Source: a candidate division FCPU426 bacterium
GTDB taxonomy: Bacteria > Oederibacteriota > Muellerivitia > Muellerivitales > Muellerivitaceae
Direction: 5' to 3'
Length of the DNA: 64,000 nucleotides
Assembly (NCBI GenBank): GCA_963738405.1
Contig: CAVTWJ010000001.1
Span: forward strand, 1 to 64,000
Under the pieces are notes generated by a model. That model saw nothing but the letters and a program-made list of their open reading frames with translations. It was not told the DNA's origin and did no database searches. Positions 1 to 64,000 of this stretch are shown here, in pieces (the stretch's first letter is position 1; each line of letters opens with the position of its first letter). The translations under genes were made by a program, and so were the position numbers.

Positions 1-1299
1 GCCGGGCATTTCCGAATTTCAACTTTTGAAGAACTCATGAGCGCGGGAAGCGCCGCCGAGTCCCCGGCGGAAGAGGGGATAGAAAAAACAAAAAAAGACA
101 ACGCCCCGGAATCCGAAACCAGCCGTTTGGGCGACGTTTCCATCCGCATCAGCGTTGAAAAAATGGACGCCCTTTTGGAAGTGGTCGGGGAACTGGCCAT
201 CTGCCAATCCCAAGTTACCGAAGGGATCGCCGCCTCAGGAATATTGGGGCATTTGGCCTCCGAATCCTCCCGCTTGGGAAAGATATCCCGCCAGCTTCAG
301 GAAATCATCCTTTCACTGCGCATGGTGCCGGTCCACCCGCTTTTCCAGCGCATGTCCCGGTTGGGACGGGACCTGTCCAAGAAAACCGGAAAGCTTCTGC
401 GCGTTGAAGTGGAGGGCGGGGACACCGAATTGGACAAGCGCATGGTGGAGGAACTGGTAGACCCCTTGGTCCACCTTCTGCGCAACGCCGTTGATCACGG
501 CATCGAGGACGCCAAAAGCCGAAGCGAGGCAGGGAAAAACGCCGAGGCCCGCATCGGGCTCAAGGCCAGCCATCAGGGGGGCGATTTTATCCTCAGGGTG
601 GAAGACGACGGGGCGGGGTTGCCCTTGGAAAAAATGGCGAAAAAGGCCTTGGAACTCGGGCTTTTGCCCAAGGGAGAGATGACCCGCGAGCAGTTGATTG
701 ATCTGATCTTTCTACCAGGTTTTTCCACGGCCGATCACGTCACCGAAGTCTCCGGCCGGGGCGTGGGTATGGATGCCGTCCGGAAGAAAATCCACCTTCT
801 CAAGGGAACCATCCAGGTCGAGACGAACCAGGGGCAGGGAACGGCCTTTATCCTCCGTATTCCCCTCACGATGGCCTTGATTGACGGCATTTTGGTTCGG
901 GTGGGCCATTCGCGTTACATCCTTCCCGCCTTCAACGTCCTCCAATTCATGGCCTTAAAAGAAACACAAAAACACCAGGTTTCCTCCGGTTCCAGCTGGC
1001 TGACCACCGTTTCCGGGAACATTCCGGTGGTGGAGCTTTCCGATTGGTTCGGCTGCGGGACGCAAAAGTCTCCTCGGCCGGTGGTGGTGCATGTGGAAGT
1101 GGGCGGTAAGGAAGCATGTTTAGTGGTGGATGAGGTGATCGGCAAACAGCAGGTAGTGGTGAAGGGCCTGGGAGAGCATCTCCAAGGCATGCGGGGAGTG
1201 GCGGGCGGCGCCATTTTGGGGGACGGACAGGTGGGATTCATTATCGACTTAAACGCCCTTGTCCAAGGAAACGCCCCTTCTTTGGCGGCTGAAAATTAA
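1..1299 (+). CDS. cheA: Chemotaxis histidine kinase CheA (5' end lies outside the window)
   Basis: Frame open from base 1; dimerisation segment (SIRISVEKMDALLEVVGEL), HATPase boxes (HLLRNAVDHGIE, EDDGAG, IFLPGFST, SGRGVGMD), C-terminal CheW-like domain; Hpt domain not in window. Confidence 0.97.
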   Translation, partial: AGHFRISTFEELMSAGSAAESPAEEGIEKTKKDNAPESETSRLGDVSIRISVEKMDALLEVVGELAICQSQVTEGIAASGILGHLASESSRLGKISRQLQEIILSLRMVPVHPLFQRMSRLGRDLSKKTGKLLRVEVEGGDTELDKRMVEELVDPLVHLLRNAVDHGIEDAKSRSEAGKNAEARIGLKASHQGGDFILRVEDDGAGLPLEKMAKKALELGLLPKGEMTREQLIDLIFLPGFSTADHVTEVSGRGVGMDAVRKKIHLLKGTIQVETNQGQGTAFILRIPLTMALIDGILVRVGHSRYILPAFNVLQFMALKETQKHQVSSGSSWLTTVSGNIPVVELSDWFGCGTQKSPRPVVVHVEVGGKEACLVVDEVIGKQQVVVKGLGEHLQGMRGVAGGAILGDGQVGFIIDLNALVQGNAPSLAAEN

Positions 1300-1315
1300 A
1301 AACGGGAGACGTGAA

Positions 1316-1837
1316 ATGGCGGTGAATCAAATGGAAGTAAGGAACAATCAGCAAATGGAAGGGAGATACCTCCTTTTCTCGATCGGGCAAGAAACCTACG
1401 GGGTGGGAATCCACCGGGTCAGGGAAATCATAGGGCCGGTGGAACTTCAAGCCCTACCGGAGGCCTCGCCAACGATCGCGGGAGTCGTGACCTTAAGGGG
1501 AAAGACCATCCCCGTGGTGGATTTGAAAAGCAGGTTGGGTTTGGAACCGCAGGAAAGAACCGGCGGGAGTTGCGTGCTGACGGTTTTGGCCAAGGGCTGG
1601 GAGGGTCCCCTTTGGATGGGGATTCTGGTGGATGGAGTTCAGGAAGTCGTCCAAGTCCGGTCTAGCGACTTGGAGGAATTGCCGGAAATGGAAGAGGACC
1701 CGAGGAGCGAATGGCTCATGGGACTGGCGAAAACCCAGGACCGAATCGTTCTTTTGCTGGATGTGGATAGGGTCGCGAAAGAGGAAGAAGTCGAATCGGT
1801 TAAATATTCTTTAGGAGGCAGTCATGAAGCGCTTTGA
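1316..1837 (+). CDS. cheW: Chemotaxis coupling protein CheW
   Basis: YLLFSIGQETYGV..VREII, GVVTLRGKTIPVVDL, GILVDGVQEV; GGGAG SD before ATG 1316. Confidence 0.93.
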   Translation: MAVNQMEVRNNQQMEGRYLLFSIGQETYGVGIHRVREIIGPVELQALPEASPTIAGVVTLRGKTIPVVDLKSRLGLEPQERTGGSCVLTVLAKGWEGPLWMGILVDGVQEVVQVRSSDLEELPEMEEDPRSEWLMGLAKTQDRIVLLLDVDRVAKEEEVESVKYSLGGSHEAL

Positions 1838-4001
1838 AAATATTAAAGTTTTAACGGTTTTGGCACTCTGCATCTCTTGGGGGAGCTTTTCTCCCTTGGG
1901 GGCGGAAGGAATTCAGGCCGGGACTGTTTCTACCACCCAAACGCCTGCCGCCGGTTTGGCGACTAATCAGGATTTGACCACGGATAGCCTTCAGCAATTG
2001 ATGGGGCTCAACGTAATGGTGACTTCATCCTCTAAAAAGGCGGAATCCCTAAGGGACGCCACCTCCGCCATCTTTGTCATTACGCAGGAGGACATCCAGC
2101 GTAGCGGCGCCCAAACGGTTCCCGATCTCCTGGCGATGGTGCCGGGGGTGCAGGTGGCCCGTCAATCGGCCGACCAATGGGCCATCAGCGCCCGGGGTTT
2201 CAACGGCCAGTACAACAACAAGATGCTGGTCTTGGTCGATGGGCGCAGCGTCTATGACCCGGCCTTGGGCGGGGTGGCTTGGAACCAGCAGGACGTGATG
2301 CTGGAGGATGTGGACCATATCGAGGTCATCCGCGGTCCCGGCGGCACGCTTTGGGGCTCCAACGCCGTCAACGGCGTGGTGAACATCATCACCAAGGATT
2401 CCAAGGTGACCCAGGGGCTTTACCTTTCGGCGGGAGCGGGTTCCCCCCTCTATCCGTCGGGTGTTTCCGGCACAACCTCACTAAACGGGACCGGCGCCTT
2501 CCGCTACGGCGGTAAGTTCTCTGATGACTTGTACTACCGCCTTTACGGGCAGATGAACAACCAGAACAATTCCGCGAACCCCGGCGTGGACAGTTATGAA
2601 CAGTCCTTGGGAAATTCGTGGAACGACTCCTCCTACGACACCCGAGTGGGATTCCGGACCGATTGGCACGCCGATCAGGACAACTTGACCCTGGAAGCCG
2701 AGGCCCAAAAGGGCGTTTTCAACTACGCGCAGCTCACCAATAACGTGACCTCGGTGTTCGACCCGAACGCCTTCGCCCAGGTGAACGACCTGAACGCCGA
2801 CCTGGACCAGAACGCCCATGTGTTGGCCCGCTGGACGAGGGATTTCAAGGACGATTCCCAGATCCAGGTTTTGGCCTATTACGACTACAACAACTTGACC
2901 AAGGCCAATGACATGAGGATCACCAACGTGGGACAGGCGGACCTGGAGTTCCAGCACCGCTTTCATTTGGCCTCGGTCAACGAGATCACCTGGGGGGGAA
3001 GCTACCGGAACATTTCGGACCAGTTCTACAACCCCTTCAACCAGGATTATTCCCCCGAGAACCAGAATCTGAATATCTACTCGGGTTTCCTGCAGGACAA
3101 GCTGACGATCGAGGAAGGCCGGCTTTACCTCACCGGCGGGCTCAAGGCGGAAAACAACCCCTATACGGGAACCGAGTGGCAGCCTTCCGGCCGTCTCTTG
3201 TGGACGCCGGACGACACCAACAGCCTTTGGACGGCCGTTTCCCGTTCGGTCCGCATCCCGACCCAGTTTTCGGAAACAGCTTTCACCTACCTCTATGGGT
3301 TTCCGGCCGGAACCTTCGGCAACCCGGTCAATGTCTATGAAGGCGTGATTCCTAACTCAAGTTTGGTGGCGGAGACCCTCGTTTCCTACGAGTTGGGCTA
3401 TCGCACCAACCCCACACCGGATACCTCGGTAGACATCGCCAGCTTCTTCAACCATTACGACAACCTGATTTCGTTCCAGAACTATTACGGTCCGGCGGTA
3501 AATACCCCCAACGGGGGCGCGATGGATCCGTCCTATCTGACGGTCATCCAGCAGCAAAACACCGGGGCTGGGAATATCTGGGGCGTGGAATTGGCGGGCC
3601 AATGGAATCCGATTTCCTCGGTGAAGGTGAACCTGTCCTACACCTACCAGGGCTATGACCAGAACATGATCAACGCCTCCAACTCCGAACTAGGCGCGCC
3701 GCCGCCGCACAATTTGGCCAACGCGCGGGTTTATTTCGATCCCTTCCAGGGATTGGAATTGAACACCAGCTTCTACTACACCGACGCCACCTTCATGTAC
3801 GACCCCCAGTCGGGTAACACCATCACCAACAGCTATGTTCAATGGAATTTGGGGGCGACGGTAAAGCCCACGGATAACCTTGAGATCTCACTCTGGGGCC
3901 TGGATTTGGAAGGCGCCCATGTGGAGACCTTGAACACCGCTTTCACCTCGCCCGCCGAGGTGGTTCCGGCCATCGCGGGTAAAGTCGCGTTGAGTTACTA
4001 G
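1824..4001 (+). CDS. TonB-dependent outer-membrane receptor (YfiR-associated subfamily)
   Basis: Signal peptide; plug domain (VTSSSKK, VITQEDIQRSG, LVLVDGR, IEVIRGPGGTLWGSNAVNGVVNIITK); beta-barrel ending in aromatic residue (VALSY). Confidence 0.93.
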   Translation: MKRFENIKVLTVLALCISWGSFSPLGAEGIQAGTVSTTQTPAAGLATNQDLTTDSLQQLMGLNVMVTSSSKKAESLRDATSAIFVITQEDIQRSGAQTVPDLLAMVPGVQVARQSADQWAISARGFNGQYNNKMLVLVDGRSVYDPALGGVAWNQQDVMLEDVDHIEVIRGPGGTLWGSNAVNGVVNIITKDSKVTQGLYLSAGAGSPLYPSGVSGTTSLNGTGAFRYGGKFSDDLYYRLYGQMNNQNNSANPGVDSYEQSLGNSWNDSSYDTRVGFRTDWHADQDNLTLEAEAQKGVFNYAQLTNNVTSVFDPNAFAQVNDLNADLDQNAHVLARWTRDFKDDSQIQVLAYYDYNNLTKANDMRITNVGQADLEFQHRFHLASVNEITWGGSYRNISDQFYNPFNQDYSPENQNLNIYSGFLQDKLTIEEGRLYLTGGLKAENNPYTGTEWQPSGRLLWTPDDTNSLWTAVSRSVRIPTQFSETAFTYLYGFPAGTFGNPVNVYEGVIPNSSLVAETLVSYELGYRTNPTPDTSVDIASFFNHYDNLISFQNYYGPAVNTPNGGAMDPSYLTVIQQQNTGAGNIWGVELAGQWNPISSVKVNLSYTYQGYDQNMINASNSELGAPPPHNLANARVYFDPFQGLELNTSFYYTDATFMYDPQSGNTITNSYVQWNLGATVKPTDNLEISLWGLDLEGAHVETLNTAFTSPAEVVPAIAGKVALSY

Positions 4002-4021
4002 AACAAGCTTAAGAACGGTTC

Positions 4022-4050
4022 GGGCGGTGACCAACTTCTGGTCACCGCCC
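4022..4050 (+). terminator. GC-rich hairpin after the TBDR gene (terminator or RNA stability element)
   Basis: GGGCGGTGACCA-acttc-TGGTCACCGCCC, perfect 12-bp stem, no strong U tract. Confidence 0.45.
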
Positions 4051-4123
4051 AGAATCTGGACGGTGTGAAAAGAACCGTAAATGTTTAAAAGGCCGTTTTT
4101 AAACGAAATTTGAGTCGAAAAAT

Positions 4124-4140
4124 TTGGCACTTGGTTTGCG
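4124..4140 (+). promoter_or_regulatory. Sigma54 (-24/-12) promoter
   Basis: TTGGCACTTGGTTTGCG with GG (4126-27) N10 GC (4138-39), about 45 nt upstream of the yfiR-like start. Confidence 0.7.
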
Positions 4141-4186
4141 TTACATGAAACAGCTTTTGAAACTCACGAAAAACACGGAGTCGAAA

Positions 4187-4741
4187 ATGATCAAAAAACT
4201 CTCTCTCTTCTTAGGGTTGGTTCTTCTCTCCGCCGGTTCAGGGCCGGCGGTAGGGGAAGTCACCGAGTACGGGGTCAAGGCCGCCTATCTCTACAACTTT
4301 ACCCAGTTCGTTCAATGGCCCGCCGGGACCTTCGCGTCCGGCGACTCTCCCCTGGTCATCGGCATCCTCGGCGACGATCCCTTCGCCGGGGTCTTGGATG
4401 ACGCGGTCAAGGGCAAGACCGCCGGCGGCCATCCCTTGACGGTCAAAAGATTGGGGCCTTTCAAGCCCGGCAAAAGCGCACTCCTGGCCAAATGCCAGAT
4501 TCTCTTCATCGCTTACTCGGAAAAGGACCAACTGCATGAAATTTTGAAATCCCTCTCGGGGGCCCCGACGCTGAGCGTTTCGGAGATCGAGAATTTCCCC
4601 CTCAAGGGAGGGCTGGTCCAGTTCGATCAGGAAGGTCAAAAAATCTCGGTCGTTCTCAACAATGAGGCGGCCGTCAAGGCGGGATTGTCCATCAGTTCCC
4701 AACTGCTTCAAGTTGTGAAACTTTACAAGGCGGAGGAGTAG
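4187..4741 (+). CDS. YfiR family (DUF4154) periplasmic protein
   Basis: Signal peptide; EYGVKAAYLYNFTQFVQWP, IGILGDDPF, CQILFI, AGLSISSQLL; GGAG SD. Confidence 0.9.
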   Translation: MIKKLSLFLGLVLLSAGSGPAVGEVTEYGVKAAYLYNFTQFVQWPAGTFASGDSPLVIGILGDDPFAGVLDDAVKGKTAGGHPLTVKRLGPFKPGKSALLAKCQILFIAYSEKDQLHEILKSLSGAPTLSVSEIENFPLKGGLVQFDQEGQKISVVLNNEAAVKAGLSISSQLLQVVKLYKAEE

Positions 4742-4744
4742 TTC

Positions 4745-6253
4745 ATGAATAAGTCCCAATCCAATGGGTTGTCGCTGAGGGTGAAGATCATGGGAATTAC
4801 GCTGGTTTCCACCACGCTGTCCCTTTTACTGGCGGCCTTGATCCTGATGCTGAACGAAAAGGCAACCTTCCCCAAGGTGATGGCGGGAAACCTTTCCAAC
4901 CTGGCCCAGGTGGTTGGGGCCAACAGCATCGCGGCCCTGACCTTTAACGATGTCAGCACCGCGGAAAACAACCTGGAAACCTTGAAAAGCAATCCCCACA
5001 TTTTGGGAGCTTGTTTCTACGACGCGAAGGGGCAGCTATTCGCGCAGTTTCGCCAGGACGCAAAGGATTCGGAGGCCTTCCCCCCGGTCAAGGATGAGGG
5101 TTTCGAAATTTCCAACGGCACCGTGAAATTGTTCCGCGAAATCCGTATGGGAAGCGATTTAAAGGGCACCCTTTATCTTGAGTCGGACATGAAGGAAATG
5201 AACGAGCGGATGGCGGGTTACACCCGTTCCCTGGGGCTGGTGCTGGTGCTTTCCCTCGTCGCCGCCTTCCTCATCGCCGCCGGGCTTCAACACCAGGTTT
5301 CCGGCCCTTTAAAGCAAATCATCGAAGGCCTGAGCGACAGCGCCGATCAGATGGCTTCCAGCTCTTCCCAAATTTCAACCGCCAGCCAGCAGATGTCCGA
5401 GGGCGCGACCGAATCAGCCAGCGTCCTTGAAGAAACCAGCGCCTCTTTAGAGGAAATCGCATCCATGACACGGCAGAACGCCGAGAACGCGGGACAAGCC
5501 GCCCAATTTATGACCGAGTCCCGACAATTGATTCATCAAGGAAACCAGGCTGTGGCAAGTACCGTGAAATCCATGAGAGACACCAAGGAAAGCGCGGAGA
5601 AAGTAACCAAGATCATCAAGACTATCGAGGAAATCGCCTTTCAAACGAACTTGTTGGCTTTGAACGCCGCAGTTGAGGCGGCCCGGGCCGGTGAGCATGG
5701 CAGGGGCTTTGCGGTGGTGGCGGAGGAAGTTCGCAACCTGGCCCAGCGCAGCGCCGTGGCGGCCAAGGATTCGGCTTCCCTGATCGAGGAAAACGCCCAA
5801 AAGGTCACCGGCGGGGTTCAGGTGAGCGAGGAAGCGGGAAAGGTCTTGTCGGACATCGTGACGCAGGCCGCGAAGGTTTCGGACCTGGTTCAGGGCATCG
5901 CCGGGGCCAGCGAGGAACAATCTAAGGGCATCGGCGAGGTGAACCTAGCGGTCTCCCAAATGGACAAGGTAACCCAGCGCAACAGCTCCAACGCCGAGGA
6001 ATTGTCGGCCTCCAGCGAGGAACTTTCAAGCCAGGCCAAAACCATCCGGGAGATGGTGAACAAATTGGTCGCGGTTCTGGAGGGCGGCAAGGCCCATTCA
6101 TCTTCCAACGATTCCCGTGAAACCGACCCCCAAGGCGTCCGTCAAACATTTTCTCGTCCTGGCGCTACCCGGTTCCAAGGCGCTTTTTCCGCCTCTGCTC
6201 AGGAAACCGCCTATTCACCCAAACCCTTAGCCTCTATTGGTGGCCGGATCTAA
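4745..6253 (+). CDS. Methyl-accepting chemotaxis protein with CHASE8 (YfiN-type) periplasmic sensor
   Basis: TM1, [11 protein letters not shown]...[22 protein letters not shown] (CHASE8-like), TM2, MCP tip [40 protein letters not shown]. Confidence 0.92.
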
Positions 6254-6286
6254 GGGCATTCGAAAGTCATTCCTAAAGGGGAAAAA

Positions 6287-6496
6287 ATGTTGAAAAGAAA
6301 ATTAAAAATTAAGGAAGGGGAAACGCCGAAACCCAAGGCTGAAGGCGAGGCTGTGAAGCTGAAGTTGGTTTCGGTTGAGCAAAAAAAGGAAGAAAGCCTT
6401 CATCAGCCTGGAATCATTTTTTCCGGACTGAAATCGAAATTATCTTCCGAGGAGCTTCTTAAACAGTTGGGGGGAGACACGCCCGAAAGCCGGTAA
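6287..6496 (+). CDS. Small Lys/Glu-rich hypothetical protein
   Basis: 69-aa ORF with AAGGGG SD, fills the gap between MCP and cheW. Confidence 0.5.
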   Translation: MLKRKLKIKEGETPKPKAEGEAVKLKLVSVEQKKEESLHQPGIIFSGLKSKLSSEELLKQLGGDTPESR

Positions 6497-6544
6497 GGGC
6501 GTCTCAGGGCAGCCGGACATCGAAAAGACGAAAAGGAGTCAAGC

Positions 6545-7069
6545 ATGGAGACAACGCTGAAGAAGGTGGAGGGGAAATACCTGACGTTCCGCCTGGGCCG
6601 GGAAGAATACGCCCTGGAAATCCTGAAGGTCCGGGAAATCGTGGCCATGATGGAAGTTACATCTGTGCCGCTGACCGCCCTGCATATCCGGGGAGTCGTC
6701 AATCTGCGGGGAAAGATTATCCCCGTGGTGGACATGAGGAAAAAATTCTCTCTTCCGGACGCCGATAGCACCCGGGACACCTGCATCATCACCGCCATGG
6801 TAGAAGGCAACGAGGGTGAAGTCTTGACTGGCTTCCTGGTAGATGGGGTCAACGAGGTCATTCAAGTGGCCGCTTCCGAGGTGGAGCCGGTTCCGGCACT
6901 CGGCGAAGACATGCGGTTGGATTTTGTGATGGGACTTTCCAAGACCAAGGGACGGGTTATCGTTCTTTTGGACATGGACAAGGTCATGCAGGGCCAGGAA
7001 TTTAAACAGCTTCAGGAACTGGAGCAAATCACTCAGGACCTTCAAACGTCCGCAACCAAGGAGGCGTAA
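6545..7069 (+). CDS. cheW: Chemotaxis coupling protein CheW (second copy)
   Basis: KYLTFRLGREEYALEILKVREI, GVVNLRGKIIPVVDMR; AAGGAG SD. Confidence 0.95.
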   Translation: METTLKKVEGKYLTFRLGREEYALEILKVREIVAMMEVTSVPLTALHIRGVVNLRGKIIPVVDMRKKFSLPDADSTRDTCIITAMVEGNEGEVLTGFLVDGVNEVIQVAASEVEPVPALGEDMRLDFVMGLSKTKGRVIVLLDMDKVMQGQEFKQLQELEQITQDLQTSATKEA

Positions 7070-7072
7070 ATC

Positions 7073-8701
7073 ATGAATTTTAATAGGATGAAATTAGACA
7101 CGAAGTTGGTGGGATCTTCGATTTTGGTTGCGGTTCTCATGCTGGTTTTTTTCGCTCAATTCTTAACCCTTTTGCGTTCAGCCAGCAAAGGATTGGATCA
7201 GGTGGTGAAGGCAAGCCAGGCGATTCGGCTGGCCCAGGATCTGGATAACAATTTCCAATTGGCTGTTTCAAAGGGAAAGGACGTGGCCATCGTCAAGGAT
7301 CAGCACCACAAAGACGTGACCATGACCTACCTCAAAAACGCCCAGGATGCCTTGGGGGAACTTCAAAAGGCTGAGACGGATGGAGATGAACAGGAATTCC
7401 TCAAAAAACTGGGGGAACAGTTAACGAGTGTCGGGGCCAAGCTTACGACCTTGACTCAACAGCCGATCGATAAGATTCCCGCCTTGGATCTTTATACGAA
7501 CTATTTAAAGGACATTACCATCGAGTTTGATAATTCCAGTAAGACTTATGAAACCCTGTTAAATAAAAAAGTTCAGGATTCCCAAGAGGCGGTCATCGCC
7601 CAAATCGACCGTGGGCAGATCGTCGGCATCACCATTGTCCTGCTGGTTTTGGGGGGCATTCTGATGAATTTAATGATTTCTCTCGGTGTCGCGAGAACCC
7701 TGCGCAAATTGACCCGGGATTTGATTGAAAGCGCCAACCAGGTGGCCTCGGCTTCCGCCATGTCCTCTTCCGCCAGCCAGCAGTTGGCCGAAGGCGCGGG
7801 CGAATCGGCCTCCAGCCTGGAAGAAACCAGCTCGTCGCTCGAGGAAATGGCTTCCATGACCCGCCAGAACGCTGAAAACGCGGTCCGGGCGACCCGGATG
7901 GTGGATGAAACGCGCCAGAGGGTATTGCAGGGCAATGAGGCGGTGGAACAGACCGTCAAGTCGATGAAAGAAACCAACGAAAGCGCCGAAAAGATATCCA
8001 AGATCATCAAGACCATCGAGGAGATCGCCTTTCAAACCAATCTTTTGGCTTTGAACGCGGCGGTGGAAGCGGCCCGGGCAGGTGAGCATGGTCGCGGATT
8101 CGCGGTGGTGGCGGAAGAGGTCCGTAATTTGGCCCATCGTAGCGCCACGGCGGCCAAGGATACCTCGGCCTTGATTGAGGAAAACGCAAGACGCGTCTCC
8201 TTGGGTGTCAAGGTGAGCGAGGAAGCCGGAAAAACTCTTTTTGAAATCGTGGAAAGCACGAAAAAAGTTTCCAATCTGGTGGATGAAATCGCCTCCGCCA
8301 GCAAGGAACAGTCCAAGGGCATCGAGGAAATCAACACCGCCGTGGCCCAGATGGACAAAGTGACCCAGCGCAACACGGCGAACGCCGAAGAACTGGCATC
8401 CTCCAGCGAGGAATTGACGGGACAGGCCCAGATGCTCAAGGACATGGTGATTCAATTGGCGGTCCTGCCTGAGGGAAATAACGGCCAAGACAGTTTGAGC
8501 CAGGGTTTCTTGAATCATGATGCCAGAATTGCCGCCAAGTCTCCGGCCATCCATGTGCCGCATTTTAAACCCGCCCAGATTCCCTCTGGAAACGGACATG
8601 ACAAACTGAACAAGGCGCGTAAAGTTTTGGCCTACGCGGCCTCCAAGGCTTCCCCCGAGGAAGTGATTCCGCTGGGGCAGGATGAATTGAAGGACTTTTA
8701 A
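7073..8701 (+). CDS. Methyl-accepting chemotaxis protein, helical periplasmic sensor, C-terminal pentapeptide-like tail
   Basis: Two TMs, helical periplasmic domain, MCP signalling tip, linker ending [15 protein letters not shown]. Confidence 0.95.
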
Positions 8702-8703
8702 TC

Positions 8704-9543
8704 ATGGAAGGCTTGGCCATGGAATTAAAACCCGCGGATTTCCAGCGTTTTTCCCAGATGGTGCACCAGCACAGCGGCATCCATCTGGGAACGATGAAAT
8801 CGGAACTTCTGCGGGCCCGCCTGGCCAAGCGCATGAGGGCCCTTTCCCTCTCGTCTTTCAGCGAGTACTACCAAACGGTGCTGGAGGATGAAACGGGAGA
8901 GGAACTGGCCCGCATGCTGGATGTGGTGACGACCAATAAAACCGAGTTTTTCAGGGAGGACAAGCACTTCTCGATCCTGACGCAAAAGCTGATGCCTGAG
9001 CTGATCAGGGGGGCGGCCCTTCGCTCCGATAAAACCCTGCGGATCTGGTGCTCGGCCTGCTCCTCGGGTGAGGAAGCCTACACCCTGGGGATGTGTGCCC
9101 TGGAGGCGGCGGCGGGAAAGGATGTGAGGGTCAAGATCCTGGCCACCGACCTGTCGAGCCGGATGATTCACCGGGCCGTGAAGGGCGTTTACGAGAAGGA
9201 AAAGACCCAAGGGGTTCCCCCATCGCTTTTGCAGAAGTATTTCGAGGCGGAAGGGAAGGGGCAGGAGAGGGTTTACCGGGCCGGGCAGGCTTTGAGGGAC
9301 GTGATCCTGTTTCACCGGTTCAACCTCAATGCCGGCCCCTTTCCCTTTCGCAACCCTTTTGACGTCATTTTTTGCCGGAATGTCATGATTTATTTTGACC
9401 AGCCGGTCCAGCAGGATTTGGTGGGGCGGATGGCGGGAGCCTTGAGGACCGGCGGTTACTTTTTCACGGGGCTCGCGGAAAGCCTGCTGGCTATCCAACA
9501 TTCCCTGCGGTCCGTGGCCTCGTCCGTGTACGTGAAACCCTGA
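8704..9543 (+). CDS. cheR: Chemoreceptor methyltransferase CheR
   Basis: TTNKTEFFRE, IWCSACSSGEEAY, ILATDLS, FDVIFCRNVMIYFD; alternative start 8719. Confidence 0.96.
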   Translation: MEGLAMELKPADFQRFSQMVHQHSGIHLGTMKSELLRARLAKRMRALSLSSFSEYYQTVLEDETGEELARMLDVVTTNKTEFFREDKHFSILTQKLMPELIRGAALRSDKTLRIWCSACSSGEEAYTLGMCALEAAAGKDVRVKILATDLSSRMIHRAVKGVYEKEKTQGVPPSLLQKYFEAEGKGQERVYRAGQALRDVILFHRFNLNAGPFPFRNPFDVIFCRNVMIYFDQPVQQDLVGRMAGALRTGGYFFTGLAESLLAIQHSLRSVASSVYVKP

Positions 9544-10094
9544 TGGGAAAAGGAACTGTGAATGCCTCAGTCGGCAAGCCGGAAGGAAGATCGATGACCT
9601 ATCAGCCGGGATTAAGAACCATCGTCATCGGGGTGGGGGACTATTACGTCAGTAGGGACAAGCTGGACCTGCTGGTGACCTACGCCTTGGGTTCCTGTGT
9701 GGGCGTGACGGCTTATGACGTCAAGGCGGGGGTGGGGGGGATTTTGCATTTCAAGCTTCCCCATTCGGATCTGAACCCCGATATGGCGAAGGCCAATCCG
9801 GCCCTTTTTGGCGACACGGGATTGGAGGCTTTTTTGAGGCATCTGTTTCAACTGGGGGCCACCAAGCCTTATTTGGAAATCAAATTGGCGGGCGGCGCCA
9901 AATCCCTCGGGAACGCGGGGGCGTTTTTCAACATTGGAGAAAGAAACCTGCTGATCGCCCAGCGGTTCTTTTGGATGAACGGGCTGATGGTTTCCCGAAA
10001 GGAAATCGGCGGCAGCGATTACCGAACGGTGAAGTTGGAGATGGAAACGGGGAGGGTCACCGTGAAGGACCCCCGCGAGACGTACGAAATTTAG
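9543..10094 (+). CDS. cheD: Chemoreceptor glutamine deamidase CheD
   Basis: LVTYALGSCVGV, GGILHFKLP, KLAGGA, NIGERN; alternative start 9594. Confidence 0.94.
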   Translation: MGKGTVNASVGKPEGRSMTYQPGLRTIVIGVGDYYVSRDKLDLLVTYALGSCVGVTAYDVKAGVGGILHFKLPHSDLNPDMAKANPALFGDTGLEAFLRHLFQLGATKPYLEIKLAGGAKSLGNAGAFFNIGERNLLIAQRFFWMNGLMVSRKEIGGSDYRTVKLEMETGRVTVKDPRETYEI

Positions 10095-10112
10095 ATAAAC
10101 AGGAGAAAGAAG

Positions 10113-10508
10113 ATGGCATTTAATTTTTTGGTTGTGGACGATTCGTCCACGAGCCGCGGGATCGTGAAAAAAACGCTGAAGCTTACCCGGCTGCCCCTGG
10201 GTGAGATTTGGGAAGCCGCCAACGGGCGGGAGGGGCTGGAACAGATGCGCCGTAATTGGGTGGATCTGGTTCTGGCGGATTTGAACATGCCGGACATGAC
10301 CGGACAGGAAATGATCGCCGAGATGGCCAAAGACCCTCTCCTGGCCAAATTGCAGGTGGTGGTGGTGAGCTCAGAGGGAAGCCAGTCGGTTTTGGACTCG
10401 CTTTTCAAACAGGGCATCAAAGAAGTAGTGCGTAAACCCTTCGAGCCCGCCCTTTTAAGGGGCGTGATCGAAAAGGCCCTGGAAATCCCGGGCGGAGCCA
10501 ATGAATAA
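10113..10508 (+). CDS. cheY: Single-domain response regulator, CheY-like
   Basis: LVVDDS, DLNMPDMTG, VSSE, KPF. Confidence 0.85.
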   Translation: MAFNFLVVDDSSTSRGIVKKTLKLTRLPLGEIWEAANGREGLEQMRRNWVDLVLADLNMPDMTGQEMIAEMAKDPLLAKLQVVVVSSEGSQSVLDSLFKQGIKEVVRKPFEPALLRGVIEKALEIPGGANE

Positions 10509-10530
10509 CCCCCCCTACCGGAGATTAGCG

Positions 10531-11583
10531 ATGGCGACTATTCGGGTCTTGATCGTGGATGATTCAGCCTTTGTTCGGAAGGCCCTCAGCGTGTTTTTCA
10601 AGGCGGAGGGTTTGGAGGTGGTGGGGGTGGCTTCCAATCCCTACGAGGCCCGCGACCTGATCGTCAAGCTGCAGCCGGACATCCTCACCTTGGATTTGGA
10701 AATGCCCCGCATGGACGGGTTGACCTTTTTAGACCGTCTGATGACCCACCGGCCCATGCCGGTCGTGATTTTTTCCAGCTTCACGGACAAAAACAGCGCC
10801 TTGGCCCTGAAGGCCTTGGAATTGGGCGCCGTGGAGGTTTTGGAAAAGCCCACGAGCGGAAATTTTGGGCCCCTGATGATTCGGTTAGTGCGTGTTTTGA
10901 AAGAAACCGCCATGGCCAAGCCCAGGCGCAAAAGATTGGTTCTGGTGCCCCAGTCCAAGACGGACGGGTCAGGAAAACCCAGCAGGGTGATCGGGGCCAT
11001 CGGCGCCTCCACGGGCGGTACGGACGCCTTGTCGGAGGTTTTAAGGGGGCTCCCGGCCGACCATCCGGGCCTGGTGTTGGTTCAGCATATGCCGGCTTTC
11101 TTTACAGCCGATTTCGCCGCCCGATTGGACCGCGGAAGCGCCATGAAAGTAAGAGAGGCGAAAAGCGGCGATGTGATCCAGGACGGCCTGGTGCTGGTGG
11201 CCCGGGGCGACCGGCACATGGTGGTGGATCGGGATGGCGGGAAGTTTCGCGTGAATTGCCCCATAGGACCCATGGTGAACCATTGCCGGCCGAGCGTGGA
11301 TGTTCTTTTCCATTCGGTGGCTAGGTCCGCGGGGCCCAACGCCGTCGGGGTCATCCTCACGGGGATGGGACATGACGGCGCGGGCGGGCTCCTGGCGATG
11401 AGGGAAGCCGGCGCCGTGACCCTGGCCCAAGACGAGGCCACCAGCGTGGTTTATGGAATGCCCAAGGAAGCCAGGGCTCGCGGAGCCGTGGACGAGGTAG
11501 TGCCGTTGCACCTGATGGCCGACGCCCTTCAGGCAAAAATTAGGGGAGTCGTGGAACGATTAGATGGGAGGACCCAATGGTAA
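10531..11583 (+). CDS. cheB: Chemoreceptor methylesterase CheB
   Basis: N-terminal REC (IVDDS, LDLEMPRMDG) plus GASTGG, VQHMP, RPSVDVLF, LTGMGHDGA; alternative start 10501. Confidence 0.97.
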   Translation: MATIRVLIVDDSAFVRKALSVFFKAEGLEVVGVASNPYEARDLIVKLQPDILTLDLEMPRMDGLTFLDRLMTHRPMPVVIFSSFTDKNSALALKALELGAVEVLEKPTSGNFGPLMIRLVRVLKETAMAKPRRKRLVLVPQSKTDGSGKPSRVIGAIGASTGGTDALSEVLRGLPADHPGLVLVQHMPAFFTADFAARLDRGSAMKVREAKSGDVIQDGLVLVARGDRHMVVDRDGGKFRVNCPIGPMVNHCRPSVDVLFHSVARSAGPNAVGVILTGMGHDGAGGLLAMREAGAVTLAQDEATSVVYGMPKEARARGAVDEVVPLHLMADALQAKIRGVVERLDGRTQW

Positions 11584-12377
11584 AGATAGACAAAAAAACA
11601 ATCCTGGTGGCGGACGCGAACAGCACCGCCCGGAAGCTCCTGGCGGTCAGGCTTCAAAGCATGGAATACGAAACCGCCGAGGCTGGAAACGCCGAGGAAA
11701 TGGAGAAACTGCTCGCCAGCCAAACATTCGATCTGGCCATCTCGGACCTGAAACTGCCGGGCGAGGGCGGCGAGGATGTCATGAAAAAACTCCAGGCTAA
11801 AAGAACCCCGATATTCGTTTTCACGGACCGGGTTCAACAGGAAGGTCAGGAAATGATGAGTGAGCCTTCCGTGAAGGCGGTGTTTCACAAGTCTCAGCGG
11901 TCCGAGATGCTGTTGCGTATCGACGATCATTTCAGGACCGTTCCCGAGAAGCGTGCCGAGGGGGAGGCTAAGGACCTGCAAATGCTTCTCATTGAGGATT
12001 CGCCGACCATCCGCGGTTTTCTGAAACGCATCATGCTGAAGCATTTTCCCGGCTCGGTGATCCGGGAGGCGGAGGATGGGCGCCAAGCCATGTCGGAAAT
12101 GTCGAACAAGAGGGTTGATTTCATTGTCACGGATCTCCAGATGCCCGGAATGGACGGCCAGACCTTCCTCAAGATCTTGCACGGCAACCCGGTTTTGAAA
12201 AACAAACCCGTGTTGGTGCTTTCCGGCTCCTTTACCGCGCAGTTGAAAGAGGAGTTGAAAGCCTATCCCACCGTCCGGACTTTGGCGAAACCTTCCTCGG
12301 AAGAGGAAATCGCCCGAACGATCAGAGATTTAATGATGACGACTGAAGCAATGCCCCGCCTAGTGGGCGGAGAATAA
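11577..12377 (+). CDS. Tandem REC-REC response regulator with no output domain
   Basis: REC1 (ILVADAN, ISDLKLPG), REC2 (LLIEDS, VTDLQMPGMDG, LAKP). Confidence 0.88.
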   Translation: MVKIDKKTILVADANSTARKLLAVRLQSMEYETAEAGNAEEMEKLLASQTFDLAISDLKLPGEGGEDVMKKLQAKRTPIFVFTDRVQQEGQEMMSEPSVKAVFHKSQRSEMLLRIDDHFRTVPEKRAEGEAKDLQMLLIEDSPTIRGFLKRIMLKHFPGSVIREAEDGRQAMSEMSNKRVDFIVTDLQMPGMDGQTFLKILHGNPVLKNKPVLVLSGSFTAQLKEELKAYPTVRTLAKPSSEEEIARTIRDLMMTTEAMPRLVGGE

Positions 12378-12385
12378 GAGAGGAA

Positions 12386-12712
12386 ATGATGGACAGCACG
12401 AAAAGCTTTTACTTGGATTTGGAGGAAGAACTTCACACATTGACATCCCATTTTCTCCTGTGCGAGGGCGCGTTGGATGCGGAGGTGGTGGATTGGGCCC
12501 GGTTTTATGTTCGATGGGCCGAGAAGTCGGCTAAAAAATGCGGACCCTGGAGCAAGGTTTGTTTGGAACACGCCCGCAATATTTTGCAGGCCTTGGAAAA
12601 CTCCCAAAAAGGGAAAGAGGGTTACGCGGCCCTGGGCACGGCGATGCAGACGGCCTCCCAAAAACTGGCCACGGAAATCAAAGGAAGTTTGTTGGTGGAG
12701 GTTTGGAAATAA
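12386..12712 (+). CDS. Hypothetical helical protein at the end of the che operon
   Basis: 108-aa ORF with GAGG SD directly after the REC-REC gene. Confidence 0.65.
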   Translation: MMDSTKSFYLDLEEELHTLTSHFLLCEGALDAEVVDWARFYVRWAEKSAKKCGPWSKVCLEHARNILQALENSQKGKEGYAALGTAMQTASQKLATEIKGSLLVEVWK

Positions 12713-12911
12713 ACCCATGGATGTTCGACATGGATGCCACACAAGAGCTAAAAAGACTTTTTAGGACAAAAAAACAACAGTTTCGCATTTGGAATTTGTT
12801 TTAGCGGCTAGGTTTAAGCAAAAAAAAGGGTTAAAAGACCCTCGAACTGCAGAGAAAAACGTTAAAATAGAATCTGATATATTTATTAGCGGATGCGAAA
12901 TGGGGAATTAG

Positions 12912-14204
12912 GTGAATCCACAAATGTCATTTACCGCCGACTATAGTGATATCGATTTAAAAGTTCTCCTCGATAAAGAATTGATCGAAGTCCACTTCCA
13001 GCCGATTTTTTCCATCCGTGAGAAAATGGTCGTGGGTTTTGAAGGGCTTTCCCGGGGCATCCATCCCGTTTCCGGAAAACTGATTCCTCCGCTTCCCTTA
13101 ATGAAGATGGCGCGGGAAGCCGATTTGACGCTCGAGCTGGACCGCCTCATGCGGAAAAAAATACTGCAAAGCTTCAGCCAGTTCTGTCCCCAACCCCATG
13201 AATTGATTCTGACCCTTAATTTTGAGACCTCCATCATCGACAAGGAAATCGGGTCCCTTCAATTGATCCAATTAGCCCGCCAGCTCAACTTGAACCCCGC
13301 CAACATCGTCATCGAAATACTTGAGTCCAGGATCAAAAACGTGGAAGCCTTGGCCAAATTCGTCAAGATCCACCGCGAGAACGGGTTCCTGGTGGCTTTG
13401 GATGATGTGGGAAAGGGCCACTCCAATTTTGACCGCATTCCGGTGATCCAGCCCGACCTCATCAAGATCGACCGTTCTCTGGTGACGAATCTTCAGGATG
13501 ATTACTACCGCCAGGAAATCTTCAAATCCATTGTCCGCTTGTCCCAAAAAATCGGGGCGGTTGTTTTGGCGGAGGGCGTGGAAACGGAAGAGGAAGCGCT
13601 GGAATCCCTCGATCTAGGCGCCGATTTGCTCCAGGGGTTCTTTTTTTCACCCCCTCAGGAGCCGAGTCTGGATTACGTGAATCTGGTCACCCATGTCATT
13701 GATCCCTTGGCGAACAAGTTTAAGAAGCGCATGGTGGAAAAGTTGAATATCCGCAAAATCCAGCATGAGCGGTACGGCCTGATGATTGAGACTTTGGTGA
13801 GTGATTTGAGCCAACAGGAAGATAAGCAGTTACAGGATAAATTAACCCATGCCCTGGCGAATCATTCCATCGCGGAGGCGCTTTATGTGCTTGATGACCA
13901 GGGGCTCCAAATTACGCCCTTGATCTGCAAAATGGGCCCCAAGGTCCGAAAGGGCATTTTTCGCATGCCGCCCCTGGGAACGGACTATTCCACGAGGGAT
14001 TTTTATTATGTCCTGATGGATAGCGGGTTCAGCCGGGAGTCCTTCACGAGTGAGCCCTACATTTCCCCGGCTACCGGGGTTTTTTGCATGACAATTTCGA
14101 CAAGGTACAAGGATAGGAGGGGAAAAACTAAAATCCTCTGCGCGGACGTGATCCCGAGCTACTTGAAAAACATGGGCAAGTTGATGGCCCTCTTTATGGA
14201 TTGA
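12912..14204 (+). CDS. EAL-domain c-di-GMP phosphodiesterase with C-terminal Cache-like domain (YkuI-like)
   Basis: FQPI, EGL, IEILES, ALDDVGKGHSNF, KIDRS, AEGVET, QGFFF; C-terminal DYSTRDFY..SEPYISPATG. Confidence 0.9.
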   Translation: MNPQMSFTADYSDIDLKVLLDKELIEVHFQPIFSIREKMVVGFEGLSRGIHPVSGKLIPPLPLMKMAREADLTLELDRLMRKKILQSFSQFCPQPHELILTLNFETSIIDKEIGSLQLIQLARQLNLNPANIVIEILESRIKNVEALAKFVKIHRENGFLVALDDVGKGHSNFDRIPVIQPDLIKIDRSLVTNLQDDYYRQEIFKSIVRLSQKIGAVVLAEGVETEEEALESLDLGADLLQGFFFSPPQEPSLDYVNLVTHVIDPLANKFKKRMVEKLNIRKIQHERYGLMIETLVSDLSQQEDKQLQDKLTHALANHSIAEALYVLDDQGLQITPLICKMGPKVRKGIFRMPPLGTDYSTRDFYYVLMDSGFSRESFTSEPYISPATGVFCMTISTRYKDRRGKTKILCADVIPSYLKNMGKLMALFMD

Positions 14205-14234
14205 ATCATTGGGAGAAACAAACCCACATTTATC

Positions 14235-14265
14235 CCGAACGAAATGAGGGCGTTCGGTTTTTTTT
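14235..14265 (+). terminator. Intrinsic terminator after the EAL gene
   Basis: CCGAACG-9 nt-CGTTCGG followed by T8. Confidence 0.7.
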
Positions 14266-14331
14266 AAGGGCTCGTACTGGTTTGGAAAAATGTGGAATGA
14301 GTTCAAAGGGGAATACAACCCCGATCATCCT

Positions 14332-14715
14332 TCAAACTAATTGAAAAAGTTTTTTCACCCTAGGAATGGTTGCGCATAATAAACAGGGCCCCCTGGAACA
14401 TAGGGGGCTGGGTCCGCTTTCGATAAATAAAATTTGGCGGTTCCAATCCGAGATCCGGTAAACATGACCTCCGCAGGGAATCAAAAGGTATTCAGGAACA
14501 TCAAACTTGAGGAAATACTCGGATTTTGAGGTCCAATAGACGTTTTTGAGGGTCGTTGCCAAATTGATGGCGTTACACTGGTAAGGTGCAATATCGGTTA
14601 AGTAAAATCCGCGTTCGGGCTTGTCGGCGGGCGCCCAATAATCGGAAGAAATGGGCCTTTTACCTTCGGAAATGACCTCGAAAACTCCGTGGGCCGCATA
14701 TTGGAACAGGATCAA
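14332..14715 (-). CDS. Putative HYD1-type ADP-ribosyltransferase-like protein
   Basis: LFQY, GFYLTDIAP, YFLKFDV, HVY pattern resembles Tox-ART-HYD1; AAGGAG SD upstream on minus strand. Confidence 0.5.
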   Translation of the reverse strand: MILFQYAAHGVFEVISEGKRPISSDYWAPADKPERGFYLTDIAPYQCNAINLATTLKNVYWTSKSEYFLKFDVPEYLLIPCGGHVYRISDWNRQILFIESGPSPLCSRGPCLLCATIPRVKKLFQLV

Positions 14716-15005
14716 GGAATCGCTCCTTCTGCTCCCCGGAACAGTAATTTACCCCCGAATAACCAATTTTTTTATGATTTGAATCAACGGTTTCATTTCG
14801 ACAAGGATCGAATCAGACATCCTTAAGATTGTTTTTGGAGCGGTCGGTCGTTAATACTTTCTTTCCTAAATCGTTATAAAGAAGACTCCTTGCCATTAAG
14901 TTCTGTAAAATAACGGCTTTTCCGTTGTGCTGATTACGAAGGCTCCTTAGGTCGCCCTTTTAGATTTGGTTTCAACTGTTGTTAAATATTATTTGGAATG
15001 GTGCC

Positions 15006-16874
15006 GTGCCCCGTCGAAAACCACATCTTAAATTCAATGTTTCCCCAGAAAAAAAGATTAACCTTCTTTTAACGATCGTGACAATCGCCTTTGGCCTTAT
15101 TTTCTCGAAACTTTTTTATTTGCAGATTCTCAATTATCCGACCTATAGGGCTCTTTCGGATTCCAACAGTCTTCGACTTATCCCCGCCAAAGCGCCGAGG
15201 GGCATCATTACGGACCGCAACGGCGAAATCCTGGCGACGAACATCCCCACCTATTCGCTTTTCCTGGTGCCGGCGGACTTGAAAAGCTACGAGAATACCC
15301 TGGTGCTTTTAAGCCAAATATTGGGCGAGCCCCTTCAAGACCTTGAAATTTTGGTCCAGAGCCGAAGAAGAACCCGCAAGTTCGAGCCCATCCGCCTGGA
15401 GTCCCACTTGGATGACGCCTTGATCGCGAAGATTTCGGAAAATTTAGTCCATCTTCCCGGGGTTTATATCCAAATGGAACCTGAGAGGTATTACCCCCAC
15501 GGCGATCTGGCTTCCCATCTTTTGGGGTATATCGGTGAAATCAGCGAGGGCGATTTGGCGCGCATGAAAGAGGCCGGTTACCAGGTGGGGGACTGGATCG
15601 GCAAGAAGGGGGTCGAGCGGACCTACGACAAGATCCTAAGGGGGCAAAATGGAGGGGTGGAAGTGGAGGTGGACGCCTCCGGAATTCAGCGCCGCACCCT
15701 GGCCTATTTGAAGCCGATCCAGGGCCAGACGGTGATGCTGTCCATCGACTGGAAAATACAAAAGCTCGCGGAAGAATTGATGGGCGAACAGGTGGGATCG
15801 GTTATCGTGAACAACCCGAAAACGGGGGAAATCCTCGCCATGGTCAGCAAACCCAATTTTGATCCCAATGACTTTGTCAGCGGCATTTCTTTTAAAGATT
15901 GGAACCATCTGATCCAGGACAAGGACCGCCCTTTGGAAAACCGCGCCATTCAGGGCCAGTACCCGCCCGGATCCATTTTTAAGCTCATCACGGCCCTCGC
16001 GGCTTTGGAGGATGGAGTGATGGATCAAGAAAAGGTATTTCTCTGCCGGGGGATCTTTTGGTACAAAACCTGGCCCTATCGGTGTTGGCGCACATCGGGC
16101 CATGGTTGGATGAACCTTAAAAACGCCATTATCGAATCCTGCGACATCTTTTTTTACCAGTTGGGGCTGTTGGTGAAGGTCGATAAAATTTACAAGGTAG
16201 CCAAGTCATTGGGTTTGGGGAGTAAAACGGGTTTGGATCTGGATTCGGAGGTGCAGGGGCTGGTGCCGAACCCCCAATGGAAGGAAAGCACCCAGCACAT
16301 GCCCTGGTTTCCAGGCAATACCATTCAAATGAGTATCGGCCAGGGTTACCTGCTCACAACCCCCCTGCAGATGCTGGATGTAACATCCGGTATCGCCATG
16401 AACGGTAAAATCTTCAAACCCCATCTTCTATATAGGGTCGTGGATCAGAAGTCGGGAAGATCTATCTATGAAAAACAGCCTGAGGTTCTACAGGAAGCGG
16501 ATTTGACCCCCAAATACCTGGATTTCATCAAGAGTACGATGGAACAGGTGGTGAGCTCGGATAATGGAACAGGTAAAAAGGCCCGTCTCAAGGGGGTTAA
16601 TGTGGCGGGAAAAACCGGAACCTCTGAAAACCCGCATGGCGACAACCACGCTTGGTTTACCTCCTACGCTCCCGCAGAAGATCCCGTGGTGGCGGACATT
16701 GTGCTGGTGGAGAACGGCGGGGAAGGAGGGGTCGTGGCGGCCCCTATCGCCAAGCGTTTAATGGAGCAGGCGTTGGGTCAGGAGGTGACTCCCTGGGAAA
16801 ACCCCACGCCGGGTCCAGGCGTCCCGGTCGCGCCGATGGCCACCCCGACGGTCATCATGGGGGTCGCGCCTTGA
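15006..16874 (+). CDS. mrdA: Penicillin-binding protein 2
   Basis: N-terminal TM, APRGIITDRNG, catalytic GSIFK, SCD, KTGT; next to rodA; alternative start 14979. Confidence 0.95.
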   Translation: MPRRKPHLKFNVSPEKKINLLLTIVTIAFGLIFSKLFYLQILNYPTYRALSDSNSLRLIPAKAPRGIITDRNGEILATNIPTYSLFLVPADLKSYENTLVLLSQILGEPLQDLEILVQSRRRTRKFEPIRLESHLDDALIAKISENLVHLPGVYIQMEPERYYPHGDLASHLLGYIGEISEGDLARMKEAGYQVGDWIGKKGVERTYDKILRGQNGGVEVEVDASGIQRRTLAYLKPIQGQTVMLSIDWKIQKLAEELMGEQVGSVIVNNPKTGEILAMVSKPNFDPNDFVSGISFKDWNHLIQDKDRPLENRAIQGQYPPGSIFKLITALAALEDGVMDQEKVFLCRGIFWYKTWPYRCWRTSGHGWMNLKNAIIESCDIFFYQLGLLVKVDKIYKVAKSLGLGSKTGLDLDSEVQGLVPNPQWKESTQHMPWFPGNTIQMSIGQGYLLTTPLQMLDVTSGIAMNGKIFKPHLLYRVVDQKSGRSIYEKQPEVLQEADLTPKYLDFIKSTMEQVVSSDNGTGKKARLKGVNVAGKTGTSENPHGDNHAWFTSYAPAEDPVVADIVLVENGGEGGVVAAPIAKRLMEQALGQEVTPWENPTPGPGVPVAPMATPTVIMGVAP

Positions 16875-17977
16875 AAAGTTATTTAAGATCAATGGATTGG
16901 GCCTTGATCGGCATGGTCTTCGCCCTGTCGGTCATTGGCTCCGTCGTGGTTTACTCAGCCACCATCCATAACGCCGATATTTCCACGCTTTGGCGTAAGC
17001 AGATTTTTTGGTTTGGAATCTCCCTCTTCGTGATGTGGCTTTTCTCGCGCATTGACTACCGTTTCTGGATGGAGGCTTCCTACATTTTTTATACGATCTC
17101 GATTGTTTCGCTTATTTTGGTTTTGTTCGTCGGCGATGAAACGAATGGGGCCAGGCGTTGGATTAAGCTTGGATTTTTTTCTTACCAGCCCTCCGAACTT
17201 GCCAAGCTTTCGATCCTTTTGGTTCTGGCCCGCTATATTGGAAGCCGGATGGTGGAAATCCATTTCTTGACCCGTTTTTTCCTCCTGTTGACGATCCTTG
17301 GGGTTCCGCTTCTGCTGATCCTGAAACAGCCTGATTTGGGATCGGCCCTGCTCTTGGTTCCGGCCTCCCTGGTAATGATGTATGTGGGCGGGGTCCAGGT
17401 TCGCCGGCTTCTATGGATGTTCATTTTGGGGGGCGCGGCCTGTCCCTTGATCTTTCATTTTCTCAAGGACTACCAAAAGGAAAGGCTGGAAGTTTTTATT
17501 AACCCCTCGGACGATCCCTTGGGAGCCGGCTATAACATCATTCAATCGGTTATAGCCATCGGTTCGGGAGGGGTGGCGGGAAAGGGTTTCCTGCAGGGCA
17601 CCCAGACCCAGCTTTCCTTTATTCCCGAGCATCACACGGACTTTATCTTTTCGGTCGTGGGGGAAGAGTGGGGTTTTGTGGGCTGCTTCGTGGTGCTGGT
17701 TCTTTACTATTTCATGATCCAAAAGATCGTGGAAATCGCCAGGAAGGCCCGGGACCGGGAAGGCTCTCTCCTGGCCCTGGGGATTGCCAGCATGTTTGCC
17801 GTTCAAGTGATCGTGAACGTGGGCATGACTTTGGGGTTGGTTCCCGTAGCTGGATTGACTCTTCCTTTCGTTAGTTATGGCGGGTCTTCGCTGGTTTTTA
17901 GCTTCGCGGCCATCGGTGTTATTTTGAATATTTCTTACGCCAATCGGCGGCCCGTCCTGATCGGCCGCAACGCCTAA
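16871..17977 (+). CDS. rodA: Rod shape-determining protein RodA (SEDS)
   Basis: GARRWI, QPSELAK, QPDLGSA, IPEHHTDFIF, LPFVSYGGSS; TTG start overlapping the mrdA stop. Confidence 0.96.
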   Translation: MKSYLRSMDWALIGMVFALSVIGSVVVYSATIHNADISTLWRKQIFWFGISLFVMWLFSRIDYRFWMEASYIFYTISIVSLILVLFVGDETNGARRWIKLGFFSYQPSELAKLSILLVLARYIGSRMVEIHFLTRFFLLLTILGVPLLLILKQPDLGSALLLVPASLVMMYVGGVQVRRLLWMFILGGAACPLIFHFLKDYQKERLEVFINPSDDPLGAGYNIIQSVIAIGSGGVAGKGFLQGTQTQLSFIPEHHTDFIFSVVGEEWGFVGCFVVLVLYYFMIQKIVEIARKARDREGSLLALGIASMFAVQVIVNVGMTLGLVPVAGLTLPFVSYGGSSLVFSFAAIGVILNISYANRRPVLIGRNA

Positions 17978-18038
17978 GAATCTGTGTTTGACGGGGGGAA
18001 GCCCTGATTTGTTATACTTCCCATCGAACGGAGAAAAA

Positions 18039-18476
18039 ATGTCAGAATCCCCCAAAAAACTTACCGCGAAAAAGGGATGGATCATCTTCGCCATCTGCTG
18101 GGTGGTTAGCTTTGTAGGTATTTACTCCCTCCGCCAAATGTTGATTCCCCGGGAAGAATTGGACTGTTATCAGCGGGTCTACACGATTCAAAAAGCCGTC
18201 ATCCAGTGGAACCAAGCCCATCCGGACAAGCCCGTCACCGAACTGATTGATGAAAATGCGCTGGTTCAGGCTGGCTTTCTCAAGCCCCTTACCTATGATC
18301 ACGACCGCCATTTTTACTTTGTGGGCCAGACGGCCCATGGACTTAAGGTGAAGTGCAATAAAGATGAGGATAACCCTCTGATCCTAAAACTCACCGGGGA
18401 CACGCTGATTGCTGTTCTGCTTTTCTTGGTTTTTTGCTCGTTTAGAGGATATGTTTTATTTACGGACGATGAATAA
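18039..18476 (+). CDS. Hypothetical two-TM protein with pilin-like soluble domain
   Basis: N- and C-terminal hydrophobic helices; CYQRVYTIQKAV...LVQAGFLKP...VKC; GGAG SD. Confidence 0.7.
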   Translation: MSESPKKLTAKKGWIIFAICWVVSFVGIYSLRQMLIPREELDCYQRVYTIQKAVIQWNQAHPDKPVTELIDENALVQAGFLKPLTYDHDRHFYFVGQTAHGLKVKCNKDEDNPLILKLTGDTLIAVLLFLVFCSFRGYVLFTDDE

Positions 18477-18523
18477 GTTCCCATTGGTGGTTAACTCAAT
18501 CCCAAAAAATGAAAGGTCTGCCC

Positions 18524-19444
18524 ATGTCTGAAGTTCTTATTGTTGGTTCTGTTGCTTATGACGGTCTCAAAACCCCATACGCCTCAACCCCCCGAACACT
18601 TGGCGGGTCTTGTACCTATTCGAGTATCGCTTCTTCCTTATATACCAAGACTCATATTGTGGGGGTGGTGGGGGATGATTTTCGCGCGCAAGACATCAAA
18701 CTTCTCAAGTCCAAGAAGATCGGTTTGGATGGGCTGGCTCGAGCCAAGGGAAAAACGTTCTTCTGGAAGGGCTACTATAAGAAGGAAGATATGAACGTGG
18801 CCATTACACTCAAGACCGATCTCAACGTATTCGCGCAATTTGACCCGAAGATCCCCGCGAAAGATCGTTCCATACCTTTTCTTTTCCTGGCCAACATCCA
18901 TCCCGCCCTTCAGATGAACGTGATTGGGCAAATGAAAAAGCCTAAATTTACGCTCTTAGACACCATGAACCTTTGGATCAACATCGCCCGGAAGGATCTG
19001 CTGGATGTCATGAAGGAAGTGGACCTGATGGTCTTGAACGACCAGGAAGTGAAGCTTTTAACCGGTATGAACCACTTGAAAGAAGCCGCCAAGGCGGTTT
19101 TGAAGTTGGGCCCCAAGCGGGTCATTGTGAAAAAGGGAGAACATGGGGCCATGCTGGTGGGCCCCGAGGGAACCTTTTTGGCTCCCGCCATGCCTTTGGA
19201 TCGGGTGGTTGATCCCACAGGTGCGGGTGATACCTTTGCGGGAGGCTTCATCGGATACCTAGCCCGGAAGGGAACGGTCAATTTGGAGAATCTCAAACAA
19301 GCCATCGTGGTGGGAAGTCTGACCGCTTCCTTTACCGTTCAGGAACTGGGTGTTAAGGGCGTGGCGGGTCTGACCCTCTCCAAGGTGCGCCAAAGGGCCA
19401 AAGAATTCTATCGATTTGCCAGCCTTCCTCTCATAAAATTGTGA
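18524..19444 (+). CDS. PfkB family carbohydrate/nucleoside kinase
   Basis: VGSVAYD, GGS, VKKGEHGA, DPTGAGDTFAGG. Confidence 0.93.
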   Translation: MSEVLIVGSVAYDGLKTPYASTPRTLGGSCTYSSIASSLYTKTHIVGVVGDDFRAQDIKLLKSKKIGLDGLARAKGKTFFWKGYYKKEDMNVAITLKTDLNVFAQFDPKIPAKDRSIPFLFLANIHPALQMNVIGQMKKPKFTLLDTMNLWINIARKDLLDVMKEVDLMVLNDQEVKLLTGMNHLKEAAKAVLKLGPKRVIVKKGEHGAMLVGPEGTFLAPAMPLDRVVDPTGAGDTFAGGFIGYLARKGTVNLENLKQAIVVGSLTASFTVQELGVKGVAGLTLSKVRQRAKEFYRFASLPLIKL

Positions 19445-19513
19445 CCCAACAACGCAAATTCAAAGCCTAAGCGCGCGGGGCAAGCCCTTCGCGCTTATCT
19501 TTTATAGGGACCC

Positions 19514-20698
19514 GTGATGCCCATTCAAACCGAATCCAAACTCATCAAAAATTTTCCCCCTTATATTTTCGCCCGCTTAACCGCTGAAAGGCTTGCCGCC
19601 CGGCAAAAGGGAAAAGACGTCATCGATTTCACCATGGGAAACCCGGATTCCCCGACGCCCCAACCCATCGTCGATAAACTCATTGAGGTTGTTCGGGATA
19701 AAAAATCTCACCGTTATTCCACTTCCAAGGGAATCCCGGCACTCTTAAAGGCGGTTTCCCGCTGGTATGACCGTAAATATGGCGTCTCCATTGACCCCAA
19801 GACCGAGGCGGTTTCGATTATCGGTTCCAAGGAAGGCTTGGCCCATTTAGGCCTCGCGGTTATTAACAGGGGAGATCAGGTTTTCGTCCCGGACCCGACC
19901 TATCCCATTCATCAATACAGCGTCGTGATTGCCGGGGGAAAGCTGGTCAAGATCCCGGTTTTGGGCGGGCCGGAGGATTTTCTCAAGCGCTTGGAGAAAA
20001 CCACCGCCAAGCGGGGCTCCAAGCCCAAAATGCTGATCATCAATTTCCCCCATAACCCCACGACCATTTGTGTGGAAGCGGCTTTCTTTACCGAAATCGT
20101 CAAGTGGGCCAAAAGGCACCAGGTGATGGTGGTGCACGATTTAGCCTATGCCGATATCGTGTTTGACGACTACAAATCACCCAGTTTTTTGGCTACCAAG
20201 GGAGCCAAGGAAATTGGCGTCGAGACTTTTACCCTTTCCAAATCCTACAACATGGCCGGATGGCGCATTGGGTTTTGCGCGGGCAATGAAAAGGTCATCG
20301 CCTCGTTGGCCCGCATTAAGAGCTACATGGATTATGGAATCTTTACCCCTATCCAGGTGGCCGCCATTACGGCCCTCGATAGCCCTGAGGAAAATTTGAG
20401 AAAACTGGCGGCCCTTTACCAGGAGCGCCGGGATGTCATGGCGGATGGCCTGAACGCCATGGGCTGGCCGGTGGAAAAACCCAAGGCTGCCATGTACCTC
20501 TGGGCCAAAATTCCAAAAAAATTCGCCCATATGAAATCGTTCGACTTCGCCATGATGTTATTGAAAGAAGCGGAAGCCGCGGTTTCACCCGGGACCGGAT
20601 TCGGGAAACTAGGGGAAGGTTACGTTCGTATCGCCTTAGTTGAAAACAAGGACCGCATCCGCCAGGCCCTAAGGAACATTAAAAAACTATTCGTTTAA
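19514..20698 (+). CDS. Class I/II PLP aminotransferase (AlaC / LL-DAP aminotransferase-like)
   Basis: MGNPD, GSKEG, NFPHNPT, HDLAY, TLSKSYNMAGWRIG. Confidence 0.9.
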   Translation: MMPIQTESKLIKNFPPYIFARLTAERLAARQKGKDVIDFTMGNPDSPTPQPIVDKLIEVVRDKKSHRYSTSKGIPALLKAVSRWYDRKYGVSIDPKTEAVSIIGSKEGLAHLGLAVINRGDQVFVPDPTYPIHQYSVVIAGGKLVKIPVLGGPEDFLKRLEKTTAKRGSKPKMLIINFPHNPTTICVEAAFFTEIVKWAKRHQVMVVHDLAYADIVFDDYKSPSFLATKGAKEIGVETFTLSKSYNMAGWRIGFCAGNEKVIASLARIKSYMDYGIFTPIQVAAITALDSPEENLRKLAALYQERRDVMADGLNAMGWPVEKPKAAMYLWAKIPKKFAHMKSFDFAMMLLKEAEAAVSPGTGFGKLGEGYVRIALVENKDRIRQALRNIKKLFV

Positions 20699-20753
20699 TT
20701 TTAATGGGGAGAATCATCCCGGTGTCAATGACCGGGTTTTAGAGGAGAGACGC

Positions 20754-21923
20754 ATGGATATCGCAAACCGAATGAAACAAGTCGCGCCATCAATGACCCT
20801 GGCCATCGACGCGAAGGCCAAAAAATTGAAAGAGGAAGGCGTGGATGTACTTAATTTTGGCGCGGGGGAACCGGATTTTAATACGCCCCAATCCATCTGC
20901 GACGCGGCTAAGAAAGCCATCGATGAGGGTCACCACAAATACACGCCCGTGCCTGGAACCTTGGAACTGCGCAAGGCCATTGGTCAATACTTAGAAAAAG
21001 AATACAAGGTCAAATACGAACCCGCCGAAATCGTGGCTTCCTGTGGAGCCAAGCATTCTCTCTATAACATTTTTATGGCGCTCATTAACCCTGGGGACGA
21101 GGTTTTAATTCCTTCCCCCTTCTGGGTCAGCTATCCCGAACAGGTCAAGCTTGCGGGCGGCATCCCCGTTTATGTCGAATGTTCAGAAGCGGATGAATTC
21201 AAACTTTCGCCGGAAGCCTTGAAGAGCAAAATCACACCCAAGACCAAGGCGTTGGTTCTTAATTCTCCCAGCAACCCCACGGGAGCCGTTGTGGGGCGAA
21301 AGGCCATGGAAGGAATTGCCGAGTTGGCGTTGAAGCACCAATTCACCGTGATCTCGGATGAGATCTATTCCAAATTGATTTACGGTGAGGAACATGTGTG
21401 CTTTCCATCCCTCTCCAAACAGGTAGCGGCTCAAACGATACTGGTCAACGGCATGTCCAAGGCTTTTGCCATGACGGGCTGGCGGTTGGGTTACGCCGCG
21501 GGACCGGCCAATATGATGAAGGCCATCGCCGATTTGCAGGGTCAATCCACCTCTAACGCGACGGCCATCGTGCAAAAAGCCGGTGTGGCCGCTCTGGCAT
21601 TGCCTGATTCGGAAATTCAAAAGATGGTCTCGGTATTCCAAAAACGCCGGGACATGATCGTGGAGGGTTTAAACGCGATTCCTGGAATCAAGTGCCTGAA
21701 GCCGGCGGGGGCTTTTTACGTGTTCCCGAACGTGAAGGGCCTTTTCAAGCCGGGCCGGGCCAACTCACTCGAATTATCGGATTATCTCCTCGACAAGGCC
21801 AAGGTGGCTATCACGCCGGGTATCGCCTTTGGCGCTGAAGGGTACCTAAGGATGTCCTATGCCACCAGCGAGAAGACAATCATGGAAGGTTTGAAGAGAA
21901 TTAGGGAAACGGTTGGTGGGTGA
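20754..21923 (+). CDS. aspC: Aspartate aminotransferase
   Basis: GAGEPDF, NSPSNPTG, SDEIY, NGMSKAFAMTGWRLGY. Confidence 0.88.
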   Translation: MDIANRMKQVAPSMTLAIDAKAKKLKEEGVDVLNFGAGEPDFNTPQSICDAAKKAIDEGHHKYTPVPGTLELRKAIGQYLEKEYKVKYEPAEIVASCGAKHSLYNIFMALINPGDEVLIPSPFWVSYPEQVKLAGGIPVYVECSEADEFKLSPEALKSKITPKTKALVLNSPSNPTGAVVGRKAMEGIAELALKHQFTVISDEIYSKLIYGEEHVCFPSLSKQVAAQTILVNGMSKAFAMTGWRLGYAAGPANMMKAIADLQGQSTSNATAIVQKAGVAALALPDSEIQKMVSVFQKRRDMIVEGLNAIPGIKCLKPAGAFYVFPNVKGLFKPGRANSLELSDYLLDKAKVAITPGIAFGAEGYLRMSYATSEKTIMEGLKRIRETVGG

Positions 21924-22020
21924 AGCCTGGGGATTGAGGTAACTTGTAAAGCGGCGGGGTGAAGGCCCCCCTTTTTCTTGAATCCACCATCTTTTTACCC
22001 TAATCTATAGTTCCTTTTGC

Positions 22021-22060
22021 GCAAAACGCCCCAAACTCCAATGATTTTGGGGCGTTTTGC
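22021..22060. repeat. Perfect 15-bp inverted repeat upstream of hom
   Basis: GCAAAACGCCCCAAA-10 nt-TTTGGGGCGTTTTGC. Confidence 0.8.
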
Positions 22061-22097
22061 TATTTGTACACTGAAATGCGTTTAGCGGAGACGAAGC

Positions 22098-23420
22098 ATG
22101 GCCGAAAACAAGTCCATCATCCAAGTAGGAATGATCGGTTTTGGCACCGTAGGACAGGGTGTCTACCGCCTATTGGAAAAAAACCGCTCCGAGATCGAAT
22201 CCAAGATCGGCGCCCAGCTAAGAATCAAGAAAATCATCGACCGGGACTGGAGCAAGACCCGGGATATCACTGTGCCCGAGTCCATGATGGGCACTCAGTT
22301 TGATGAAATCGTCACGGATCCCGATATCGACATCATTTTGGAACTCATCGGGGGCTATGAACCGGCCCGTACCTATATTTTGGACGCCATGCGGCGTGGA
22401 AAACACGTGGTGACCGCCAACAAGGCGGTCCTTTCAGTCCATTGGGATGAAATCATCCAGACCGCCCGCCAGCACAAGGTGGATATTTATTTCGAGGCCG
22501 CCGTTTGCAGCGGAACCCCGGTGATTCAGGCCATCAATGACGGTCTTGCCCCTAATAACATCACTTCCATTTACGGAATCGTGAACGGCACCACCAATTT
22601 TATTCTTCAAAAGATGACGGAAGAAAAAAAGACGTTCAAGGAAGCTCTCCTGATGGCCCAAAAGAAGGGTTTGGCCGAAGCGGACCCGACCCTCGATATT
22701 AACGGCATGGATGCGGCGCATAAACTTTCCATTTTGGCCTCCTTGGCTTTCTCCAAAAGAGTGAAGGTGGAGGATATATATGTAGAAGGTATCGAAAAGA
22801 TTTCGGTGCAGGATATCGAGTTCGCCCGGGAAGAATTCGGCCGGGTGGTGAAGCTTTTTGCCATAGCTGAGGTAGAAGGGGATGAATTGGAGGTTCGGGT
22901 TCATCCAACCCTAATCCCTGAAGACCACCTTTTGGCCAAGGTTGACGGCGAATATAACGGCGTGCTGGTAACGGGTGATTGGGTCGGAACCACCATGTAT
23001 TACGGTCTGGGGGCGGGGCAGAGGCCCACAGCCTCAGGTGTGGTTAGCGATCTTATCTACGTAGGTCGGGCGGTACATGACAATATCGCGGGCGAAATTT
23101 CCAACGCCTGGTTCTTGAGCGACAACCCGCAGATCAAGCGCTTGAAGAAAATGGGCGACATCAAATCCCGTTATTACCTCAAATTCACGGTTTTGGATCA
23201 GGTGGGTGTGCTATCCGCGATTTCCAGAATCCTAGGCGAACACCAAATCTCCATCGCTTCGGTCATTCAGAAGGAACAAAAGAAGGGCGATAAGGTGCCG
23301 GTGGTGATTGTTACTTACGAGGCAGTGGAAAAGAATGTTCAGGAAGCCTTGAAGAAGATCAACGGCTTGCCCTTTGTTCAGGAAGAAACGCTTTTGATCC
23401 GTATGGATCGAGGCGAGTAA
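22098..23420 (+). CDS. hom: Homoserine dehydrogenase with ACT domain
   Basis: GFGTVG, VVTANKA, NGTTNFIL, AEADPTLDING, C-terminal ACT. Confidence 0.97.
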   Translation: MAENKSIIQVGMIGFGTVGQGVYRLLEKNRSEIESKIGAQLRIKKIIDRDWSKTRDITVPESMMGTQFDEIVTDPDIDIILELIGGYEPARTYILDAMRRGKHVVTANKAVLSVHWDEIIQTARQHKVDIYFEAAVCSGTPVIQAINDGLAPNNITSIYGIVNGTTNFILQKMTEEKKTFKEALLMAQKKGLAEADPTLDINGMDAAHKLSILASLAFSKRVKVEDIYVEGIEKISVQDIEFAREEFGRVVKLFAIAEVEGDELEVRVHPTLIPEDHLLAKVDGEYNGVLVTGDWVGTTMYYGLGAGQRPTASGVVSDLIYVGRAVHDNIAGEISNAWFLSDNPQIKRLKKMGDIKSRYYLKFTVLDQVGVLSAISRILGEHQISIASVIQKEQKKGDKVPVVIVTYEAVEKNVQEALKKINGLPFVQEETLLIRMDRGE

Positions 23421-24481
23421 TGGCCTATTGGCGCGGAGTTATCGAAGAATATCGTTCCTACCTTCCGGTTACGGATAAGACACCGGTGGTTACCCTGAAA
23501 GAAGGGGATACGCCCCTGCTTTTCGGGCCCCGAATTTCGGAAAAGCTCGGAAACGGGCTCAAAGTTTATTTTAAATTCGAGGGACTCAACCCCACTGGTT
23601 CGTTTAAGGACCGGGGCATGACAATGGCCATGTCCAAAGCCGTAGAAGAGGGAGCCAAAGTTGTCGTCTGCGCCTCCACGGGAAACACTTCGGCGGCAGC
23701 TGCCGCCTATTCGGCCCATGCGGGCCTTTCCTGCGCGGTTTTTTTGCCACACGGTTCCATTGCCCTTGGGAAACTTGCTCAATCCATGATTTACGGTGCC
23801 AAGGTCATCGCTGTGGAAGGAAGTTTCGACCAAGCCTTGAAGCTCACTCGCGATCTTGCGGACAAATATCCAGTCACGATGGTCAATTCCAACAATCCCT
23901 ACCGTCTTCAAGGTCAAAAAACCGCCGCTTTTGAGATTGTCGATACCCTTGGGGATGCTCCCGAATATCACGCCATCCCAGTTGGAAACGCCGGTAACAT
24001 CACGGCCTATTGGATGGGTTATCAGGAATACCACCAAAAGGGTTTTTCCAAACGCCTGCCGAAGATGTGCGGTTTCCAGGCGGCTGGCTCGGCTCCCATT
24101 GTACTGGGTCATGTGGTGGAGAATCCCCATACCTTGGCGACGGCTATTAAAATTGGAAATCCCTATTCCTGGAAAAAAGCGGAAGAAGCCCGGGACCAAT
24201 CCAAAGGTTTAATCGATTCGGTGACGGACCCCGAAATCCTGGAGGCCTATCAGCTCTTAGCCTCCACGGAGGGTATCTTTTGTGAACCGGCGTCCGCCGC
24301 TTCCCTGGCGGGGGTGATCAAAAAAAACAAAGAAGGCTATTTCACCGATGGGGAACGCCGGATTGTCTGCACCTTGACGGGACACGGATTGAAAGACCCC
24401 GACCGGGCGGTGGCGATGTGCGCTCAGCCCGAAGTGGTGAAGCCCGAGATGGGCTCCATTTTAAAAGCCCTCAAACTTTAA
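23420..24481 (+). CDS. thrC: Threonine synthase
   Basis: EGLNPTGSFKDRG, ASTGNTS, PVGNAGNI, CEPASAAS; coupled to hom. Confidence 0.96.
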   Translation: MAYWRGVIEEYRSYLPVTDKTPVVTLKEGDTPLLFGPRISEKLGNGLKVYFKFEGLNPTGSFKDRGMTMAMSKAVEEGAKVVVCASTGNTSAAAAAYSAHAGLSCAVFLPHGSIALGKLAQSMIYGAKVIAVEGSFDQALKLTRDLADKYPVTMVNSNNPYRLQGQKTAAFEIVDTLGDAPEYHAIPVGNAGNITAYWMGYQEYHQKGFSKRLPKMCGFQAAGSAPIVLGHVVENPHTLATAIKIGNPYSWKKAEEARDQSKGLIDSVTDPEILEAYQLLASTEGIFCEPASAASLAGVIKKNKEGYFTDGERRIVCTLTGHGLKDPDRAVAMCAQPEVVKPEMGSILKALKL

Positions 24482-24523
24482 AGGCTCGTAAGCCGACCGA
24501 ATCAACCTATAAGGATCGGAAAC

Positions 24524-25756
24524 ATGGCGATCATTGTTCAAAAATACGGCGGCTCTTCTGTGGCGGACGCCGATAAGATGCTGGAAGTGGCCCGGCGCAT
24601 CGCCAAGAACCGCAAACAGGGCAACGAGGTGGTGGTCGTGGTTTCCGCCCCTGGCGACACCACCGACGACCTGATCGCCAAGGCCCACCAGATCACCGAC
24701 ACCCCCGACGAGCGGGAAATGGACGTGTTGCTGGCAACCGGCGAACAGCAGTCCATCGCCTTGCTTTCCATCGCCCTCAAAAGCATGAACTGCGACGCCA
24801 TCTCCTTCACGGGCCCCCAGGTGGGAATCGTCACCGATGATGTGCATACCAAAGCCCGCATCGTCAAAGTTGGCGATTCCAAGATTCGATCGGCCCTGAA
24901 CCTGGGTAAGGTGGTCATCGTGGCGGGCTTCCAGGGAGAGAACAAAGACCACGAAATCACGACCCTTGGACGGGGTGGAAGCGACCTGACGGCGGTGGCG
25001 ATCGCCGCGGCCTTGAAGGCCGATGTCTGCGAGTTTTATAAGGATGTGGACGGTGTTTTTACCGCCAATCCCGCTATCGTCAAGAACGCCCGTAAATTAG
25101 ACGCCATCAGTTACGACGAAATGTTGGAAATGGCCAGCTCGGGGGCCCAGGTTTTGAACGCCCGCTCGGTGGAGTTCGCCAAGAACTTCGGCATCAAGAT
25201 TCATGTGAGGCCGACATTTAACGAAAAGGATGGAACCATCGTCATGCATGAAACCAAAGCCATGGAAAAGGTGGTCATCAGCGGAGTGACCTATAATAAA
25301 AACGAGGCCAAAATCACGATTAGGGGCGTGCCGGACCGGCCCGGGATCGCCTCCATCCTCTTTTCCAAGCTGGGCACCTCCGGCATCAACGTGGACATGA
25401 TCATTCAAAACATCGGGGAAAAGGGTCATTCGGACCTTTCTTTTACGGTGGATCGTTCCGAGTTGAAAAAGGCCATGAAGGTCGTCAATGAGGCGGCGAA
25501 GGTATTAAAGCCCGCAGGGGTGATATCGGACGAAAACATCGCTAAGGTGTCGGTGGTGGGCGTCGGCATGAGGTCCCATTCGGGGGTGGCGGCCAGGATG
25601 TTCCAGGCCCTGGCTGAGAAAGAAGTGAATATCCTGATGATTTCCACCTCGGAGATTAAGATTTCGGTGGTCATTGACCAAAAGGACGTGGCCAAGGCGG
25701 TTTCGGCCATTCATGAGAAGTTTAAACTTGGTAAAAAGCCGTCAAGCGAAGGATAA
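24524..25756 (+). CDS. lysC: Aspartate kinase
   Basis: VQKYGGSSV, TTLGRGGSD, DVDGVFTANP, two ACT domains. Confidence 0.96.
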   Translation: MAIIVQKYGGSSVADADKMLEVARRIAKNRKQGNEVVVVVSAPGDTTDDLIAKAHQITDTPDEREMDVLLATGEQQSIALLSIALKSMNCDAISFTGPQVGIVTDDVHTKARIVKVGDSKIRSALNLGKVVIVAGFQGENKDHEITTLGRGGSDLTAVAIAAALKADVCEFYKDVDGVFTANPAIVKNARKLDAISYDEMLEMASSGAQVLNARSVEFAKNFGIKIHVRPTFNEKDGTIVMHETKAMEKVVISGVTYNKNEAKITIRGVPDRPGIASILFSKLGTSGINVDMIIQNIGEKGHSDLSFTVDRSELKKAMKVVNEAAKVLKPAGVISDENIAKVSVVGVGMRSHSGVAARMFQALAEKEVNILMISTSEIKISVVIDQKDVAKAVSAIHEKFKLGKKPSSEG

Positions 25757-25765
25757 GGTGGAGCT

Positions 25766-27358
25766 GTGAGCGAGAAAATAGTTCTATATGACGCCCTCTT
25801 AAGGGAAGGTCCCCAAACCCAGGGAATCAACCTGTCCGTGGAAGATAAAATATCGCTCGCCTTGGCCCTGGATGAACTGGGCCTTCATTATCTGGAAGGC
25901 GGATGGCCCGGCGCCAACCCCAAAGACACTCTCTTTTTCCAAAAAGCCAAAAAATTAAAGCTGAAAGCCAGGCTTTCGGCCTTCGGCATGACCCGCCGAG
26001 CCCATCACAAGGCGAACCAAGACCCGAGCCTCGTGGGTTTGGTGAAAGCCGAGGTGCGGACCATCACCGTAGTGGGCAAGACCTGGGATTTTCACGTCAC
26101 CAAAGCCTTAGGCATTACCCTCGAGCAAAATTTGGAAATCATCAACGACTCGGTCAAATACCTGAAGTCCAAGACCGATGAGGTCTTTTTGGACGCGGAA
26201 CATTTTTTTGACGGCTACAAGCACAACCCTGAATATTCCCTCAAATGTCTCGAGGCGGCCTTGCGGGCGAAGGCGGATTGCCTGGTGCTTTGCGATACCA
26301 ATGGCGGCTCCTTGCCGGAGGAAATCGAGGCGGTAGTGACCCGCGTTCATCAGCGTTTTCCCGGAGTTTCGATCGGTATCCACTGCCACAACGATTCCGA
26401 TCTGGCCGTGGCCAATACCATGGCGGCCCTGTCGGCCGGAGCGACTCAAGTGCAGGGCTGCGTAAACGGCTACGGGGAAAGGGTGGGGAACACCAATCTG
26501 ACATCATTGATTCCCAACCTGGCCTTGAAAAAGGGCCTTTCCTTCCTCCGTCCGGTACATCTGGATAAACTCACCGATGTTTCCCGCCGGGTGGATGAAA
26601 TATTGAACCAGAACCCGCGCCCCAGCGCCCCCTATGTGGGCAAAAACGCCTTTACCCACAAGGGTGGAATGCACATCTCTGCCGTCCAAAAAGCCACCCA
26701 GGCCTATGAGCACGTGAACCCCGAACAGGTGGGCAACCAGCGAAAGCTGGTCCTATCCGATCAGTCGGGTGTCTCGGCGGTTTTGCACCAAGCTGGGAAG
26801 GGGCGCATCAAGCTCGATAAAAACACCCCCGAGGCCAAGGCCATCATCGCGGAAGTGAAACAAATGGAAAGCGAGGGCTACCAGTTTGAGGGGGCGGAGG
26901 CTTCGTTCGAGCTTTTGCTCAAAAAAGCATTGGGAAAGCATCGCAACTTTTTTGATCTGGTGGGATTCCGGGTGATCGTTGAAAACCGCGGGGACGGAAA
27001 AATGATCAGCGAGGCCACGATAAAGTTAAAGGTCAATGGAGTCTTGGAAAACACGGTGGGCGAGGGGGATGGCCCCATTAACGCCTTGGATCAGGCCTTG
27101 CGGAAGGCCTTGACTAAATTTTACCCCGCCTTGAAAGAGGTCCGGCTCACGGATTTTAAGGTGCGGGTTCTGGACGCCAAGGAAGGCACCGCCGCCAAGG
27201 TGCGGGTCTTGATCGAAAGCCGCGACCAAAAGGACGCCTGGGGAACGGTGGGCGTATCCGAAAATATTATCGAGGCCTCTTGGGAGGCCTTGGTCGATTC
27301 CATCGACTATAAGCTGCTTAAGGATGGGGGCAAAAAAAGCAACCGGCGGACTCGTTGA
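25766..27358 (+). CDS. cimA: Citramalate synthase
   Basis: EGGWPGANPKD, GKTWDFHV, DAEHFFDG, HCHND, GYQFEGAEASF, WGTVGVSENII. Confidence 0.92.
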   Translation: MSEKIVLYDALLREGPQTQGINLSVEDKISLALALDELGLHYLEGGWPGANPKDTLFFQKAKKLKLKARLSAFGMTRRAHHKANQDPSLVGLVKAEVRTITVVGKTWDFHVTKALGITLEQNLEIINDSVKYLKSKTDEVFLDAEHFFDGYKHNPEYSLKCLEAALRAKADCLVLCDTNGGSLPEEIEAVVTRVHQRFPGVSIGIHCHNDSDLAVANTMAALSAGATQVQGCVNGYGERVGNTNLTSLIPNLALKKGLSFLRPVHLDKLTDVSRRVDEILNQNPRPSAPYVGKNAFTHKGGMHISAVQKATQAYEHVNPEQVGNQRKLVLSDQSGVSAVLHQAGKGRIKLDKNTPEAKAIIAEVKQMESEGYQFEGAEASFELLLKKALGKHRNFFDLVGFRVIVENRGDGKMISEATIKLKVNGVLENTVGEGDGPINALDQALRKALTKFYPALKEVRLTDFKVRVLDAKEGTAAKVRVLIESRDQKDAWGTVGVSENIIEASWEALVDSIDYKLLKDGGKKSNRRTR

Positions 27359-28182
27359 AGCGGACCCAAACCCTTAAGCCGGTCCACCGTCCGGTTGGAA
27401 TTTTCGATTCGGGGCTGGGCGGGTTAACCGTCGTCAAGGCGGTTCAAAAACAGCTTCCCAACGAAAATTTGGTTTACTTCGGCGACACGGCCCGGATTCC
27501 CTACGGCTCCAAGAGCCAAGATACCATCATCCATTACACACGGCAGATCATCCGGTTTCTCATGAAAAAGGAGAGGGTGAAGGTCCTGGTGGTGGCCTGC
27601 AATACTTCCTCGGCTTGGGCCTTGCAACAGGTCAAGCGTGAGTTCGATATTCCAATCCTGGGCGTGATCAACCCCGGGGCCCAGGCGGCGGTGGAAGCCA
27701 CCCGCAACGGCCGCGTCGGGGTTATCGGCACGGAAGGAACCATCTATTCGGACGCCTACCCCGAAGCCCTTCACGCCTTGAATCCCAAAACCAAAGTGTT
27801 CACTCAAGCCTGTCCCCTTTTCGTGCCGCTCGTGGAGGAAAGCAAGCTTTCCGGTCCGGTGATTGAGGCGGTGGCCCGGGAATATTTGCGGCCCCTTTTG
27901 CGCTCGAAGATCGACACTCTTTTGCTGGGTTGTACCCATTACCCCCTGCTCAAACCGGTTCTTCAAAAAATCGCCGGGCCGAAGGTGCGCATTGTGGATT
28001 CGGCCGAGGAAACGGCCAAAAGCCTGAGATTGAACCTGGAATCCTATGGGGGGGAATCGTCCGGAAGGGGAAGCTCGAAATTTTATGTCAGCGACCTTTC
28101 GAGAAAGTTCAAGGAGCACGCTCAAAAATTCTTGGGCCGCCCCATCGCTAAGGTTGAGAAAATTTTCATAGAGAAGTATTAG
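27355..28182 (+). CDS. murI: Glutamate racemase
   Basis: IFDSGLGGLTV, GDTARIPYG, VACNTSS, LGCTHYP. Confidence 0.97.
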   Translation: MKRTQTLKPVHRPVGIFDSGLGGLTVVKAVQKQLPNENLVYFGDTARIPYGSKSQDTIIHYTRQIIRFLMKKERVKVLVVACNTSSAWALQQVKREFDIPILGVINPGAQAAVEATRNGRVGVIGTEGTIYSDAYPEALHALNPKTKVFTQACPLFVPLVEESKLSGPVIEAVAREYLRPLLRSKIDTLLLGCTHYPLLKPVLQKIAGPKVRIVDSAEETAKSLRLNLESYGGESSGRGSSKFYVSDLSRKFKEHAQKFLGRPIAKVEKIFIEKY

Positions 28183-28250
28183 AAGCGGTTTGGGTTGGTT
28201 GACTTTGTTTTCTTTCAACTTACAATGAGAATCAAGCTCGGAGGTTTCCT

Positions 28251-28976
28251 ATTAAAACCCTAATCCTTTTCATGTTTCTCTATTCGCTGCTGGGGGGGAT
28301 TTCCTTTTCCATGGCGGAGGGTGAATTGGCTTCCTCGCCGACGAATTACGAAATGGTGGAAGCTCCCACCGCCTATGTTCTCATGCATGGCGGTTACGAC
28401 ATCATCACGCGCGTGTATGACAATGGGGGTGTTTTTGTCCGGGGCAACCTGGGGTTTAAAGACATCTTTATGGTTGGGTTTTCGGTCAATGGAGCCAATG
28501 TCATCGGTAACGGGGAAATCCAAATCCAAATGCCCCAAATCGCCTTGAAGTTCAAGGCTCTTGATGAGAAATCAGCCCCTTTTTCGCTGGCGGTGGCCTG
28601 GGACAACCGGGGTTACGGCATCGAAAACAACGGGGTTTTCTTTCCCGGGACCCAAAAGGGTTTTTACATCGCCTGCAGCAGGGAATTTCCTGAAGTCGGT
28701 TTTTTGCAGGCCCATTGGGGTGTGAACGCGGTGACATTCAATAATTTTGATTCAAGCCAGGATCTGGGGGCCTTTTTGGGCACCTCTTTTGCCATTACTC
28801 CGACGCTGGCTTTTAATCTTGAAATGGATAAAATCTTGAATGACTACTGGCAATTCAACGGAAACTTCCTCTTTAATATCGATAAGCCCCTGCGGGTGGG
28901 GATCGATTTCCGTGATATGAACCGAGCCGACTTGTTTTCCCGCATCATCCGTATCCAGTACACCGGGTTTTTCTAA
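28251..28976 (+). CDS. Putative outer-membrane beta-barrel protein (YjbH-like), probable ATT start
   Basis: PTAYVL motif, amphipathic strands, C-terminal F; GGAGGT SD 5 nt before in-frame ATT 28251 (first ATG is 28272). Confidence 0.7.
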   Translation: MKTLILFMFLYSLLGGISFSMAEGELASSPTNYEMVEAPTAYVLMHGGYDIITRVYDNGGVFVRGNLGFKDIFMVGFSVNGANVIGNGEIQIQMPQIALKFKALDEKSAPFSLAVAWDNRGYGIENNGVFFPGTQKGFYIACSREFPEVGFLQAHWGVNAVTFNNFDSSQDLGAFLGTSFAITPTLAFNLEMDKILNDYWQFNGNFLFNIDKPLRVGIDFRDMNRADLFSRIIRIQYTGFF

Positions 28977-29003
28977 AACCTTCCGGAATCCAAAGGCGGA
29001 CCC

Positions 29004-29528
29004 ATGAAATCGACCATGATGGTTTTTTGTATTGCCTTTGTTTCCCTTTTAGTTGGATGTGGTTCCTCGTCCAATATCGAGTTGATTCCGCAGGGTAGCC
29101 GTCAAAACGCGGCTGAAATAAAGGCCCAATTGATTAGCGGGGGAAATCCCGCGTTAACTCTCGCCTCCTTAAGGGGGAAAGTCGTCATCTTGGATTTTTG
29201 GGCCACATGGTGCGGACCCTGCCGGATGGAAATTCCGGACTTGATCAAGATTTTCCAGGCCTATCATTCGAAGGGTTTGGAGATATATGGACTTTCGGTC
29301 GAGGGACAGGACGGACATCCCAATAAATACTTTGAGGATTTTATCCAGGCGAACGGAATCAATTATCCCTTGGGCCTTTCCAGCGTGGAAACGCTTCGGG
29401 ATTATGGAATTAGTCCGATACCCACCACCTTTTTCATTGATAAGCAGGGCAAGGTGGCCCTCTCTTTCGTGGGAGTTCACTCAGCGGAAGACTTTACTTC
29501 CGCCGTTGAAACCCTGTTGAAAGAGTAA
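29004..29528 (+). CDS. TlpA/ResA-like thiol-disulfide oxidoreductase lipoprotein
   Basis: Lipobox LVGC; LDFWATWCGPCR; IPTTFFID. Confidence 0.93.
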   Translation: MKSTMMVFCIAFVSLLVGCGSSSNIELIPQGSRQNAAEIKAQLISGGNPALTLASLRGKVVILDFWATWCGPCRMEIPDLIKIFQAYHSKGLEIYGLSVEGQDGHPNKYFEDFIQANGINYPLGLSSVETLRDYGISPIPTTFFIDKQGKVALSFVGVHSAEDFTSAVETLLKE

Positions 29529-29591
29529 GCACGCGGCTTTAACCCTTCTCTTTTGGGGTATAATTCAATTTATTAAGGTTTGGAGGGCCCT

Positions 29592-30026
29592 ATGCCCGAA
29601 ACCCAAGATTCCGACATCCGTGAAGGTTTTCTAGAACTGTACCGGGAACTTTTTGGCCATGTGCCTTATATGGAAACAGTCATCGAGCGTTTGGTGCACT
29701 GCCAACCTGTGGATCGGTCGATGCTTGAAAATCACTTGGCTCAAATGATCGCTTCCCTGGCGATGGCTCAGAAAAAACTCGCCCTGCCCAGGGGGGCCAA
29801 GGGCCTTAAAAGGGGCCAACCGGACTATTTCCGGCGCGAAATGCTGAAGGTTTCCAAGATCATCAAGGGCCAATTGGCGGTACTTTTAAAGACTTCCTTT
29901 CTGGTGGACAGCCGGGAGGCGGAGGAAGATTACCTGCAAACGCTCAGCGATGCCACGGATAATATCGCGGGGGCCTTTCAGCATGTGGTTCGATCCAATG
30001 TGCTGATGCCGGTCATGCTCAACTAA
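29592..30026 (+). CDS. Hypothetical helical protein
   Basis: GGAGG SD, TATAAT upstream, co-oriented with fur. Confidence 0.7.
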   Translation: MPETQDSDIREGFLELYRELFGHVPYMETVIERLVHCQPVDRSMLENHLAQMIASLAMAQKKLALPRGAKGLKRGQPDYFRREMLKVSKIIKGQLAVLLKTSFLVDSREAEEDYLQTLSDATDNIAGAFQHVVRSNVLMPVMLN

Positions 30027-30043
30027 TCGAGTCATTCCAGCTC

Positions 30044-30532
30044 ATGAACCTCAAGAACCAAAGGGGACCCGACTTGCCAGATTCCATCAAAGAACGCCGG
30101 GCTGAGATAGAGGCTTTCAGCCATTACCTTCGGGAAAAGGACCTGAAGTTGACTTCCCAGCGGGAAATGATCCTAACCGTTTTCCTGGATTATCCCGGGC
30201 ATATTTCCGCGGAGGAACTTTTCCAGCGGGCGCGGGAAAAACAACCCAGGGTCGGATTCGCCACGGTGTACCGCACCCTTAAACACCTGACGAGCTGCGG
30301 GCTTGCCCGGGAGTTGGATTTTGGGGAAGGCAGGGTAAAATACGAACCGGAGTTCAACCGCCAGCACCATGACCATATGATTTGCACCTCATGCGGTACT
30401 TACATCGAATTCCTTAACCCCCAGATTGAGGAATTGCAGGAACAGGTCAGCAAGAAGCATGGTTTTAAGATCACGTCCCATCGAATGCAGCTTTACGGCG
30501 TTTGTCAAAAATGCCAAAAACCAGCCAAGTAA
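30044..30532 (+). CDS. fur: Fur family transcriptional regulator
   Basis: TSQR, HISAEEL, ATVYRTL, HHDHMICTSCG, CQKC. Confidence 0.9.
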   Translation: MNLKNQRGPDLPDSIKERRAEIEAFSHYLREKDLKLTSQREMILTVFLDYPGHISAEELFQRAREKQPRVGFATVYRTLKHLTSCGLARELDFGEGRVKYEPEFNRQHHDHMICTSCGTYIEFLNPQIEELQEQVSKKHGFKITSHRMQLYGVCQKCQKPAK

Positions 30533-30563
30533 TTTCTCGTCAATCCAAGTTGAGGAGTCAGCC

Positions 30564-31043
30564 ATGGTAGATTTCCTTGTATCGCGCGCCACACGCGACA
30601 GACTGCAGGGGGAGCTCATAGGTCTCAAGACCATACGCCGTCCCCAGGTGGCAAGGGCGCTGGAAGAAGCCCGCGCCCACGGCGATTTGAAAGAAAACGC
30701 GGAATATGACGCCGCCAAGCAGGAGCAAAGCCTTCTGGAAGCCCGCATCCGCGAGCTGGAGGACAAGCTCTCCCGCACCCGCCTGTTGGAGGATGAAAAC
30801 ATCACCGGCGAGCATGTTTCCATCGGGACTGCGGTCACGGTGAAAGACCTCAAAAGCGGCGGGACTGAAATTTACCGTCTCGTGGGCGAGGAAGAGGCGG
30901 ATATACCCAACAACAAAATCTCCATCCGTACGCCGATTGCCCGGGGCATGATCGGCAAAAAGGTCGGGGAAAAGGTGGATATCACCGTTCCAGCGGGTGT
31001 CTTGAAATACCAGATCATGAAGATCGAGGTTTCGGTCGAATAG
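30564..31043 (+). CDS. greA: Transcription elongation factor GreA
   Basis: ARAHGDLKENAEYDAAK, ISIRTPIARGMIGK; GAGGAG SD. Confidence 0.95.
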   Translation: MVDFLVSRATRDRLQGELIGLKTIRRPQVARALEEARAHGDLKENAEYDAAKQEQSLLEARIRELEDKLSRTRLLEDENITGEHVSIGTAVTVKDLKSGGTEIYRLVGEEEADIPNNKISIRTPIARGMIGKKVGEKVDITVPAGVLKYQIMKIEVSVE

Positions 31044-31097
31044 CCTTATCTTGACTTTGAAAAGGGAGAGCCGTTAAACTCACCTCACAACTGAATA

Positions 31098-31226
31098 CTC
31101 TTATCAAGAGTGGCGGAGGGACAGGCCCTGTGATGCCACGGCAACCGATGCCCGGGTGAAAATCCGGGGATGCCAGGTGCCAATTCCTGCCTCGGTGAAT
31201 AACCAAAAACCGGGCGAAGATGAGAG
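31098..31226 (+). ncRNA. SAM-I (S-box) riboswitch aptamer
   Basis: CTCTTATCAAGAG-TGGCGGAGGGACAGGCCCTGTGATGCCACGGCAACC...GGTGCCAATTCC...GATGAGAG with P1 closing. Confidence 0.95.
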
Positions 31227-31245
31227 ATGGAAAAGCAAGAAACCG

Positions 31246-31278
31246 AAGGCTTCCATCTCACCGATGGAGGCCTTTTTT
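31246..31278 (+). terminator. Riboswitch-controlled intrinsic terminator
   Basis: AAGGCTTCCATC-tcacc-GATGGAGGCCTT-TTTT; TTCCATCTC can instead pair with GAGATGGAA at the P1 3' strand (antiterminator). Confidence 0.88.
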
Positions 31279-31385
31279 GTTAAGGCAATCAAAATATTGT
31301 AACCCCACGGTTCCTCCGGAACCTTTGGGGTCGCAGGCTTCTTTGAAGACTTTTTACATTTTGTCAGCCTGCAAGGGGAGAAACC

Positions 31386-32615
31386 ATGAGTTACGTGAAG
31401 TCGCTCAAATGCCGGGAATGCGGTCAGGAATACGAGAAAACCGCCAAATATGTCTGCGAGTTTTGTTTCGGGCCCTTGGAAGCGGCCTACGACTATGACC
31501 TGATCAAGCGTGATATTTCCCGGGAAAAAATCGCCGCTCGGGCGCTGAATATTTGGCGCTACCGCGAGCTTTTGCCGGTCGAGGGCACGGTTTACAACAC
31601 ATTGGAAGAGGGTTATACCCCCCTCTTGAAGGCCGAGCGTTTGGCCAAGGAACTGGGTCTCAAAAACCTTTACATCAAGAACGATTGCGCCAACCCCACC
31701 CATTCTTTCAAGGATCGGGTTGTGGCGGTGGCTTCCACCCGCGCCCTGGAACTGGGTTTTGACACGCTCTCTTGTGCTTCCACCGGCAACCTGGCCAACG
31801 CGGTGGCGGCCTACGGCGCCCGGGGCGGCATGAAGCGCTATGTATTTATTCCCTCCAACCTGGAAAAGGGAAAGGTCATCGGCGCCCTGATTTACGATCC
31901 TATCTTGATTGGGGTTAACGGCAATTATGATGACGTGAACCGGCTTTGCAGCGAAATCGCCGGCAAGTACAAGTGGGCTTTCGTGAACATCAACATGAGG
32001 CCCTATTACGCGGAAGGGTCCAAGACCCTGGGGTTTGAGACCTGCGAGCAGTTGGGCTGGAAGATGCCCGAACAGGTGGTGGTGCCGGTGGCTTCCGGGT
32101 CGCTCCTGACTAAAATTTGGAAAGGCACCCAGGAATTCGTGAAAGTGGGGCTGATCCAACAAGGGAAAATGAGGGTCTTTGGGGCCCAGGCCGAGGGCTG
32201 TTCCCCCGTGACCACGGCCTTTAAGAACAAGACCGATACCTTCAAGCCGGTCAAACCCAATACCATCGCCAAGTCGCTCGCCATCGGCAATCCGGCGGAC
32301 GGCTATTACGCCTTGAAGACCATCGCAGAGTCGGGAGGCGCCGCTGAAATGGCCTCGGACCCGGAAATTATTGAAGGAATCAAGCTTTTGGCCCGCACCG
32401 AAGGCATATTCGCCGAAACCGCCGGCGGTGTCACCATCGCCTGCCTGAAGAAACTGGCCGAATCGGGCCAGCTCGATAAAAACGCCCTCACTGTGGCTTA
32501 CATTACGGGTACGGGTTTGAAAACCCAGGAAGCGGTGGCGGACAGTTTGGGAGAAGTGAAAGTGATCCAGCCGAATTTGGAAGCTTTCGAGGCCAGCCAG
32601 TTGGTAAGGGCCTAA
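31386..32615 (+). CDS. thrC: Threonine-synthase-like PLP enzyme with N-terminal Zn ribbon (ThrC2 type)
   Basis: CRECG...CEFC, NPTHSFKDR, ASTGNLA, RPYYAEGSKT, ETAGG; downstream of SAM-I. Confidence 0.88.
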   Translation: MSYVKSLKCRECGQEYEKTAKYVCEFCFGPLEAAYDYDLIKRDISREKIAARALNIWRYRELLPVEGTVYNTLEEGYTPLLKAERLAKELGLKNLYIKNDCANPTHSFKDRVVAVASTRALELGFDTLSCASTGNLANAVAAYGARGGMKRYVFIPSNLEKGKVIGALIYDPILIGVNGNYDDVNRLCSEIAGKYKWAFVNINMRPYYAEGSKTLGFETCEQLGWKMPEQVVVPVASGSLLTKIWKGTQEFVKVGLIQQGKMRVFGAQAEGCSPVTTAFKNKTDTFKPVKPNTIAKSLAIGNPADGYYALKTIAESGGAAEMASDPEIIEGIKLLARTEGIFAETAGGVTIACLKKLAESGQLDKNALTVAYITGTGLKTQEAVADSLGEVKVIQPNLEAFEASQLVRA

Positions 32616-33478
32616 AAGGGAACCAAGTTCCTTCCACAGTCATGGCACAGGCCTTTTTCGATCGTGTATTGAATCTCGCATCTCGGGCAGTAGCTTTGGT
32701 GCGAGGGGTGGGTGGGGGCGGGCGATGCCAAGCTCGCCTGATAGGTCAATCCGATTTGCGCCATCCAAAGGGTCAGGGCCTTCAGTTCTTTTTCTGGGCT
32801 GTTAGTCAGCAGAAGATGAGGTTCTTTTTTATCCCGTGACGATACGGCGGGATATTTGAGTTCCAACAACCAGCGCCTGAAAAATTTGTTTCTTTCTTCC
32901 TCCTCCAAAAGAATCTTTCCAACCGCAAAGGGATGAAAATCCACAAAAAGTTCCGCTCCCAGCAGATCCATGGCCCGGGAAGACTGCCAAGGCGAGAAAA
33001 GGCAGAGAAAAAGGCATTTCCACCGCGCTTTTTCTTGGTCAGGGTAAAGGACTTTGTGGGCTGTCCATAAGGATTGGATGAGAGCAATGTGCAAGTAAAG
33101 GAAACCGCAGAAGAGAAGAAACCATACCGGGCCAGATCCCAAACGAAACTCATAGATGAAGATGGCCAAAGTCACCACCAGCAACAAACACCTGGAAAAC
33201 CAAAAGAGATCCTCCGTCTTTTGACGATAAAGGTCTAAACGAGATTGAGCTTTCTCCCATTGGAGGCTTTTTCCCAAGGGCGGGGCGGTGCCCGGCGGGG
33301 GAAAGCGGTAGGCGAAACCCTGGGGATAGGGATTCCTGAAACCTAAGGCGGGCCCACGGGTAAGTCTGAAGCGTTTGTAATGGGAAAGCATCAGCCACCC
33401 CCCCGCCGGGAGGGGAATCACGCACTCGCTTAAATAGAGGGCGGCGGCGATGAAAACGAAGAGATGAAAGTGGATCAA
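32612..33478 (-). CDS. Hypothetical membrane protein with C-terminal Zn-ribbon-like motif
   Basis: Several TMs; YCPRC...CHDC. Confidence 0.75.
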   Translation of the reverse strand: MIHFHLFVFIAAALYLSECVIPLPAGGWLMLSHYKRFRLTRGPALGFRNPYPQGFAYRFPPPGTAPPLGKSLQWEKAQSRLDLYRQKTEDLFWFSRCLLLVVTLAIFIYEFRLGSGPVWFLLFCGFLYLHIALIQSLWTAHKVLYPDQEKARWKCLFLCLFSPWQSSRAMDLLGAELFVDFHPFAVGKILLEEEERNKFFRRWLLELKYPAVSSRDKKEPHLLLTNSPEKELKALTLWMAQIGLTYQASLASPAPTHPSHQSYCPRCEIQYTIEKGLCHDCGRNLVPF

Positions 33479-33509
33479 GAAGGCCCCTTAACGGAGCTTC
33501 CGGCCGGAA

Positions 33510-34400
33510 TTATTTAATAACCGCCGGAGGCTGGGAATCATCCCCTTCGCCGGAAATGGTCCCTTTTTTGCCTCCTCCGAACAGCCTTTTGAAAAACCTC
33601 GAAACGACCGCCAAACCCGCCACCACCAAGGCCCAAGCCTTGGCAAGAAAGGGGAGTATCAGGGCCCAAAGTTTGCCGAGGATTCCGGACTTGGCCGCCA
33701 GGGCTCCCGCTCCGCCAACCACCAGGGCCGCGAGCCCGTATTCGGCCACCTTGTCGCCGGTGGTCCATTCGGCGTATTTGTTGCCGGTGGTGAAATCGAA
33801 GCCGCCGATGTCGTTATTGAAACGCCCCAAAACTGCGGTCATATCGGCGGAATTGGGAACCAGGGTCACCACCATCACGCCCTTGCGCCCCAAAATCTTG
33901 GTGCTGTAATTGACGAATTCCTCGCCTTTTTCCTTCAGTCTCTCGGCCCACTCCAGCCGGTGATTGTCCGGGTTGTACTGGGGCTTCAGTTCCCAACCCA
34001 CCAGGTCCATGGCGTCCCACCCCTTTTGCGCCCTTTCCTTGTTCGCTTCCTTGTTGTTGTCCAGCATGGTCTGCCACATCGCGTCGGCATCCAGCTTTTC
34101 CTTGTCCGCGTCCTTGATGTAGCCGACATCGTCGAAACTAAAGAGGGCCATATAGCCGGATTTTTCATCCTGGGAATAGAGCACGCCCAGGTCGTTATCC
34201 GAATAGAAGTTATGGGTTTGATCCATGAATGCCTTCATGTCCTTTTGTTGGATAAAGACATAACCGGCGGGAACCTTCACTTCGCCGATGTCACCCAATT
34301 TCCCGGTGGTGGGCCCTTTGAGGGGCTGAATTTCAGCGAAGAGGGAAGTGGTCGAGAGCAGGAGCAGGAGGCAGAGCGGGAAGCACAAAGAAATTTTCAT
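33510..34400 (-). CDS. DUF2167 family membrane-anchored protein
   Basis: Signal peptide; GYIKD, LVGW..P.Y, VNYSTKILGRKG, GDKVAEYGLAALVVGG. Confidence 0.88.
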   Translation of the reverse strand: MKISLCFPLCLLLLLSTTSLFAEIQPLKGPTTGKLGDIGEVKVPAGYVFIQQKDMKAFMDQTHNFYSDNDLGVLYSQDEKSGYMALFSFDDVGYIKDADKEKLDADAMWQTMLDNNKEANKERAQKGWDAMDLVGWELKPQYNPDNHRLEWAERLKEKGEEFVNYSTKILGRKGVMVVTLVPNSADMTAVLGRFNNDIGGFDFTTGNKYAEWTTGDKVAEYGLAALVVGGAGALAAKSGILGKLWALILPFLAKAWALVVAGLAVVSRFFKRLFGGGKKGTISGEGDDSQPPAVIK

Positions 34401-34498
34401 GATCAATCCTTCTGGTTTGATGGCCAAGCGCGGACAGTATAGAAGAAACGGCTCGAAATCTTCATCAGGTCTTTTAACGATTCCAACAAAACCTATTC

Positions 34499-34614
34499 TT
34501 TCACCACCAAGACACCAAGGCACCAAGAACTACATTAGACAAATAAGTGAAAAACGATGTAAATCCGAATCGATTTTTAGTTTTTCTTGGTGACTTGGTG
34601 TCTTGGTGGTGAAA
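34499..34614. repeat. REP/MITE-like inverted-repeat element, copy 1
   Basis: 31-bp arms TTTCACCACCAAGACACCAAGGCACCAAGAA / TTCTTGGTGACTTGGTGTCTTGGTGGTGAAA (1 mismatch) around an AT-rich core. Confidence 0.85.
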
Positions 34615-34647
34615 ATGGTATTTTCTTTTAAGTTTTGTAATAGTTTC

Positions 34648-35634
34648 TTAGTCTTTATTGACCATTTTGGCCATCATTTCGCCGTAACGCTCCCCTTGCA
34701 CCTTGAACGAAGCGAGGATTTTTTCCACCTCGGCAAAATCCCCGTCGGTCAGGGGCAGGTTTGTCGCAGAGGCGTTTTCCTCCAAATGCTTTACTTGGGT
34801 TGTGCCGGGGATAGGCACCACATCGGCACCCTTTCTTAACAGCCAAGCTAAGGCCACTTGGGAAGGAGTGGCCTGGTGCTTCGCCCCGATTTTTCGAACC
34901 TCATCGACTAGGCGGATATTGGCTTTAAAGTTTTCACCCTGAAAACGCGGAAGGTTTCGGCGCATGTCGCCCTCGGCCAAGTCCTCGTAACGCTGGATCG
35001 AACCCGTCAGGAAGCCCCGCCCCACCGGGCTGAAGGGCACAAGCCCGATCTTGAGTTCCCGCAAAACCGGAATAATCTTGTCCTCCAGGCCTGTCTCCCA
35101 AAGGGAATACTCGCTTTGCAAGGCTGTGATAGGGTGAACCGCATGCGCCCGCCGAAGGGTATTGGGGCCGACCTCGCTCAGGCCGATATAGTTCACTTTG
35201 CCCTCCTTCACCAGTTGGGCCATGCCCTCAATGGTTTCCTCGATGGGCACCTTGGGATCCGCCCGGTGTAAATAAAGAAGGTCAATGTAATGGGTTTGAA
35301 GACGCAGGAGCGAGCCTTCCACAGCCCTGCGGGCGTTTTGCGGGGAACCGTCAAGGTTTTCAACCCCGGTCATTCCGCCCTTCCAAGCGAACTTGGTGGC
35401 CACCACCACCTCTTTGCGCCTTCCCGCCATAGCCTTTCCCAATAGTTCCTCATTCTTGAAAGGACCGTAAGCTTCGGCGGTGTCCCAAAAGTTGATGCCC
35501 AGTTCTAAAGACCGGTGAAGGGTTTTTATGGATTCCCCCTCGTCAGCCTTGCCATAGGCAAAGCTCATGCCCATACAGCCCAGTCCAAGAGCAGATACTT
35601 CCAAACCCTGATTTCCAAGTTTGCGCTTGTCCAT
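34648..35634 (-). CDS. Aldo/keto reductase
   Basis: LGLGCMGMS, WDTAEAYG, ATKF, YLHRADP, LQSEYSLW, PIPGT. Confidence 0.96.
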   Translation of the reverse strand: MDKRKLGNQGLEVSALGLGCMGMSFAYGKADEGESIKTLHRSLELGINFWDTAEAYGPFKNEELLGKAMAGRRKEVVVATKFAWKGGMTGVENLDGSPQNARRAVEGSLLRLQTHYIDLLYLHRADPKVPIEETIEGMAQLVKEGKVNYIGLSEVGPNTLRRAHAVHPITALQSEYSLWETGLEDKIIPVLRELKIGLVPFSPVGRGFLTGSIQRYEDLAEGDMRRNLPRFQGENFKANIRLVDEVRKIGAKHQATPSQVALAWLLRKGADVVPIPGTTQVKHLEENASATNLPLTDGDFAEVEKILASFKVQGERYGEMMAKMVNKD

Positions 35635-35742
35635 TGTTTTTCTGCCTCTTTGTTGAATAGAGTACATCAGCATTCAGACACTTCATTTTGATGGTTTGAA
35701 ACCTAGATTCCAAGTGGTTCAAAAGCACAAGGAGGCCGGGCC

Positions 35743-36489
35743 ATGAAATTAACGGGACGCACGATTCTGATTACAGGCGGGGGTTCGGGCATTGGGGGCG
35801 GGCTGGCAGAGGCTTTTCACGAGAAGGGCAACAAGGTTATTATCACGGGCCGTCGTCCCAAGGTTTTGAAGGAAATGACCCAAAAACATAAGGGCATGGA
35901 AGCCTTCGCCATGGACGTGTCGTCCGAAACCGATGTTCAAAGGCTTTTTAAAGTCGTCTCCAAAAAATTTCCGACCCTGGATGTGGTCGTTAATAACGCC
36001 GGGTTGATGTTGTGGCCCGATTTCGCGCTTCATCAAAGGCTGGGGCCGACACTTTATGATGAAATTGATATCAACCTGAAAGGTTTGATCCGAGTCACGG
36101 CGGCCTTTTTGCCCCTCTTGACCAAACAAAAAGAGGCGACGCTGGTCAACGTCAGTTCTGGTCTGGCTTTTGTGCCCCTGGCTGGCACCCCCATCTATTG
36201 CGCTACCAAAGCGGCGGTGCACAGCTTTTCGGATTCGCTTCGCCATCAGCTTCGAAAGACCTCGGTTGAAGTCATCGAATTGGCTCCGCCTGCGGTTAAA
36301 ACCGAACTGGGCGAGGCGCCTGGGCAACCTAGCCGGGATTATCCCCGAATGCCGCTGGACCCATTTATCACTGAAACCATGAAGGCTTTGGGGTCGGGAA
36401 AGAAAGAACTTTTGATCGGCGCCGCCAAATTTTTGAAAACAGGCTCCCGATTCTTTCCAGGCAGGGTCTTCAAAATGCTGAATCCCTGA
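35743..36489 (+). CDS. Short-chain dehydrogenase (DltE-like)
   Basis: TGGGSGIG, NNAG, SSGLAFVP, YCATK. Confidence 0.94.
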   Translation: MKLTGRTILITGGGSGIGGGLAEAFHEKGNKVIITGRRPKVLKEMTQKHKGMEAFAMDVSSETDVQRLFKVVSKKFPTLDVVVNNAGLMLWPDFALHQRLGPTLYDEIDINLKGLIRVTAAFLPLLTKQKEATLVNVSSGLAFVPLAGTPIYCATKAAVHSFSDSLRHQLRKTSVEVIELAPPAVKTELGEAPGQPSRDYPRMPLDPFITETMKALGSGKKELLIGAAKFLKTGSRFFPGRVFKMLNP

Positions 36490-36689
36490 TTGGGCCGTTG
36501 TTGGCGCCAAAGCCGCAAAGGTGTTGCGGTTATCGCTTTGCTGATTCCATGTAAGCGTAGCCGATAGGCTATTACGGCCCTTCCTCCAACCCCTCAGCGT
36601 CTATATCTTCGTAACTGGAAAAGGATGACGAGTCATTGAAATTATGTCCTTTAAAACCAGGTGTCTGAACCATTTCAGGAGGAACAAAG

Positions 36690-37271
36690 ATGAATAAGAG
36701 ACTTTGGCTGGCAAGTTTGTTTGCAGGCGCTTTGGTAGGCTCTACGGTGATGCTCTATGCCGACGAAGCCAAGAACCAAGCGGGGGATGGCGGGCAAGTC
36801 GCGACCGATAACGCTCCCCAGGGCGGGGATGAAGGCGGGCACCATGGAATGGGTCTGGAAAAAATGAAGGAGAAATTGGGCCTTACGGACGATCAGGCAA
36901 CCCAGATGAAAGCCCTGTTCAAGTCTCGGATGGATTCGGGAAAGACCTTGAGGGACCAGATGAAGGTGGATTTGGACATCTTGAAGCAAAAGGTAGATGC
37001 CAAGGCTTCCAATGGTGATTTGAAAAGCGCCCTAGACACCCTTTCCGCTGACAAGAAGGCGATGGATAAGAACCGCCAGAGGATGGAAGATCAGGTTCGT
37101 CAAATTCTCACCCCCATGCAACAGGCTAAATTGGTTCTCAGCATGCAGGAGAGGGGCGGGGAAATGATGAAAAAGTGGATGAAACATCGTAAAGACGGCA
37201 AAGACGGCATGGATAAAGATGGAGATAACGATAGAGGCGATTCGGGTAACCCTCCTCCCGCCGCTAACTAA
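36690..37271 (+). CDS. Spy/CpxP family periplasmic protein
   Basis: Signal peptide; LGLTDDQ and ILTPMQQ (LTxxQ motifs). Confidence 0.85.
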   Translation: MNKRLWLASLFAGALVGSTVMLYADEAKNQAGDGGQVATDNAPQGGDEGGHHGMGLEKMKEKLGLTDDQATQMKALFKSRMDSGKTLRDQMKVDLDILKQKVDAKASNGDLKSALDTLSADKKAMDKNRQRMEDQVRQILTPMQQAKLVLSMQERGGEMMKKWMKHRKDGKDGMDKDGDNDRGDSGNPPPAAN

Positions 37272-37298
37272 ACTTTCACACAACAAAAGACTTTCCTC

Positions 37299-37336
37299 AA
37301 AGCGCCTGGGTTCACCGCCCAGGCGCTTTTTTTATT
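37299..37336 (+). terminator. Intrinsic terminator
   Basis: AAAGCGCCTGGG-7 nt-CCCAGGCGCTTT followed by a T run. Confidence 0.85.
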
Positions 37337-37385
37337 TTCCTGAACAAGTAGGGATAGATAATGTTGGTACTCTTATTTTTGAGAC

Positions 37386-38618
37386 GTGGTTTTATCCTCT
37401 TTAATCCAAAGGCTTTCCGTGAACGGTGGTTCAATAAAAGGTTGTGGAAGAAACCTCTGCTCGCTATTGCTTTTATTTCTGCTTTTTCCGCTCGTGCTTT
37501 TAACCCAAGGCTGTACCCTTTTGTTCGTGGCCAAGGGTCAAACCCGGTACATCGAAAACAAAACCGCTCAGGTTCCACCCGCTGTTTCGCAATCCGCCCA
37601 AATGAGCAAGACCGTCGTTTTGAGGTATAAGGTCCAGGAAGGCGACAGCTTTCAATCGATCGCGGTTCTTTATTACGGGCAGGCGGCCCAAGCGGCTAAG
37701 ATCGCCTCCGCCAACCACATGACTTTGAAGTCTAAGCTAAAAGTGGGAAAGTTATTGCGGATTGTGGACCCGGTTAATTTTCCAAGTCCCAAGGACCTGA
37801 CGAGGTTAAAGACCGGGGCAGGTACCGAAACCCCAACCCCTGAGCCGGGACCCATTTCCCATCTGGATACTACCCCCGAAAATATAACCCAGGTTCCAAG
37901 GCCCAGGGTCAACGGGGCTTTCGGGGCGGGGGAAAAGCTCACTTTTGAAGTTAAAGCCCTCTCGATGGTTGGGGGCTATGGTGTTTTAGAAGTTGGGGAC
38001 TCGGTCATGGTTCGGGGGCGCCCCTGTTTTCCGCTTTCCGCCAGGGCCTCCACGGTTTTTCCCTTCAGCGCCTTTTTCCAGGTGCATGACGTTCAAACCA
38101 GCTATTTCGACACCGTGGATTTCGTTCCCTGGAAATTCGAAAATGACCTATTGGAAGGAAAGCATCAGGGCCAAAACTTGGAGTTGTACGACCAGGTCCG
38201 CCATAAGGCTGTCCGGGCCAAGGGCGGTGAACCGCCTGAAGAAATGGATGTGGCGCCTTTCTCGCAAGATATTATTTCCTGCTTTTACTACTTCCGCCTT
38301 CTACCCCTGGAGGTTGGGAAGAATTATTCCATCCCCGCCCAGGCCGCGGGAAAAAACTATAATCTGATCGTGGAAGTCATTAAAAAGGACCATGTGACCG
38401 TTCCTTCCGGTACCTATGACTGCCTGCTGGTGAAACCCCATGTGCGTTACGCCACGGTTTTTCGCAACACGGACGATATCGATATTTGGCTCACCGACGA
38501 CGAGAGACATTTGCCCGTGTTGGTCCGCAGCAAAATATTTATTGGAAGCGTGGAAGCGGCCCTCATTAGCGCTAACTTGCCGAAATTTGAGGGTAATGAT
38601 AAAAAGGCCGGGCTCTAA
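37386..38618 (+). CDS. LysM + DUF3108-like lipoprotein (true start probably somewhat downstream)
   Basis: Lipobox LTQGC; LysM YKVQEGDSFQSIA; GEKLTFEV...IWLTDDERHLPV. Confidence 0.8.
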   Translation: MVLSSLIQRLSVNGGSIKGCGRNLCSLLLLFLLFPLVLLTQGCTLLFVAKGQTRYIENKTAQVPPAVSQSAQMSKTVVLRYKVQEGDSFQSIAVLYYGQAAQAAKIASANHMTLKSKLKVGKLLRIVDPVNFPSPKDLTRLKTGAGTETPTPEPGPISHLDTTPENITQVPRPRVNGAFGAGEKLTFEVKALSMVGGYGVLEVGDSVMVRGRPCFPLSARASTVFPFSAFFQVHDVQTSYFDTVDFVPWKFENDLLEGKHQGQNLELYDQVRHKAVRAKGGEPPEEMDVAPFSQDIISCFYYFRLLPLEVGKNYSIPAQAAGKNYNLIVEVIKKDHVTVPSGTYDCLLVKPHVRYATVFRNTDDIDIWLTDDERHLPVLVRSKIFIGSVEAALISANLPKFEGNDKKAGL

Positions 38619-38659
38619 AGGGACAGGGAAGTTGCCAGTGAAAAGGGGAGAGCTAAACC

Positions 38660-39226
38660 TTGAAAAGGAATATATTTCTGGCGGTGTTGCTGGCCTTGTT
38701 TAGCTTGGAAAAAGCCTGCGCCGAGGGGCCCTTGGTTTCCTCAATGCCCGCTCAGCCTATCGAGACCCATATGGACCTGGGGTTATTTGGCCTCTTGGGC
38801 GGGTCCATGGAATATTCCGTTGATAGCAAGAAAATCACGCGTTATGAGGATTTTAAATTCTACATTTATCCCATCCGAGACGCTGAAGCCTCCCAACTGA
38901 TCCGTGAGGCTGAAGCGGATCACTTTGCGGCTGAAATGTTTTATGGTTCCGGCATTGTCTGCGGTTTGGATGTAGCCTTGTTTTTAAATCCGACGCCCTT
39001 TGTTCATGTCGATTGGATCGACCGGATTGGGACAGGGGTTTTTGTGGCTCAGCTTTTCGTGGCCGTCGGCGCTCTCTTTGACACGAACGGGGAAGGGCGT
39101 AAATACAACGCGGTTCAGCGCTACAACCATTTGGCCCTCGAAAAAAAAGAGACGTTCCTGGGGCTCACTCCTCAAGTTGACCTGGGTCAAAAGAGCCCTG
39201 AATTTGTCCTGTCAAAAACCTTTTAA
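38660..39226 (+). CDS. Hypothetical exported/membrane protein
   Basis: Signal peptide, two hydrophobic segments, NAVQRYN; GGGGAG SD. Confidence 0.7.
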   Translation: MKRNIFLAVLLALFSLEKACAEGPLVSSMPAQPIETHMDLGLFGLLGGSMEYSVDSKKITRYEDFKFYIYPIRDAEASQLIREAEADHFAAEMFYGSGIVCGLDVALFLNPTPFVHVDWIDRIGTGVFVAQLFVAVGALFDTNGEGRKYNAVQRYNHLALEKKETFLGLTPQVDLGQKSPEFVLSKTF

Positions 39227-39312
39227 TTCAAACCCTTCTGTCGAATATTTTTACAAGGTGTGATAATGATGGCGTGGCAGTCCCAGACGAACCGCAAGGA
39301 TAATGACACCCC

Positions 39313-39927
39313 ATGCTTAAACAACTCGCGGCGGCGCTGCTGATGCTGGTTTGGTTTTTGTCGGTCAGCTATCTCGCCATTCTCACCAACTGGTTTCAGG
39401 AAGGCCTCTCCCTAGAAGCGTCCATGGTCGCGACTCCCCTTTTTATTAACGCGGCATTGACCACCTTTTTGACGGTTTGGGCCTACTTTTCCCAAAGCAA
39501 GGTCCTTTTATGGATGGGTTTTTTAGCCGCCATCATTGGGGGCGGTTTTGTGGTCCACAGGCAAATGGTGGTCTTTGGCGAAATGCCGTCTTTGAATATG
39601 AACCAAGTCAGCAAAAGCCCGGTGGGGGTGCTTCAAACCCAAAAGGGCGAAGTGGATTACTGGATAGAGCTCAAAAACCCTTTTACGACGGGCCATGCGG
39701 AATTTTTGATGATCAAACAGGGAAGCGACTACCACACAGTCACGGTCCCGATCTTCAATGGGCCCACGAGGGGTTATGCCGAAGCGGCCAAGGTGGAAGA
39801 CTGGGGCAAATTAGCGCCTACCGCCAAGCCCGATCTATTCATCTTTACGGTCAATAAAAGTCTCTCTTCCGCGGGGCGCTTTAGGGTGAATTTGAAGACC
39901 GAAAAAGCCGTGAAGATGAGGTCTTGA
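39313..39927 (+). CDS. Hypothetical membrane protein
   Basis: Three N-terminal TMs and a soluble C-terminal domain. Confidence 0.72.
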   Translation: MLKQLAAALLMLVWFLSVSYLAILTNWFQEGLSLEASMVATPLFINAALTTFLTVWAYFSQSKVLLWMGFLAAIIGGGFVVHRQMVVFGEMPSLNMNQVSKSPVGVLQTQKGEVDYWIELKNPFTTGHAEFLMIKQGSDYHTVTVPIFNGPTRGYAEAAKVEDWGKLAPTAKPDLFIFTVNKSLSSAGRFRVNLKTEKAVKMRS

Positions 39928-40049
39928 GGGGGCGGATTTAGTTATTTTCTTCCCCTCAACGTAACATTTCCGCGTTTCCCGCAGTATGTTAAACAGATTA
40001 TATTTTCCGTTTCTCATTCGCAGAACCACACCATCCCCAGGGGGAAAAA

Positions 40050-40694
40050 ATGACAAAGTCTTTGATCATCGGCTTCGTTACGATTTTTTTATTGGCGGTG
40101 TTGGTAACAATCGTCCGGGCCTCCGCGGACCCATATCCCGTGGCGCCCTCGGCCCAGGAAGTTCATCCTCTGGGGGTAGGCGGAACGGTTCCGGATGGCA
40201 CCCTTACCACTCTTGAAGGTAAGAAGGTGAGGCTTCTAAACCTCATCGCGCAAAAACCAACCGTGATTATCTTTTACCGGGGCGGCTGGTGCCCCTACTG
40301 CAACCTGCAAATGGGCCAGCTGGTAAAAATAGAACCCGAACTGGCGGGAATGGGCTACCAGGTTTTGGCCATCAGCCCGGACCAGCCCAAGAAGCTGAAA
40401 GAAAGCCTCGATAAGCACCAGATCAACTACACCCTTTTATCGGACAGTGCCCTGGAGGTCATCCGCAAATTCGGCCTGGCCTACCAGGTGAGCCCAGAAA
40501 TATACGGCAAGATGAAAGGGTTTGGGGTCGATTTGGATGGCGCCACGGGCAACCATCTGCACCAGCTTCCGGTGCCGGCCGCCTACGTGGTGGATCCAAG
40601 GGGAAGCATTCATTTTGTTTATTACAACCAGGACATCAAGGTTCGTGTGAACCCGGATGCCCTTTTAAAAGCCGCTAAGGAGGCCAAACCATGA
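40050..40694 (+). CDS. AhpC/TSA-like exported redoxin
   Basis: FYRGGWCPYCN, AISPD, LPVPAAYVVD. Confidence 0.9.
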   Translation: MTKSLIIGFVTIFLLAVLVTIVRASADPYPVAPSAQEVHPLGVGGTVPDGTLTTLEGKKVRLLNLIAQKPTVIIFYRGGWCPYCNLQMGQLVKIEPELAGMGYQVLAISPDQPKKLKESLDKHQINYTLLSDSALEVIRKFGLAYQVSPEIYGKMKGFGVDLDGATGNHLHQLPVPAAYVVDPRGSIHFVYYNQDIKVRVNPDALLKAAKEAKP

Positions 40695-41044
40695 AGGTCA
40701 TCAGCGCGAAGGTTCACGGCTTTTTAGATTATTTGGTCGTTTTGATATTTCTTGTTGCGCCCTCGGCGCTCCATTTGTCGATGGTGCCGGGCGCCATTTC
40801 CTATACCCTGGCGGGGGTTCACTTAGGGTTAACCCTGCTGACCGATTTTCCCCTGGGCGCCTTCAAGCTGGTTCCCTTGAAATGGCATGGCATGGTCGAA
40901 ATGATCGTGGGACCCGCGTTGATCGCCCTGCCATTTATCCTTGGCTTCACCTCCGAACCCGCGGCGGAATATTTTTACGTCGTGAACGGGGCCGTGATCC
41001 TAGTGGTTTGGTTTTTAACGGATTATTCCACCGCCAAAGGCTAG
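40691..41044 (+). CDS. Small four-TM membrane protein
   Basis: HGFLDY, LLTDFPLG..KLVP..WHG..E; ATGA overlap with upstream gene. Confidence 0.8.
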   Translation: MKVISAKVHGFLDYLVVLIFLVAPSALHLSMVPGAISYTLAGVHLGLTLLTDFPLGAFKLVPLKWHGMVEMIVGPALIALPFILGFTSEPAAEYFYVVNGAVILVVWFLTDYSTAKG

Positions 41045-41050
41045 TAAAAG

Positions 41051-41689
41051 CTGATAAAGCCAAACGGGTCCCTAGTCCTTTTCTTTCTCCTGGCTTTGCC
41101 CGCCTGCCGGGCTCAATCCAACTACCCGGATAAACCGGGAACTCTCTTCATCCGCCAGCAAATCTGCGACCTTAATGACTTTAAAAAGGGTTTCTTCAGC
41201 CCGAAGAACGACCTCAAGGGCCGGGGTTTCCTGTCCTATGGCTTTTACCGCGATCCCGGCGACCCCAAGACCTATATCATTACCCTCACATGCACGGATC
41301 TGAATCGGGCGGTCACCTTTATCCAAAGTTCCAACTTTTACGTGTCCTGCGTGGGGGCGGGGCTTGGCTTGCCGGTGATTTGGGCCGGGGAGGATGAGAA
41401 GGTAAGCCCCTATACGGGCATCCCCCCTAAGCCGGGCGCCATAGTCGTGGCCCGGGTGGAGGTGGGGAACCCCACTTTCTGGGAAAAGGCTTGGAAGGAT
41501 GTAGCTGGTTACAGCATGTATGAGCTTCCCGAAAGGCCCGGTGTGGTAATCCTATCCCGTAAGATGCCGGATATGGCCCAGGCCAGGGCGTTCGTAAGGG
41601 CCCAGTCCTTAAAAAGCACCATGGAGGCCGAAGGGGTTACCCGGATGGACTTCTGGGTTGGGGGTAGGCTGGAGGAAGGGGCTTTTTAG
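41051..41689 (+). CDS. Putative exported protein with two dimeric alpha-beta-barrel-like repeats; start uncertain (CTG 41051 or TTG 41096)
   Basis: Two related halves (RDPGDP..RAVTFIQS..AGL / ERPG..QARAFVRA..MEAEGV); in-frame hydrophobic leader upstream of the TTG. Confidence 0.6.
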   Translation: MIKPNGSLVLFFLLALPACRAQSNYPDKPGTLFIRQQICDLNDFKKGFFSPKNDLKGRGFLSYGFYRDPGDPKTYIITLTCTDLNRAVTFIQSSNFYVSCVGAGLGLPVIWAGEDEKVSPYTGIPPKPGAIVVARVEVGNPTFWEKAWKDVAGYSMYELPERPGVVILSRKMPDMAQARAFVRAQSLKSTMEAEGVTRMDFWVGGRLEEGAF

Positions 41690-41699
41690 ACCCGGACGT

Positions 41700-41777
41700 C
41701 AGGTTGAATTGATCGTATTACGATCAATTCAACCTGCTTGCTGCCAATTAATCGTCAGGGCCTGACGATTAATTGGC
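41700..41777. repeat. Two adjacent perfect palindromes
   Basis: CAGGTTGAATTGATCGTA-t-TACGATCAATTCAACCTG (18 bp) and GCCAATTAATCGTCAGG-g-CCTGACGATTAATTGGC (17 bp). Confidence 0.9.
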
Positions 41778-41828
41778 CGCGAGACTGTCCAACACATGGC
41801 ACCAAACCCGATCCTCAGTGCCTCAGCT

Positions 41829-41950
41829 AAATCTTCGCTTAATTAAATTAGATCCTCGCTTAATGACACAAAATCTTCGCTTAATTGGGATTAAATCTTC
41901 GCTTAATTAGGCCAATTCCTCGCTTAATTGGTCCAAATTCTCGCTTAATA
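41829..41950. repeat. Six-copy direct-repeat array with 21-22 bp period
   Basis: TCGCTTAAT at 41835, 41856, 41877, 41899, 41920, 41941. Confidence 0.9.
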
Positions 41951-42000
41951 AAGGGTTTTTTGCGTAAAATTGGGTTGTTTAAAACACTCCTTATTACGCC

Positions 42001-42090
42001 ATTGTGCCAAAGGCGGGGTCGGGTTGGCACAATACGGTCGCCGTGGCACGATCCCTTGGCACGATAGGGTGGCACAATAAGTGGCACGAT
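42001..42090. repeat. TGGCAC(A/G)AT array: five direct copies and one inverted copy
   Basis: Direct at 42025, 42044, 42057, 42070, 42082; inverted ATTGTGCCA at 42001. Confidence 0.85.
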
Positions 42091-42169
42091 TCGCTTTTCC
42101 GGTTCTTTGGCCGTAAAACCCCTTCAAGGGGGTAAAGTAACTTTCAAAAGGGTTTGAAAAGGGGAAACC

Positions 42170-42745
42170 GTGCAAAGAGGCAGGTTAGAGGCTTTCAGCG
42201 ATGGTGTCTTGGCCATCATCATTACCATTATGGTGCTGGATTTAAGGCCTCCCCATAGCGGGGAACTGACGGCCCTGCGGCCCGTTTTGCCCAACCTGAT
42301 CAGTTACGCCCTTAGCTTTACCTACGTTGGCATTTACTGGAGCAACCATCACCACATGTTTCAAGCCGTCAAAGGGGTAAACGGCAAAATCCTGTTGGCT
42401 AATTTACACCTGCTTTTTTGGCTTTCCCTTACGCCCTTTGCCACGGCTTGGCTCGCCCAGGTGGGTATCTCCACTTGGCCGGTAGCTCTCTACGGGATGG
42501 TCCTTTTTTTATCCGCCATTTCCTACACGATTCTTTTGAGAACCCTGATTGCCCATCATGGAAAGGATTCTGTTCTGGCCAAGGCTATTGGCTCGGATTT
42601 CAAAGGGAATCTTTCTATCGGGCTTTATGTTACCGGGATTCTTTTAGCTTTCGTGTTTCCCTGGGTATCTTACGGACTTTATTTCATAGTGGCCGTTATC
42701 TGGATCGTTCCCGACCAAAGGATTGAAAAACTACTTTCCAAATAG
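42170..42745 (+). CDS. TMEM175 family (DUF1211) potassium channel
   Basis: RLEAFSDGVLAIIITIMVL, YWSNHHHMF, six TMs. Confidence 0.92.
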   Translation: MQRGRLEAFSDGVLAIIITIMVLDLRPPHSGELTALRPVLPNLISYALSFTYVGIYWSNHHHMFQAVKGVNGKILLANLHLLFWLSLTPFATAWLAQVGISTWPVALYGMVLFLSAISYTILLRTLIAHHGKDSVLAKAIGSDFKGNLSIGLYVTGILLAFVFPWVSYGLYFIVAVIWIVPDQRIEKLLSK

Positions 42746-42884
42746 TTTATCCGGCGTCTTTTTGCGGGACTATCGTTGTATTGGGTTTAAGGTTTTGCCC
42801 ATGACGGGAATCCAGAATGGACAATCATTTAAAATAAGTCCAAATTACCGGTTCATATTCGAAATCCCAAAGGATTAAGAAAAT

Positions 42885-43766
42885 ATGATGAGGAGAAATA
42901 TTATTTGGTTCAAAGCGGGTCTTTTAGGGATTCTTTTATTCTCGTTCCAATCCTGCGCCCCTCACGAACCTCCCTATCGATTGTTTCCCGAAAACTTTTC
43001 TTGGGGGGAATACCAGGTAGAAAAGATGCTTCGGGACCGACCTGTTATGGCCAAGTACGTCCAAAAAGGGGACAAGGTTTGGGGTTGGACGGTCCGTCAG
43101 TTCGCGGGGGAATGGATAAAAGGGGGTATTGAATGGGATCCGACGGACCCTAAACCGCTTTGGGACGCCATGTATTATGGGGCCGATGGAATCAACAAGG
43201 CACGCGTACAAGTGACGGCATTGTCGGCCATGAGGCATTTCCATTTTGGAAAGCCCAAGGAAGGGCCCGAATTGTGGTATGACCTCGTGTTTGAACTTTG
43301 TAATGTACAGGGTTTTGAAAAAAAAAGGGAGATCAATCACCTTGCCGATACGGAAAAAATCGGGGAAGAGGAATATTGTTTCCGCGCCTATCTGGAGGAG
43401 GCGGTGGACACCAGGCAGAAAGTTCGTCATTTTTTTATGGATTTGTGGGTCCCAAATTGCAAAAGGCTCTCCCTTTATCCCTGGGACGAATTCATGAAAT
43501 ATGCCGACAACGTCGGAGTCCCCGTTTGGACCTCCCGAGAATTCATGAATAAATATTTCAGCGTCGATTATACCCATCCAGTGAAAAGAAACGGTTTCCA
43601 AGAGGACTTTTGCTACCACCACGAATTTTACAAAAAGCAGTATGAGGACCAGGTGGTTCCCCTGCTTAAAAGCAGCCTAACCCCCATTCCCACGCCCATG
43701 ACCTTGCCTGATTTGAGGAAAAAGTTGGCCGTGGAATTGCCGCCTGAGGAAAAATTACGGTCCTAA
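42885..43766 (+). CDS. Hypothetical lipoprotein
   Basis: Signal peptide ending FQSC; 293-aa ORF. Confidence 0.72.
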   Translation: MMRRNIIWFKAGLLGILLFSFQSCAPHEPPYRLFPENFSWGEYQVEKMLRDRPVMAKYVQKGDKVWGWTVRQFAGEWIKGGIEWDPTDPKPLWDAMYYGADGINKARVQVTALSAMRHFHFGKPKEGPELWYDLVFELCNVQGFEKKREINHLADTEKIGEEEYCFRAYLEEAVDTRQKVRHFFMDLWVPNCKRLSLYPWDEFMKYADNVGVPVWTSREFMNKYFSVDYTHPVKRNGFQEDFCYHHEFYKKQYEDQVVPLLKSSLTPIPTPMTLPDLRKKLAVELPPEEKLRS

Positions 43767-44015
43767 ATCCGGAGAGCCTGTCCACGAAGGGGAGGGGTTT
43801 CGAAAATTGGAACGTGGGAACTTACTGGGAATTCCCACTTGGGGATAACGGTTCTAAACTCGTCCAATGCGGGGACCCGGATTGGACAAATCGTGCCGTA
43901 CCCACCCTTTCATTATCTCTCCAATCTTCCTATTGTGATGTTTCGCTTCTCCATTGGGCGAATCCGTGGGCAATTTACCGGTTTTAAGCTTGGATGAACA
44001 AACAAAAAGGACAAT

Positions 44016-44225
44016 ATGGCCAACCAAACAAATGTTTTGAAGTCGTTCGTCTCGATAGTTGATATTCATGGGTTAAAACACAGCGTTAATCTCGCAAACG
44101 TCACCCACATTTATTTTGAGGAACGAAACTTAACGACCATTAAATTCGTGAATGAAACGGACATCAATTTTGATCTGACAAAGCATCCGTTGCTATTGAA
44201 GTTGTTCCATAAAGTGGCGCTGTAA
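44016..44225 (+). CDS. Small hypothetical protein
   Basis: AAGGA SD, 69 aa, AT-rich. Confidence 0.5.
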   Translation: MANQTNVLKSFVSIVDIHGLKHSVNLANVTHIYFEERNLTTIKFVNETDINFDLTKHPLLLKLFHKVAL

Positions 44226-44261
44226 TTAAAGCTGTCTAAACGACATCGAAATAAATAATAT

Positions 44262-44882
44262 TCAAGGGGCTCCTGCAGAAGGGAATTGGTAACGGTCAAG
44301 GGGAGAACTAGGCAACTGATAATCCTCTACCCAAGGCATGTGTAAAAAGCCCTGCCGGACGCTCAATTCTAATTTTGACCCCGGCCCCAGGGTGTAATAG
44401 AGGGCGGGGGTTACCAGCAATTCGCAGGTATCCTTATCGTTGTCCCAATTCATAAAATAAATCAAATGGGCCATGGGGCTAGGCCCTTCCTTGAAACTTC
44501 CCCCCAAGGCCGATATTTTTTTATCCGTCACCACGATCGTTTGGGCTTGGGATGGGGAAAAATCCAATAGCCCATTCACCAATTGAACGCTGAACCGGAA
44601 AAAGCAGGTCAGCAGGAACCAAAAGACCAAGAAAACCGTCCACACTATGGCCGACGGTATCTTTTCCTTAAGGGCTTCTTTTATGAGGTTCTTGAAGAGT
44701 TGGTAACAAAGACCGAGGGATAGGGCGCCGCTGATGAGATCAACCCACCAAAAATCCGTATGGCTGACAAGCCGGTAGAAAATGCCGCATAAGACGTATT
44801 CCGCAACGAGCACCGCGATGAAGAGAACGAATAGTTTGAAGTAGAGATAGGCGCGGCTGGTTTGCATAGCGGTGAAATACAC
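44262..44882 (-). CDS. Hypothetical membrane protein
   Basis: Three TMs, then LVNGLLDFS and C-terminal RQGFLHMPWV. Confidence 0.75.
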   Translation of the reverse strand: MYFTAMQTSRAYLYFKLFVLFIAVLVAEYVLCGIFYRLVSHTDFWWVDLISGALSLGLCYQLFKNLIKEALKEKIPSAIVWTVFLVFWFLLTCFFRFSVQLVNGLLDFSPSQAQTIVVTDKKISALGGSFKEGPSPMAHLIYFMNWDNDKDTCELLVTPALYYTLGPGSKLELSVRQGFLHMPWVEDYQLPSSPLDRYQFPSAGAP

Positions 44883-45042
44883 CTTTCAAAATAAGTTTAA
44901 TCGCCCGACTGATTTTCTCTAAGGCATTTCAAGCCGAATCATTGTGGGGTGGTCCGGGTCTCGATTTTTTAGATACCCGCTGGAAAACAACGCCTCTTTT
45001 AGGTCATAATCCCATTCGTCACCGCTATCCCAGGAGGAAAGT

Positions 45043-45321
45043 ATGTCCGTCAAAGTCCTTATTCCCACGCCCCTTCGCAACCTGACCCAAAACCAAGCCG
45101 AGGTATCCGCCGATGGCGCCACCATCGGGGAAATTATTGAAAGCCTTGGAAAAAACCACGACGGTTTGAAAGGCCGAATTCTGGATGAAAACGGCAAGAT
45201 CCGCCGGTTCGTGAACATCTATTTAAACGAAGAAGACATTCGTTTTCTGCAGGGCGAAGCCACGGCCGTGAAGGAAGGTGACCAAATTTCCATCGTACCC
45301 GCCATCGCCGGCGGGAAGTAA
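45043..45321 (+). CDS. MoaD/ThiS/CysO-family ubiquitin-like sulfur carrier
   Basis: VLIPTPLR, RRFVNIYLNEEDIRF, SIVPAIAGG-K; AGGAGG SD. Confidence 0.93.
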   Translation: MSVKVLIPTPLRNLTQNQAEVSADGATIGEIIESLGKNHDGLKGRILDENGKIRRFVNIYLNEEDIRFLQGEATAVKEGDQISIVPAIAGGK

Positions 45322-45330
45322 CAGCCAATA

Positions 45331-45459
45331 TTCACCACCAAGGCACCAAGTAATGCAAAACGAATTTTGGGTTAACCCTCTAAAGACCTATTTAAAGAAG
45401 TAAAGATTTTTTAAAACTAAACATTTTGCTTTTCTTGGTGACTTGGTGTCTTGGTGGTT
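45331..45459. repeat. REP/MITE-like inverted-repeat element, copy 2
   Basis: TTCACCACCAAGGCACCAAG...TTTCTTGGTGACTTGGTGTCTTGGTGGT; right arm identical to copy 1 over 28 nt. Confidence 0.82.
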
Positions 45460-45488
45460 CAATAGCTTTTGGGATTTGAGGTGTTTTT

Positions 45489-45734
45489 ATGGCTTCCATC
45501 AAACAACTTGTTGAACTGGATTATCCCAACGACCAGGTGACCCAACCGGTTTTGTCGGAAGTCATCAAAAAGTATGACATCACGGTTAATATTCGCCGGG
45601 CCTCCATCACCAAGGGCTTCGGCTATGTGCAGATGGAAATTGTCGGTGAGGAAAAAGAAGTCAAAAAAGCCCTGGCCCACCTGCAAAAGATGAACATCGA
45701 CGTCAATCCCATCACCAAAGACATCGTCGAGTAA
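45489..45734 (+). CDS. Stand-alone NIL-domain protein
   Basis: QPVLSEVIKKYDITVNIRRA...GYVQMEIVG; GAGGTG SD. Confidence 0.85.
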   Translation: MASIKQLVELDYPNDQVTQPVLSEVIKKYDITVNIRRASITKGFGYVQMEIVGEEKEVKKALAHLQKMNIDVNPITKDIVE

Positions 45735-45737
45735 CCC

Positions 45738-46439
45738 ATGCCCGAAACCTCACAAGCGAGGGCCCTTCCTGCGGAAGGGTCTCCCGAATGGTTGGATCGT
45801 TATTCCCGCCAAACCCTTTTGTCGGGGGTAGGGGTCGAGGGCCAAAAAAAATGGTCGCAATCGACGTTAAGAGTGGCTGGTGAGGGGGAAGCCCTGGAAG
45901 CCTGTTTGACGGCCCTGGCTTCTTCGGGAATAGGATATTTACAGGTCCTTACCTCGCACCCCTACGACCCTAAGCCTTTTGCTCAAGCCCACCCTCAGAC
46001 AAAGGTCGTCACGCTTTCCGATTTAAACACCCATACAGACGCTGATTTAACCCTGGTGGTAACAGGCGAGGCGGATTTCAGGCGCCGTATCAGCCGACAA
46101 CTGCGCACTCAAAATAAAACCGGCATCTTCGCTTGGCCCGCGGCGAGCGGCTTTGCCCTTTGGGTGGGGCTCCATACCCTGGGCCATTGCCCCTGCCTGG
46201 AATGTTTTGAAGTGCTAAATCCTAAAGCCTTTACCAGGGGAACCCCGGTTGTTCAAAGGCTTCTGGGCCAGGCGGCGGCATCGGAGGCTCTTCTTTACCT
46301 GATCAAAGGGGAATCCCCGCTGGCCAATAAGGTTTGGATTACTTCTTTGGATGAGGGCGTTTCCCTGCATCACGAGGTGTTTCCGTCCTATAAATGCCCC
46401 GCACAGCTTGCGGATGAGGGAGCGCCCGTAACCCCATGA
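45738..46439 (+). CDS. Degenerate ThiF/MoeB (E1-like) protein
   Basis: DRYSRQ..GVEGQKK and CPCLEC retained; GxGxxG eroded to GEGEAL, no SNLxRQ segment. Confidence 0.7.
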   Translation: MPETSQARALPAEGSPEWLDRYSRQTLLSGVGVEGQKKWSQSTLRVAGEGEALEACLTALASSGIGYLQVLTSHPYDPKPFAQAHPQTKVVTLSDLNTHTDADLTLVVTGEADFRRRISRQLRTQNKTGIFAWPAASGFALWVGLHTLGHCPCLECFEVLNPKAFTRGTPVVQRLLGQAAASEALLYLIKGESPLANKVWITSLDEGVSLHHEVFPSYKCPAQLADEGAPVTP

Positions 46440-47395
46440 TCCACAACCGCTACCCCCTTTCCTCCAACGTCATTCAACTGATTGGCAACACGCCCCTGCT
46501 TCGGTTGCGGCGCATTCCGGACAAGAACCACGCCCAGGTTCTCTGCAAGCTGGAATCTTTCAACCCCGGGGGAAGCCTGAAGGATCGCATCGCACTGGCC
46601 ATGATTGAGGACGCCGAAGCCAAGGGGAATCTGAAACCCGGCGGGACGGTGGTGGAACCCACCAGCGGCAACACAGGGATCGGCTTGGCGATGGTCTGCG
46701 CCCAGAGGGGTTACAAGTTGATACTCTGCATGCCGGAAGACATGAGCCGGGAGAGGCGGGTGGTGCTGAAGGCCTATGGGGCGGAGCTGGTTTTAACCCC
46801 GGCTTCGGGGTTCATGGCCGCCGCAGTGGAGAAAGCCAAGAAAATTTTGGCCGAACATCCCGAATACTTCATGCCGGGGCAGTTTTCCAACAGGGCCAAC
46901 CCCGAGGCCCATATCAAAACCACGGCACCTGAGATCGACCGGGATACCGCCGGGCAGTTGGACGCCTTCGTGGCGGGTATTGGCACGGGCGGCACCATTA
47001 CGGGTGTGGGTGAATATTTCAAAGGGAAGGGTTCTAAGGTTCAAATCATCGGGGTGGAGCCCGCCTCTTCGGCGGTGCTTTCCGGCGGGAAGCCGGGGAC
47101 CCACCGTATTCAAGGAATCGGGGCGGGGTTTATACCGCCCGTATTGAACCGGGCGGTGATGGATGAAGTATTAACCGTGGATGATCGAAACGCCTATCTC
47201 ATGACCAAACGCCTCGCTAGGGAAGAGGGTCTTCTCCTTGGAATTTCTTCCGGTGCCAACGTGGTAGCGGCCCTGCGGGTGGCCCAAAGGATGGGGCCGG
47301 AGGCCAGGGTGGTGACCATTTGCTGCGATATGGGGGAAAGATATTTCAGTTTGGATGAGGAATTTAAGGGCGAGACGACTTCAGACAGCATTTGA
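46436..47395 (+). CDS. cysK: Cysteine synthase A
   Basis: IGNTPL, NPGGSLKDR, EPTSGNTGIG, GIGTGGT, HRIQGIGAGF. Confidence 0.95.
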   Translation: MIHNRYPLSSNVIQLIGNTPLLRLRRIPDKNHAQVLCKLESFNPGGSLKDRIALAMIEDAEAKGNLKPGGTVVEPTSGNTGIGLAMVCAQRGYKLILCMPEDMSRERRVVLKAYGAELVLTPASGFMAAAVEKAKKILAEHPEYFMPGQFSNRANPEAHIKTTAPEIDRDTAGQLDAFVAGIGTGGTITGVGEYFKGKGSKVQIIGVEPASSAVLSGGKPGTHRIQGIGAGFIPPVLNRAVMDEVLTVDDRNAYLMTKRLAREEGLLLGISSGANVVAALRVAQRMGPEARVVTICCDMGERYFSLDEEFKGETTSDSI

Positions 47396-47399
47396 GCGG

Positions 47400-48470
47400 T
47401 TAATCTTTTCCCGCGCTGCTAAAAAGAAGTAGAAGATCTGGCACTTCGTAAGCCTGGGTCACCTGCTCGGTTCCCAACCGGCAAACCCAGGAGCCGGGTT
47501 TCAATTGACCCATGGCTTTGAGTTGGCCGAGGGTAAAGGGGCCTTCCCAAGCATCGTTTTGGAACACCATGAAGGCCGCGCCGGTATCGAAAATCTCGAA
47601 AATCGGCGAAAGCTTGAGAATGTCCAGATCCCCGCCTTCATCAGGCGCCAAGATGGATATTTCTTCCACGGGGTCATCCAAATGAGCCGCTTTTTTGGAT
47701 TCTCCGGCAGAGGTTGAGTGCGGGGTCGTTTTATCAGCCGGTTTGGCGGCGGAGGGAACTTGGCCTTTTTCCTGCCCGGAAGGCTGGGCTGTCTTTTCCT
47801 TCGCCGTCGAATCTTTAGGGGCCTCCGCCTTTTCCTGCTTTAAGGGCTCGGTAACGGCCGCCTTTTCCTTTGTGGCTGAGGGGAATATCTTTTTCTCTTC
47901 TTCTTTTAAACGGGCAATTTCTTCCTTCAACTGCTTGACCTTCATGGTATCCGGCACGGGCTTCGCCATTTCATTCTCAAATTCAATGCGTTTGACGTGC
48001 AGGGGGTAGGATTTTCGAAGGATCTTGAAGCATTTTTTTAATTCGGGATCGGCGGTGTTGGACTGCAGGGTCAAGAGATTCAAGGCGATCGAGTAGGCCA
48101 GTTCTATGTTGTCGGATTTGTGATCGGGGTTGCTGGCCACATATTGATTGAAGTGCTTAATGGCGTTGAGATAGATCTGATAGGCCTTCTTGGGGTCTTT
48201 GTCTTCCTGATAATACTTGCCCACCAGGTAATGGCATTGCAGGTCGAAGTTGTTCACGTGGTCGAGAGTTTCAAAGAGCCGCAAGGCCTCGGCCATGTGA
48301 TCTTCGTTGATATCTTGGTTCGTAAAACGGTTTAACAGACAGAATTTGATGAATTGGGTTCTGAGGCCGTGATCCCGCGGATTTTCAGCCTGGGCTTTTT
48401 TGAACTTTTTGTATTCGCTCGTATAGGTATCGGTTTTTCCGAAGATGGAAGAAAAGGGATTAAGACCCAT
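47400..48470 (-). CDS. TPR-like helical protein with low-complexity linker and C-terminal GYF_2 (DUF4339)-like domain
   Basis: CHYLVGKYY..AYQIYLNAI; EGPFTLGQLKAMGQLKPGSWVCRLG. Confidence 0.72.
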   Translation of the reverse strand: MGLNPFSSIFGKTDTYTSEYKKFKKAQAENPRDHGLRTQFIKFCLLNRFTNQDINEDHMAEALRLFETLDHVNNFDLQCHYLVGKYYQEDKDPKKAYQIYLNAIKHFNQYVASNPDHKSDNIELAYSIALNLLTLQSNTADPELKKCFKILRKSYPLHVKRIEFENEMAKPVPDTMKVKQLKEEIARLKEEEKKIFPSATKEKAAVTEPLKQEKAEAPKDSTAKEKTAQPSGQEKGQVPSAAKPADKTTPHSTSAGESKKAAHLDDPVEEISILAPDEGGDLDILKLSPIFEIFDTGAAFMVFQNDAWEGPFTLGQLKAMGQLKPGSWVCRLGTEQVTQAYEVPDLLLLFSSAGKD

Positions 48471-48539
48471 AGGCTCCTGCTTTTATATGAATAGAGGACG
48501 TGAAAATGAGAAGACTCCTAAAATGACAAGGGCTTGTGG

Positions 48540-49076
48540 CTAAAACCATTTCCAGGGTTTTACCAACCGCTCAAAAAAGCCAATCTTTTTAGGGGTTTGG
48601 AAAGTCAGGGGTACACCAGTACTTTCGGCCGGGGTGGGTTCTGGAAGGGAGGTTCCTGAGGCGGGGCTATCAAGGCCCTTGGCGGGTTTGGCTTTATCCG
48701 AGGTTTTGCCCGCGAGGGATCTACCGTAGCCTTTGGACACGGCCTGATCCACGTCTTGAAAGGATTTTAAAATGGTATTGAATTCCAGGAGTTCGAAAAC
48801 TTCCGTTACCTCAGAGCCCATCCCCGTGAGAAACAGATTTCCCTTTTGACCCCTGATGCGCTTGAGTTCGCCGATAAAAATACCCCAGCCCGCGCTGCTG
48901 ATGTAGGAGACATCCTTCAGGTCGACGATAAGGTTGTACCGATTTTCACCTAAAACCGTTTGGAAAACTTTTTCAAATTCCGGCGCGGTCGTAGTGTCGA
49001 TGAAACCTTTGGCGGAGATCACCGTGATGTCTTTGTGCAGGTGGTGGCCAGAAGCGGAAACGGTAATATTTGGCAT
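48540..49076 (-). CDS. STAS-domain anti-sigma factor antagonist
   Basis: GFIDTTTAP, VDLKDVSYISSAGWG, VTEVFELL. Confidence 0.9.
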   Translation of the reverse strand: MPNITVSASGHHLHKDITVISAKGFIDTTTAPEFEKVFQTVLGENRYNLIVDLKDVSYISSAGWGIFIGELKRIRGQKGNLFLTGMGSEVTEVFELLEFNTILKSFQDVDQAVSKGYGRSLAGKTSDKAKPAKGLDSPASGTSLPEPTPAESTGVPLTFQTPKKIGFFERLVKPWKWF

Positions 49077-49339
49077 ATTTCCTCAAAAAATATTTGCGAG
49101 ATGGCCGTATTATGGACTTGTTTTAACGTTTCTTTCAAGCCCCGCAATAAATACATCAGGAAAGTTTCCTAAATTGAATTGAAAGGGCTACCCAAGGGCA
49201 AAAATTATTCCGGACTGATATTGTTAAGTTTAATTTTCGTTTTAAATTCAGAATAACCCTCCTGCTCTTTAGGTAAACGGTTTATTTTGACCGTGGCAAG
49301 GGCCTTTTCATCGGATAAAATTCCTACACTTTTTAATTC

Positions 49340-50296
49340 ATGGAAACAAACGATCAACCACTCATACTTTTAACCGGCGCCACGGGCTACGTGGGGGGCA
49401 GGCTGTTGCCCCTGCTCCTGGAAAAGGGTTATGCCCTTAGGTGCCTGGCTCGAAAGCCCGAATACTTACAATCGAAGTCCCCGGCGGGAGTGGAGGTTGT
49501 GGCGGGAGACCTACTCCAGAAAGAAACAATTCTCAAAGCCCTGCAGGGGGTCCATACGGCCTATTATTTGGTCCCTTCGATGGCTTCCTCCCCAAGATTT
49601 CATGAAACCGACCGTATCGCGGCCAAAAATTTCGCCGAGGCCGCCAGACGGACCCATGTCAAAAAGATCGTTTATCTTGGGGGCCTTTGCGAAACGTCCA
49701 AGGGTTCCCGGCTCATGGAAAGCCGGGAAGAGGTGGGGAAAATTCTTCGCTCTTGCGGTGTGCCGACGATTGAGTTCCAGGCTTCCATCATTATCGGAAA
49801 GGGCAGTTTTCCCTTCGAAATCATCCGATCACTGGTAGATCGACATCCGGTCATGTTAACCCCTCGATGGATCAGGACGGCCTGTCAGCCCATTGCCATC
49901 GATGATGCGCTGGCCTTCCTAACCTCCGCCCTGGATAAACCCTATCTGGAAAGCCAGGTGTTTCATATTGGCGGGGGCGAAAGGACTTCCGTGGGAGGCC
50001 TGATGAGGGAATATGCCCGGCAAAAGGGAAAATGGAGGGTCATGATCCCATTTCCCTTATTGGCCCCCCGTCTTTCCAGCCTTTGGCTGGGTCTGGTAAC
50101 GCCCCTTCGCGCGGAGGCGGGACGGCAACTGGCCGAGAGTCTGCGCAAGCCATCGGTGGTGAATGACTCGACCGCCTTGAAAATATTTCCGGTCAAACCC
50201 TTGGGCGTTTCGGAAATGGTTTCCCGTGCCATCCGCGATGAAGATGGGAAATCGGCCATGACCTTTGAGCTCGACGCCTCTATCCCTCAAAAGTAA
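49340..50296 (+). CDS. Atypical SDR / NAD(P)H-binding protein (YbjT-like)
   Basis: TGATGYVGGRL, AYYLV.SM, IVYLGGL, QPIAIDD, LSSLWLGLVTP. Confidence 0.88.
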   Translation: METNDQPLILLTGATGYVGGRLLPLLLEKGYALRCLARKPEYLQSKSPAGVEVVAGDLLQKETILKALQGVHTAYYLVPSMASSPRFHETDRIAAKNFAEAARRTHVKKIVYLGGLCETSKGSRLMESREEVGKILRSCGVPTIEFQASIIIGKGSFPFEIIRSLVDRHPVMLTPRWIRTACQPIAIDDALAFLTSALDKPYLESQVFHIGGGERTSVGGLMREYARQKGKWRVMIPFPLLAPRLSSLWLGLVTPLRAEAGRQLAESLRKPSVVNDSTALKIFPVKPLGVSEMVSRAIRDEDGKSAMTFELDASIPQK

Positions 50297-50351
50297 AACC
50301 GCCTACACGCCCGCTTTTTCGATCCTCCAAATTCATTTGCCTCCTTTTCAA

Positions 50352-50367
50352 TGTGACGAGGGTCATA
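50352..50367 (+). promoter_or_regulatory. CRP/FNR-family-like site upstream of nifJ
   Basis: TGTGA-cgaggg-TCATA (9 of 10 match to TGTGA-N6-TCACA). Confidence 0.4.
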
Positions 50368-50442
50368 ACGAAAGTCCTTTTTTACAACCAAAATATCACC
50401 ATTAAAGACCCCTTGCTGACCCCACCTTTTAAGGAGACTCAA

Positions 50443-53400
50443 ATGAGTGATTCACTGTTCGCGACCATGGACGGAAATGAAGCGGTAGCCCACGTAGCCT
50501 ACCGGCTGAATGAAGTCATTTCGATTTATCCGATCACGCCTTCATCCCCCATGGCCGAATATTGCGATGAGTGGGCCGCCGCGGGACGGCTGAACCTTTG
50601 GGGCGTGATCCCGACGATTGTGGAGCTTCAATCCGAGGGTGGAGCCGCGGGAACCGCGCACGGAGCCCTTCAAGCCGGCACCTTCACGACCACATTTACA
50701 GCCTCCCAGGGCCTGCTTCTCATGATTCCCAATATGTTCAAAATCGCGGGGGAATTGACCCCCGCGGTTTTTCACGTCTCGGCCCGGGCACTGGCCTACC
50801 ACGCCCTTTCTATTTTTGGCGACCATAGCGACGTGATGGCTTGCCGCACCACCGGTTTCGGAATGCTGGCCTCCAACTCCGGGCAGGAAGCCATGGATTT
50901 GGCCTTGATCTCCCAAGCCGTCACCTTGGAATCCAGGGTGCCATTTCTTCACTTCTTTGACGGGTTCCGTACTTCTCACGAAGTTTCCAAGGTTAAGTTG
51001 ATCGAGGACGAGGTTTTGCGCGAAATGGTCCCTCCCGAATTGACAGCGCAAGCCCGCGGCCGTGCCCTGACGCCCGACCACCCGGTTTTAAGAGGCACCG
51101 CCCAAAATCCGGACGTCTATTTCCAAGGCCGTGAAAAGGCCAATCCCTATTACCAGGCGGTCCCGGAAATCACCCAAAAGGCCATGGACAAATTCGCCAA
51201 ACTGACGGGCCGAGCTTACAAAATCTTTGACTACTACGGCGATCCCAACGCGGAAAGAATCATCATCATGATGGGATCGGGCGCGGAAGCGGCTGAGGAG
51301 ACGGTGGACTATCTTTCAGCCAAGGGTGAAAAGGTGGGCCTGTTGAAAATCCGTTTATATAGGCCTTTTGACGCCCAAGCCTTTGTTTCGGCCATACCTT
51401 CCACGGTCAAGAGTGTCGCGGTGTTGGACCGCACCAAGGAATCTGGAAGCCTGGGTGAACCCCTTTATTTAGACGTGGTGACTGCGTTATGCGAAACGGT
51501 GATGGCTGGGAAAGCCTCATTTAAATTCATGCCCCGTGTTATCGGGGGTCGGTACGGTCTTTCCTCCAAGGAGTTCACACCAGCCATGGTGATTGCCCTC
51601 TATAACCACTTAAAGGAAGCTGGCCTTAAAAACCATTTCACCCTGGGTATCAACGACGACGTGACCCATACCAGTCTCCCTTACGATGAGAACCTTTCCA
51701 TCGAGCCTGCCGAGGTCAAGAGGGGTCTCTTTTTCGGTCTGGGTTCGGACGGAACGGTAGGCGCCAATAAGAACACCATCAAGATCATTGGGGAAAACAC
51801 CGATTTCTGGACCCAGGGCTATTTCGTTTACGATTCGAAGAAGTCCGGCTCCATGACTACCTCCCATTTGCGTTTCGGACCCAAACCGATCCGTTCCACT
51901 TACCTCATCAACCGGGCCGATTTTGTGGCCTGCCACCAGCCCGCCTTCCTCAACCGCATGGATATGTTGAAGGACTTAATGGAAGGGGGGACTTTCCTTC
52001 TTAACAGCCAGCATCCCGTTGGGGAGGTATGGGACAACCTTCCCCAGAAGGTACAGGAGCATCTATTGACCAAGAAGGCAAAGCTTTACGTCGTTGATGC
52101 CTATGCGGTCGCCAAAAAGGCCGGGATGGGAAACCGGATCAACACCATCATGCAGGTTTGTTATTTCGCCCTATCGGGGGTTTTGCCCAGGGAAGAGGCC
52201 ATCGCGGCGATCAAAAAATCCATCGTCAAAACCTACAAGAGGAAGGGCGATAAGATCGTCCAAGCCAACCTGGAGGCCGTGGACACCACCCTGGCCAATC
52301 TTCACGAGGTATCTATTTCGGGTAAAAAGGCGGGGATTACGCCCTTTAGAAAGGCGGTGCCGGACAAGGCTCCCGATTTCGTGCGAAACGTGCTGGCTGC
52401 CATCATTCGGGGGGAAGGCGACAGCCTGCCCGTGTCGGCTTTTCCAGAGGATGGAACCTATCCCACGGCCACAGCTTTGTTTGAGAAGCGGGACATTGCC
52501 CAGGAAATTCCGGTTTGGAACGAGGATCTCTGTATTCAATGCGGTAAATGCGTCGTGGTCTGCCCCCACGCGGTCATCCGCCCTAAGGTTTATGAACCTT
52601 CGCTTCTTTCCTCGGCACCCCAAGGCTTCAAAACGGCCATCGCAAAGCACCGTGACTGGAAGGGCATGAATTACACCCTACAAGTGGCGCCCGAAGACTG
52701 CACGGGTTGCGGGCTTTGTGTGGAAGCCTGCCCGGTGAAAAGCAAAACCGAGTCTAACTTGAAAGCCATTAATATGAAGCCCCAGCCGGCCATTGTTGAA
52801 AGCGAGATGAAGAATTGGGAATTCTTCCTTGGCTTGCCAGAGGCGGACCGTACCAAGATCAACCTGGGGATGATCAGTCAGCAGCAATTGCAGCAACCGC
52901 TCTTTGAGTTCTCCGGGGCTTGCGCGGGTTGCGGCGAGACACCTTATGTCAAAATGGTCTCCCAGCTTTTTGGGGACCACATGCTGGTGGCCAATGCCAC
53001 CGGATGCTCTTCCATTTACGGCGGCAATCTACCCACGACTCCTTGGGCCAAGAACGCGCAAGGGCGGGGGCCCTCCTGGTCCAACTCCCTTTTCGAGGAT
53101 AACGCCGAATTCGGCTTAGGCTTTAGGGTTTCCCTAGACCATCAGATCAAGACCGCCGAGTCCCTTTTAAAGCGCCTGGAAAATGAGGTGGGGAAGGATT
53201 TAATGGATTCCATCCTAACCGCTTCGCAGAAAACCGACGCGGAGATCAACGCCCAGAGGGGGCGGGTGGTTCAATTGAAGGAAAAGCTGAAGGGCTCATC
53301 CAAGTATGAAGCAAAGGAACTATTGAATCTCGCGGACTGTTTGGTGAAAAAATCTGTCTGGATCATGGGCGGGGACGGATGGGCTTACGACATTGGTTAT

Positions 53401-54063
53401 GGCGGACTCGACCACGTGCTTTCTACCGGGCGCAACGTCAATATCCTGGTGTTGGATACCGAAGTTTATTCCAACACGGGGGGCCAGGCATCTAAATCAA
53501 CCCCGAAAGGCGCGGTGGCCAAGTTCGCCGCCGCGGGAAAGGCCCAAGGCAAGAAAGATTTAGGGCTTATGGCGATGACTTACGGCAATGTTTACGTGGC
53601 CCGAGTGGCATTGGGAGCCAATGACGGCCAGGTGTTGAAGGCCCTTCAAGAAGCGGAAGCTTACGATGGGCCCTCCATCGTCATCGCCTATTCCCATTGC
53701 ATCGCCCATGGTTACGATCTGATCAACGGCCTGAAACAGCAAAAATCCGCGGTGGATTCGGGGCAATGGGTGCTTTACCGCTATCATCCCGACCGCCTGA
53801 AAGCCGGGGAAAACCCCCTGACCGTTGATTCGGGCGCATTGAAGATGTCGGTTCAGGATTATGAAATGCAGGAAAACCGATTCAAGATGCTCACCATGAG
53901 CAAGCCCGAAGAGGCGAAGAAATATTTTGAGCAAGCCCAGACCGAAGCTGAGTACCGCTGGAATTACTACCAGTACCTTTCGAAGCTAGATCCCAAGACA
54001 TTCACGGCGGGGTTAGCGGCTGTAGCTCATGCCGCACCGCCTCCAGCCGTTCCAAAGGCTTAG
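50443..54063 (+). CDS. nifJ: Pyruvate:ferredoxin/flavodoxin oxidoreductase
   Basis: DGNEAVA, IYPITPSS, GRYGLSSKEF, CIQCGKC..CP, CTGCGLC..CP, FSGACAGCGE, GGDGWAYDIG; AAGGAG SD. Confidence 0.98.
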   Translation: MSDSLFATMDGNEAVAHVAYRLNEVISIYPITPSSPMAEYCDEWAAAGRLNLWGVIPTIVELQSEGGAAGTAHGALQAGTFTTTFTASQGLLLMIPNMFKIAGELTPAVFHVSARALAYHALSIFGDHSDVMACRTTGFGMLASNSGQEAMDLALISQAVTLESRVPFLHFFDGFRTSHEVSKVKLIEDEVLREMVPPELTAQARGRALTPDHPVLRGTAQNPDVYFQGREKANPYYQAVPEITQKAMDKFAKLTGRAYKIFDYYGDPNAERIIIMMGSGAEAAEETVDYLSAKGEKVGLLKIRLYRPFDAQAFVSAIPSTVKSVAVLDRTKESGSLGEPLYLDVVTALCETVMAGKASFKFMPRVIGGRYGLSSKEFTPAMVIALYNHLKEAGLKNHFTLGINDDVTHTSLPYDENLSIEPAEVKRGLFFGLGSDGTVGANKNTIKIIGENTDFWTQGYFVYDSKKSGSMTTSHLRFGPKPIRSTYLINRADFVACHQPAFLNRMDMLKDLMEGGTFLLNSQHPVGEVWDNLPQKVQEHLLTKKAKLYVVDAYAVAKKAGMGNRINTIMQVCYFALSGVLPREEAIAAIKKSIVKTYKRKGDKIVQANLEAVDTTLANLHEVSISGKKAGITPFRKAVPDKAPDFVRNVLAAIIRGEGDSLPVSAFPEDGTYPTATALFEKRDIAQEIPVWNEDLCIQCGKCVVVCPHAVIRPKVYEPSLLSSAPQGFKTAIAKHRDWKGMNYTLQVAPEDCTGCGLCVEACPVKSKTESNLKAINMKPQPAIVESEMKNWEFFLGLPEADRTKINLGMISQQQLQQPLFEFSGACAGCGETPYVKMVSQLFGDHMLVANATGCSSIYGGNLPTTPWAKNAQGRGPSWSNSLFEDNAEFGLGFRVSLDHQIKTAESLLKRLENEVGKDLMDSILTASQKTDAEINAQRGRVVQLKEKLKGSSKYEAKELLNLADCLVKKSVWIMGGDGWAYDIGYGGLDHVLSTGRNVNILVLDTEVYSNTGGQASKSTPKGAVAKFAAAGKAQGKKDLGLMAMTYGNVYVARVALGANDGQVLKALQEAEAYDGPSIVIAYSHCIAHGYDLINGLKQQKSAVDSGQWVLYRYHPDRLKAGENPLTVDSGALKMSVQDYEMQENRFKMLTMSKPEEAKKYFEQAQTEAEYRWNYYQYLSKLDPKTFTAGLAAVAHAAPPPAVPKA

Positions 54064-54159
54064 TTTTTCGGGCGGCCCCAACCGCGCACGAAAATACCAG
54101 GCGTCCGGGTGGGGCCGGGCGCCGTTCATCCCAGGGGAGAAGAACCATAAGGAGCCGAA

Positions 54160-55203
54160 ATGGTTGACCTCAGCACGAGCTACATGGGATTAAAACTTAA
54201 AAACCCCCTGGTGCCTTCCTCAAGCCCCGTATCAAAAGACCTGGATTCGTTGAAGCGCATTGAGGACGCCGGGGCGGGGGCGGTCGTGCTTTATTCCCTC
54301 TTTGAAGAACAGATCTTCGTTGAGCAGTACGGCCTGCAAAATGACTTAAATCGGGGCGTGGATAGTTTTCCGGAGGCTTTGAGCTATTTTCCCGAACCAG
54401 AGAACCTGGACCTCGCCAGCGAAAAGTATTACCAGCTCATCCAAAGGGGTAAGCGGGCGCTGGATATTCCCATTATCGCCAGCTTGAACGGAACATCTTT
54501 GGGGGGCTGGACCGACTGCTCCAAGAATATCGAGCAGGCGGGCGCGGACGGACTGGAACTAAACCTCTATAACATTCCTACGGATTTCAATACTCCGGGC
54601 GTGGTATTCGAGGAGCGTAATTACGAAATTTTCCGCTTGGTCAAGAACGCCGTCCATATTCCAGTAGCTGTAAAACTTTCAGCCTATTACACCAATACGG
54701 CTTATACAGCCCGTAAGTTTTCGGAAGCCGGGGCAAGCGCTTTGGTTCTCTTCAACCGTTTTTATCAGCCGGATTTCGACATTGAGAACAAGCTCGTCGC
54801 TCCCACTGCGGTTTTGTCCGGACCCCAAGATCTGCGGTTGTGCCTGACCTGGATCGCGATTCTAAAGGGAAGGTTGAAGTGCGGGTTGGCCGCCACGGGG
54901 GGCGTCCTGCACGCGGTTGATGTGCTGAAGGTGATGATGGCCGGGGCGGATGTGGCCCAGCTTTGTTCGACTCTCCTTCGAAATGGTATTCCTTATATCA
55001 CCAGCCTCAAGCGCAACATCGAAGTCTGGATGGAAGAAAATGAATACCAGTCGATCCAAGAGATGAAGGGAAGCATGAGCCAGGAACATTGCGACGATCC
55101 ATCAGCCTTCGAGCGGGCCCATTATCTGCGTACCCTCGCGGGGTACAAAGACAGCCTGGACGGTTACCAGGCCATGGATAAAAACGAGCCTTGGCCCGTT
55201 TAA
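54160..55203 (+). CDS. Dihydroorotate dehydrogenase-like flavoprotein (PFOR-associated)
   Basis: LKLKNPL, SLFEEQI, LELNLY, LFNRFYQPD, AFERAHY. Confidence 0.9.
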   Translation: MVDLSTSYMGLKLKNPLVPSSSPVSKDLDSLKRIEDAGAGAVVLYSLFEEQIFVEQYGLQNDLNRGVDSFPEALSYFPEPENLDLASEKYYQLIQRGKRALDIPIIASLNGTSLGGWTDCSKNIEQAGADGLELNLYNIPTDFNTPGVVFEERNYEIFRLVKNAVHIPVAVKLSAYYTNTAYTARKFSEAGASALVLFNRFYQPDFDIENKLVAPTAVLSGPQDLRLCLTWIAILKGRLKCGLAATGGVLHAVDVLKVMMAGADVAQLCSTLLRNGIPYITSLKRNIEVWMEENEYQSIQEMKGSMSQEHCDDPSAFERAHYLRTLAGYKDSLDGYQAMDKNEPWPV

Positions 55204-55411
55204 AAGGATCCGCAAGGGCCGATTGAGAATTCCGATGTGTAATCTTTACTCAACTCCGGAAAATATTTTCTTAAAACCCAATGAATTAGAAATTGAGCCG
55301 ATGCGCTCAATTTTATTTTTGGGGGTTTGGCGTTGTGGTTTCATAAGAAGATTTATAATGGAACCGGAAAAGGGATAGAGCCTCAATCGAATCCCTTCCT
55401 GGGGAGGCGCC

Positions 55412-55936
55412 ATGAAAATTATCTGCTCCTATTGCAGAAAAGAAATGGGTGAAAAAGCTCCTCTGGAGGATGCGGGTCGAACCCATGGGATTTGCCCCGA
55501 TTGCGACCAGCATTTTTCCCCCCAGTGGGATGGGTTTAATCTTTCCGACTACCTCGATACATTCGAGGAACCGGTGGTTATTTTCAGCCCCGATTCCCGT
55601 GTGATCGCCTTCAATGAAAGCTATTCCCGCGCCTACCTGGATGAGGCGAAAAAGCCTAAGGGCCTTTTGGGCGGGGAGTTTTTGGAATGTGCTAACGCCC
55701 GCTTGCCGGAAGGGTGCGGGCACACGGTGCATTGCCGGGATTGCGCCATTCGAAATACCATCGCGGCCACCCTGCGCACGGGAAAACCTCAAAAAGATAT
55801 ACCGGCCTTTTTAAATACGACCGTCCATGGAAAGACTGTGGTGAAGAAACTGAGGATTTCTGGCGAGATGCATGGTTTGATGGTTTGCCTTTTGATCGAG
55901 GAAGAGGCAAAACGATCAGCCCTTGTCGCGTCCTAA
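55412..55936 (+). CDS. Cys-rich PAS-like protein, paralog 1
   Basis: CSYC..HGICPDC; LGGEFLECANARLPEGCGHTVHCRDC; GGAGG SD. Confidence 0.8.
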   Translation: MKIICSYCRKEMGEKAPLEDAGRTHGICPDCDQHFSPQWDGFNLSDYLDTFEEPVVIFSPDSRVIAFNESYSRAYLDEAKKPKGLLGGEFLECANARLPEGCGHTVHCRDCAIRNTIAATLRTGKPQKDIPAFLNTTVHGKTVVKKLRISGEMHGLMVCLLIEEEAKRSALVAS

Positions 55937-55992
55937 GACCCTGGCTTTTTACTGATCGAACCTCCTAGGATGGGTCTAAACAAGGAGGCGTT

Positions 55993-56469
55993 ATGAATGT
56001 TTATGATTTTTCCGCTAAATCCATTGATGGAAAAGAGAAGCCCCTGTCCGATTACCGAGGCAAGGCATTGTTGATCGTCAATGTGGCGAGTCGATGCGGT
56101 TATACACCCCAATACGAGGGCCTTCAAAAGCTTTACGATCACTACCAAGGGCGGGGTTTGGAAATACTCGGGTTTCCATGCAACCAATTTGGGGCTCAAG
56201 AGCCGGGAACTGAATCGGAGATCAAGTCCTTTTGTGAAATGAATTTCGGCGTGAAATTCCCCCTATTTGCGAAGATCGACGTGAATGGGGAAAAGGCCCA
56301 TTCCCTGTACCAATACCTAACAAAGGACCTTCCTGGAATCTTGGGCACGGAAGCCATCAAGTGGAATTTCACGAAGTTTTTGGTGGATCGGGAAGGAAAC
56401 CCGGTGAAAAGGTATGGCTCGGCGGATAAGCCGGAGGCTTTGGAAAAGGATATCGAGAAGCTTTTGTAA
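55993..56469 (+). CDS. Glutathione peroxidase family protein
   Basis: NVASRCGYT, GFPCNQFG.QEPG, IKWNFTKFL. Confidence 0.96.
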   Translation: MNVYDFSAKSIDGKEKPLSDYRGKALLIVNVASRCGYTPQYEGLQKLYDHYQGRGLEILGFPCNQFGAQEPGTESEIKSFCEMNFGVKFPLFAKIDVNGEKAHSLYQYLTKDLPGILGTEAIKWNFTKFLVDREGNPVKRYGSADKPEALEKDIEKLL

Positions 56470-56541
56470 CCCCTCTGGGGCGATTTCCTTAATTAACGGT
56501 GCGTGGGTTGGATATCTTTAACCAGCCCAATGGAGCGGGCC

Positions 56542-57063
56542 ATGAAAATCATGTGTTCCTATTGCCGGGCCGAAATGGGGGAAAAAGAACCCCTGGGGGA
56601 TGCTTCACTGACCCATAGTATTTGTCCGGAATGTTTCGAGTACTTTTCCCGCCAATGGGTTGGGTTCCACCTCAACGATTTTCTGGATACCTTCGATGTG
56701 CCGATGGTCATTTTTAGCCCCAACACCCGGGTCATCGCCTATAACGAGAATTACGCCAAGCAATTTCTGAAGAATGAAGAAAAAACAATTGGGCTTTTGG
56801 GCGGGGAATTCATGGAATGCGCCCATGCGCGCCTACCGGAGGGTTGTGGCCGCGCTGTTTGCTGCAGGGATTGTACGATTCGAGCCACGATCATGAGTAC
56901 CCTTCGATCGGGCATCGCTCAAAAAAACGTGCCCGCCTATTTAAATACTTTTGAAAACGGGGAACCGGTTGTGAAAAATCTTAGAATCTCCACCGAGAAA
57001 CACGGCCCTGTCGTGAGCATGCATATTGAAGAAGTCGGCACTGAGGCTGTTAAAGGCGGGTAA
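56542..57063 (+). CDS. Cys-rich PAS-like protein, paralog 2
   Basis: CSYC..HSICPEC; LGGEFMECAHARLPEGCGRAVCCRDC; GGAG SD. Confidence 0.8.
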   Translation: MKIMCSYCRAEMGEKEPLGDASLTHSICPECFEYFSRQWVGFHLNDFLDTFDVPMVIFSPNTRVIAYNENYAKQFLKNEEKTIGLLGGEFMECAHARLPEGCGRAVCCRDCTIRATIMSTLRSGIAQKNVPAYLNTFENGEPVVKNLRISTEKHGPVVSMHIEEVGTEAVKGG

Positions 57064-57146
57064 AAAAACATCAATCAAAGGCTGGGTGGTTGTCTGAGTG
57101 ACTGTAATCGATGATGATGGTATAAATCTTTTTCAAGGAGAAATGA

Positions 57147-57386
57147 ATGGGACTCATTATGGCGGTCGTCGTTGGCATTTTCTCGGGATGGTTGGCTGGC
57201 AAAATTTGGAAAGGCAAAGGTTTTGGCCTTGTCGGCGATTTGATCATCGGTATTTTGGGCGGCCTCTTGGGAAATTTTCTATTCGGCTTGGTTGGAATCG
57301 TCGCCTTGGGGCTCTTGGGAAACATTATCGCCGCCGTAGTTGGCGCTTTAATCCTTTTGTGGATCTTGCGGCAGATTAAAAAATAA
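57147..57386 (+). CDS. GlsB/YeaQ/YmgE family membrane protein
   Basis: GWLAGKIWKGKGFGLVGDLIIGILGG...AVVGALILL. Confidence 0.92.
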   Translation: MGLIMAVVVGIFSGWLAGKIWKGKGFGLVGDLIIGILGGLLGNFLFGLVGIVALGLLGNIIAAVVGALILLWILRQIKK

Positions 57387-57411
57387 ACAGCGTTTTCGTT
57401 TTGTTTTACCC

Positions 57412-57442
57412 AAAGGGCGGGGATCAACCCCCGCCCTTTTTT
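57412..57442 (+). terminator. Intrinsic terminator
   Basis: AAAGGGCGGGG-loop-CCCCGCCCTTTTTT. Confidence 0.85.
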
Positions 57443-57683
57443 GTCATCCCCATAGAAATCCTGATCTTGAGGTGCGAGCCCTTTCGACCCCCTTTATATG
57501 GGGGCTTTTGGGAGCCGAAAAGCTTGTTACTTGCCATATTTGGCGGCTCGGGAGCATCATAGTTGCCCCAGGACAGTGGATCGGTAGGGTCGTTCTTTTA
57601 TGGATGAATTAAGCTGAGTTTTCAGCGCAACTGAGTATTTCATCTTTTTCCCGCCTGTCTGGGTTTTTCTGAGGAGTCCTTTC

Positions 57684-57956
57684 ATGAAAACCTTCAAATA
57701 TGCTGAAAGTATTTTCTGCGAGAGCTGTCGCGGTCACGTCAAAATGGTGGATTGCCGCGTCGCGGCTAAAAAATCCAAGACCAAACCTCAGGTCGAGATC
57801 GATTTCGCCTGTGTTGAATGCGGACAGCGGGGCACGGCCCAACGGGACGCGGAATTTCTCCATTTCAGCGAGAGGGAATTCTGCCTTTCCAAAGGGTTGA
57901 CCATCTTGAAACCCAAAGCCAAGGGTGTGGGCGTCGTTTTCACGGTTGCCCGTTAA
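57684..57956 (+). CDS. Small Zn-ribbon-like hypothetical protein
   Basis: CESC...CVEC; GAGGAG SD. Confidence 0.65.
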   Translation: MKTFKYAESIFCESCRGHVKMVDCRVAAKKSKTKPQVEIDFACVECGQRGTAQRDAEFLHFSEREFCLSKGLTILKPKAKGVGVVFTVAR

Positions 57957-58058
57957 CCCTTAAAGTTTCCGCTGCTTCCCTCCATTTTCATGAGCCTAGT
58001 CATAACTGCGTTGAACGGCGCTTTTTAAAATAAGAACATTAAAATTGTTTCCTCAAGG

Positions 58059-58811
58059 GTGTCCATGGACAGTTACGGGGACTCTTTCGCGTGTTTTTAT
58101 GATCATCATTTCGCAGGCTACTCGGAACATTCCGCGCCCTATCTTTTAAATTACGCCTTTAACCATCAGCGTGAAGGCCGGCTTCCTAAAATTTTAGATC
58201 TGGGCTGTGGAACCGGCCATTTGGCGCGCCGTTTCCTGGAGGCGGGGTACGAGGTCACGGGCGTGGACGTTTCGCCTGCCATGCTGGCCTTTGCGAAGGC
58301 GAAATGCCTGCCATTTCTTTACAGCGGTAAAGCCAGCTTCGTCAAAGCCGATTTGTTCAATTTAAACCCCATGGGACCCTTTGGTCTCGCCCTTTCCACC
58401 TATAACGTATTTAATCACTTGCTTGAAAACAAACTGGCTGTGGTATTTCGAAACGTGGGCCGGTGCATGCTTCCCTTAGGGGAGATTGTTTTCGATTACC
58501 AAACGAGGTTTGGATTGAGGGAATGGGTGGCTCAAGAGAACATCCCGATGAACGGGGGAGCCTTGGAGTCGGAAGGCTGTTTTGACGAATCCAGCGGCAG
58601 TGCGTGGATGAGGCTGAAAGGTTCGGTCGATGGGCTGGTTTTCGATGAAACCATCTTCAACCATTCGATCTCTCTGAAGAAACTACGCGAAATTATGAAA
58701 AAAGAAGGATGGCAATCGATTCGTATGGCCCGTATCGATAGGTTGGGAGAGGAATTAGAAAATCCCGAGGGACAAAAAAGGGTGGTGGTGTTGGCGGAAT
58801 GGAAAAGCTAG
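58059..58811 (+). CDS. Class I SAM-dependent methyltransferase
   Basis: ILDLGCGTG, GVDVSPAML. Confidence 0.9.
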   Translation: MSMDSYGDSFACFYDHHFAGYSEHSAPYLLNYAFNHQREGRLPKILDLGCGTGHLARRFLEAGYEVTGVDVSPAMLAFAKAKCLPFLYSGKASFVKADLFNLNPMGPFGLALSTYNVFNHLLENKLAVVFRNVGRCMLPLGEIVFDYQTRFGLREWVAQENIPMNGGALESEGCFDESSGSAWMRLKGSVDGLVFDETIFNHSISLKKLREIMKKEGWQSIRMARIDRLGEELENPEGQKRVVVLAEWKS

Positions 58812-58854
58812 CAGCCTGCTGGGATTTGGCGGTTGGATTTAAGAAAGGCAGGTT

Positions 58855-59289
58855 ATGGGAATCAAAAAAGGCTGGATCGAGAACCCGGCTCATCCGCGCG
58901 AGCCGATATTGACGGATTACCGGGTTTTACCCGCCTCGGATGCCGTCCTTATTCTGAAAGACCCCCAATACTCTAAGACCCCCTTTAAAGGCCAGGACCT
59001 GGCCCGAACGATAGCGTATTTACTCAAGAGCCAACCTGAGGAATTGACGGCGGGAAAGCTTCGCTATTGCAGCCAGGAACCGCTTCGAGATGGAATGGTT
59101 TTGGAAGTCACCCTCTTTCTGGCCGATTATCACTGTAAGCTAAAGTTTTTGGCACAGACCAACGCGGTTGGCTTTGAGGCGGAAATGAAAGAAATGGTCT
59201 TTAGCGTCGGTATGACGGTCTTGGCCGTCAATCGGGGTGACTTAGAACTGTTTAGCAAAATTATTGAGAATCGTAAGAAGAAAAGCTGA
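58855..59289 (+). CDS. Degenerate PilZ-like domain protein
   Basis: AHPREPI, ELTAGKLRY.S.EPL..G..LEV.L, VGMTVLAVN..D pattern. Confidence 0.55.
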   Translation: MGIKKGWIENPAHPREPILTDYRVLPASDAVLILKDPQYSKTPFKGQDLARTIAYLLKSQPEELTAGKLRYCSQEPLRDGMVLEVTLFLADYHCKLKFLAQTNAVGFEAEMKEMVFSVGMTVLAVNRGDLELFSKIIENRKKKS

Positions 59290-59506
59290 CAAGGTCTATT
59301 TTTTTTATTGAGGAAAAATGGGCTCTCGGGTTGTTTGCGAGTATGTGTTGGGTAAAACATTACTTGAGATGAAATTCCGTTATTTAGAGGCTTAATTTAA
59401 GCAAAGTAACTAGTAACTTATAGAAGAATCGTAAATCCCTTTCCCGCCTTCTTTTTCCCAGAGATTGAACTTCTAAAAAATACATGGCCAAATTTAAAAG
59501 GTAAAG

Positions 59507-59534
59507 TTAACCCGAATTTAACATTGTTGTGACG
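59507..59534 (+). promoter_or_regulatory. Candidate Pho box (11-bp phased half-sites)
   Basis: TTAACC (59507), TTAACA (59518), GTGACG (59529) upstream of the porin-pst operon. Confidence 0.45.
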
Positions 59535-59668
59535 TTACGCAATGACCCCATCTATAGAGTCTCCACGATTTTCCTGGACCTGGGTTTGGCTTCTTCCAAC
59601 GCACTTCAATGCGCTTTAGCAATCGAAGAACCCGGAGACGGGAAAAAAATAAATTCTGAGGAGACGAT

Positions 59669-61177
59669 ATGAAACGGTCTTGGTTGTTTGCACTTTTCTT
59701 GACCGGAACGCTGGCGGTCCTGACCGCTCCGGCTTCCGCCAAGATGGACAATGGAGATTCGATGGACAACTCCACGCAGGATTCGATTGATAACCTACGG
59801 GATGATCTTAATTCCGCGATGGGTTCTCAGTCTGCCCGCTTGGCGGCCATCGAAAAGCAGTTGGGCTTGAAGATCTTTGGCGATGTGCGAGTTCGTTATA
59901 ACCTTCGCACCCAATCGCAAAGCAACCCTTCTTCGGCTACTACTCGATTTGCCGTGGGTGTCCCTGGAACCATTTCTGACCAGGCCATTGGCCGTTACCG
60001 TGCTCGTCTCGGAGCTAAGCTGGCTTCTGGCGATTTTTCGGGTGGGCTGCGCTTGGCCACTGGTTCGGGCAACGCAAATAGTGAAAATAACACCTTTGCC
60101 AACGGGTTTCAAAACCCCGCTATGATCATCGATCTGGCCTATTTGACCTACACGCCAACCTTCACGGATGGAAAGTTGATGTTGACAGTAGGGAAAATGG
60201 GTAATCCCCTTATGAATACGCCTATGACCTGGGATCCGGATATTGACCCGGAAGGCGCTGCGTTAGCTTATGACTTCGGGGGAGACACCAAGGCGCGGAT
60301 CACCTATTTCGACTTGGCGAATCCGGCTGGCACAACCCAAACAGTTACTGACTCTGGAACTGGCTCTGACGAGTACATGGTTAATCTTCAGTTAGAACAT
60401 CTGTTCAAGCTGGATGCTACCAATTCCGTGAATCTGATGTTGGGATATGAGTACATCCCCAATGGAACAGCCTTGGTTGGTGGTACAAATCCAAGTGGTT
60501 TTACTAATGGTTATGTCAATCTGCCAACTTTGGCCTTGAAGGGTTCCAATGGACCTATCGGTTCAGGAAACTTTGTTGATTACGGCGGAGTGGTTCCTGA
60601 TTTCGCCATCGGCGAAGGCATGTTGACTATTAAGCATGCGAAGAATGCCATGGACAACAATGATTTTCCCTTGGCATTAACCATTCATCTAATCAATAAC
60701 TTTGATTCGTTCAATATGCCTAATGGTTATTTCGCGACGGCTTACAATTCTTCTGCCGCTGTCACGACAGCCGCCCAGCAAAATGCGGCCTTGGGAAGCA
60801 AGAACCAAGGTTATAGCAATTTCACCAACCAGTACGGTTTCTATATTGAGGCTTCCGCTGGGGATACGGCCAAGGGTGACTTCCTTGGAAAGCTTGCGGT
60901 TTCCTACGTGGAACCGAATGCCCAGTTGGCCAACTTGGCCAGCGACGACGCCAACTTCACCAATACCGAGTATCTGTTCGAACAGGTCGGATATGGGCTT
61001 GAAGACAACGTGGTCTTCTTGTTGTCGGCCTGGGAATTGCAAAATGTTTATAACCTTTACGGTCCGCCAAACAATCTGTTGACGGGTAACGGCAACGGTG
61101 CGGCTGCTGGCCAGTTACGGGGCAATAGCACCAGCCCTGAACTTCAGCTCTATGCCGATTGCGTGTTGAGCCTGTAA
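59669..61177 (+). CDS. Putative porin associated with the pst operon
   Basis: Signal peptide, coiled coil, GDVRVRY, RYRARLG, LATG, DLAYL, GKMGNP..WDPDIDPEG. Confidence 0.82.
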   Translation: MKRSWLFALFLTGTLAVLTAPASAKMDNGDSMDNSTQDSIDNLRDDLNSAMGSQSARLAAIEKQLGLKIFGDVRVRYNLRTQSQSNPSSATTRFAVGVPGTISDQAIGRYRARLGAKLASGDFSGGLRLATGSGNANSENNTFANGFQNPAMIIDLAYLTYTPTFTDGKLMLTVGKMGNPLMNTPMTWDPDIDPEGAALAYDFGGDTKARITYFDLANPAGTTQTVTDSGTGSDEYMVNLQLEHLFKLDATNSVNLMLGYEYIPNGTALVGGTNPSGFTNGYVNLPTLALKGSNGPIGSGNFVDYGGVVPDFAIGEGMLTIKHAKNAMDNNDFPLALTIHLINNFDSFNMPNGYFATAYNSSAAVTTAAQQNAALGSKNQGYSNFTNQYGFYIEASAGDTAKGDFLGKLAVSYVEPNAQLANLASDDANFTNTEYLFEQVGYGLEDNVVFLLSAWELQNVYNLYGPPNNLLTGNGNGAAAGQLRGNSTSPELQLYADCVLSL

Positions 61178-61296
61178 GAGATCCTTTTGGGGGCCGCCCG
61201 ATAGTCAGGGAATCGGGTTGGCCCCTCCCCCCTTTTCTGAGGGGAATGGCCCTGACAATAACGCAGAACCAAATTTGAAATGACAGGAGCAACAGG

Positions 61297-62322
61297 ATGA
61301 ACAAGTTCCAGAAAGTAATGGTCGGCGCTTTGGCTGCCGCCGTGATGGCCGGAGCCACCGTGGCGAAAGCAGGAGTGGCTTTGAACGGAGCGGGAGCTAC
61401 CTTTCCCTACCCGATTTATTCGAAGTGGTTTTACGAGTACAACAAGTCGAACGGCGTACCAATCAACTACCAGTCCATCGGCTCGGGCGGCGGAATTCAG
61501 CAGTTGACCGCCGGGACCGTTGACTTCGGGGCCTCGGACGCTCCCATGACCGACGATCAGATTTCGAAAGTCAAACAGGGTGTCTTGCACTTCCCGACGG
61601 TGGCGGGCGCGGTTGCGGTTGCCTACAACGTCACGGGTGTGGACAAGGGCCTGAAGCTGGACTCCAAGACCTTGGCCAACATCTACTTGGGCGTTGTCAC
61701 CAAGTGGAATGATCCTTCGATCGCTGACTTGAACCCCGGCGTTTCTTTGCCGGATTTGGACATCACGGTGGCTCACCGCTCCGATGGAAGCGGAACCTCC
61801 AACATCTTTACCAACTACCTCTCCAAGGTGAGTTCTGCCTGGGCTTCCACCGTTGGTTTCGGTACTGCGGTGAAATGGCCTGTGGGTAACGGCGGCAAAG
61901 GCAACGAGGGTGTGGCGGGATTGATTCAGCAGATTCCTGGCTGCGTGGGCTATGTGGAATTGGCCTATGCCATCAAGAACAAGCTGCCTTACGCCAACAT
62001 TCAGAACAAGGCCGGTAATTTCGTTGAGCCGACCCTGGAATCCACCACCGCGGCTGCCGAGGGTGCTGTGAAGAAAATGCCCCCCGACTTCCGCATGATG
62101 ATCACCAACGCTTCCGGCGCCGATGCCTATCCCATCTGCGGGTTCACTTGGCTCCTGATCTATAAGAACTATTCGGACAGCGCCACGGGCAAGACCATCA
62201 CCGATTTCTTGAACTGGTATTTGAGCACCGGAGAAGGCATGGCCAAGGACTTGTACTATGCCCCGTTGCCCGATTCCTTGATCAAGAGGGTTCAAGCCAA
62301 GATCGCTCAAGTTAAGTTTTAA
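61297..62322 (+). CDS. pstS: Phosphate ABC transporter binding protein
   Basis: GAGATFPYP, YQSIGSGGG, DFGASDAP, HRSDGSGT. Confidence 0.97.
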   Translation: MNKFQKVMVGALAAAVMAGATVAKAGVALNGAGATFPYPIYSKWFYEYNKSNGVPINYQSIGSGGGIQQLTAGTVDFGASDAPMTDDQISKVKQGVLHFPTVAGAVAVAYNVTGVDKGLKLDSKTLANIYLGVVTKWNDPSIADLNPGVSLPDLDITVAHRSDGSGTSNIFTNYLSKVSSAWASTVGFGTAVKWPVGNGGKGNEGVAGLIQQIPGCVGYVELAYAIKNKLPYANIQNKAGNFVEPTLESTTAAAEGAVKKMPPDFRMMITNASGADAYPICGFTWLLIYKNYSDSATGKTITDFLNWYLSTGEGMAKDLYYAPLPDSLIKRVQAKIAQVKF

Positions 62323-62333
62323 CGGAATAGAAA

Positions 62334-63497
62334 TTGAATAATAGTACGAACGAAGCTGTAGCGAATGGGAGGGCCCCCAAGGCCCTCCCATTTTCTTCTT
62401 CCGCCCATTCCTCCCGCCTAATGGATCAGCTGTTCCATGGGTTTACGTTTTTCATGGCCTTGATGATTCTTATCTTGGCGGTCATGACGGCCGTCACGCT
62501 TTTGATCGCGGCCCAGCCCTCCATTCAATTATCCGGCTGGAATTTCCTTTTCAGCAGTGACTGGGATCCGGTTAAGGGAGTCTTTGGCTGTGTCCCTTTC
62601 GTTTATGGCACGCTTGTTTCTTCTCTGATTGCCCTCCTCATCGCCACCCCCCTGGGGCTCGGCATTTCCTTGTTTTTAACTGAACTGGCCCCGATGAAAT
62701 TGCGGGATCCGGTGGCTTTCGTCGTTGAGATTTTGGCGGCCATTCCCAGCGTGGTTTACGGCTTGTGGGGCATCTTTCTTTTGGCGCCGTTTATGAGGGT
62801 CCATATAGATCCTTTGCTGATTAAATTCGGAAATCCGATCGTGGTGGGCCTCTTTGGGGTCACTGTGGCGATTGTGGTTTACGCGATTCTGAAATCTTTC
62901 AATCTCTCCGAACACATGCCGGATTTGAAAAAGAACGAAAATTTTCTAATGGCAGGCGTGGGAATCTTAGTTGGATTGTTTATGGGGAGCCTGGCCCAGC
63001 ACGTCATCACGGCTTATCCGCTCTTCAAGGGCCCCTCGACCGGGTTGTCGCTGTTTACGGCGGGCGTCATCCTTTCGATCATGATCCTTCCCACGATCAC
63101 CGCCATCAGCCGCGAGGTATTTGAGGCCGTTCCCAACAGCCAGAGGGAATCGGCAAGGGCTTTGGGAGCTACCAGTTGGGAAACCATTGAACTGGCTGTT
63201 TTGAAACCATCCAAAGTCGGCATCCTGGGAGCCTTGATGCTGGCCATGGGACGGGCTTTGGGAGAAACCATGGCGGTCACCATGGTCATCGGCAATAACC
63301 CCCAAGTTTCGACGAACCTATTGGCGGGGGCTCACAGCATGGCCAGCGTCATCGCCAACGAATTTTCAGAGGCTGTGAGTGATATTCATATCGCGGCACT
63401 GGCTGAGATCGGCCTTTTGCTGATGGTGATCACCTTCGTTTTGAATGTTGTGGCGAACCTTCTGGTTTGGGTGACGACCTCCAAGTACCAGCGTTAA
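62334..63497 (+). CDS. pstC: Phosphate ABC transporter permease
   Basis: YGTLVSS, LAAIPSVVYGLWG, RALGETMAVTMVIGN. Confidence 0.96.
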   Translation: MNNSTNEAVANGRAPKALPFSSSAHSSRLMDQLFHGFTFFMALMILILAVMTAVTLLIAAQPSIQLSGWNFLFSSDWDPVKGVFGCVPFVYGTLVSSLIALLIATPLGLGISLFLTELAPMKLRDPVAFVVEILAAIPSVVYGLWGIFLLAPFMRVHIDPLLIKFGNPIVVGLFGVTVAIVVYAILKSFNLSEHMPDLKKNENFLMAGVGILVGLFMGSLAQHVITAYPLFKGPSTGLSLFTAGVILSIMILPTITAISREVFEAVPNSQRESARALGATSWETIELAVLKPSKVGILGALMLAMGRALGETMAVTMVIGNNPQVSTNLLAGAHSMASVIANEFSEAVSDIHIAALAEIGLLLMVITFVLNVVANLLVWVTTSKYQR

Positions 63498-63513
63498 AAG
63501 TAAGGGGAGAACA

Positions 63514-64000
63514 ATGTTTGATATAACCTCACGCAGGCATTTTGTGGATCGGATGATGTTGTTTTTGTGCGGAGCGGCGTCATTTATTGCCATGATTCCC
63601 TTGGTGAGCCTTCTCATGTATGTTCTGCTTCAAGGGTTCAAACGATTGGATTGGGTTTTCCTGACCCATCTACCCACCCCGGTGGGCGTGGATGGCGGCG
63701 GTATGGCGAATGCCATCCTTGGAACTATCACCCTTATGATCATTGCTTCTTTGGTTGGGTTACCCATTGGAGTTTTCGCCGGGGTTTATCTTTCGGAATA
63801 CGGAAAGAAGAACACTTTCGCCTGGTGGGTGCGGTTTACGGCGGACGTGCTTTCCGGGGTTCCATCCATCGTCACGGGCATCGTGGCCTATACCCTAATA
63901 GTAAAGACCACCCATCACTTCTCAGCGCTGGCCGGTGGAGTGGCCCTGGGGTTTATGATGATTCCCATCGTTTCTCGTACTACCGAGGAATTGGTGAAAT
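63514..64000 (+). CDS. pstA: Phosphate ABC transporter permease (3' end outside the window)
   Basis: My translation from ATG 63514: GGMANAILGT, GVYLSEY, DVLSGVPSIVTG, IPIVSRTTEE. Confidence 0.93.
   Translation, partial: MFDITSRRHFVDRMMLFLCGAASFIAMIPLVSLLMYVLLQGFKRLDWVFLTHLPTPVGVDGGGMANAILGTITLMIIASLVGLPIGVFAGVYLSEYGKKNTFAWWVRFTADVLSGVPSIVTGIVAYTLIVKTTHHFSALAGGVALGFMMIPIVSRTTEELVK

Follow-up and report, generated by a model that had tools for sequence, protein, structure and literature searches.

Organization of the locus

The window analyzed here, a stretch of 64,000 nucleotides (positions 1 to 64000 of its contig) from an uncultured soil bacterium, contains on its forward strand a chemotaxis-type operon in which genes for a TonB-dependent receptor, a YfiR-like protein, and a chemoreceptor (MCP) lie between two cheW genes. 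The operon opens with the 3' part of cheA (positions 1 to 1299; Pfam H-kinase_dim for dimerization, HATPase_c for the ATPase, and CheW), whose 5' end is missing because the contig start cuts the gene. The first cheW gene (1259 to 1837; Pfam CheW, 109 bits) precedes the trio, and the second one (6545 to 7069; 116 bits) is followed by a second MCP gene (7073 to 8701; MCPsignal, 175 bits) and by the rest of the operon, which comprises cheR, cheD, cheY, cheB, and a double-receiver gene (8704 to 12377; Pfam CheR, CheD, Response_reg, and CheB_methylest). A Pfam scan covering 13 proteins of the window revealed no sigma or anti-sigma family among them. Neither was an OmpA/Pal-like lipoprotein of the YfiB type found in the operon by Pfam, the TonB-dependent receptor occupying that place.

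The first-pass annotation had placed the three genes between the two cheW genes, with the receptor start overlapping the cheW stop and the MCP start just after the yfiR stop, and both the Pfam matches and the positions of the open reading frames bear this out. Thus, the ATG of the receptor gene (position 1824), preceded by AGGAGG, lies 14 nt inside the first cheW gene (stop codon at 1835 to 1837), and the ATG of the CHASE8-MCP gene (4745) is separated by 3 nt from the end of the yfiR-like stop codon (4741). The latter distance ranges from -3 to 6 nt in most loci of this type, consistent with translational coupling. The three genes had also been described as contiguous, which holds for the yfiR-like and MCP genes but not for the receptor gene, which is followed by a spacer of 185 nt (4002 to 4186). 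The RNA fold of this spacer (-56.7 kcal/mol; z = -3.35) was not equaled in stability by any of 200 shuffled sequences, and includes a GC-rich hairpin (4017 to 4056, forward strand) with a 12-nt core that occurs once in the genome. The hairpin was rejected as a terminator because a T-run is absent. The spacer and its hairpin may uncouple the expression of the receptor gene from that of the yfiR-like gene.

The TonB-dependent receptor and its N-terminal peptide

The receptor (1824 to 4001; 725 amino acids) is of the TOL_0244 type. Its Plug domain (85 bits) and barrel (111 bits) were recognized by Pfam; with the plug, a barrel region of 22 strands, and a TonB box, the protein has the sequence features of a TonB-dependent receptor. 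No STN signaling domain was found among the Pfam matches at E values up to 0.01, the Plug and barrel being the only domains. The best NCBIfam model was NF053590, with 476.4 bits (below its cutoff of 645), the next model reaching 111 bits.

The match to NF053590 begins at residue 51, that is, in a conserved N-terminal peptide (residues 50 to 68, DLTTDSLQQLMGLNVMVTS; 1971 to 2027, forward strand) that is family specific and runs into the TonB box. This peptide, with the consensus DLTxxSLxxLMGLNV, could be aligned in all 29 full-length trio receptors, and in the host genome it was present in just two of the seven frames bearing a Plug domain, both of them trio receptors. Of the solved structures, Cir is the nearest in sequence, and the receptor profile aligns to it from chain residue 9, taking in a V-x-V-T-S stretch; Cir is alignable only from that stretch on, without the part corresponding to the peptide. 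The host genome contains four TonB_C frames; alternatively, the peptide may work with a TonB of its own.

The YfiR-like protein

The yfiR-like gene (4187 to 4741, forward strand) is of the TOL_0243 type and encodes a protein of 184 amino acids including the signal peptide (DUF4154, "YfiR/HmsC-like," 130.6 bits; cutoff, 24.9). Translation probably starts at ATG 4187, which is preceded by ACGGAG and opens a signal peptide (MIKKLSLFLGLVLLSAG); it was favored over TTG 4124 (open reading frame 4124 to 4741). The protein passes NCBIfam model NF053591 (134.3 bits; cutoff, 125) and stays below the true-YfiR model NF053586 (22.1 bits; cutoff, 85). Its AF2 model (pLDDT of 90.3) gave Pseudomonas aeruginosa YfiR chains as top fold matches (TM scores of 0.64/0.79, identity of 17 to 18%), followed by a Rhodothermus substrate-binding protein (TM score of approximately 0.5) and related binding-protein lobes. 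At the sequence level, its profile matched the solved YfiR with an E value of 2e-6, the C-terminal helix included.

There were also clear differences from YfiR. A single nearly invariant cysteine (C103) is found across 29 YfiR-like sequences, in contrast to the two disulfides of YfiR, and the family has the invariant motifs GxLGxDPF and EYxVKAAYLFNF, which true YfiR lacks. In three proteins, the YfiR domain is the sole recognized extracytoplasmic domain of a kinase, and therefore the domain can be a sensor on its own.

The CHASE8 chemoreceptor

The third gene (4745 to 6253, forward strand) encodes a chemoreceptor of 502 amino acids with CHASE8 (51.2 bits; cutoff, 27) and MCPsignal (161 bits) domains. 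The domains proposed at first pass for the trio, CHASE8, DUF4154, and MCPsignal, thus all scored above their Pfam cutoffs. The protein consists of TM1, a periplasmic PAS/Cache-like domain, TM2, and the MCP signaling domain, without a full HAMP; it is classed as an MCP by its MCPsignal domain, the two membrane helices around the periplasmic domain, and the che genes on both sides. Pfam revealed no HisKA, HATPase, GGDEF, or cytoplasmic ligand-binding domain in it. From TM2 on, its signaling half shares 63% identity with that of the second MCP over 291 amino acids without gaps, in accordance with a paralogous relationship.

The CHASE8 match is partial, covering only profile positions 6 to 69 of 102. 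The best family-specific NCBIfam match of the sensor was NF053592 (150.6 bits, below the cutoff of 194), at profile positions 1 to 184 of 223; the unmatched part is the HAMP, which kinase versions of the sensor have and this MCP lacks. The DgcN/YfiN model yielded 42 bits against a cutoff of 325. In the predicted structure, helices span residues 11 to 60 and 150 to 189, and the second-best fold match was the periplasmic output domain of a LapD orthologue (4u64). The conserved residues 47 to 95, comprising the membrane-distal helices and the first strand (4883 to 5029, forward strand), are a candidate binding surface for the YfiR-like protein.

Conservation of the trio and its outputs

Among 31 genomes of the same bacterial family, 40 sensor genes were found. 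A yfiR-like gene lay directly upstream in 36 of them, and both partners were present at 35, all on one strand with the receptor gene first and the sensor gene last; one locus was uninformative, since the contig ends there. A further 80 YfiR-like loci, sampled independently from metagenomes, had the receptor upstream in 43 of 49 informative cases, a CHASE8 sensor gene on the downstream side in 56 of 59, and the full trio in 35 of 42. Given these linkage counts, in the family and in the metagenomes, the arrangement is far beyond chance. Pairs lacking the receptor were observed at one family locus (L150) and at 6 of the 49 metagenome loci.

As the first-pass annotation had stated, such trios usually end in a kinase or a GGDEF/EAL output: kinases accounted for 27 of the 40 family sensors and chemoreceptors for 11, compared with 47 kinases and 1 MCP in the 48 typed metagenome loci. 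In the 150 nearest sensor clusters, an MCP output was seen in 4 and GGDEF proteins in 3. The sensor profile matched 16,760 clusters (50% identity) at E values up to 0.001. The chemoreceptor output is thus rare, while the sensor type itself is widespread and usually drives kinases. The linkage supposed from the window alone was nonetheless conserved: all 11 CHASE8-MCPs of the family belong to che operons, and both partners are retained by 10 of them, as they are by the CHASE8-MCP of an unrelated metagenome contig (L157), also in a che operon. The exception, L127, is an MCP in a che operon with neither receptor nor yfiR-like gene, both having been lost together; the persistence of this MCP without partners means that the sensor may signal alone.

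The trees of the sensor, the YfiR-like protein, and the receptor each split trios with long kinases from those with short kinases and MCPs, and in the receptor tree both sides of the split had a support of 100*. Co-divergence by itself is no proof of contact, because linked genes share their history. In the sensor tree of 88 rows, MCP-type sensors fell to either side of a split supported at 100*, and they occur in three different che-operon layouts (that of the window, that of L124, L125, and L130, and that of L157). Judging from these sequences, the chemoreceptor output arose at least twice. The three genes therefore travel together, diverge together, and have acquired a chemoreceptor output on more than one occasion.

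The comparison with sensors that lack partners, of which there were only two, concerned residues 47 to 95. Identity to the consensus in this stretch averaged 0.73 (minimum, 0.61) in 21 partnered sensors, compared to 0.45 in L127 (MCP) and 0.29 in L145 (kinase). Outside these residues, the L127 sensor was within the range of the partnered ones; its Pfam CHASE8 score was 29 bits, against 51 to 71 in the other sensors.

Relationship to known systems

The same families, in the same order and strand, are cataloged by NCBIfam as NF053590 (TOL_0244 family TonB-dependent receptor), NF053591 (TOL_0243 family YfiR-like periplasmic protein), and NF053592 (sensor histidine kinase, YfiR-like protein-associated), the receptor family being defined by this gene neighborhood. 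The output of the cataloged trio is a histidine kinase, whereas that of the window is an MCP signaling domain in a che operon; of the window proteins, the YfiR-like one scores above the curated cutoff and the other two below theirs. In the literature searched, we found no paper on the NCBIfam trio and none on the role of its receptor.

The YfiBNR, TpbB, AwsXRO, and HmsCDE systems of Pseudomonas, Escherichia coli, and Yersinia likewise combine a periplasmic DUF4154 protein, a CHASE8 (YfiN-type) inner-membrane protein, and an outer-membrane partner. However, the partner in YfiBNR is an OmpA/Pal-like lipoprotein instead of a 22-strand TonB-dependent receptor, and YfiN is a CHASE8-HAMP-GGDEF protein, while the window sensor joins CHASE8 to an MCP output without a full HAMP or GGDEF. 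In the published structural account, Cys145-Cys152 is essential in YfiR (PMC4887326); the window protein lacks the disulfide cysteines. According to the same account, in the crystal structure of YfiB with YfiR, an extended N-terminal loop of YfiB puts hydrophobic anchors into a C-terminal pocket of YfiR, which overlaps the proposed YfiN site (PMC4887326). A passage of Malone et al. 2012 puts forward YfiR-YfiN[PAS/HAMP] as a core module whose outputs vary, MCP domains being named in one sentence, on in silico grounds (PMC3375315). The initial view that no characterized example was known thus agrees with the literature found, but was too strong as to novelty, given the NCBIfam catalog and that sentence.

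Among TonB-dependent receptors, FecA (with FecR-FecI), FpvA, and PupB also have a periplasm-facing signaling partner, and a conserved N-terminal segment ahead of the TonB box. These are trans-envelope signaling systems, and the window trio would be alike if our best explanation holds. They differ in relying on an STN domain and anti-sigma/ECF sigma genes, which the window receptor and operon lack; the relay proposed here would be soluble and its output a chemoreceptor. Binding-protein-dependent chemoreception is represented in E. coli by MBP-Tar, RBP/GBP-Trg, and DppA-Tap. There too the signaling state of a chemoreceptor depends on a soluble periplasmic protein that docks on its periplasmic portion, as we propose for the trio; nevertheless, the periplasmic fold differs, the sensor is a four-helix bundle and not PAS/Cache-like, and in the window the che operon itself contains the genes for the partners. 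By analogy, we regard the trio as a conserved, putative variant of a YfiBNR-like relay.

Proposed mechanism and alternative explanations

The explanation that we prefer, and to which we give about an even chance, is that the trio constitutes a single portable sensor of the envelope, connected in the window to a chemosensory pathway, in which the receptor controls the access of a YfiR-like shuttle to the MCP. By homology with YfiR-YfiN, the YfiR-like protein would bind the membrane-distal N-terminal part of CHASE8 (residues ∼47 to 95) and lock the MCP in one signaling state. By analogy with YfiB, whose role the first-pass annotation had assigned to the receptor, and with FecA-type transducers, the receptor would set the amount of free YfiR-like protein: ligand binding and release of the TonB box would expose the adjoining peptide in the periplasm, where it would capture the YfiR-like protein and release the MCP. 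The change would pass via TM2 into the HAMP-less signaling domain; since this domain is a copy of that of the second MCP, both receptors are proposed to feed the same CheA/CheW. Adaptation would be provided by CheR, CheB, and CheD, and the final output may be flagellar or other. Binding among the three proteins is supported indirectly, by the peptide beside the receptor's TonB box and by the eroded residues 47 to 95 of the two partnerless sensors, and the loop of YfiB that enters YfiR provides a precedent. The mechanism of YfiR is carried over by analogy, because the YfiR-like protein is related to true YfiR only remotely. The furthest-reaching version, in which the TonB-dependent receptor is itself the primary chemoreceptor and a ligand bound at the cell surface switches the MCP by these steps, is a tentative and rather doubtful proposal.

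A different role for the receptor, as a normal TonB-driven importer of a scarce or bulky compound, is an unlikely reading, if one of some weight. The YfiR-like protein would then be the periplasmic binding protein, docking on CHASE8 either with its ligand bound or without it, much as maltose-binding protein docks on Tar, so that the signal reaches the periplasm and the receptor never touches the YfiR-like protein. The TonB box and the full plug and barrel do resemble those of true transporters, with Cir as the closest solved relative; binding-protein folds rank next after YfiR; the invariant motifs of the YfiR-like family could line a ligand site; and the YfiR domain stands alone outside three kinases. 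The structural account of P. aeruginosa YfiR also describes weak binding of vitamin B6 and L-Trp in the YfiB pocket, though the affinities reported are in the tens of millimolar (PMC4887326). Yet an importer would leave unexplained why all trio receptors carry, beside the TonB box, a periplasmic peptide specific to the family, and the mapped operons contain no inner-membrane transporter gene beside the trio.

It is quite improbable that the YfiR-like protein and CHASE8 signal by themselves (for instance, periplasmic folding or envelope state), with the receptor as a co-expressed nutrient transporter outside signaling. Such a division would fit the hairpin spacer of the window, the receptorless pairs described above, and the many YfiN-YfiR pairs without YfiB noted in a passage of Malone et al. 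2012 (PMC3375315). It is at odds, however, with the retention of the receptor in 35 of the 36 family loci having a yfiR-like gene and in most metagenome loci, almost without exception in the same orientation and immediately upstream, with the deep split that the receptor tree shares with the other two, with the joint loss in L127, and with a receptor family defined by this neighborhood. The fold match to the LapD orthologue recalls yet another arrangement, in which the periplasmic domain would be the output and the state of the cytoplasmic array would make it capture or release the YfiR-like protein and in this way gate the receptor, in the manner of LapD and LapG. We consider this very remote: most versions of the sensor are part of histidine kinases that have cognate response regulators, and these are input-to-output devices; moreover, the MCP has no cytoplasmic ligand-binding domain recognized by Pfam.

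Biological significance

To our knowledge, all characterized bacterial chemoreceptors sense periplasmic or cytoplasmic contents. Were an outer-membrane receptor to feed a chemoreceptor via a soluble shuttle, bulky or scarce compounds at the cell surface could direct or switch the behavior of the cells, and by analogy the YfiBNR principle would be extended to a different outer-membrane partner. Should the receptor be the primary chemoreceptor, the trio would represent a second class of TonB-dependent trans-envelope signaling, independent of sigma/anti-sigma pairs, and the first chemosensory pathway answering compounds that never enter the periplasm. The sensor family is very large, and its chemoreceptor variants would give a handy readout, either CheA activity or the FRET signal of a chimeric receptor, of the signaling of the whole family.

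Organization of the chemosensory operon

All genes of the operon lie on the forward strand and were assigned with Pfam. The 3' part of cheA occupies the start of the 1-12377 stretch and is incomplete at its 5' end because the contig begins there. It is followed by a first cheW (1259-1837), a TonB-dependent receptor gene (1824-4001; Plug 85 bits, barrel 111 bits), a DUF4154 "YfiR/HmsC-like" gene (open reading frame 4124-4741; 130.6 bits), a CHASE8-containing methyl-accepting chemotaxis protein (MCP) gene (4745-6253; CHASE8 51.2 bits against a cut-off of 27, MCPsignal 161 bits), a second cheW (6545-7069) and a second MCP gene (7073-8701), after which cheR, cheD, cheY, cheB and a double receiver gene extend to 12377. 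Every domain named in the first-pass annotation, CHASE8 included, was confirmed in this way. The CHASE8-MCP has no full HAMP domain; a short helix (PLKQIIEGL) follows TM2 and leads directly into the signalling domain.

The first-pass annotation had described the receptor, yfiR and MCP genes as contiguous. Their order stands, as does the adjacency of yfiR and the MCP gene, with 3 nt between the yfiR stop and the MCP ATG, but the receptor gene, whose own ATG lies 14 nt inside cheW downstream of an AGGAGG, is parted from yfiR by a hairpin-bearing spacer. The yfiR start is likely the ATG at 4187, which yields a normal signal peptide, and the spacer (4002-4186, 185 nt) contains a very stable GC hairpin (-56.7 kcal/mol, z = -3.35) with a perfectly paired GC stem of 12 bp, the 12-nt core of which occurs once in the source genome. 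It has no T-run and was not called a terminator; it may act through RNA processing or stability to set the receptor-to-YfiR ratio. In relatives such as L116 the same spacer is only ∼20 nt long. A promoter and terminator scan of positions 1-13000 gave no more sites than shuffled sequence. No gene was assigned to the 291 nt between the CHASE8-MCP gene and the second cheW (6254-6544), and ∼530 nt past the che operon the gene at 12912-14204 encodes an EAL (c-di-GMP phosphodiesterase) domain plus a weak dCache-like region, which could link the chemosensory pathway to c-di-GMP.

A second trio (L005) lies ∼95 kb from that of the window and comprises a receptor, a YfiR-like gene, a CHASE8-HAMP histidine kinase and a response regulator, its receptor, YfiR-like protein and sensor being 45%, 52% and 41% identical, respectively, to their window counterparts. 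Its YfiR-like frame (L005:7100-7714, about 99100-99713 of the contig and thus beyond the window) opens 62 nt past the receptor stop. The first ATG, GTG or TTG start (MPVLGQ...) would delete the signal peptide, and the in-frame codons upstream encode a signal-peptide-like stretch, KNAKNYILAFLLTAG, without any of these three triplets. The gene may therefore have an unusual start codon, or a damaged one.

Conservation of the trio within the family

The window sensor domain was searched against 60 relatives, 30 of them other Muellerivitaceae genomes and 30 from other families of the phylum. Matches were found in 27 of the former and in none of the latter, while Pfam CHASE8 scored above its cut-off in 30 of 99 phylum genomes. 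The 38 foreign matches, mapped with the window proteins as queries and with Pfam spot checks, gave 40 sensor genes together with the two source-genome copies. A YfiR-like gene lay directly upstream of the sensor in 36 of the 40, and the receptor was upstream too in 35 of these 36 loci, some receptor genes being split or cut by a contig end; L150 had no receptor. L127 and L145 had neither partner gene, and L134 was uninformative, as the contig ends there. In L149 (genome G018), fragments alone of the sensor and receptor remain in a che operon, and the locus was counted as degenerate. A full-length MCP alignment was discarded as a contig-search query; its patterns derived from the universal MCP hairpin and retrieved 78 unrelated MCP loci.

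By output, the 40 sensors divided into 27 histidine kinases and 11 MCPs, the other 2 being truncated. Eight of the 31 family genomes supplied the CHASE8-MCPs, every one of which lay between che genes. The linkage of CHASE8-MCP, yfiR and receptor genes in che operons, for which the first-pass annotation had proposed a genome survey, is borne out by the retention of both partners in 10 of the 11. Two layouts were found, that of the window (CheA-CheW-receptor-YfiR-MCP-CheW-(MCP)-CheR-CheD-CheY-CheB) and CheA-CheW-receptor-YfiR-MCP-CheY-CheB-CheR (L124, L125 and L130). In L127 (L127:7444-9512, genome G004) the CHASE8-MCP gene directly follows cheW in a che operon, with receptor and yfiR absent; this sensor sits on a long branch, and its CHASE8 match is weak (29 bits).

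In L130 (L130:10492-12597, reverse strand, genome G006), one of the 36 loci with a YfiR-like gene, yfiR and the CHASE8-MCP form a single 701-aa frame with an altered YfiR C terminus. A Rosetta-stone fusion was rejected because the order signal peptide, YfiR, TM1 would place the sensor in the cytoplasm; the single frame probably reflects an assembly frameshift. Two tandem receptor paralogues precede one YfiR-like gene in L121 (L121:12607-16866) and in L224, an arrangement that suggests several outer-membrane inputs into one sensor.

Origin of the window MCP

In the sensor tree, the window MCP groups within the family's short-kinase sensors. An ungapped alignment of its signalling half with that of the other MCP of the operon gives 69% identity, compared with at most 44% for the five other MCPs of the source genome, and the similarity of the two operon MCPs starts at TM2 (63% over 291 aa). 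Sensor placement and signalling-half identity together show that the window CHASE8-MCP gene is a chimera of a trio sensor and a copied resident chemoreceptor. Given the shared signalling half, one CheA/CheW array should accommodate both operon MCPs. Frames for MCPs, CheA and FliG number 7, 3 and 1, respectively, in the source genome.

The trio beyond the family

For precisely this set of neighbours, receptor, YfiR-like protein and sensor, curated models exist in NCBIfam (NF053590, NF053591 and NF053592). The window YfiR-like protein scored 134.3 bits on NF053591 (TOL_0243 YfiR-like), above the cut-off of 125, and only 22 bits on the true-YfiR model NF053586. The receptor reached 476 bits on NF053590 (TOL_0244 receptor; cut-off 645), the next-best model giving 111 bits, and the sensor 150.6 bits on NF053592 (YfiR-like-associated sensor kinase; cut-off 194), this shortfall being due to the absence of the HAMP part.

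A profile built from 37 sensors matched 16,760 clusters (50% identity) at E values up to 0.001 and 3,564 at up to 1e-30. Among the best 150 of the 16,760 clusters, 78 were kinases by local seeds, 4 were MCPs, 3 bore GGDEF, 1 was a cyclase/Ser-Thr-kinase oddity and 29 were too short for typing; of the remaining 35, many had Pfam kinase domains and the others PAS, GAF or HAMP only, or CHASE8 alone. One protein of 961 aa (P0033) combines an adenylate/guanylate cyclase and a Ser/Thr protein kinase with a subsequent CHASE8 (566-667), an odd architecture for a CHASE8 sensor.

Scanning metagenomes with the alignment of YfiR-like proteins yielded 80 loci, classed by script criteria. Of 49 loci informative for the receptor, 43 had it directly upstream, 41 of them with matching strand; the CHASE8 sensor was directly downstream in 56 of 59, and the trio complete in 35 of 42. 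Outputs were 47 kinases and 1 MCP, with 23 unclassified. The sole MCP locus, L157, presents a third che layout by Pfam: CheR-TPR, CheW, receptor, YfiR-like, CHASE8-HAMP-MCP, MCP, CheA-REC, CheB. In an 88-row sensor tree, MCP-type sensors occurred on both sides of a 100*-supported split, and MCP output therefore has at least two separate origins. A sequencing-run search returned no RNA runs, and small shares in soil-metagenome DNA runs from one study only.

Candidate contacts among the three proteins

The YfiR-like profile matched the solved Pseudomonas aeruginosa YfiR (E = 2e-6), C-terminal helix included, and YfiR chains were the best fold matches of the AF2 model (pLDDT 90.3; TM 0.64/0.79, 17 to 18% identity). 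The sensor was modelled (pLDDT 84.3) as one PAS/Cache-like domain, with a long helix (11-60), helices 62-66 and 70-82, five strands and a helix into TM2, resembling the extracellular domains of WalK, a LapD orthologue, CitA and DctB. Over sensor residues 47-95, identity to the consensus averaged 0.73 (minimum 0.61) in 21 partnered sensors, compared with 0.45 and 0.29 in the partnerless L127 and L145, respectively; in the other three regions the L127 sensor fell within the partnered range. This decay, seen in two sensors, fits a partner-binding surface at residues 47-95.

The 29 full-length trio receptors all have a variable Pro/Thr/Ser/Ala-rich N terminus followed by a conserved peptide, which in the clade of the window reads DLTxxSLExLxGL(N/D)VxVTS and runs into the TonB box, whereas Cir, the closest solved receptor, aligns with them from the TonB box onward only. 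In the source genome, with 4 TonB_C frames, the peptide was found in 2 of 7 Plug-bearing frames, both trio receptors, and nowhere else. In crystals of the YfiB-YfiR complex, hydrophobic side chains from an extended N-terminal loop of YfiB, the outer-membrane partner, are lodged in the C-terminal pocket of YfiR, at a site described as overlapping that proposed for YfiN (PMC4887326). By analogy, the peptide of the trio receptors may play this part towards the YfiR-like protein. In the sensor, YfiR-like and receptor trees alike, the long-kinase trios separate deeply from those with short kinases or MCPs, a pattern that linkage alone would also yield.

A search of 8,000 scored candidates for the YfiR-like domain within longer proteins gave 4 matches and, as weak evidence, no fusion to a receptor or CHASE8. 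Three proteins of 578 to 590 aa (P0026, P0027 and P0028) carry HisKA and HATPase after a DUF4154/YfiR domain, which shows that a kinase can have the YfiR fold as its extracytoplasmic domain.

Mechanism and significance

The first-pass annotation had proposed a relay from receptor to YfiR to MCP to CheA. In such a three-part relay, to which we give an even chance, the YfiR-like protein would set the state of the MCP via the CHASE8 domain, and the receptor, by its peptide, would govern the amount of available YfiR-like protein. YfiN is reported to be pulled down by YfiR (Malone et al. 2012; PMC3375315). The main alternative keeps the contact between YfiR-like protein and MCP but assigns simple import to the receptor and ligand binding, as an adaptor, to the YfiR-like protein. 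The binding-protein-like fold matches of the YfiR-like model speak for it, as do the weak small-molecule binding described for YfiR (PMC4887326) and the kinase fusions P0026 to P0028; we consider it rather unlikely. That the receptor is a passenger is improbable, given the consistent retention of its gene, and inside-out control is a long shot.

A literature search, mostly short of full texts, found no paper coupling a TonB-dependent receptor to a YfiR-like protein. The trio itself is already catalogued in NCBIfam, which reduces the novelty, as does the work of Malone et al. (2012), in which MCP-type outputs of YfiR/YfiN-like pairs were pointed out and whose Table S4 covers divergent Yfi systems and may name MCP examples (PMC3375315). 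The window contains a further example of a rare variant of the YfiBNR-like module. New here are the family-wide trio counts, the chimeric origin of the window MCP, the recurrence of the MCP fusion (at least two independent events, with three layouts of the che operon), the genome-specific peptide of the receptor and the decay of one sensor surface following partner loss.
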